DNA from: a virus
Lineage: Duplodnaviria > Caudoviricetes
IMG/VR virus record: IMGVR_UViG_3300020045_015699
Location: 1-30,903 of that record
Strand: one strand, 5' to 3'
Length of the DNA: 30,903 nt
The notes under the pieces are model-generated. The model was not told where the DNA came from. It saw only the letters and a program-made list of their open reading frames with translations, and ran no database searches. A program made the position numbers and the translations under genes. Shown here in pieces: positions 1 through 30,903 of the stretch. Every line of letters begins with the position of its first letter. Position 1 is the first letter of the stretch.

Positions 1-12
1 GCTAATCACGGA

Positions 13-139
13 TAACGTATGGTGATTGTAGCTGTTGCCAAAAAAACAAACCGATTAATTAAATTAAAAAACAATAATACAGATGCAAAATAATAATCAA
101 ATTCAAGACCAATCTGGCAATAGCTACAATCACTTGTTA
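13..139. repeat. attC-like imperfect hairpin site 1 (TAAC...GTTA)
   Basis: TAAC at 13-16. Arm gtgattgtagctgttgcca (22-40) is the reverse complement of tggcaatagctacaatcac (115-133) at 18/19, with one G:T pair. GTTA at 136-139. AT-rich loop. Confidence 0.8.
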
Positions 140-958
140 CAAGATGGTTTTATTGTGGCATGGTGGAGTGCAGGAATTACCAGTGCAGTTGCTTGTAAAA
201 TGGCACTGGAAATGTATGAAAACGTGGAGTTGTATTATATTGATATTAATTCTGCTCATTCTGACAATCCAAGATTTAAAGCCGATTGTGAAAAATGGTA
301 CGGAAAAGAAATAAAACCATTAAGTAGCAAAGAATTTAAAAATCAATTTGATGTTATTGAAAAAACTGGAGCTGTGAATACGCCACAAGGCGCACCTTGC
401 ACAAAGTTCTTGAAAAAGGAAGTTAGGTTTGATTTTGAAAAACTACACGAATTATCGCTATTTAATGATTCTACTATTTTAAATCAGGTTTGGGGTTTTG
501 AATATGAAAAGAAAGAAATTAATCGAGCAATAAGACACGGACAACAATACCCAAATACTAAACCATTATTTCCTTTGATTGAAAAAGGATTGGATAAAAA
601 TGAATGTGCAGGATTATTGATAAATGCAGGAATAGAACTTCCTGAAATGTATAAACTTGGGTACAATAATAATAATTGTATCGGTTGTGTAAAAGGCGGT
701 AAAGGGTATTGGAATAAAATCAGAAAAGATTTTCCAGAAACTTTCGAAAGAATGAAACTACTTGAAAGAAAAGTAGGTTACAGTTGTATTAATGGAACTT
801 TTCTAGATGAATTAAATCCAAAGTCTGGAAGAATGTCTAAAGAAATAATGCCGAGTTGTGGAATTGTTTGCGATGTAGATTTTGCAGATATTCCAGATAA
901 AAATTTACAAGAAGTTATTGAGGGGAAGATGTCGATTTATGACGCAATTGCTTCTTAG
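83..958 (+). CDS. PAPS-reductase-like (PP-loop/adenine nucleotide alpha-hydrolase family) phage protein; cargo of cassette 1
   Basis: PP-loop-like WWSAGITSAVA; Cys motifs GAPCTKFLKK, NNNCIGCVKGG and C-terminal CGIVC, as seen in phage PAPS-reductase-family proteins. Confidence 0.75.
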   Translation: MQNNNQIQDQSGNSYNHLLQDGFIVAWWSAGITSAVACKMALEMYENVELYYIDINSAHSDNPRFKADCEKWYGKEIKPLSSKEFKNQFDVIEKTGAVNTPQGAPCTKFLKKEVRFDFEKLHELSLFNDSTILNQVWGFEYEKKEINRAIRHGQQYPNTKPLFPLIEKGLDKNECAGLLINAGIELPEMYKLGYNNNNCIGCVKGGKGYWNKIRKDFPETFERMKLLERKVGYSCINGTFLDELNPKSGRMSKEIMPSCGIVCDVDFADIPDKNLQEVIEGKMSIYDAIAS

Positions 959-974
959 GAGGTAAACTATCTTG

Positions 975-1101
975 TAACGGAAAAGCTACAATTTCGGCGT
1001 GGTCAAACACAAAACCGTATTTCAGTTGTGCCGAATAATTGAAGCACAAAACAATAACCAAATTAAAAACCAATAAAAACGCTGAAATGTAGCTGTTGTT
1101 A
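975..1101. repeat. attC-like imperfect hairpin site 2 (TAAC...GTTA)
   Basis: TAAC at 975-978. agctaca (984-990) pairs with tgtagct (1088-1094); bulged A991; tttcggcgt (992-1000) pairs with acgctgaaa (1079-1087) with one G:T. GTTA at 1098-1101. Same 127-bp span as site 1. Confidence 0.75.
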
Positions 1102-1127
1102 TGGCTCGTTCTTTTAAACATCAAATT

Positions 1128-1481
1128 ATGAATTTACAACTATCGTTAAAAACAAAATGGTTTGAAATGACTAAATCAGGAATTAAAACCGAAGATTATA
1201 GAGAATTGAACGAATACTGGTTTAAAAGACTTGCTTCAAAAGACATTAGAAATCATTGGGATTTAAAAATGTTTATAAAATACGCAAATACATATCCTTA
1301 TAAAATTTACAAGGATTTCGAAACCAATACAATGACTTTAGGTTATCCAAAAAAAGGCGATACCGAACGAATATTAAAACTAGAACACAAAGGAATTGAA
1401 ATAAGAACAGGAAATCCTGACTGGGGTGCTGAACCTGATAAACTTTATTTTGTTATCAAGCACGGCTCGTTGGTAGAATGA
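1128..1481 (+). CDS. ASCH/PUA-like domain protein; cargo of cassette 2 (start at 1128, alternatively 1101)
   Basis: LSLKTKWFEMTKSGIKTEDYRE resembles the ASCH GxKxxExR signature. ATG 1128 follows an A-rich Bacteroidota-type leader. Confidence 0.65.
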   Translation: MNLQLSLKTKWFEMTKSGIKTEDYRELNEYWFKRLASKDIRNHWDLKMFIKYANTYPYKIYKDFETNTMTLGYPKKGDTERILKLEHKGIEIRTGNPDWGAEPDKLYFVIKHGSLVE

Positions 1482-1541
1482 GCCATAACTCCCATATGTA
1501 TTCCACACTCTAAACCACCAACAAACTAAACACTTCACACT
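1475..1541. other. Candidate attI-like primary recombination site next to the recombinase start
   Basis: The cassette-terminal repeat ends in TAAC (1486-1489) but no hairpin follows; 52 bp upstream of the recombinase ATG. Confidence 0.4.
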
Positions 1542-2372
1542 ATGGACATTCGAAAATGGCACGATAAGTATTCGATAGATATTCAGTTAGTTTATAATTC
1601 TGAAGCAACTCGAAAAAACTACAAATCACAAGTTTTAGGATTTCTAAATCATTTCAAAAACGAAATAGAACCAAAAGCAATCGACAACGAAAAAATTAAG
1701 CTTTGGCTATTGCAGGCACAAAGCATTAATTTACGAAAACACAGAATGTGTGCCATCACTTCATTTTACAAAATAACGATTGGAATGCCGAATAAAATAA
1801 GTAAAATTCCATATCCAAAAAGTGAAAAGAAACTGCCAATAGTTTTAAGTCAAGAAGAAGTCCAAAAAATGTTTAGTGTGTGCGAAAATATAAAACACAA
1901 AGTAATCCTGGCATTACTATATTCCTGCGGACTTCGTGTTTCAGAATTAATCAATCTAAAATGGACTAATATCGACAGGTCCCGAATGATAATCAACATC
2001 ATTGGCGGAAAAGGAAACAAAGACCGTCAAGTAATGCTTGATGCTTCATTAATCCCTTTATTGGAAAAGTATTTTTACGAATACCAAACAAAAACCTTTA
2101 TTCTTTCAGGTCAATTCACGGATCAATATTCATCCACAAGTGTAAATCAAGTGATGAAACAATTGGCCGAAAAAGCGGGAATAAATAAAAGAGTTTATAC
2201 ACATCTAATGCGACACAATTGCTTTACACATATGGTCGAAAATGGTACCGATATTAATCTAATCCAAAAATTAGCAGGACACAATAACGTAAAAACAACC
2301 CTGTTATACACTCAAATTTCGCATAATATCATCAGTAAAATACCGTCTCCATTACAATCAATATCACTCTAA
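1542..2372 (+). CDS. Tyrosine recombinase, IntI/XerD-like, without the integron I2 insertion
   Basis: KKLPIVLSQEEV, LLYSCGLRVSE (R), GGKGNKDR (K), HLMRH (HxxR), LAGH, TTLLY (Y) and C-terminal SPL; the catalytic set is complete. Confidence 0.92.
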   Translation: MDIRKWHDKYSIDIQLVYNSEATRKNYKSQVLGFLNHFKNEIEPKAIDNEKIKLWLLQAQSINLRKHRMCAITSFYKITIGMPNKISKIPYPKSEKKLPIVLSQEEVQKMFSVCENIKHKVILALLYSCGLRVSELINLKWTNIDRSRMIINIIGGKGNKDRQVMLDASLIPLLEKYFYEYQTKTFILSGQFTDQYSSTSVNQVMKQLAEKAGINKRVYTHLMRHNCFTHMVENGTDINLIQKLAGHNNVKTTLLYTQISHNIISKIPSPLQSISL

Positions 2373-2377
2373 AACAC

Positions 2378-2623
2378 ATGGCACTAAAATCTAACAACCC
2401 GACAAACGCAATAATAAATCGAAATTTTATCATACGTGTTTTAGAAAATCCAAAAGAAAATCACACCAAAAACACAAAACTAACATCAGCAAATAAGCTT
2501 TCGAACTACTTAAAAGACGAACAACTTAAAATAAAGCTATTTAACAAGATATTAGACGGTGGTAAAGATAAATACACGTTTCTGATAAGAAGTAGGCTTA
2601 AAATTGAAATTCAGTCAAAATAA
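2378..2623 (+). CDS. Hypothetical basic protein
   Basis: 81-aa ORF starting 5 bp after the recombinase stop. Confidence 0.6.
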   Translation: MALKSNNPTNAIINRNFIIRVLENPKENHTKNTKLTSANKLSNYLKDEQLKIKLFNKILDGGKDKYTFLIRSRLKIEIQSK

Positions 2624-2630
2624 CTAAAAA

Positions 2631-2795
2631 ATGAAAAGAAAAGTAAAAATAACAAGTTTGATTGATAAGAATGGATTTGGAATTCATTTGTTTCCGGTGA
2701 TATATTTTGGTCATGAAAATTATGGTTATTCAAGGGTGAATATGTTTTATGTTAGTTGGCTTTTTTGGGAATTAACTATTGAATTTCATTATTAA
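2631..2795 (+). CDS. Small hypothetical protein (54 aa; not in the ORF track)
   Basis: A-rich leader then ATG; MKRKVKITSLIDKNGFGIHLFPVIYFG...EFHY*; fills the gap between neighbouring genes. Confidence 0.5.
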   Translation: MKRKVKITSLIDKNGFGIHLFPVIYFGHENYGYSRVNMFYVSWLFWELTIEFHY

Positions 2796-2826
2796 ACTAA
2801 ATAGGTTTTAATTAAAAATACGAATT

Positions 2827-3108
2827 ATGAGTATAATGATAAAAAGTAAAGGCAAAGAAACGGTATTGATTTCAAGATACTTCTTTTCAAAAAAGTTTCA
2901 AGGATTAGGTGTTTTATTTGATTGCGATGTTGCGCAAGGAATGTTGTATAAAACGATTTTGGTAATAAAGCTTAAGTTTCTTTTTTTTGGATTTTGGATG
3001 AGCGTTGATGTCAAAAATAGAAATCAGCCTGTGAATTTTAGGGTAGATATGTCAAATATAGAAGCTGCGTTGAATAGGGTTAAAAATAGTCTTAATAGAA
3101 GTTTTTAA
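2827..3108 (+). CDS. Hypothetical protein
   Basis: 93-aa ORF in the operon direction. Confidence 0.5.
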   Translation: MSIMIKSKGKETVLISRYFFSKKFQGLGVLFDCDVAQGMLYKTILVIKLKFLFFGFWMSVDVKNRNQPVNFRVDMSNIEAALNRVKNSLNRSF

Positions 3109-3172
3109 ATCACTGTAGATAATCATCTAATCAGGTCGTCAACCTCAATTCCTTATATAACAACAAAAAAGA

Positions 3173-4906
3173 ATGCACCTAACCCCACAACAACTAAATT
3201 CAATCCCTTTCCAATACGCGAATGACGTACGTTCCGGTAAAATCGTTACCGGAAAACGCATCAAGCAGGCCGTGGAGCGTTTTTTTAGTTGGATAGAAAC
3301 CGCCGATGCCGATGGTTATCATTTGGACCACAACAAAGGAATGCAAATCATTAATTTCTTTCCTGCGTTCCTGAATCACACCAAAGGAAAACTAGCAGGA
3401 AAGCCGTTTGTATTGGCACCGTTTCAGCAATTCACGCTGTATAATGTCTTTGGTTGGATGAATAATAGCAACGGATTTCGCCGAATAAATACCGTTTATG
3501 ACAAGCGCGCCAAGAAAAACGGTAAAACAGCCGAAATGGCGGGATTGGCATTATATGCAATGAGTTTCGACCTCGAAATGGAAGGCGAAATCTACGTAGG
3601 AGCCACAAAAGAGGAACAGGCGAAATTATGTTGGGAACAGGCTAGAATGTTTATCGAAAGCCCCGTTGCAAATCCCGCTTTGAAAAAAATGGGGTTTTAT
3701 GCAATGCAAAAGATAATCGGATTCAAAAAAACCAACTCCAAAATGAGGGCTTTAGGTGGAGATTCCAAAACACAGGACGGAATCAACTGCCACGTTGGAA
3801 TTATCGACGAATACCACGCACATAAAGACGATACGGTAAAAGAAAACCTAGAATCGTCCACCGTGCAACGTACACAGGCTTTGATTTATCACATCACAAC
3901 AGCCGGGGCCAATGTGCAGTCTGCTTGTAAGCGATATGAGGAATCGGTAATTGAAGTTTTGGAAGGTCGAAATGTTGATAATTCCCTTTGGATAATGATC
4001 CACGATCTAGACAAAGAAGATTTAGAAACTGAGGAATCGTGGGAAAACAAAGAAATTTGGGTAAAAGCTAATCCTTTATTGGGTCAAGGATTGGCAATCG
4101 ATGCTATTGAAAAGGAATTTGTAAAAGCTAAAAACCAACCGTCCAAAATTCGAAATTTCAAAACCAAAAACTTAAATATGTGGGTGGATCAGCAGTTTGA
4201 TTGGATTCCAAATGAAACTTGGATGAAAAATAAAGTCGATCATATTCCAATGGAAAAGTTTGAAAAATTTGGCTCTTTTGGAGGCTTGGATTTGTCTAAA
4301 ACCATCGATTTAACCGCTTATATTCTAGTTTCCGAACCCGATGAAAAACAAGACAGATACCTTAAATGTTGGTTTTTCTGTCCAAAAGACACCATTATTA
4401 AACGTTCAAAAGAAGATCGTGTGCCATATCAATATTGGGCCGATGAGGGTTATTTGATTGCAACGCCTGGAAACGTTATTGATTACAATGTGATTATGGA
4501 TGTGATTAGGGAAACCTATTACGAACACAAGGTTATCCGACTAGAATTTGACCCGTATAATGCCACTAAAGTAACTCAAGACCTGGAGACCGAAGGTTAC
4601 AACGTTTCTGAGTTTTCACAAGCAATCGGGACGATATCAGCACCAACAAAAGAATTTGAATTACTGGTGTTAGGCGGTAAATTAAAACATGATGGAAACC
4701 CTGTTTTAGCTTGGATGTTGGCATCCTGCCAAATTTATTACGATGCCAACGATAATATGAAAGTCCACAAAGGGCGTTCCGGTGCAAACGGTCGCCGTGT
4801 AGATGGAATCGTGGCAACCATCAACGCAATAGGCGGTTCAATGTCTGCGCCCGAAGAAACAAACGAAAGTATTTACAACCGTGAAGACACGGAGTTTACA
4901 TGTTAA
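3173..4906 (+). CDS. terL: Terminase large subunit
   Basis: Walker A KKNGKT, Walker B IIDEYH, nuclease GLDLS, FDPYNA and C-terminal RVDG; 577 aa. Confidence 0.95.
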   Translation: MHLTPQQLNSIPFQYANDVRSGKIVTGKRIKQAVERFFSWIETADADGYHLDHNKGMQIINFFPAFLNHTKGKLAGKPFVLAPFQQFTLYNVFGWMNNSNGFRRINTVYDKRAKKNGKTAEMAGLALYAMSFDLEMEGEIYVGATKEEQAKLCWEQARMFIESPVANPALKKMGFYAMQKIIGFKKTNSKMRALGGDSKTQDGINCHVGIIDEYHAHKDDTVKENLESSTVQRTQALIYHITTAGANVQSACKRYEESVIEVLEGRNVDNSLWIMIHDLDKEDLETEESWENKEIWVKANPLLGQGLAIDAIEKEFVKAKNQPSKIRNFKTKNLNMWVDQQFDWIPNETWMKNKVDHIPMEKFEKFGSFGGLDLSKTIDLTAYILVSEPDEKQDRYLKCWFFCPKDTIIKRSKEDRVPYQYWADEGYLIATPGNVIDYNVIMDVIRETYYEHKVIRLEFDPYNATKVTQDLETEGYNVSEFSQAIGTISAPTKEFELLVLGGKLKHDGNPVLAWMLASCQIYYDANDNMKVHKGRSGANGRRVDGIVATINAIGGSMSAPEETNESIYNREDTEFTC

Positions 4907-5088
4907 TTATGAAAACAAAACAAACAATCAGACCCCCGCTTTCTGATGCGGTAAAAGCTAAAATAGTAGAGCGTTGGCGGTTTTGTCCGCTAAATTCAAT
5001 ACCACAATTAGCTATAGAGTTTAATTGTGCAGAAAACCAAGTAAACAATGCAGTAAACGAGTATTTATCTACTAAAGTACCTCGCTGA
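4900..5088 (+). CDS. Small protein, possible HTH
   Basis: SIPQLAIEFNCAENQVNNAV fits a helix-turn-helix pattern; overlaps the terL end. Confidence 0.5.
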   Translation: MLIMKTKQTIRPPLSDAVKAKIVERWRFCPLNSIPQLAIEFNCAENQVNNAVNEYLSTKVPR

Positions 5089-5181
5089 AATACTTTTCAT
5101 ATCCTAAAAAAATGATTAAAATTGTATAGATAAAACTTACTAAATATATGGAAATCAAGTAACCATTAAACTATTAATAAC

Positions 5182-5439
5182 ATGTTATCATCAGCCGAAG
5201 AGAATGCCTTACGAATTTACATTGCCAAACTTGAAAAGCAAAACGAAAAAATGCGGGAGCTGTCAAGTAAAAGTGGTTTCTACGCCGAATACTTCAAAGA
5301 ATTAAAAACCGCCAAATCCAATAAACAGGCATTCGATACGGTAAATGAAGAACATCATAAATTGTTTGGGCGGTATCGGTACTCCGATTGGAACTCCTTC
5401 AAACGAATGTCGAATTATTATAATAAAAAAAGTAAATAA
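5182..5439 (+). CDS. Small basic protein with an FGxYRY..xxSFK domain (candidate regulator)
   Basis: 85 aa; paralogous to the N-terminal half of ORF 27394-27843. Confidence 0.7.
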   Translation: MLSSAEENALRIYIAKLEKQNEKMRELSSKSGFYAEYFKELKTAKSNKQAFDTVNEEHHKLFGRYRYSDWNSFKRMSNYYNKKSK

Positions 5440-5441
5440 AA

Positions 5442-5621
5442 ATGAAAATAGTATTCCTTATAATTTGTGTGTTTTTAACAGCAATCGCAACAAGTGTTTT
5501 GTTGGACTGGTATTTTATAGAGCACAATCCGGTTAGATATGTTTTGGTTGTAATGTTGATTATTATCGAATTAATAATCGGTTTCTATTATATAAAATCC
5601 GAAATCAAAAACTTAAAATAA
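5442..5621 (+). CDS. Small two-TM membrane protein (59 aa; not in the ORF track)
   Basis: MKIVFLIICVFLTAIATSVLL...YVLVVMLIIIELIIGFYY; starts 2 bp after the previous stop. Confidence 0.6.
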   Translation: MKIVFLIICVFLTAIATSVLLDWYFIEHNPVRYVLVVMLIIIELIIGFYYIKSEIKNLK

Positions 5622-5622
5622 A

Positions 5623-5775
5623 ATGCAAGAAACCTTAAAAGCCGATAATCTACAAAAAGCAATCCGATTATTGCCACCGCCCAAAACCTACATTCCAAAC
5701 GTAATAACCGTTTTAGTTGGAAAAATAAAATTTACCTTCGAAAAAATAGAGAAAGAATGGTATTTTAAATTTTAG
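5623..5775 (+). CDS. Small hypothetical protein (50 aa; not in the ORF track)
   Basis: MQETLKADNLQKAIRLLPPPK...WYFKF*; starts 1 bp after the previous stop. Confidence 0.55.
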   Translation: MQETLKADNLQKAIRLLPPPKTYIPNVITVLVGKIKFTFEKIEKEWYFKF

Positions 5776-5798
5776 TATTAATTTTATAAAAAAAAAAG

Positions 5799-5981
5799 AT
5801 GCCTGATAAAAAAGAAGATTTATTAGAAAATGTTAGTGCTAGAGTTTTCTTAGATGCACTATCGAAAAAAATAAAAAAATACGAAAAAGAACATTCTGAA
5901 ATGGGTATAATTACTTGTGACGTAAATGATGTTTGGAATTGGATTGAGAAAGCTGAAAAAAAAGTAATCAGTAAAAAATAA
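5799..5981 (+). CDS. Hypothetical protein
   Basis: 60-aa ORF with an A-rich leader. Confidence 0.55.
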   Translation: MPDKKEDLLENVSARVFLDALSKKIKKYEKEHSEMGIITCDVNDVWNWIEKAEKKVISKK

Positions 5982-5987
5982 AAAACA

Positions 5988-6200
5988 ATGAAAAAGCCGA
6001 TTTTCGATTTCATAGATAGACAAATAATTGTAGGTTTTTATAAAAATCCTCCCAAAGATAAGTTTTGGAGTACCCCGCTTGTTGTTTCTCGATATGAAAT
6101 AACAAAATCTAAAAAAGAATTACACAAACAGTTCGAAAAGCCTTTTCTTAAGATAAATGATTTTATTGCTAGTATTTTTACTTCTTTAAAAAATAAATAA
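5988..6200 (+). CDS. Hypothetical protein
   Basis: 70-aa ORF with an A-rich leader, followed by a terminator. Confidence 0.55.
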   Translation: MKKPIFDFIDRQIIVGFYKNPPKDKFWSTPLVVSRYEITKSKKELHKQFEKPFLKINDFIASIFTSLKNK

Positions 6201-6221
6201 AAAAAAGAAAAAAACATTAAG

Positions 6222-6252
6222 AATCCCTTTCCGGCCCCGAGAGGGATTTTCT
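6222..6252 (+). terminator. Intrinsic terminator
   Basis: Stem aatccctttc / gagagggatt followed by a T-rich tract. Confidence 0.65.
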
Positions 6253-6259
6253 GTTTATA

Positions 6260-6309
6260 AGAAAGTTACATAATGTAACCATTTTCGAAATACCCTTAAA
6301 ATACTTTTA
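6260..6309 (+). promoter_or_regulatory. Candidate late promoter, copy 1 (palindrome GTTACAT-A-ATGTAAC)
   Basis: 47/50 identical to 13077-13126; directly upstream of the portal gene; ends in TACTTTTA, resembling the Bacteroidota -7 element TAnnTTTG. Confidence 0.7.
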
Positions 6310-6341
6310 CACTCAAATCAATAACCAAAGAGTTGTAAAAG

Positions 6342-7586
6342 ATGAGTTTAAACGGTGCTTTTAGCGATATGTTCACTACACAAAAAAGAAGTGCTTCTTC
6401 TAATAGTTCCTATTATGGAAGTTTTGGAAGCGGTATTTTTTCGTTTGGTAGTGGAGTAGGTTCAAGTATGAACTACAAAAAATCGCTTACACTAACCGCT
6501 GTTTATAATGCAGTAGAACAAATCTCAAATGATATTGCAAAAATCCCTTTTTCTGTCAATCAGAAAGTAGGAAATAATAGAGAATCACGCCCAAATCATC
6601 CAGCGCAAAGGCTTATAGCATTTTCGCCAAACTCCTTAATGACTACGTTTATTTTCCGTAAAACAATGGCAATATCATTGCTTTTACGTGGAAATGCTTT
6701 GGCGTTAATAATTTTTGATGCTACAGGAAACCCAATCGAAACCATCTTTATCAATTGGGATAGAGTAACGAATATTCGCCTTAAAAATGGCGAATTGGTT
6801 TATGATGTCCAGGGCTTTGAAAATCCTCTTTTAGCTTCTGAAGTAATTCATTGGAAGCATTTTACACATGATGGAATTGTTGGTATTGGCCCAATAACGT
6901 ATGGAGCGCAACAATTAGGATTGGCAATCGAAGTACAGTCTTTTTCAGCAACCAATTTTGCTAATAAGGGCGTTCGTCAAGGAGTTGTTGAAAGTGAAAA
7001 AGCGTTAAATCCAACTGCAAAAACAAGTATTATTAGTGGTTTTAAAACGGCGATGGCTGAAAAATCACCTGATAGAGTAACTGTTTTGGATGAAGGTATG
7101 ACTTGGAAAGCAATTACCATCACGCCGCAAGAATTACAGATTATTGAAACGGCAAAATTCTCAGTAGAAGAAATTGCTCGAATATTCAACATTGCTCCAC
7201 ACAAAATTAAATCGTTGTCACAATCTACCGATAACAATATTGAGCAACAATCACTAGATCACGTTTCAGATACTATTCAACCATACATCACGAATATCGA
7301 ACAGGAATATGCTAAAAAGCTATTTACTGCCAAAGAAGGTGTAGCTGGTTTTTATGTTCGTGGAAATATGAATGTGTTGCTTCGTGCCGATATTAAGTCG
7401 CGTGCACAATGGATTACAGCAATGGTGTATTGTGGTGTAATGACAAGAAATGAAGGTCGCCAATATGAAGATATGAATGATGGCCCTGATTTCTTAAACG
7501 AACATTTGACACCTACAAATCAATTTATTGAAGAACAAATTCAACAAAATCTAAAAGAAAATAACAATGGAACTTCAACTAAATAA
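6342..7586 (+). CDS. Portal protein, HK97 family
   Basis: AVYNAVEQISNDIAKIP, LLLRGNA, EEIARIFNIAPHKI, NIEQQ and MTRNEGR motifs; first gene of the head operon. Confidence 0.93.
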   Translation: MSLNGAFSDMFTTQKRSASSNSSYYGSFGSGIFSFGSGVGSSMNYKKSLTLTAVYNAVEQISNDIAKIPFSVNQKVGNNRESRPNHPAQRLIAFSPNSLMTTFIFRKTMAISLLLRGNALALIIFDATGNPIETIFINWDRVTNIRLKNGELVYDVQGFENPLLASEVIHWKHFTHDGIVGIGPITYGAQQLGLAIEVQSFSATNFANKGVRQGVVESEKALNPTAKTSIISGFKTAMAEKSPDRVTVLDEGMTWKAITITPQELQIIETAKFSVEEIARIFNIAPHKIKSLSQSTDNNIEQQSLDHVSDTIQPYITNIEQEYAKKLFTAKEGVAGFYVRGNMNVLLRADIKSRAQWITAMVYCGVMTRNEGRQYEDMNDGPDFLNEHLTPTNQFIEEQIQQNLKENNNGTSTK

Positions 7587-8193
7587 ACCCGTAATCCGTG
7601 AAGCGTTTGTTCGTGCTATATCCGATAAAAATAAGGAAAATCGAGAAATAGAATTTGTGATATCAACCGAAGCGCCTGACACTTATGGAACGGTTTTTAA
7701 AATTTCGGGTTGGGATTTAAAGCGTTACGAAAACAATCCAATTGTTTTTTACGCACACAAAACATATTCCGATAATCCTGATATGGTTATTGGAACATCA
7801 ACGGTTCGAATTGAAGATAATCAGTTGATTGCAGTTGCTCGTTTCGAATCTGCTGAAATTAATCCTGTTGCTGAAAAAGTTTTTCAAAAAATACTAGCAG
7901 GAACATTACGAATGGCGTCTGTTGGTGCGAATCCTACAAAAGGACATTGGGGTGATGAAAAATTAAATGAAGATAGAGATTTGATTTATTTCGATGAACA
8001 GGAATTGTTAGAATGGTCCATTGTTCCGATAGGTTCTAATCCTGAAGCATTAAAAAGAGAAGCGCAAACCATCGAAGAAATTCGAGGTTTAATCGCAAAA
8101 GAAATTCCTGTAATCGAAGAAGTTCGAACAGACGAAAATAAAGAGTTCCAAACTTTTGAGGCTCAATTAATTATTAACTCTAATTTATTATAA
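7567..8193 (+). CDS. Prohead maturation protease, HK97 family
   Basis: NPIVFYAH (His), ASVG (Ser) and LLEWSIVPIGSNPEA; lies between portal and capsid genes. Confidence 0.9.
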   Translation: MELQLNKPVIREAFVRAISDKNKENREIEFVISTEAPDTYGTVFKISGWDLKRYENNPIVFYAHKTYSDNPDMVIGTSTVRIEDNQLIAVARFESAEINPVAEKVFQKILAGTLRMASVGANPTKGHWGDEKLNEDRDLIYFDEQELLEWSIVPIGSNPEALKREAQTIEEIRGLIAKEIPVIEEVRTDENKEFQTFEAQLIINSNLL

Positions 8194-8197
8194 GCAA

Positions 8198-9487
8198 ATG
8201 AAAAAATCTGCTGAATTAAAACAAGAACGAGCCTTAAAAATTAAGGCTCAACAAGATTTAACAGCTTTAGCAACGACTGAAACTCGCGCGCTGAATACTG
8301 AAGAAGCGACCGCTTTCCGTGCGGCTCAAATTGAAATTGATGATTTAACAGGTCAGATCGAAATCGCTGAAACTGCTGAACGTAATCAACGTTCGTTAGA
8401 GGGTTCTCAACCGACTGGTTTTGTACCTGAAGGACAACAAAGACAAGCCGATAAGCCTGTGTTTTCTTTGCACCGTGCCATCCGTTCGCAAATGGTAAAT
8501 GGTGGTGTTGTTTTGGCGGGTGCTGAATTAGAAATGCATGAAAGAGCGGCTAAAAGAGGTGCTGAATTAGGTATTGCTGTAGCTGGATTTGCAATAGAAA
8601 CTAGAGCTACCTCTCAAACGGTTACTGGTAATTCCGGTGCCGATGGTGGTAATTTAGTTGCTACTGATTTGCAATCGCCAATTGATTTCTTGCGTCCAGA
8701 GCCGTTAATGAAAAAATTAGGTGCTGTATATCAGTCAGGATTGACTGGTAATTTACGTTACCCAAAAAATGCGGGTGGTATTGTTGCTTCCTGGGAAGGT
8801 GAAACTGATACAGTTGATCCATCAGCAAACGCTTACGGTTATGTGGATTCAATTCCTAAAAGATTGGCGGTTACCGTGCCTATTTCATTGCAAAACTTAA
8901 TGCAGTCATCTATTGATTTAGAAGCTTATACTGCTAAAGAAATCAACGCGGCAATCGAAAACGCAATTGACGCCGCTGCGGTAAATGGCTCAGGAACAGG
9001 ACAGCCTTTTGGTGTTTTAAATGCTACTGGAACAAATTCGGTTGCAACTGGAACAGATGGTTCTGTACCTACATGGGCGAACGTCGTGGATTTGGAAACT
9101 GGTATTTTCGTTGCGAATGCTTCGGCTGCTAAAATGGCGTATATCGTTAACCCCCAAACTCGTGGTAAGTTGAAAAAAACAAAACACGAAGCTGGTGATT
9201 TAGGATATATCATGGATAAATCAGGCGAAATTAACGGATATCCTTCTGTGACTTCTAATCATGTTCCTGCGAATTTGACAAAAGGAACAGGAACGGCTTT
9301 GTCTGCTGCTGCTTTTGGTGACTGGAGTCAGTTGTTAATTAACCAATGGGGTTATATGGATTTTTCTGTAGATGAATTTTCTCGTAAAAAAGAAGGTTTT
9401 GTTGAAATCACTGTAAATGTTTTCTTGGATGTTTTAGTAAAACAGCCAAAAGCATTTTCTGTAATCAAAGGTTTGATAACTACATAA
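8198..9487 (+). CDS. Major capsid protein, HK97 fold with N-terminal delta domain
   Basis: Coiled-coil N-terminus, GGNLVATD, WEGET, NGSGTGQPFGVLN and FGDWS. Confidence 0.93.
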   Translation: MKKSAELKQERALKIKAQQDLTALATTETRALNTEEATAFRAAQIEIDDLTGQIEIAETAERNQRSLEGSQPTGFVPEGQQRQADKPVFSLHRAIRSQMVNGGVVLAGAELEMHERAAKRGAELGIAVAGFAIETRATSQTVTGNSGADGGNLVATDLQSPIDFLRPEPLMKKLGAVYQSGLTGNLRYPKNAGGIVASWEGETDTVDPSANAYGYVDSIPKRLAVTVPISLQNLMQSSIDLEAYTAKEINAAIENAIDAAAVNGSGTGQPFGVLNATGTNSVATGTDGSVPTWANVVDLETGIFVANASAAKMAYIVNPQTRGKLKKTKHEAGDLGYIMDKSGEINGYPSVTSNHVPANLTKGTGTALSAAAFGDWSQLLINQWGYMDFSVDEFSRKKEGFVEITVNVFLDVLVKQPKAFSVIKGLITT

Positions 9488-9499
9488 TCTGTAAAGAAA

Positions 9500-10009
9500 A
9501 TGAGTAATAAAAAAAACAATACAGCTGCCGTGTCGGTGGCTGTATTAAAATCAAATTTTGAAGCTGCTGAAACGGCTTTGAATGCGATTACGGAAACAGC
9601 AACGATTCAGGATAAGGAAAAAGCGCAAGGGGTTTTTAATGCTTTTGAAGAGGTTTTGAATTCAGTTAATACAACTGCAACGGCTACGCCTGAACAAAAG
9701 CAAAAAGCGCAATCCGATTTTGATAAAGCAAAATCTGAATTAGATGCAATTCTTTTACTTCCAACACTTGAAGAAAAAGAATTGGCGCAAACTGCTTTTG
9801 ATGAAGCGAAAACAGCGTATGAAACTGCAATTGCGCCAAAAACTTCAACTGCTCCAAAAGCAGAAAAGGAAAAGCGTTTAAAAGGTGTTTTTATCCTTTC
9901 TCCAACTGGAAGATTCAATTTAGGATACAACGTGGGCGAATCAGCTTCGTTACCTGAATTACAAGCTTTGGAACTGGAAGAAGCTGGCTATTTTAAGTTA
10001 GATAAATAA
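9500..10009 (+). CDS. Ala/Glu-rich head-associated protein with internal repeats
   Basis: Three imperfect TxxxKxxAQxxF repeats; directly after the capsid gene. Confidence 0.6.
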   Translation: MSNKKNNTAAVSVAVLKSNFEAAETALNAITETATIQDKEKAQGVFNAFEEVLNSVNTTATATPEQKQKAQSDFDKAKSELDAILLLPTLEEKELAQTAFDEAKTAYETAIAPKTSTAPKAEKEKRLKGVFILSPTGRFNLGYNVGESASLPELQALELEEAGYFKLDK

Positions 10010-10019
10010 TTCAATCACA

Positions 10020-10580
10020 ATGGTAACACATTCTTATACAACGATAACCGCGACAACTCCATTAATTACTTTGGCAGCGGCCAAAAAACAACTTCGTCAA
10101 GATGTTGCTTTCACGGCTGAAGATGATTTAATAGTGGAGCAAAGCGAAGCGGCACAAGTAGCTTGTGAAGATTATATCAACAGGGGAATTTCGGAACGTA
10201 AGTTCGTTATGGAATTATCTGTTTTTGAATCTCCTTTGACTTTCGCTCGAAATTATGAGAATGATGAAATCGAAAAGATTGAGTATTACGCACCTGGCGA
10301 TACTACGTTAACGACATTACCTGCTGATCAGTATGTATTGAGAAAGTCAAACATAATCGAATGTTTCGATATTAAGTTTCTTTCAATACCAGCTACAGAA
10401 GTTCGTGACGATGCAGTGATAATTACGGTAAAACAGGGCTTTACATTGGCAAAATGTCCAAAACCAATTTTACAGGCAATCAAACTGCGTATATCCGATT
10501 TCTACGAACGCCGTGAAGATCGTGAGCAAGGGAATTCGCCTGCGTCAAACAATTTACTTCGTCCATACCGTAAATTCTAA
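10020..10580 (+). CDS. Head-tail connector (HK97 gp6-like)
   Basis: ITLAAAKKQLR...EDDLI, PILQAIKLRISDFYERRED and LLRPYR. Confidence 0.85.
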   Translation: MVTHSYTTITATTPLITLAAAKKQLRQDVAFTAEDDLIVEQSEAAQVACEDYINRGISERKFVMELSVFESPLTFARNYENDEIEKIEYYAPGDTTLTTLPADQYVLRKSNIIECFDIKFLSIPATEVRDDAVIITVKQGFTLAKCPKPILQAIKLRISDFYERREDREQGNSPASNNLLRPYRKF

Positions 10581-10583
10581 ATT

Positions 10584-10919
10584 ATGTCAGATAATAAACC
10601 GTTTATAGGTCAAATGGACCGTATTATCACGATAGTAAAACTTATTCCTACTCGTAATTCTACGGGTGAAAAAGAAGTTACACAGGAAGTGATTTCGAAT
10701 CCATTTGCATATATGCAAGATGTTTCCGGTACCGAAGATGTTGAAGGTAAAGTTCGTTATATGGTAAATAAAAAATTCACGATTAGATACAATCCAATTG
10801 TGAATGATTTAAAAAACCAATTGGGATTATTGTATGAAGGTAAATTATATGACATCGTAAATGTTATTGAAATTGGGCGAAAATCTCACCTTCTGTTAAT
10901 TGTAAAAAATTATGAGTAA
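10584..10919 (+). CDS. Head closure protein (SPP1 gp16-like)
   Basis: GQMDRIITI, FTIRY and YDIVNVIEIGRK; expected position. Confidence 0.8.
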   Translation: MSDNKPFIGQMDRIITIVKLIPTRNSTGEKEVTQEVISNPFAYMQDVSGTEDVEGKVRYMVNKKFTIRYNPIVNDLKNQLGLLYEGKLYDIVNVIEIGRKSHLLLIVKNYE

Positions 10920-11460
10920 CCTAGGAATTACTGTGACTGGATTTCCTGAATTAAAAGCTAAAATTAAAGATTTGGCTAATGATAAGGATAAGAAAAAAGA
11001 AGTAACGCTTATCCTTCGTCAAGTGGCACGTCCTGCTGTTTTAGCGGCAAAAAATGCAGTTCCGGTAAGTACTAAGTCACATATTGCTCGAGGTAAAAGA
11101 ATTCAATCTAAAAACCTTCAAAAATCGATTGGATTGATTAATTCAAAATTAAGTAATCCAACGGTTTTGGCTGGTCCTCGTGTAAGGAATGGTAATGAAG
11201 GTTGGTACGGTCATATGGTACATGATGGGCATGATATTTACAGAAATAATCAAAACATTAAAAAAGTTTTGAAAAGCGGTCGTAAAAAAAGTGTTCTAGC
11301 TCGTATTACTAATAAGCGAAAAGGAAGTGCGGTTGGTAGAGTAGAAGGAATTCCATTTATGGATATTGCTTATGAGCAAACAAAGTCGGCTACAACGGCC
11401 GATGCTCAAGACAAATTAACCAAATTTATTCAAAGAAGAATTGATAAACTAAGTAGATAA
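10912..11460 (+). CDS. HK97 gp10-like neck/tail-completion protein
   Basis: Basic; VTGFPEL, NLQKSI, GWYGHMVHDGH and PFMDIAYEQ. Confidence 0.75.
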   Translation: MSNLGITVTGFPELKAKIKDLANDKDKKKEVTLILRQVARPAVLAAKNAVPVSTKSHIARGKRIQSKNLQKSIGLINSKLSNPTVLAGPRVRNGNEGWYGHMVHDGHDIYRNNQNIKKVLKSGRKKSVLARITNKRKGSAVGRVEGIPFMDIAYEQTKSATTADAQDKLTKFIQRRIDKLSR

Positions 11461-11801
11461 TGTTAGAACTATCAGATGAATTAGTGGATTTCCTTTTGGC
11501 TCAAACGGTTTTTACAACGGTTATGGGTGATCGTTTGTCGCCAATTGTTTCTTCTGTAGATGAAGTTTATCCTTTTGCAAATTATATTGTTCGCGAGCAG
11601 TCTGGGCAAAGTAAAGATGGTGATGCATCAGGTGCAACCCTGTTGTTTTATTTTGAACAAAATGGGTACCGAAAATGTGTTGAGTTTTTGGACCAAATGA
11701 AACCTATTATCAAAGAAAATTACGACTGGTTAAATTCTGAAATTGAATTTGTAGAAGTAGATCAGTCTTTTGTCGGAATTATTAACTTTAATAAAATATA
11801 G
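11460..11801 (+). CDS. Putative tail terminator
   Basis: Acidic 113-aa ORF immediately before the tail tube gene; called from synteny. Confidence 0.55.
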   Translation: MLELSDELVDFLLAQTVFTTVMGDRLSPIVSSVDEVYPFANYIVREQSGQSKDGDASGATLLFYFEQNGYRKCVEFLDQMKPIIKENYDWLNSEIEFVEVDQSFVGIINFNKI

Positions 11802-11806
11802 AACTT

Positions 11807-12226
11807 ATGGCTGGAAATACTTATGCCGGAAAAAATCTAAGAATTAGAGTAGAAGGAAAAACGATTTTCCATGCTACAGAATGTACATTTACAACTTCGA
11901 GAAATATGGAAAGCATTGCTTCCAAAGATACGAATGGTGAGCAAGTAACACCAGGGAATTATACTTGGGGAGTTTCTACAAACTTTTTGGTTGCAAATAT
12001 TCCAACGGCTTCTACAACTCAGATTGCTACCAAGCAAATATTAGATACCTACCAAGCGGGTACTGAGGTAGAGGTTTCATTCTCTACAGAAATTGTTGGT
12101 GATGTTATCATTACTGGACAATCTTTTATCGAAAGTATCAATATGTCAGCTCCTACAAATGGTGTGGCAACTGGTGATGCTTCATTCAAAGGAAATGGAG
12201 ATTTTGAAACTACTGTAGCGGCATAG
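11807..12226 (+). CDS. Major tail tube protein
   Basis: GKNLRI, ESIASKD, W-x-VS, GQSFIESINMSAP and ASFKGNG, typical of siphophage tube proteins. Confidence 0.85.
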   Translation: MAGNTYAGKNLRIRVEGKTIFHATECTFTTSRNMESIASKDTNGEQVTPGNYTWGVSTNFLVANIPTASTTQIATKQILDTYQAGTEVEVSFSTEIVGDVIITGQSFIESINMSAPTNGVATGDASFKGNGDFETTVAA

Positions 12227-12227
12227 T

Positions 12228-12575
12228 ATGGATGAAATCCTTTTAAAATTAGGTGATAAAAGTTTCAAGCTGAAATTCGGCTTGGGACTTTTTAGAATAT
12301 TGGGCCGAAAATGGCAGTTGCCTGGAATCGATGATGTTATTCAAAAAATAGCAGTTTTGGATTCGGTTGATCAAAAACTGACATTTGAGCAAATCGATAT
12401 TTTAGAAGAAATTCTATTATCGGCTATTCAATATGGCGGTTATGAAGGTGATACTAAAAGTTTGGATGTGATAGATTCCTTTTTTGCGAATCCCAACGCT
12501 TTGGATGAATTTAAAAATGCTTTGGTAGATTCATTACCAAAAAATATTGTTTCCGATGAAGAGGAGGGAAAGTAG
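12228..12575 (+). CDS. Tail assembly chaperone (gpG-like)
   Basis: Between the tube and tape measure genes; ends on slippery G GGA AAG TAG. Confidence 0.8.
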   Translation: MDEILLKLGDKSFKLKFGLGLFRILGRKWQLPGIDDVIQKIAVLDSVDQKLTFEQIDILEEILLSAIQYGGYEGDTKSLDVIDSFFANPNALDEFKNALVDSLPKNIVSDEEEGK

Positions 12576-12958
12576 ATGGTCATGAAAGTGACGAACCTTC
12601 CGAACCTTTAACCTGGGATAAACTCGAAGAAATTGCCCTTGGTGAACTCAGAATGACATTTCAAGAGTTATATTCTTTGACGCCTCGTTCTTTTTTTAAT
12701 GCCGTAAGTGGTAATAGAAAAAAAGAAGATGCTTATTCTAAAGAACGGTGGATTATGACGCGTAAAATAATTCACGCATCAATGAGGCCATATTTACAAA
12801 ATAATGAAGAGGAATATGATATCTTGCCTTTTAAATGGGAGAAAAAACAAATTGAAAAAATTAAAGCGGCTAAAATTTCATCTGCTGCTGATGATCTTAA
12901 GCGAATGAATGAGTATTGGGAGCGTCAAGATGCTCATATGAAAGCAAAAACCGAATAA
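12566..12958 (+). CDS. Tail assembly chaperone -1 frameshift extension (gpT-like)
   Basis: The -1 frame is open from GGGAAAG (12566-12572) through VDGHESDEPSEPLTWDKLEEIALGELR into the ORF called at 12653. Confidence 0.8.
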   Translation, partial: GKVDGHESDEPSEPLTWDKLEEIALGELRMTFQELYSLTPRSFFNAVSGNRKKEDAYSKERWIMTRKIIHASMRPYLQNNEEEYDILPFKWEKKQIEKIKAAKISSAADDLKRMNEYWERQDAHMKAKTE

Positions 12959-12990
12959 TGATATTCGTTTCTCTATTTTTTATTTTTTTT

Positions 12991-13017
12991 AAGCCAGTAG
13001 AAATACTGGCTTTTTTT
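12991..13017 (+). terminator. Intrinsic terminator
   Basis: aagccagta-gaaa-tactggctt plus a T run. Confidence 0.8.
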
Positions 13018-13076
13018 ATGTTTTTGTGAGGCACGAAGCAATCTCACTACAATATTCTGTAAAGTATTTTTTAAGC

Positions 13077-13126
13077 AGAAAGTTACATAATGTAACCACT
13101 TTCGAAATACCCTAAAACTACTTTTA
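13077..13126 (+). promoter_or_regulatory. Candidate late promoter, copy 2
   Basis: 47/50 identical to 6260-6309; ends 22 bp upstream of the tape measure ATG. Confidence 0.7.
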
Positions 13127-13148
13127 ACCATTCATTAAAAGTATTCAA

Positions 13149-15608
13149 ATGGCGTCATTAGCGAGTATTAATATACGTTTTTCGGTTGATCTCAAAGAGT
13201 TCTCTACTGAGATGCAAAACTCGTTGCGTACTATTGATAAGGTTGGACAAAAGATGCAGTCTGTTGGTAGAAACCTTTCTACATATGTAACGCTACCTAT
13301 TTTGGCGGCGGGTGCTGCAGCTGTAAAAATGGCTAGTGATTATAATGAATCTTTGAATAAGGTTGATGTATCTTTTAAAGGGTCGTCAGCACAAGTTAAG
13401 GAATTTGCAAAAACTACATTAGAAACAGCTGGTATTGCTGAAGGAACAGCGTTGGATATGTCCGCTGCTTATGGCGATATGGCTACTTCTATGGGGATTC
13501 CAACGGAACAAGCGGCGAAAATGTCAACTTCTTTAGTGGCTTTGGCTGGTGATTTAGCATCGTTCAAAAATATCTCTATCGATGTTGCAAATACTGCTAT
13601 ATCGGCAATTTTCACAGGTGAAACAGAATCCCTTAAAAAATTAGGCGTGGTAATGACTGAAGTTAATTTAAAACAGTTCGCTTTAAACTCAGGAATTAAG
13701 AAAACTTACGAAAGAATGTCTCAGGCCGAAAAAGTGCAATTGAGATATAATTACATTTTATCTGTAACAAAAAATGCTCAAGGAGATTTTGAGCGTACAC
13801 AAGGCGGTGCAGCCAATCAAACGAGAATATTTACCGAGAGTTTAAAGCAAGTGGGGCAACAAATGGGGCAAGTGATATTGCCTTTGTTTGTTAAAGTTAT
13901 TACTGCTGTAAATGAAAAAATAAAAGCCTTCTCAGGGCTTTCTGTGGCTACAAAAACAGTGATTGTGGTCATAGCTGGATTAGTGGCAGTTATAGGGCCG
14001 TTGTTGGTTGTTATTGGCGCTGTTCTGTCTGCTATTCCGGCTATTGTGGCTGGGTTTACGTTAGTGTCTGGGGCGATTGTTCCAATTATGGCTGGAATTG
14101 TTTTATTGGCTGGAATAATTAAAATTTTGGCTGATGGAACTAAAGATGCTACTAAAGCAATTGTACAGCTTTCTGATTCTCAAAAGTTAATCCAAAAGGT
14201 AACTGATGAAGCAACGTCTTCTATTGTAGATCAAAAATCACAATTGGAATTATTATTGATTACAGCTCGTAATGAAAATGAAACCAAGGCTAATCGATTA
14301 AAAGCTATCCAGGCAATTAATAAAATTTCACCTGAGTATTTGGGTAATCTTACTCTTGAAAATATAAATACGGATAAGGCTCGTATCTCAATCGAAAAAT
14401 ACAATAAAGCATTGATATCGGGTGCAACTGCACGTGCAGCTTCTCGTTTATTGGAGCAAAATCAAACCGATAAAATTAAAGCGGGTTTTGATCGTGAAAA
14501 AGCATTAGCTGAATATAACGAAAAAAGAAAAAATGCAATCGCTCAAGGTTGGGAAGCTGAAAAAGCATTCTATGAAGAAAATAACCGTTTGCTTCAATTT
14601 GCAAATGAGGCTTTGGATCGTAAAAATTCAAAATATGATTCTGAAGCAAAATTGCTTACTGAAATTTATAACCAAAATAAAAAGAATCTAGATCTTTTAA
14701 CTGGTGATGCAATAACTCCTGATGTTGTTGCTCCTGAAAAAGCAAAAAAACGAGATAATATTGATCCAATTAAAAATGAAATACAACCTCGTATTTCATC
14801 GGGAACAGCTCAAGCTTATGATGCTGAAATTGCTAAACTACAGCAATTTCGTGATGAAGTAGCTACAACAGCTGAACAGGTTAAAATGGCTGAAGATTTA
14901 ATTAAAGGTGTAGAGTTTGCTAAGGCGATAAATTTAGATCCTAGTTCATTAATTAAATCAGTGGAAACAACTGAGGAAATGATGGTTCGCTTATCAGCAT
15001 CCGTAAGTGGTGCAAAAGCGGTTTTGAATGCTGAGCAAATGCAAATGGTTATTAATGCTCAAAATTTCAACGAACAATTTAATACAGTTTGGTTAAATAC
15101 GCTTTCTGATATAGCGATAGGGTTCGGGGAGTTGGTAGGTAAATTTGCTGAAGGTGGTTTTTCGTTGTCAAATGTTGGTAATTTATTTTTGACTTCATTG
15201 GCTGATATGGCTATACAGGTGGGTAAAATTGCAATCACAACTGGTATTGCGGTTATGGGAATTAAAAAGGCTTTACAGTCTTTAAATCCATACGTAGCTA
15301 TTGCTGCGGGTGTAGCGTTGATAGCTGTTGGTACATTGGCAAAAACGCAATTAAACAAAGCGGGTGGTGGTACACAAGCTTTCGCAAATGGTGGTATAGT
15401 TTCAGGAACATCGCTTTATGGAGATAAGATATTGGCTCGTGTGAACTCCGGTGAAATGATTGCAAACCAAAAACAACAAAAGAATATTTGGAGCGCAATG
15501 AATAATGGTGGATCGGGTGCTGTTTTTATTCCTGATGTTAAGTTAAAAGGAAATGACATTTGGTTGTCATTTAAACGTACTGAAGAACTTAAAAACAGGA
15601 TTGGGTAA
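13149..15608 (+). CDS. Tail tape measure protein
   Basis: 819 aa, helical and Ala-rich, with hydrophobic central segments and C-terminal FANGGIV...VNSGEMI; follows the chaperones. Confidence 0.9.
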   Translation: MASLASINIRFSVDLKEFSTEMQNSLRTIDKVGQKMQSVGRNLSTYVTLPILAAGAAAVKMASDYNESLNKVDVSFKGSSAQVKEFAKTTLETAGIAEGTALDMSAAYGDMATSMGIPTEQAAKMSTSLVALAGDLASFKNISIDVANTAISAIFTGETESLKKLGVVMTEVNLKQFALNSGIKKTYERMSQAEKVQLRYNYILSVTKNAQGDFERTQGGAANQTRIFTESLKQVGQQMGQVILPLFVKVITAVNEKIKAFSGLSVATKTVIVVIAGLVAVIGPLLVVIGAVLSAIPAIVAGFTLVSGAIVPIMAGIVLLAGIIKILADGTKDATKAIVQLSDSQKLIQKVTDEATSSIVDQKSQLELLLITARNENETKANRLKAIQAINKISPEYLGNLTLENINTDKARISIEKYNKALISGATARAASRLLEQNQTDKIKAGFDREKALAEYNEKRKNAIAQGWEAEKAFYEENNRLLQFANEALDRKNSKYDSEAKLLTEIYNQNKKNLDLLTGDAITPDVVAPEKAKKRDNIDPIKNEIQPRISSGTAQAYDAEIAKLQQFRDEVATTAEQVKMAEDLIKGVEFAKAINLDPSSLIKSVETTEEMMVRLSASVSGAKAVLNAEQMQMVINAQNFNEQFNTVWLNTLSDIAIGFGELVGKFAEGGFSLSNVGNLFLTSLADMAIQVGKIAITTGIAVMGIKKALQSLNPYVAIAAGVALIAVGTLAKTQLNKAGGGTQAFANGGIVSGTSLYGDKILARVNSGEMIANQKQQKNIWSAMNNGGSGAVFIPDVKLKGNDIWLSFKRTEELKNRIG

Positions 15609-18367
15609 TGGTAAATTATTATATAGATATAATTGATCAGGTACTCGATGAAAGTCTTTTCATAATCGAATCAGCTTCGCAAAGGGGAATCACCTTGGCG
15701 TGGAATGGTGGTGATAAAAAAGATGAGTTGCAAATGGTTGGGTCAAGTCTTGAGTTTGATATTGCTCATAATGAATTGGTAGACGCAAAATTTATAAACT
15801 TTTTTACAGGAAACGAAATTCGTTTCAAAGTGGAGTTCCGAAAATACCAAGACGACGCTTTGATATGGAAAGGTTTTCTAATTCCTGATACTTATTCTGA
15901 GCCATATACGAATAACGTAACATTTGTAAAAATTACAGCTACTTGTGGTTTAGGTCGATTGAAAGGGAAGTATTTACCGGGTAGTTATTATAGAGACGAA
16001 AAAAGCATTGTAGATATTATTTGTAAAGCGCTTTCGTATACAAGTTTGAATATGAATGTTTTTTTTAATCCAGCTATCGAAAATAGTGTAGAAAAGAATT
16101 ATAAAAACATTTTTATTGATACTGCTAGTTTTATTGACAACGGCAAAAAGAAAGATGGTTACAAGATTTTGGAAACATTAATGAGTGATATGCTTTGTGT
16201 GTGTTTTCAAGCGGACGGCCGTTGGAATATTGAAGGTATTAATCAGCGTTCGGTGCGTTCGTATAAAGCAAAATTATATGATTTTGAGGCCAATGAGTTG
16301 GGAACACTCGAAGGCTTAAAACTGATTAAAAGAATTACTCCTTTGGTTACACCAGTGGTTACAATGGTCCCGCCGTACAATATGATTACGGTTGCACATC
16401 CTAGAATTCCGCAAAGCTTTCCTGATACGATTGCGAAGGAAAAAAACGAAGGTTGGGTAGTAGGAACCGGAGTGAAAGGCGAAATATATGCTACAGATTG
16501 GAATGGTAATAATGGGTATTATGCAAAATCGATGGTTCCTGATTACTATGTTTCGTTGATGAAATATTATACTGAAGGTGTTTTTGGTGTTTCTCCTCCT
16601 GTAGAAAATCCGCCTTTTGATGAAAATGATTTTGTAACCCTAAAAAATAAAATTTTTGTTTACAAATATCAAAAAATGACGATTAAAGCTGTTTTTAAGA
16701 TTTTGAAATATCTTTCAGAATCAACAGCTACTGATTCAACTGCAAATTTCAATCCTTTTTTTTATGAAATACTATTAAATGATACTGTTTTGTTTTCGAA
16801 TAAACAGCCTACAATTCCAGATAATCAAAGTTTGATTTTTAAGGATGATGAAGCGAAGTTGGATTTTGAAGTAATTATCCCTGAACAAGGCTTAATTGAT
16901 ATTAAATTTTATCGTTCAGGAAAAGAAGTCATTTCAACAAATATTAAAGGTTTTGAAATTCGTGAATTGGTGATTAGTCCGGTAAGTTTTAATGAAACAT
17001 TAGAATTTACAGATTTAATTAATGATGAATATACAATCGATAAAGACGTTGAATTAACTTACGCTGATGATGATACGGCTTTTAGTAATTGTTTTCGTTT
17101 GGCAAAATTAAAAGAAGCTACTGAAACTTTTAATACAATCGAAATTCCTGTTATTGATAGTTTTATGCAAAACGGAAATTATTATTCAGTGGTGAATTTG
17201 TCAGGGGCGAATTTAATAAAAGACAATATCAATACAACTGTTTATGATAGCGATGTGTTAGAAAATTTGGAAGTGATTTATAATTACTACTCATCGGAAC
17301 AAATGGTTGTTAAAACTGATTTTGCTATTACAACGGGGTCGTTTTTTGTAAAAGTATATAAAAATAATGATTACTTAAGTAGTCGTGATTCTTGGTTGCA
17401 ATGGACAGATTCTATTTATAAAATAGAAACAAATCGATATGCTCAAACTGTGGCAAATATTATTCGTAGAATGTATAATATTTCTTCTGAAAAATTGGAT
17501 GTCGTGGCGTATGATGCTGTAAAATTCAATGATTTAATTCTTTTTCATTATGTAAATGAAAAGCAGTTTGTGTCGACAAATTGTTCTTGGAATATTGACG
17601 AAAATAAAACAACATTAACGCTTTCTCGTGCGATTTATCGTGATAGCGGTGATACTGGAGAAAACCCCGAAAATATCCCGCCAATCGTTAATGCAGGATT
17701 AGATATTGAATTAACTGATACGCAAACAACAGCTTCATTATTAGCAACAGCTTATGATACTGATGGCTATATAGTTTCTCAGCAATGGACCAAAGTAATA
17801 GGTGGTTTTGGTGACGTAATTATGACACCAACACAATTAGCAACCGAATTACAGAATCTTACCGAAGATATTTATGAGTATAAAATTCAAGTGACAGATA
17901 ATGATGGTGCAACGGCTTATGACACCGTTAAGTTACAGCGAAGAAAAGATTATATAGTTTCTTTAGAAGAAATCATCATCACGCCTCCTGGTGCTGTTCT
18001 TTTGGATTATAAATATAAATTTCACATTGACCCAAATATTGATCCAAGTTATAATTTGGTTTTAAAAGGAAGTGCTTTTTTGTTCTCCTATATGGATGGT
18101 GCGGTATATTTTAGAATTTTTAAAAATGGCGTTCAGATTTATATCTATAGTTTGCAATATTTAGCCAATTCTGAAGAAATTACTTTTTCGGTAGGGTATA
18201 AGTCGACTGATGAAATTGTATTTGAAATTGAACAATGGGGAGAGTTTCCAATCGATCATTACGGAAGTTCTTCGTTTAAAATAACTGAAATAAATTTTGT
18301 TAATGGTTCAGGTAACATTGTTGGATTGCCTTTGATAGGTAAGCCTGTTCCTGGTCCTTTTGATTAA
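15608..18367 (+). CDS. Tail tip/hub protein with a PKD/Ig-like domain
   Basis: 919 aa directly after the tape measure gene; NIPPIVNAGLD...YKIQVTDNDGATAYDTV is a PKD-like repeat. Confidence 0.7.
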   Translation: MVNYYIDIIDQVLDESLFIIESASQRGITLAWNGGDKKDELQMVGSSLEFDIAHNELVDAKFINFFTGNEIRFKVEFRKYQDDALIWKGFLIPDTYSEPYTNNVTFVKITATCGLGRLKGKYLPGSYYRDEKSIVDIICKALSYTSLNMNVFFNPAIENSVEKNYKNIFIDTASFIDNGKKKDGYKILETLMSDMLCVCFQADGRWNIEGINQRSVRSYKAKLYDFEANELGTLEGLKLIKRITPLVTPVVTMVPPYNMITVAHPRIPQSFPDTIAKEKNEGWVVGTGVKGEIYATDWNGNNGYYAKSMVPDYYVSLMKYYTEGVFGVSPPVENPPFDENDFVTLKNKIFVYKYQKMTIKAVFKILKYLSESTATDSTANFNPFFYEILLNDTVLFSNKQPTIPDNQSLIFKDDEAKLDFEVIIPEQGLIDIKFYRSGKEVISTNIKGFEIRELVISPVSFNETLEFTDLINDEYTIDKDVELTYADDDTAFSNCFRLAKLKEATETFNTIEIPVIDSFMQNGNYYSVVNLSGANLIKDNINTTVYDSDVLENLEVIYNYYSSEQMVVKTDFAITTGSFFVKVYKNNDYLSSRDSWLQWTDSIYKIETNRYAQTVANIIRRMYNISSEKLDVVAYDAVKFNDLILFHYVNEKQFVSTNCSWNIDENKTTLTLSRAIYRDSGDTGENPENIPPIVNAGLDIELTDTQTTASLLATAYDTDGYIVSQQWTKVIGGFGDVIMTPTQLATELQNLTEDIYEYKIQVTDNDGATAYDTVKLQRRKDYIVSLEEIIITPPGAVLLDYKYKFHIDPNIDPSYNLVLKGSAFLFSYMDGAVYFRIFKNGVQIYIYSLQYLANSEEITFSVGYKSTDEIVFEIEQWGEFPIDHYGSSSFKITEINFVNGSGNIVGLPLIGKPVPGPFD

Positions 18368-18372
18368 TTATT

Positions 18373-18591
18373 ATGGCAAAAAACATTCAAAGAATAGGAA
18401 TAGGAAATAGGAGATTTCCGCCTATAGATGCAAATTTGATTGATCCGGTACCAGGGTATTTTACATTCGATAGTACTACGGTAACTTTTGATAGTATGGT
18501 AGATACGTTTGATTTTGATATTGTTCCAATTACTCCAATAGTGGTAAGGGATTATTCTGAAGCTGATTATCCAACAACTGATTATAAATAG
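18373..18591 (+). CDS. Small virion-associated protein
   Basis: TFDSTTVTFDSMVDTFD repeat motif; in the tail module. Confidence 0.55.
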   Translation: MAKNIQRIGIGNRRFPPIDANLIDPVPGYFTFDSTTVTFDSMVDTFDFDIVPITPIVVRDYSEADYPTTDYK

Positions 18592-18596
18592 AAATT

Positions 18597-19112
18597 ATGC
18601 CAACAATAACACAATTAAGGGAATTAGTTGCTACAAAATTAGCATCGGCTTCTGATATACAAGCTACGGAACATCGTGAAGTTGAAAATGCAATTATTGA
18701 TTATCTCGAAGCTTTGGAAAGCAGTAGTAGTAATGCTAAATCAAAAGTAGTAACACTCGATTCCTTCACGACTGATCGGAATTACAGTGTTGCTACTGAT
18801 TTGGCGTCACCAAAAGTAATAACCGGTGTTTTTGTAATGTTGGAGTGTGTTACTGCAAATAATAGTTTTTCTGTTGGTGATATTGTTACGGCGCCAACTC
18901 CTTATCCAACTGATTCGGGAAGAACGGCAGCACAGGGAATTGGGGTACAATTTAATAACACAAATCCTAATTCCGTGAAAGTGATGGTAAACGATCAGTT
19001 AACGATAATGACGGCTTATAATTCGGCAAGCGGGGCAATAGCTAATAATGTTATATTTTCTGGTGGTGCTACTGCAAATTGGAAAATAAGATTAATAATC
19101 GGTTATGTTTAA
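18597..19112 (+). CDS. Putative tail fibre/structural protein
   Basis: 171 aa, beta-rich C-terminus ending WKIRLII; in the tail module. Confidence 0.55.
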   Translation: MPTITQLRELVATKLASASDIQATEHREVENAIIDYLEALESSSSNAKSKVVTLDSFTTDRNYSVATDLASPKVITGVFVMLECVTANNSFSVGDIVTAPTPYPTDSGRTAAQGIGVQFNNTNPNSVKVMVNDQLTIMTAYNSASGAIANNVIFSGGATANWKIRLIIGYV

Positions 19113-19123
19113 AAATAAGTATT

Positions 19124-21295
19124 ATGCAAGAAATATATAAAGGAGCAGCGGCAAATGATAAAACAGGAACGCCTGCAAGAACGGCGGCTCAAATTATCAA
19201 TGATAATTTCAAGTATTTAGATAATAAAATAACCCGTAAGGATGGAATTGTTGTTTCAACTGGATATGCTGGAACGCCTGAAGATAAAATAATGAATATT
19301 TATTGGGAATGGATAATTGATGCCATTGATTATACCAATCCAGCGCCTGTGCCTTTGAATTTTCCATATGCAGCAAGTGGAAAAATGAGACTAGATATGA
19401 TTGCTTTGACTACTTCGAATACTGCAATCCGTATCGCAGGACCAGAAAGTGATTCCAACCCGGTTTCAGCTCCTTTACCTGATAATATGATACAAGCGGG
19501 TCTTGTTTTGGTTACTGATAGTGAAGTTGGTGAGCCATCGTCTCCTGTTATTGGTGATCTATACGTTAAAAAACTAGAATCGCAAGATGTTATTGTAAAC
19601 TACGGCGCAACAACGGTAATTGAACAAATAAATTTAACTGATGATAGAAGTTCTATTTCTTTAATTGGTTCTGCTACAGATGTAAAATCAGTTCAAGTTT
19701 CAGGATTATATATCAGAATGGGTAAACCTCATTTCTTTAAAAATAGAACTGGCCATCCTGTTAAGCTTTGGCATTTGGCTGGTACTGGAAATATCAAATA
19801 CTTTTTCCCGAATGGATTGGATTTGATAGTTAAACCGAATGAAGTAATAGAATTTAATACGAATGCTAATGATTCGGCTTATGTGAGGTTTGAGCGTGTT
19901 GGTGGTGATATATCTAGTTTGTATGATAGCTTATTGTCTTTTTCAGGTGTATTTGATTTATCACGTCAACGAACTGGTTTTTATTCTGATTATATATCAG
20001 GTAGTATTGTAAATCTTTCTCTTAGTTCTGTAAAGATATTTGGTGCAGTAGCTACGGTTAGAATAAAAGGAAATTTATTAGGAACAATTCCTGTTGGTTG
20101 GAATTTATCAGGTCAGCCAATAATTAACGTTGCTTCAAAAATGAATGAGCTAACAATAATGTATGTTAGTGATTCGGATATTAGGCTAGTTAATAGAGTT
20201 GTAAGTTATACAGATGTAGTTCCTCCAAGTGTGCCAGCTAATTTAATCGAAGTATCAAAAACAACCACAACAATTTCCGTTAGTTGGGATGCATCAACAG
20301 ATGATGTTTCGGTGACTGGATATAATGTTTATGTAAATGGAGTGTATAATTCATTTACAACAACTACAAATAAAACAATTACAGGACTAACGTTGTCAAC
20401 TGTATATTTATTATCTGTATCTGCCATAGATTCATCCGCAAATGAAAGTGCAAAAACTACAGCATTAAGTATTACTACAAATGCTGTAGATACATACGAA
20501 ACTGAATATCAAGCTGTATTAGATTATGCTACTGCCAACGGATTTGATTTACCTGATTCAACCCAAAAAACAAAAGACAATAATAAAGTAAAATATTTGA
20601 AAGCTGTGGGAGCTTGGTCGGCTCTAGATACGGTAAGAATATTTAATTCAACATACTCACCAACTTCTTGGGCTACAAATATGTATAGACTTAATTTTAA
20701 AAATCCAGCATTATATCCGCTTACAGCCGTTGCAGGACTAGAACCTTCTTTTGCGTCTGGAAGTGGTTTTAATATTACTGGTGGTTCAGGTAAGTACGCT
20801 AAAACAGGATTTATTCCATCAAGTCATGCAGTTAATTTTGGAGGTTCAAATTGTTCTGAAATAATGGGCTTATTTAATATTCCTTCAACATTTTCTACAA
20901 ATGTTTGGATAACTGGAGGGAGATCAAGCTCAGGAGATGCGGGTCAGATACTTGTAGGGGCTACAGTTAATGGTTCGCTTATTTTTAGACTAGGCTCTAC
21001 CGGAACTGTATTTACTGTTGCTCAAACAGATTTAAATGCGCATTTTCATTGTTATAAAAGTGCCGGTGCAATTAAATTATTTAGAAATGGATTAACAGAA
21101 ATGGCTGCAAGTTCATCTGTTGGAATTGGAACTACGGTATCGACTACAGAACAATATATATTAGGTGCAAATGATAATGGTACATTGTTATCATCAGCAA
21201 TGAATGTTGGAATGAAATATCACTTGATGGGTTCATCTTTAGATACTAAGAAAAACGAAATTTATCAAATAATGAACGAAACTTACGTACCATGA
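19124..21295 (+). CDS. Multidomain tail fibre/receptor-binding protein with an FN3 domain (ATG 19124)
   Basis: N-terminal ANDKTGTPARTAAQIINDNF resembles the T4 gp9/gp10-type N-terminal motif. DVVPPSVPANL...VSWDASTDDVSVTGYNVY...AIDSSANES is FN3-like. Beta-rich C-terminus. Confidence 0.7.
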   Translation: MQEIYKGAAANDKTGTPARTAAQIINDNFKYLDNKITRKDGIVVSTGYAGTPEDKIMNIYWEWIIDAIDYTNPAPVPLNFPYAASGKMRLDMIALTTSNTAIRIAGPESDSNPVSAPLPDNMIQAGLVLVTDSEVGEPSSPVIGDLYVKKLESQDVIVNYGATTVIEQINLTDDRSSISLIGSATDVKSVQVSGLYIRMGKPHFFKNRTGHPVKLWHLAGTGNIKYFFPNGLDLIVKPNEVIEFNTNANDSAYVRFERVGGDISSLYDSLLSFSGVFDLSRQRTGFYSDYISGSIVNLSLSSVKIFGAVATVRIKGNLLGTIPVGWNLSGQPIINVASKMNELTIMYVSDSDIRLVNRVVSYTDVVPPSVPANLIEVSKTTTTISVSWDASTDDVSVTGYNVYVNGVYNSFTTTTNKTITGLTLSTVYLLSVSAIDSSANESAKTTALSITTNAVDTYETEYQAVLDYATANGFDLPDSTQKTKDNNKVKYLKAVGAWSALDTVRIFNSTYSPTSWATNMYRLNFKNPALYPLTAVAGLEPSFASGSGFNITGGSGKYAKTGFIPSSHAVNFGGSNCSEIMGLFNIPSTFSTNVWITGGRSSSGDAGQILVGATVNGSLIFRLGSTGTVFTVAQTDLNAHFHCYKSAGAIKLFRNGLTEMAASSSVGIGTTVSTTEQYILGANDNGTLLSSAMNVGMKYHLMGSSLDTKKNEIYQIMNETYVP

Positions 21296-22542
21296 TAAAT
21301 CCATTTTTACACGCATTATTTTCCATAGTAGATGAAAAACCAGTTGATGTGACAAGTATTGGTGAAAGTTTAGCATATACTTGGTTTGGGCGTCCAAATT
21401 ATGCGTACAGTTCAGAGGCAAATAAATATTGGATTGGAACAACAAAAGACACGCCAAGCGGAACAACGCAACACATTACAGAGTATAATTTAAATACTGA
21501 TGTGTATACAACAACCCAAGTTGGAACAACTTATGAAAAAGACGATCATAATCAATGTCAAATACTGATAAGAAGTTCAGATAAAAGAATCATAGTTTTT
21601 TATGCGGAACACGTTGGAACGGCTGTAAGGTATAAAATAAGTACAAATCCTTTGGATGCATCATCATTTGGTGGTGAAAATACAATATCGGGGGCAATAT
21701 CGGCTTCTTATCCTTCACCTTACCAAGCATCAAACGGTGATATATTTTGTTTTTACAGATATACGCCTGGTTCTGTTCAGGAAAAATGGTACTATGCTAG
21801 ATCAACTGATGGGGGGACTACATTTGGTGCGCCAGTAGAGTTTTATTATACAGGGTATAGAGCATACATGATAACTAGCCAATTAGGTGATAAAATTCAT
21901 TTTGTATCAACAAATGGTCATCCGCAAACTAATATGGATATAAATGTAAATTGTTATCACTTGTATTTTGATATGTTGACGTTACAGTTTAAAAATTCAA
22001 CGGGAAGTATTATAACAATTCCGGCTCTTCCTACTGCTTGTACACCAATAAATATTACGTATGCCAATGATACATCTTGGATTTTAGATATAACTTTTAA
22101 AAACAATTTACCTAGAATTTTATATTTAGTTTATCCAAATGGTAGAGCAGATAATTTATATACAAAAAACTTGTGGTATGCGGAATTTAACGGGTATGAA
22201 TGGGTAAGGAAAACTTTGATTGATAATCCTATGAATGGATATGTAGAGAGAGATACTACGGTTAATGAATTAGGTTATTCTGGAGCATCAAGATTTGATA
22301 CTAATAATCCTGATATTATTTGGATGCCAAAAAGAGTTGGTGATATCTTGGAAATTCATAAAGTTGATATAAGTTCTTTTCCTTTTTTAATACAACAAAT
22401 AACTTTTGATTCGCTAAAAGACAATTGGAGACCGATATCTATTCCATGCGGTATGTACAATCTATTATGGCTAAAAAACAATTATTATAATTATTACAAT
22501 GACTATTCAATTACGCTTAGAGCCATGACTATTGGAACGTAA
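21292..22542 (+). CDS. BNR/Asp-box beta-propeller protein (putative polysaccharide-binding or depolymerase)
   Basis: DDHN motif, ASYPSP and Asp-box YARSTDGGTTF. Confidence 0.65.
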   Translation: MINPFLHALFSIVDEKPVDVTSIGESLAYTWFGRPNYAYSSEANKYWIGTTKDTPSGTTQHITEYNLNTDVYTTTQVGTTYEKDDHNQCQILIRSSDKRIIVFYAEHVGTAVRYKISTNPLDASSFGGENTISGAISASYPSPYQASNGDIFCFYRYTPGSVQEKWYYARSTDGGTTFGAPVEFYYTGYRAYMITSQLGDKIHFVSTNGHPQTNMDINVNCYHLYFDMLTLQFKNSTGSIITIPALPTACTPINITYANDTSWILDITFKNNLPRILYLVYPNGRADNLYTKNLWYAEFNGYEWVRKTLIDNPMNGYVERDTTVNELGYSGASRFDTNNPDIIWMPKRVGDILEIHKVDISSFPFLIQQITFDSLKDNWRPISIPCGMYNLLWLKNNYYNYYNDYSITLRAMTIGT

Positions 22543-22596
22543 TATCAACAAAAATGAAAATCACAATATTAAATATCATTAAAACAAAAGCCTACT

Positions 22597-23067
22597 ATGG
22601 AAAAAATTATTGTAATGCTCTGGATCACATTTGGATTGTATTTTTCAGTTTTTATTGGAGTTATGACCGATTTATGGAGCGGTGTTCGGAAAGCTAAAAT
22701 AAATGGTGTCGCTCGTTCGTCTTATGGATACAGAAGAACAATTGATAAGTTGTCTAGGTATTATAATCTACTTCTTGCTTTAACTGTTATTGATGCTATG
22801 CAAATGAGCTCTATATGGTATTTAGACAAATATTATCATTATGATAGATTACCAATGTTTCCATTTATAACCTTACTTGGTGCAATAGGTATTTGTTTAA
22901 TTGAAATAAAAAGTATTTATGAAAAAGCAGAGGATAAAGTCAGGATTGAAAATGTAACGGCATTAGCTGGAAAAATAATAACTAATAAAGATGATATATC
23001 TGAGATTGTCAAAGCAGTAGTTACGTATATGAAAGAACCTGAAATAAAAGAACCTGAAAAAATATAA
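22597..23067 (+). CDS. Holin
   Basis: Three hydrophobic segments, DLWSGVRKA, SYGYRRTIDK and IEIKSIYEK; precedes the endolysin. Confidence 0.8.
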   Translation: MEKIIVMLWITFGLYFSVFIGVMTDLWSGVRKAKINGVARSSYGYRRTIDKLSRYYNLLLALTVIDAMQMSSIWYLDKYYHYDRLPMFPFITLLGAIGICLIEIKSIYEKAEDKVRIENVTALAGKIITNKDDISEIVKAVVTYMKEPEIKEPEKI

Positions 23068-23072
23068 TTATT

Positions 23073-23519
23073 ATGAACGAAATTATTAGAATAGCTGAAA
23101 AAGAAATTGGACAAGGTGAAAAACCATTGAATAGTAATAAAACCAAGTTTGGAAAGTGGTTTGGTTATGATGGTGTTGCATGGTGCGGAATATTTGTTTC
23201 CTGGTGTTATGCAATGGCAGGATTTTCACTTCCAAAAATTGGATTTTCAAAAGGTTTTGCAGGCTGCCAAACAGCGGTTGCTTATTTCAAAAAAAACGGA
23301 TTGGTAACCAATACACCTGTAGAAGGTGATATTGTTTTCTTCGATTGGAATGCTGATGGAAGATTTGATCATACTGCCTTGTTTGTTAAATGGATTGATA
23401 AAGATAATTTTGAAACCATTGAAGGAAATACGGCTGTCGGCAATGATAGTAATGGAGGTAATGTAATGAGAAGAAAAAGAAACAAGAAAAATGTAATTTT
23501 TGTAAATGTACCATTATGA
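23073..23519 (+). CDS. CHAP-domain endolysin/peptidase
   Basis: AWCGIFVSW (Cys), GDIVFFDW, DHT (His) and TIEGNT. Confidence 0.88.
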   Translation: MNEIIRIAEKEIGQGEKPLNSNKTKFGKWFGYDGVAWCGIFVSWCYAMAGFSLPKIGFSKGFAGCQTAVAYFKKNGLVTNTPVEGDIVFFDWNADGRFDHTALFVKWIDKDNFETIEGNTAVGNDSNGGNVMRRKRNKKNVIFVNVPL

Positions 23520-24136
23520 TCACAGTCGATTTAGTTTTAAAAAATATTAGGTTATTGATCGTATTATTACTTTGTGTTGTTTCGGTTTGGTTTTATAAAG
23601 ACTGGAAATTTCAAACTATTGAAAATAAACGCCAATCTGAGAATATGCACCAAACTAGAATTGCTGATAGTTTGCGTTTTTCTAGCCAAATTTTAAGCGC
23701 CAATGAAATAAAAGAGCATCTGCAATATCAGAACTCAGAATTAAAAAATAAGCTCTTAAAAGACGGTGTAAAGTTAAATAGGATTGAAAGCATAATTTCA
23801 ACAAATTACCGATATCGAGATACAATAAAAAGAGAAACTGATATTACTGGTTTAGTGGATGCGATTAAAAATAGTATTCCGAAAAGCCAGGAATGGATTG
23901 ATACAACTAAATGTCAAATAACAAAAGGAACTGTTTCTTTTGACGGCCAAAAATTAAAAGTAATTGTCAATGATCGTGAATTTAAAAATAAGTCGGATGC
24001 TGTGGCTTATTGGGAGCGTAGGCAATGGAAATTTCTTGGTATAAAAACTCGGTTTTTGGGTAAAAAACAAGTTACTGCAAAAATGTTTGATGAATGCGGA
24101 GAGACCCGAATGATTAAAATTGATAAGAAAGAGTGA
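23516..24136 (+). CDS. Spanin-like membrane-anchored coiled-coil protein
   Basis: N-terminal TM helix, coiled coil and beta-rich C-terminus; overlaps the endolysin stop. Confidence 0.5.
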   Translation: MITVDLVLKNIRLLIVLLLCVVSVWFYKDWKFQTIENKRQSENMHQTRIADSLRFSSQILSANEIKEHLQYQNSELKNKLLKDGVKLNRIESIISTNYRYRDTIKRETDITGLVDAIKNSIPKSQEWIDTTKCQITKGTVSFDGQKLKVIVNDREFKNKSDAVAYWERRQWKFLGIKTRFLGKKQVTAKMFDECGETRMIKIDKKE

Positions 24137-24232
24137 TGTGTTTTGTGTGTTATTCACATTAATATTGCATTTATTGGTTACTTACAAAATTGTAATTAAT
24201 TGATTTTTAGTTATATATGTATATTTAAAATT

Positions 24233-24277
24233 TGCCTTCTAAGCAGGCGGTCGAAGGTTCGAATCCTTCTGCGTTCA
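24233..24277 (+). other. attP core: 3' half of tRNA-Arg(UCU)
   Basis: Anticodon loop CTTCTAA (24236-24242), T-arm gaagg-ttcgaat-ccttc and the 3' acceptor strand are present. The 5' half is absent. Lies just upstream of the integrase. Confidence 0.88.
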
Positions 24278-24282
24278 CTTTG

Positions 24283-24309
24283 AAACCCACTGAATTCAGT
24301 GGGTTTTTT
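24283..24309 (+). terminator. Intrinsic terminator after the tRNA fragment
   Basis: aaacccactga-at-tcagtgggttt plus a T run. Confidence 0.85.
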
Positions 24310-24412
24310 CGTTTTTATACTTTTCTTGTTTTTTATTTTCCTACATTTACCACGCTAAAACACGCTTTTTTAAGCAAAAATCACAACTTTTTCACAACTC
24401 AATATTTAGATT

Positions 24413-25621
24413 ATGGTAATTGAAATCAAATTATTGAAATCCAAAAAAGAAACTCCTGAAGGGTTTTCGTTGGTTGTTCAGATTGCACACCAAAATAAAC
24501 GTAAAACAAAAACTATTGCTTTCTGCAAAGAAGAACATTTTATTATTGATGGAAAAACTATTTCGGATAAGCATCCGGATTATGATGTTTTGGCACCTAT
24601 ATTGATGGAATTGAAAATTAGGGCGCGCAAATTGATTTTGAACGGCTATAATGATGTTGAAAAAGTATATCAGGATTTGTTTGCTGTGGATTTTTCGCAA
24701 ATTGGATATATTGATTTTGCCGAAAAGCTAATTGCAGAAATGAAAGAAGTGGCTGAAAAATTAGGGAAGCATGATTTGAAGGCGAAAAATAAGATTCTTG
24801 GTAATGTTCGCTGTTATGAAAATGTGATCGGCCAATTTCGCGCTTTTGGTAAAAATGTGACTTTGCAAAATTTGGATTATAATATTTTGATGCAATTTAA
24901 GAATTATAATATTGGAATTGGAAATTCTAAAGCTACGGTGCATTTATATTTACGGACTTTGCGGGCTATTTATAATAAAGGGATACTCAAGCATCGATTT
25001 GCAGATTCAAAGCCGTTTACGGGCGTTTTTGATGGTTTGAAAACCCGTTCCTATGATTCTAAAAAAAAGTACCTGGATCGTGATGGGTTGGTGAAGTTGG
25101 AAAACTTGGATTTAAAAACTGCTAAACAGAAATATGTGGATTTATTTTTACTGCAATTCTATTTTGGTGGGTGTGATCTAAAAGATTTGTATTACCTAAA
25201 AAAACGACAAATCCGCAAAGGCCGCATTGTTTTTGAACGAACCAAAACTAATACCGGAACCCGAATTGATTTGAAGGTGCATCCAAAGGCGCAATTGATT
25301 TTGGATAAATACCCTGGTGAAGGTGATTGGCTTTTTCCTTGGAAAAAAGAGAATGAATCTTATATTACTTTTCGAGGGAATTACCAGCGGGATATTATTT
25401 TGGTTCAAACTGCTGAAAAAATTGAAATTTTGCCTGATGGCGGGAATTTGGCAATAAAAGTGGCTCGACATACTTTTGCGAATTTGGCAAAAACGCTGAA
25501 TATTGATACCGATATCATTCGTGAGCTAATGGGACACGAACGTGATGATGTCGATAATTATTATAAGGACAAATATCCCGAAGCAATACGGGATAAGGCT
25601 TTGTTTGATATTATTGGGTAA
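24413..25621 (+). CDS. int: Phage integrase (Bacteroidota-type tyrosine recombinase)
   Basis: Arm-binding-like N-terminus, YLRTLRAIYNKG, FERTKT, ARHTFA, ELMGH and YY; adjacent to attP. Confidence 0.92.
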   Translation: MVIEIKLLKSKKETPEGFSLVVQIAHQNKRKTKTIAFCKEEHFIIDGKTISDKHPDYDVLAPILMELKIRARKLILNGYNDVEKVYQDLFAVDFSQIGYIDFAEKLIAEMKEVAEKLGKHDLKAKNKILGNVRCYENVIGQFRAFGKNVTLQNLDYNILMQFKNYNIGIGNSKATVHLYLRTLRAIYNKGILKHRFADSKPFTGVFDGLKTRSYDSKKKYLDRDGLVKLENLDLKTAKQKYVDLFLLQFYFGGCDLKDLYYLKKRQIRKGRIVFERTKTNTGTRIDLKVHPKAQLILDKYPGEGDWLFPWKKENESYITFRGNYQRDIILVQTAEKIEILPDGGNLAIKVARHTFANLAKTLNIDTDIIRELMGHERDDVDNYYKDKYPEAIRDKALFDIIG

Positions 25622-25991
25622 CGAATGGATTTTTTATTTCTCCTGTTTCTAAAGCTGATTCGTAATCGATGTAAATAGGTATCCAGCCATAACCTTTGAA
25701 TAACGGGTAAATTTTGAAGCCTGTGTTTTTATTTCCGATTGATTTTATTTTAAAAATCACAACTTTTTTATTTGTAAGCATTGGAGAGGTTTGGGCACCG
25801 CCTTGTGTTATGAAAGTGAAAAAATTACCTGAATATGGATATCCGATAGTTAGAGTGTCTCCAATTTTTAAAATATTTTTGCTTTTGGTTTCGTATTCTG
25901 TAAGGTCTCCTGATTCTTTAATTTTATCGTAAACTGCTTTTTGGGCGAAAATTGGAAAGCTTATCAAAAGTAATAGTATTATTTTTTTCAT
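25611..25991 (-). CDS. Exported protein with a signal peptide
   Basis: MKKIILLLLISFPIFAQ signal peptide; in the repressor operon. Confidence 0.75.
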   Translation of the reverse strand: MKKIILLLLISFPIFAQKAVYDKIKESGDLTEYETKSKNILKIGDTLTIGYPYSGNFFTFITQGGAQTSPMLTNKKVVIFKIKSIGNKNTGFKIYPLFKGYGWIPIYIDYESALETGEIKNPFVTQ

Positions 25992-25993
25992 AG

Positions 25994-26542
25994 TTACCAG
26001 TCTTTATTTGTTGGAGTGTTTTTGATTGTGAATTTATCTAAAAAATACTTGTCATAATATGAAATATTTGTATTCATATATGAAGATGTGGCGAAAATTG
26101 ATTTTTTTTTCTTTGTGAAATATTCGGTTAATTCTCCACTAAAACTTATGCCTCCGTTATTTTGATTGTCGACTACAATAATTTCTTTCACTATTATCTT
26201 ATATTTTTCGTCTTTAAAATCTACGGCTACTACGTAATCGATTGGGTAGTTTACAAATATGGCAGTGCCCATAGAGCTACCGCCGTATTTTTTATAATCA
26301 ACGTGATCGTTGTTGACGGCAAAACTTAGTGTATTGTCAATTATTTGTAAATTATTTTTAGATAAACTTTGGGCAACTTCTTTTTGAAAATAAATCATTA
26401 ATTCATCTACTTTTTTACCAGGGACATTGTAAATATGTTCCCAATACATTTTTTGTTCAAACAAATTAAAATCAGTTTCAGGATGTTTTATTTGTGAAAA
26501 TCCATTGAAACTAATTAAAAGTAAAAGTATTATTTTCTTCAT
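25994..26542 (-). CDS. Exported protein, possibly DUF4468-like
   Basis: MKKIILLLLISFNGFSQ signal peptide; VDFKDEKYKIIV motif. Confidence 0.7.
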   Translation of the reverse strand: MKKIILLLLISFNGFSQIKHPETDFNLFEQKMYWEHIYNVPGKKVDELMIYFQKEVAQSLSKNNLQIIDNTLSFAVNNDHVDYKKYGGSSMGTAIFVNYPIDYVVAVDFKDEKYKIIVKEIIVVDNQNNGGISFSGELTEYFTKKKKSIFATSSYMNTNISYYDKYFLDKFTIKNTPTNKDW

Positions 26543-26587
26543 TTTTTATAATTTAATTATTAATAATTTGATAATCAAATATAAGTA

Positions 26588-27013
26588 TTATTCTTTCTTT
26601 TTTGATAAAGTTTTTAAAATTTCATCATCATCAAATTTATTTGCATTTGCATCAGTTAATAGTTCAATTTGTTCTTTAAGTAGTTCTATTATTTTAGAAT
26701 GAAATTCTATTTTATCAAACTTTTTTTTCTCTTTAGATAATTCTATTATTTTTTTATGTTCTTTAATTAAGGCAAGTGTTTGTTTTACTTTTAGTTCAAT
26801 GCCGTTTATTTCATATTCTTCTAAAGGTTCGTTAAGTGTATTATTGCTATCTATTTTAAAAATTGCATGTAATAATGCTAGTTTTGTTTCGGGAATTACT
26901 TCTCCGTTTTCGTAATTTGAGACTGTTTTTAATGATACTCCTAGTTTTATAGCTAATTCCGCTTGGGTTAGCTTAAGTTTTTTCCTATTTTGTTTTATTT
27001 CTAATGCGTTCAT
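26588..27013 (-). CDS. XRE-family HTH repressor (CI-like, no peptidase domain)
   Basis: IKQNRKKLKLTQAELAIKLGVSLKTVSNYENG; divergent from the early operon; ATG at 27013. Confidence 0.88.
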   Translation of the reverse strand: MNALEIKQNRKKLKLTQAELAIKLGVSLKTVSNYENGEVIPETKLALLHAIFKIDSNNTLNEPLEEYEINGIELKVKQTLALIKEHKKIIELSKEKKKFDKIEFHSKIIELLKEQIELLTDANANKFDDDEILKTLSKKKE

Positions 27014-27049
27014 ATTCAATTGGTTATGTATTGTTAGTAAATTTAATTT

Positions 27050-27100
27050 AGAAATATTACTTATTTTTTATTTGTAAATGAGTAATATTACTTATATTTG
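27050..27100 (+). promoter_or_regulatory. Rightward early promoter with two operator-like palindromes
   Basis: TTTG (27071-27074), 18 bp, then TATATTTG (27093-27100), matching the Bacteroidota -33/-7 consensus. Palindrome AGTAATATTACT (27081-27092) and a near copy AGAAATATTACT (27050-27061). Confidence 0.7.
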
Positions 27101-27128
27101 TATTGATAAACATATATATGTTTTAATT

Positions 27129-27401
27129 ATGAAAATCAAAGATACAAAAACCGTACCGAAATTAACAATTAGAGAATCTGAGACCTTAAATAGATTTGAA
27201 ACATTTAATAAATGTTCTGAGATATTGCGGGAGTTTTTCAAAATGGGATTTAAATCATTTGATGCATTAAAAGCAATTATGCAGTTCCATTATTCTGATA
27301 TTGATTTAGTTAAACTAAAAAGATTTTGGAATTGTCAGTTAATGGATAAAGAAATTGTTGAGAAAGTAGTAACTGTTTTTGAAAAAATGAAAAATGAGTA
27401 A
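27129..27401 (+). CDS. First early gene (Cro position), 90 aa from ATG 27129
   Basis: The track start at 27078 lies inside the promoter; ATG 27129 is in frame and downstream of the -7 element. Confidence 0.7.
   Translation: MKIKDTKTVPKLTIRESETLNRFETFNKCSEILREFFKMGFKSFDALKAIMQFHYSDIDLVKLKRFWNCQLMDKEIVEKVVTVFEKMKNE
27137..27168 (-). promoter_or_regulatory. Candidate leftward (repressor) promoter
   Basis: Minus-strand TATCTTTG (27137-27144) matches TAnnTTTG, with TTG 21 bp upstream (27166-27168). Confidence 0.45.
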
Positions 27402-27843
27402 TATTTCTGAAATTTTATGTAGCTCTAATCATCAATTTATTCAAATTGGTGAAATTCAAAGTTCTTACGGTTTTTTTCGATTCTATTTTTCGAATTTACA
27501 TTTTTACCCTAATCAGCAAGTATGTTTTGATTATTGTAATGCTTATTTCAAATCTCAATTTGGGTATTATCGATATGATAGTTATCAATCTTTTAAAGGA
27601 GGTAAAAATGAAGTTATTAGTTTTTCTTCTGAACCGAAAAACCCACTTCAATCTTTAGAACGCGAATTTTTAATTGCTTGGTTTAAACAAAGCGGTTTTG
27701 ATACTTGGACTTCTTTTAAGGCAATAGTGCTGCATCATTTTCCTGAGGTTACGGAAATTAAATTACTTGAATTTTGGCAAAATATAGCTATCGATGCTCA
27801 TGTGTTGATACGGGTGAATCACGTCAAACAAATACTTGGTTAG
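27394..27843 (+). CDS. Two-domain protein (paralogue of ORF 5182 fused to a paralogue of ORF 27129)
   Basis: Ungapped manual alignments: 17/47 and 14/48 identities. Confidence 0.7.
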   Translation: MSNISEILCSSNHQFIQIGEIQSSYGFFRFYFSNLHFYPNQQVCFDYCNAYFKSQFGYYRYDSYQSFKGGKNEVISFSSEPKNPLQSLEREFLIAWFKQSGFDTWTSFKAIVLHHFPEVTEIKLLEFWQNIAIDAHVLIRVNHVKQILG

Positions 27844-27845
27844 CT

Positions 27846-28157
27846 ATGAAATCAAACATCTACATCAACGCAAATGAATTTATTGAATCCTTGCTTTCCA
27901 AAGGTTTAATAATTGTTTCGGCTAGTGAGTTTGAAGCTTCAAAAGATATCGAACGCAAACGAGCGATGCGTAAAAAAGCGCTTTCACTAAAAGAGATTGT
28001 CGATTATAAATTACTTCCCTTAAAAAGTAAAAAAGGCGTGGAAAGTTGGATTACTAGGGGTAAGATTAAACCTGAAGAAATCTATAGGGAATCATCAGGA
28101 TTGAATCGGGTAATGGTATTAACAAGTGCAATAAGAAGATTAGGATATGAAGATTGA
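27846..28157 (+). CDS. Putative excisionase-like/winged-HTH DNA-binding protein
   Basis: LSLKEIVDYKLL...KKGVESWITRGKI pattern; ATG 27846 follows the previous stop. Confidence 0.5.
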   Translation: MKSNIYINANEFIESLLSKGLIIVSASEFEASKDIERKRAMRKKALSLKEIVDYKLLPLKSKKGVESWITRGKIKPEEIYRESSGLNRVMVLTSAIRRLGYED

Positions 28158-28308
28158 AGGAATTAAAATCGAAAAGGTAACCAAGAAAATAAAAGAAATT
28201 TTGGTTGTAGATGCCGAAGTGGTAAAATGTGAAGGTTTGAAATTATGTTATCCGGAAGCGTATTTTGAAATGATTGAAATGTGTAAGCTATGTGGGAAAA
28301 TTTTATAA
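28147..28308 (+). CDS. Small Cys-containing protein (53 aa; not in the ORF track)
   Basis: MKIEGIKIEK...CEGLKLC...CKLCGKIL*; overlaps both neighbours. Confidence 0.45.
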   Translation: MKIEGIKIEKVTKKIKEILVVDAEVVKCEGLKLCYPEAYFEMIEMCKLCGKIL

Positions 28309-28469
28309 ATAGTGAAATCACCTTTTGGGTGTTTATAGTTGCCGATATCATTTTGATAGGCGGTTTATTGGTTGGGTTTGTTTGGTATCTGCAAGATGAA
28401 AAGCAACATGATAAGAAAAGGGCAGAAAGATTGGCTTATTTGAAACATTTGGAATCATTAAAAAACTAG
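28290..28469 (+). CDS. Small single-TM protein (59 aa; not in the ORF track)
   Basis: FWVFIVADIILIGGLLVGFVWYL followed by a charged tail. Confidence 0.55.
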   Translation: MWENFINSEITFWVFIVADIILIGGLLVGFVWYLQDEKQHDKKRAERLAYLKHLESLKN

Positions 28470-28474
28470 AAATT

Positions 28475-28702
28475 ATGATTGAAGCATTGGAGTTTTTGTT
28501 TTCGGTAGTTGTGATTGGGGTTTCGGTTTCTGTAATCGGGATTGTATCGTGGTTTGTTATAGGAATGATGATCGCTTTTTGGAAAGTATATGTTCGCGGT
28601 CCTAAAAAGCTTAAAAAGTGTAAGCATTCTAATTCTACTTACGCCGAAAAGCATCCTGATCTTGTTTGGGAATGTAATGATTGTGGTGAATTGCATAAAT
28701 AA
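28475..28702 (+). CDS. Membrane protein with a C-terminal Cys/His motif
   Basis: Long hydrophobic N-terminus; CKH...CNDC. Confidence 0.55.
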   Translation: MIEALEFLFSVVVIGVSVSVIGIVSWFVIGMMIAFWKVYVRGPKKLKKCKHSNSTYAEKHPDLVWECNDCGELHK

Positions 28703-28720
28703 TTAAAAATAGATATAAAA

Positions 28721-29140
28721 ATGGAGAAACAAATTTTACAAAGCGAAAGTCCAGCCGATCGCTTGGAACAGCTGAAAAATTCGGCTGACAAGGCTGAAAT
28801 GTTTTCGTACCCGCGTGAATTATCAAACGGTGAGATTCAGGAACTACAATCTAATTTATCACAGGATATGATTTTTGTTGATAAAAAAGAACAGGATTTG
28901 AAAGTGGCTAAAGAAATTTTCAAATCGGCAACCAAACCAATAAAGCAAAACATTGCTAAAAATTTACAGCTTATCCGTTCTCAGGTGGAAGAGGTGAATG
29001 AGGAAGTGTATCTGTTAAAAGATGTTGAAGCGGGTAAGATGGGGTATTACAACAAGCACGGAATTTTGGTTTTTGAGAGAAATCTTCGTCCCGATGAGCA
29101 ACAATATAGTATTCAGGAACATTTAAGAAAAGCACAGTAA
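28721..29140 (+). CDS. Phage early coiled-coil protein
   Basis: 139 aa with a good leader; coupled to the next gene. Confidence 0.75.
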   Translation: MEKQILQSESPADRLEQLKNSADKAEMFSYPRELSNGEIQELQSNLSQDMIFVDKKEQDLKVAKEIFKSATKPIKQNIAKNLQLIRSQVEEVNEEVYLLKDVEAGKMGYYNKHGILVFERNLRPDEQQYSIQEHLRKAQ

Positions 29141-29142
29141 TT

Positions 29143-29850
29143 ATGGAAAATATTAAAATTGAATTGGGTGCAGAAAATAAAGAACTTATTATTCTTACTG
29201 GAACGGCCGAATCGGTATATCACGAAAAGGCAATTGATGTAAAAGCGGGTTCAATTAATTCGGCTTTCGAATACTTGTCTAAAAAAGTGGTAAAGCCTGA
29301 AATTATTGAGCATTCAAAATTAGAATTCTGCTACGATAAATTATACATCGATTTGCATTATGATGCTCGTCAAAGAAATCCTGATATTATCCAGGGTAAA
29401 TTAAAACTGCATCCTGATTTGTTGAAGTTTAATATTAATTCAGGTGAAACGTGTAATACTTTTCAATTGTCTGATTTTATAAAAATGAACCGCCATTATT
29501 TTGAAAACAAAGAGTATGCAATGAAGTTGGTTAATTTATTGCGTGGGTTTGAAGGAAAGGTTAGGCAGGATATGGAAGCAAAAGCAGATACGCGTGGAAA
29601 TGCTAAGATATTGATTAATCAAGTTGTTGAAAGTAATATTCCTGAAGAGTTTATTTTATTGCTTCCTGTGTTTGTTGGTCAAGAAAAAATCAGGTTAACT
29701 GTTGAAATTAATATCACTTCTGATTTTAGTTGTTCATTGATTTCTCCTGATTTGAAAGAGTTGATTGATTTGAAATCTAAAGAAATTTTGGATGAACAAC
29801 TTGGAAAAATCAAAGCATTGCATCCTGAACTTAAAGTTTTTGAATACTAA
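29143..29850 (+). CDS. Phage early protein, possibly YfdQ/DUF2303-like
   Basis: 235 aa; IPEEFILLLPVFVG motif. The family call is tentative. Confidence 0.6.
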   Translation: MENIKIELGAENKELIILTGTAESVYHEKAIDVKAGSINSAFEYLSKKVVKPEIIEHSKLEFCYDKLYIDLHYDARQRNPDIIQGKLKLHPDLLKFNINSGETCNTFQLSDFIKMNRHYFENKEYAMKLVNLLRGFEGKVRQDMEAKADTRGNAKILINQVVESNIPEEFILLLPVFVGQEKIRLTVEINITSDFSCSLISPDLKELIDLKSKEILDEQLGKIKALHPELKVFEY

Positions 29851-30056
29851 TGAAATCGTTTTGTAAAAGTTTTGTAACTGTTTTTACGGATAAAAACGGA
29901 CATCATAAAGTGTTGTTGCCAAGCGGTGAAGAAATACCACATTTGGTAAAAACTGTGACAACTGACGAAGTTATGAATTCAACGGTTCAGTTTGATATAG
30001 CGTGTAATGTCGTGTCGACTAAAGAAGAAGCTTTGAAAAAGTATAAAGAGGAATAG
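29850..30056 (+). CDS. Hypothetical protein
   Basis: 68 aa; stop/start overlap (TAATG). Confidence 0.6.
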   Translation: MKSFCKSFVTVFTDKNGHHKVLLPSGEEIPHLVKTVTTDEVMNSTVQFDIACNVVSTKEEALKKYKEE

Positions 30057-30058
30057 TT

Positions 30059-30361
30059 ATGAAAACAATCACTTTCGATACCGAAAACGCTAAGATAGTA
30101 GAGCAAGCCATAAGCTCTGAATTTGGTTGTAGAGTGTCTGAAATTGTATCTCTAAGAGATTCAATGGTAAAGAAAGTGATTGTTTTTCTTTTGTCTAAAA
30201 CTAAAAATTACGATGCTCGGACTTTGGGCCATAAATACCAAATTTCTTATTTGTATGTGCCTACGGTTATTACTGAAATGGAATATTTGATTAAGACTGT
30301 TCCGAGTTTTGAAGTGAAAATAAATGCAATTTATAAAGCAATAAATTATGCCTCAACATAA
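30059..30361 (+). CDS. Hypothetical protein, possibly a DnaA domain IV-like HTH
   Basis: AISSEFGCRVSEIVS...KKVIVFLL...ARTLGHKY pattern. Confidence 0.5.
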   Translation: MKTITFDTENAKIVEQAISSEFGCRVSEIVSLRDSMVKKVIVFLLSKTKNYDARTLGHKYQISYLYVPTVITEMEYLIKTVPSFEVKINAIYKAINYAST

Positions 30362-30881
30362 AGGAAGTGTTCCGCCTAATAAAATTATTATGTCACAATT
30401 TCAAATTGATTTTGTGAAAGAAAATTTTAAAAATCTTACTAATGACGAAATTTCGTTAGCCACTGGATTAAGTAAAACTTATGTAAGAATGTATGCTTAT
30501 TCTATTGGTTTGCAACGGGAATTAATAATTAATTGGACTGCTGAACAGGAAAAATTTTTGCTAGAAAATTGGCGAAAAATTGGAAATATTGAAATGGCTA
30601 ATATTATTAATTCTACTTATCCAGGGAATAAAATTTTCAATAAAAAAACGATTTCTAAGAAATTGACATTGTTGGGTTTAAAGCGAAATATTCACGAAAC
30701 ATTTATTATTCGGGAACGGAATAGATTGAATGGTTTATGGGGGAATCCTAACCATTCAAAAGATGGTAAAGACGCGCCTAAACTTTATATTTCGATTAAT
30801 GCCAAAACAAAAGTTGAAGTTCCTTTTGGAAAAACAATAGATGAAGTAAAAGAGAAGTATTCTTATTTAAATTTTTTATAA
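30348..30881 (+). CDS. Phage protein with tandem HTH-like repeats
   Basis: QIDFVKENF...DEISLATG and WTAEQEKFLLENW...IEMANIIN; no HNH motif seen. Confidence 0.6.
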   Translation: MPQHKGSVPPNKIIMSQFQIDFVKENFKNLTNDEISLATGLSKTYVRMYAYSIGLQRELIINWTAEQEKFLLENWRKIGNIEMANIINSTYPGNKIFNKKTISKKLTLLGLKRNIHETFIIRERNRLNGLWGNPNHSKDGKDAPKLYISINAKTKVEVPFGKTIDEVKEKYSYLNFL

Positions 30882-30903
30882 ATAATTCAATATGCAACCA
30901 AAT

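Follow-up and report, generated by a model that had tools for sequence, protein, structure and literature searches.

Fixed G:T pairs likely mark the foldable, cuttable strand of a cassette array in a viral genome

Introduction

Near one end of a 30,903-nt stretch of viral DNA (IMG/VR record IMGVR_UViG_3300020045_015699; the whole stretch is called the window here), two hairpins each precede a gene and are followed by a gene for a tyrosine recombinase. A preliminary description, made from the letters alone, reported that all stem mismatches are G:T pairs on the + strand and proposed that this strand folds as a single strand, as in integrons. The locus raises the question of whether the G:T pairs mark a DNA strand that is folded and cut, and what kind of system would use it. 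We find that the window contains the end of a row of mobile cassettes, in which G:T pairs at fixed positions likely mark the + strand as the one that folds and would be cut.

The window and its cargo genes

The window belongs to a tailed phage of Bacteroidota that is probably temperate (phage genes are listed in Table 1). The closest cellular records of its array-adjacent recombinase are Flavobacterium, Pedobacter and Flavobacteriaceae assemblies (73-77%). A 50-nt direct repeat (94% alike; 6260-6309 and 13077-13126) lies just 5′ of the portal gene (6342) and of a gene for an 819-aa protein (13149), and is possibly a late promoter.

The first cargo gene is predicted to encode a PAPS-reductase-like protein of 291 aa. 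Its match to PF01507 (E 3e-4) is under that profile's cut-off, and its first ATG lies inside the loop of hairpin site 1 (window 83-135). For the second cargo gene, an ASCH-like function is a tentative lead: its 117-aa product scores 0.93 to an ASCH cluster in an atlas comparison, at rank 18, with recognition under threshold. Both genes are also found as ordinary phage genes, with neither hairpin nor termini, among 129 loci collected around them, so the cassettes seem to have formed from, or to be decaying into, ordinary genes. The other samples are 165 loci around relatives of the recombinase and 80 added later. We refer to enzymes with at least 48% identity to the window enzyme as the phage clade, which includes assemblies filed under bacteria, and to those below 48% as chromosomal.

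Table 1. Features of the window, with homologues of the cargo genes given by locus
Feature	Position or loci	Strand	Remarks
3′ end of a preceding cassette (T6 ... AAC 14-16)	1..16	+	T(-10) and TAAC as in all family junctions
Hairpin site 1	14..138	+	AAC 14-16, spacer, 19-bp stem 22-40/115-133, A-rich loop, GTT 136-138; all hallmark letters present
Cassette 1 (site 1 hairpin and downstream gene)	16..977	+	own termini 136-150/964-978 pair, G146:T968
PAPS-reductase-like ORF, 291 aa (cassette 1 gene)	83..958	+	phrog_424, E 2.8e-43
Hairpin site 2	976..1100	+	AAC 976-978, spacer, stem 984-1000/1079-1094 (984-990/1088-1094 and 992-1000/1079-1087), loop, GTT 1098-1100; all hallmarks
Cassette 2 (site 2 hairpin and downstream gene)	978..1488	+	own termini 1098-1112/1475-1489 pair, G1108:T1479
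Subsidiary hairpin in site 2 loop	1021..1043	+	probably incidental
ORF, 117 aa (126 aa from ATG 1101; cassette 2 gene)	1128..1481	+	phrog_625, E 1e-24
attI-like site (T-n7-AAC, 5 nt, TATGTA)	1479..1500	+	predicted insertion site
Tyrosine recombinase, 276 aa, predicted	1542..2372	+	PF00589; starts 53 nt after last AAC
Terminase, portal, protease, capsid and lysis genes; separate 402-aa phage integrase	3173..25621	+	
Repressor-like HTH gene	26588-27019		
Gene 1 homologues as ordinary genes, no hairpin	L167, L172		
Gene 2 homologues as ordinary genes, no hairpin	L249, L253, L256, L258, L259, L262, L265, L266, L268		
Cassette 2 homologues with an extra T	L248, L250, L251, L257, L260, L261, L263, L264		wobble G moved to +11

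Hairpin sites in the window

The record starts within the array, whose upstream part is therefore missing. What is left comprises two hairpin sites and a last junction, all bearing every hallmark of the family. The four reported G:T pairs are where the preliminary description placed them: G34:T121 and G996:T1083 in the hairpins, and G146:T968 and G1108:T1479 between the termini of the two cassettes. Each is the sole non-Watson-Crick pair of its stem. Two more wobbles had been overlooked, G17:T135 and G979:T1097, just inside the AAC/GTT core; in relatives these positions are G in 96% and T in 94% of 161 sites. The 5′ arm has a net 3 extra nucleotides at both sites, also as described, with spacers of 5 versus 2 nt and 5 versus 3 nt, and the bulged A of site 2 can be placed at 990 or 991.

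Within the window alone, four G:T pairs out of four give p=0.052 against C:A and 0.0004 against all mismatch types, which is modest evidence against chance; the strength lies in the relatives. Site 1 folds better on the + strand than 200 of 200 shuffles (z -4.9), and on the - strand one of 200 shuffles is as good. Site 2 is not more stable than its shuffles (z -1.0; 29 of 200 as good). The small hairpin described in the loop of site 2 is present, with its two G:T pairs, and only 6 of 2000 shuffles yield one, but it is not a family trait: of 183 loops, 5 have one on the + strand and 15 on the - strand. A near-identical copy of cassette 2 (run X5) is altered within it, at 1024 and 1025.

Strand bias and fixed geometry in relatives

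Sites were collected from arrays 5′ of phage-clade enzymes with a strand-neutral detector, for which only Watson-Crick pairing of the AAC and GTT arms counts. Removal of near-duplicates reduced 256 sites to 194, in 64 loci. The comparison of homologous sites that the preliminary description proposed reveals an excess of G:T over A:C (245 versus 74), with 132 sites favoring G:T, 10 favoring A:C and 52 tied. The ratio expected from base composition is 1.02, and 98 distinct matches outside arrays, used as a control, are flat (57 versus 51). The termini of cassettes pair at 6 or more of 10 positions in 121 of 160 distinct cores, and there the count is 117 G:T to 6 A:C; 98 of these G:T pairs, in 98 of the 121 cassettes, fall at one single position of the outer arm. 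The other 39 cores are without complementary termini at the chosen cut-off, and overlooked sites may explain part of them.

With the C of AAC and the G of GTT numbered 0, the conserved letters in 161 sites are T(-10) (88%) and G(+1) (96%) in the left arm and T(-15) (90%), A(-7) (89%), T(-1) (94%) and G(+10) (75%) in the right arm. T(-15) pairs with a G in 115 of 155 sites, and the 5′ (AAC) arm is a net 2-5 nt longer in 151 of 155. In a stricter set of 192, chosen for pairing and for G(+1)/T(-1) with bulged termini excluded, the outer arm pair is G:T in 185 of 192 cassettes and the inner stem pair in 154 of 191. The hairpins otherwise share little sequence between sites (30 of 47 letters at best), and the RYYY/RRRY flanks of the classical attC consensus are not retained. 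The preliminary description suggested recognition by structure rather than sequence. Because the six letters given above are conserved, recognition is not by structure alone.

Folding both strands, another check it had proposed, gives a lower energy for the + strand in 163 of 192 linear sites (mean -2.3 kcal/mol) and in 190 of 192 sites in the circle form (mean -4.3 kcal/mol); 29 of the 192 linear sites do not fold better on +. C:A pairs also recur on the + strand, at stem position -6 in 36 of 161 sites and at -7 in 11; in a larger set they occur in 72 of 250, mostly where the 5′ excess is 4-5. This recurrent C:A at one stem position counts against a clean strand picture. Overall, the strand bias and a crossover at the 5′ AAC (see below) support the earlier proposal: an integron-like system likely uses the folded + strand as its DNA substrate.

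Some homologues of cassette 2 have a single additional T directly after GTT, on the 3′ side of the outer arm (Table 1), which the window copy does not have. Two phage arrays contain a short, GC-rich, gene-less unit with a symmetric hairpin (offset 0; L015 5217-5317 and L019 3577-3644), and a related end adjoins the attI-like site in L020.

Cassettes as mobile units

Comparison with related DNA shows that the sites bound two mobile cassettes, each a hairpin plus its downstream gene. One contig of run X3 matches window 11-979 with 39 differing letters and 1 gap and has other DNA on both sides. One contig of run X5 matches 975-1489 with 17 differing letters and 2 gaps; it has another cassette end before the match and a different hairpin start where the window has the attI-like site. 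Both copies break at TAAC. We drew pairs from 262 cassettes distinct in context, and 13 pairs, representing about 10 cassettes and not independent, are at least 88% alike in the gene. Of these 13, 12 have retained the upstream hairpin, 1 the next 40 nt and none the preceding 40 nt, and the junctions of close pairs are at (T)AAC(G). Cassette genes of the phages are on the + strand in 154 of 160 cases.

Three identical cassettes occur in changed order in L028 and L030, and one 329-nt cassette is present three times, with different neighbors, in the seven-site array of L052 (2372-4094). Both cases fit the copy-out resolution predicted below. Among pairs whose genes are 70-80% identical, only 1 of 9 has retained the upstream hairpin, and L038 and L372 have an identical gene with a 5′ arm that starts to differ just inside AAC, so hairpins may also be exchanged.

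Within a cassette, the two ends pair much more fully than the sequences flanking a linear site do. Positions 11 and 12 played no part in the selection; Watson-Crick pairs fill them in 177 and 138 of 192 cases, compared with 53.5 and 62.5 with shuffled partners. Five homologues of cassette 2 (L248, L250, L251, L254 and L264) alter both ends together. The same description read the wobble in the terminal repeats as a sign of the circular form. This part does not hold: the wobble combines a fixed T with a fixed G, and the linear array therefore has it as well (T6:G146 and T968:G1108), which makes it no specific sign of a circle. It is the complementarity at variable positions of the termini that would point to a circle form. 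Circle joints were not seen in the contigs of four runs.

Recombinase and attI-like site

The predicted recombinase has intact catalytic residues (R132, K157, H221, R224, H247 and Y256). The insertion typical of IntI is absent: query positions 176-197 (21 residues) face 64 residues of VchIntIA (179-243). The spacing from the catalytic Lys motif to HxxRH is 65-66 in all 18 listed family members (65 in the window enzyme). Five Xer rows have 70-73, and the two IntI for which the motif search succeeded have 107-108. The IntI profile TIGR02249 scores 149.5 bits, below its cut-off of 265. Identity as XerC, XerD or XerA was considered and rejected, with all three curated cut-offs missed (160.4 < 335, 160.1 < 330 and 182.5 < 220 bits). 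In a quick tree, a branch with SH-aLRT 95 separates 34 family members from 4 IntI and 9 Xer, including XerC/D of Bacteroidota. Four genomes with arrays carry separate XerC/D, and none of the 5 chromosomal genomes with such arrays, whose completeness is not given, has an IntI over the cut-off. Among chromosomal members, L128, L138, L144, L145, L149 and L152 have longer frames (372-601 aa) with arrays downstream of the gene, and L134, L137 and L155 have a divergent layout like that of classical integrons.

Between the last cassette and the recombinase gene is an attI-like site. In 81 of 96 loci, the motif AAC-n3-7-TAT[AG]TA lies no more than 130 nt from the start of the recombinase gene, and its spacer is 5 in 58; in the control windows the motif occurs in 50 of 5931. 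T(-10) is present in 99% of 72 distinct sites, the site is unfolded (-1.0 kcal/mol), and the DNA upstream of its AAC is variable among loci. We predict that this is where cassettes are inserted. The consensus (...TAAC-n3-TATATGTA; window 1487-1500) may resemble the XerD arm of dif sites. A conserved A/C-rich tract at 1515-1541, between the site and the recombinase start, has A letters at +24/+25 and at +34 to +36 from AAC and may be a promoter or an accessory site. The array strand shows positive GC skew in 70 of 85 loci, and the skew is positive across the window as well.

Proposed mechanism

In the route that we consider likely, the + strand of each site would fold as a single strand, and the - strand, with C.A in place of the wobbles, would fold less well. 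In the folded + strand, two 11-bp half-sites would lie head to head and each would end in a T.G wobble: T-n7-AAC paired with GTT-n7-G, and T-n7-A-N-C paired with G-n9-G. The spacer between them would be uneven, longer by 2-5 bases on the 5′ arm. One subunit of the Xer-sized recombinase would cut the + strand at AA|C. Tyrosine recombinases cut a strand at the 5′ edge of the overlap; if this rule applies here, the crossover at the 5′ edge of the spacer means that the + strand is the one cut.

Exchange between successive hairpins would release a single-stranded circle, and pairing of the cassette's two termini would close its outer arm. Exchange between this circle and the duplex attI-like site would insert the cassette beside the recombinase gene. 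The unmatched spacer would block a second strand exchange, and replication would resolve the junction and leave a copy behind. More speculatively, if positive GC skew marks the direction of replication, the folded strand would be the lagging-strand template, a position reported to raise integron excision in the available text of PMC5371416. The enzyme's lack of an I2 helix weighs against an integron-like single-strand route, as this helix is reported to read attC and to stop the second exchange (PMC7790495, available text).

Comparison with known systems

By its sequence features, the system appears to work like an integron, and yet it is not one by enzyme, by site geometry or, in phages, by layout. 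It shares with integrons (IntI, attI and attC; for example class 1 IntI1, or Vibrio VchIntIA with VCR, PDB 2a3v) a recombinase beside a non-folding insertion site, tandem single-gene cassettes that are duplicated and reordered, an AAC/GTT core with G after AAC (for attC, see the accessible parts of PMC2727003), an imperfect hairpin with an unpaired central spacer and a variable loop, and an excess of G:T on the recombined strand, which here we take to be the strand with the crossover AAC. Classical attC sites are described as having 1.24 versus 0.39 G:T per site, more on the recombined strand (PMC5027507, in part). The strand logic of the preliminary description is therefore established for integrons, but its comparison with attC does not extend to the sites being classical attC. 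That identity was rejected since the extra bases are on the opposite arm and the enzyme has no IntI insertion.

The differences are several. Wobbles in this family are at fixed positions and the outer arm is about 15 bp. The enzyme is without the I2 insertion, with the shorter motif spacing given above; a subgroup termed 'integron-like' is reported not to fully conserve the insertion (PMC8138268, available text). Extra bases are on the 5′ (AAC) arm, with no fixed 3′-arm bulge, whereas our control attC sites from class 1, Vibrio and Shewanella integrons have offsets mostly of 0-1 (range -4 to 2) and bulges on the 3′ arm; the accessible parts of PMC5027507 and PMC2727003 likewise place extrahelical bases of attC on the arm opposite the recombined AAC. 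An integron cassette has its attC behind the gene, and its genes point away from attI; in phage cassettes the hairpin heads the gene and the genes read towards the insertion site and recombinase. The folded strand is non-coding in integrons, whereas it would be the coding strand in the phage family; in the chromosomal relatives it is antisense. A CALIN, that is, sites with no neighboring recombinase, is ruled out by the recombinase gene that adjoins the array 53 nt after the last AAC.

Polaribacter phage P12002L (L166) carries sites of the window family, heading methyltransferase and small genes. We find six sites with offset 3 on the - strand and two short ones read by eye; at least 8 family sites form two clusters around the methyltransferase genes (30000-39000, - strand), of which two were tested in PMC9892861. 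Unlike these clusters, the window has a candidate enzyme and insertion site. The available text of Qi et al. (2023, PMC9892861) describes the P12002L sites as ordinary attC with no integrase, and attC1 as the one of six not recombined by IntI1. As far as that text shows, the cloned attC1 piece is without most of the outer arm, so this failure is weak evidence, and attC2, in the form cloned, seems to comprise no more than a site's right arm.

With Xer the system shares the size and fold of the enzyme and the 11-bp half-sites. CTXphi and IMEX use folded single strands with Xer and are a precedent for single-strand exchange without I2 (PMC7790495, available text). They differ from the present system in using one dif mimic, instead of having their own cassette array and enzyme. 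We found no description of this system in the open literature; closed journals and preprint supplements may hold one.

Alternative explanations

The hairpins could instead act as RNA, with G.U pairs in the transcript and a role in processing or in the translational control of each gene. In 112 phage cassettes the wobble is on the sense strand in 93, antisense in 1 and on neither in 18, so that it coincides with the coding strand in 93 of 94 informative cases, as an RNA role would have it. In 93 of the 231 cassettes that have an ORF, the first in-frame ATG also falls within the hairpin; with these predicted starts, the right arm would encode the protein N-terminus. Chromosomal relatives from Bacteroidota have the same logo with genes facing the opposite way. 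In their 47 cassettes (15 loci) the outer wobble is on the long-arm strand in 42 and on the other strand in none. An ORF is clear in 38 of them, and relative to it the wobble is antisense in 33, sense in a single case and on neither in 4 (33 of 34 informative). The wobble bias tracks site polarity, not the transcript. The best pairing partner of the outer arm is a whole gene away, and searches of Rfam, where Flavo-1 is a possible lead for the hairpins, give no family near the gathering threshold in window 1-6500 and only tRNA, with no hairpin family at threshold, in seven arrays. The preliminary description had kept RNA-level structure as an alternative. Because the wobble tracks site polarity and is antisense to the chromosomal genes, such a cause is very unlikely; RNA as the cause of the bias is largely refuted and is the least probable of the alternatives that we weigh, and a secondary RNA effect in phages may exist.

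The least unlikely of these alternatives, still improbable, is that the recombinase works on duplex sites and tolerates unmatched overlaps, as the integrases of conjugative transposons do. T(-10), G(+10) and T(-15) would then give direction, with G:T as a by-product, and there would be no reason for the variable arm positions to be complementary in hairpins that share so little sequence, or for complementary termini to occur 300-1500 nt apart. Next to it, and also improbable, is a reaction in which the + strand folds but both arms are at times exchanged, or the inner half-site is cut, so that hairpins and genes reassort separately. This would suit an enzyme without I2, the rare retention of hairpins at 70-80% gene identity, the arms of L038 and L372, and the homologues of cassette 2 with unrelated hairpins. 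It sits poorly with the 12 of 13 close pairs and both window cassettes, which break at TAAC alone, and with spacers that vary between sites, which would disfavor a second exchange. A further step down in probability is movement by another enzyme in trans, a true IntI or the host Xer, with the adjacent recombinase as a bystander. Family sites in the P12002L cluster, described as integrase-less (PMC9892861), and earlier surveys that judged I2-less recombinases near attC not to be IntI and dismissed them (PMC4889954, both in the available text) speak for a bystander. The conserved attI-like site that adjoins the recombinase gene in most loci, the same enzyme family beside arrays in phages and in chromosomes, and the lack of an IntI over the cut-off in the five chromosomal genomes speak against it. 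So does P12002L attC1, the single intact family site tried with IntI1, for which the accessible part of that report gives no verified recombination. A folded and cut + strand moved by the adjacent recombinase remains the reading that we prefer.

Implications

I2 is regarded as the innovation by which integron integrases came to use folded single strands, and missing intermediates are named as a limit (PMC7790495, available text). With hairpin sites, fixed wobbles and an insertion site beside an I2-less enzyme, the question of I2 becomes directly testable. We give about even chances to a wider reading, in which this family is a second, independent solution to single-stranded DNA recombination. 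An I2-less, Xer-sized enzyme of Bacteroidota chromosomes and phages would read two symmetric T.G wobbles and an uneven spacer instead of flipped-out bases, and could serve as a model of the Xer-IntI intermediate. In phages the cassette would be turned, so that the hairpin heads the gene, supplies the translation start and lies on the strand exposed in transcription and replication. If true, this would explain the shuffling of accessory genes in Bacteroidota phages and provide a small recombinase with relaxed sequence requirements. Integron searches that rely on IntI would be missing a widespread system, of which we estimate about 1,400 stretches in one metagenome collection.
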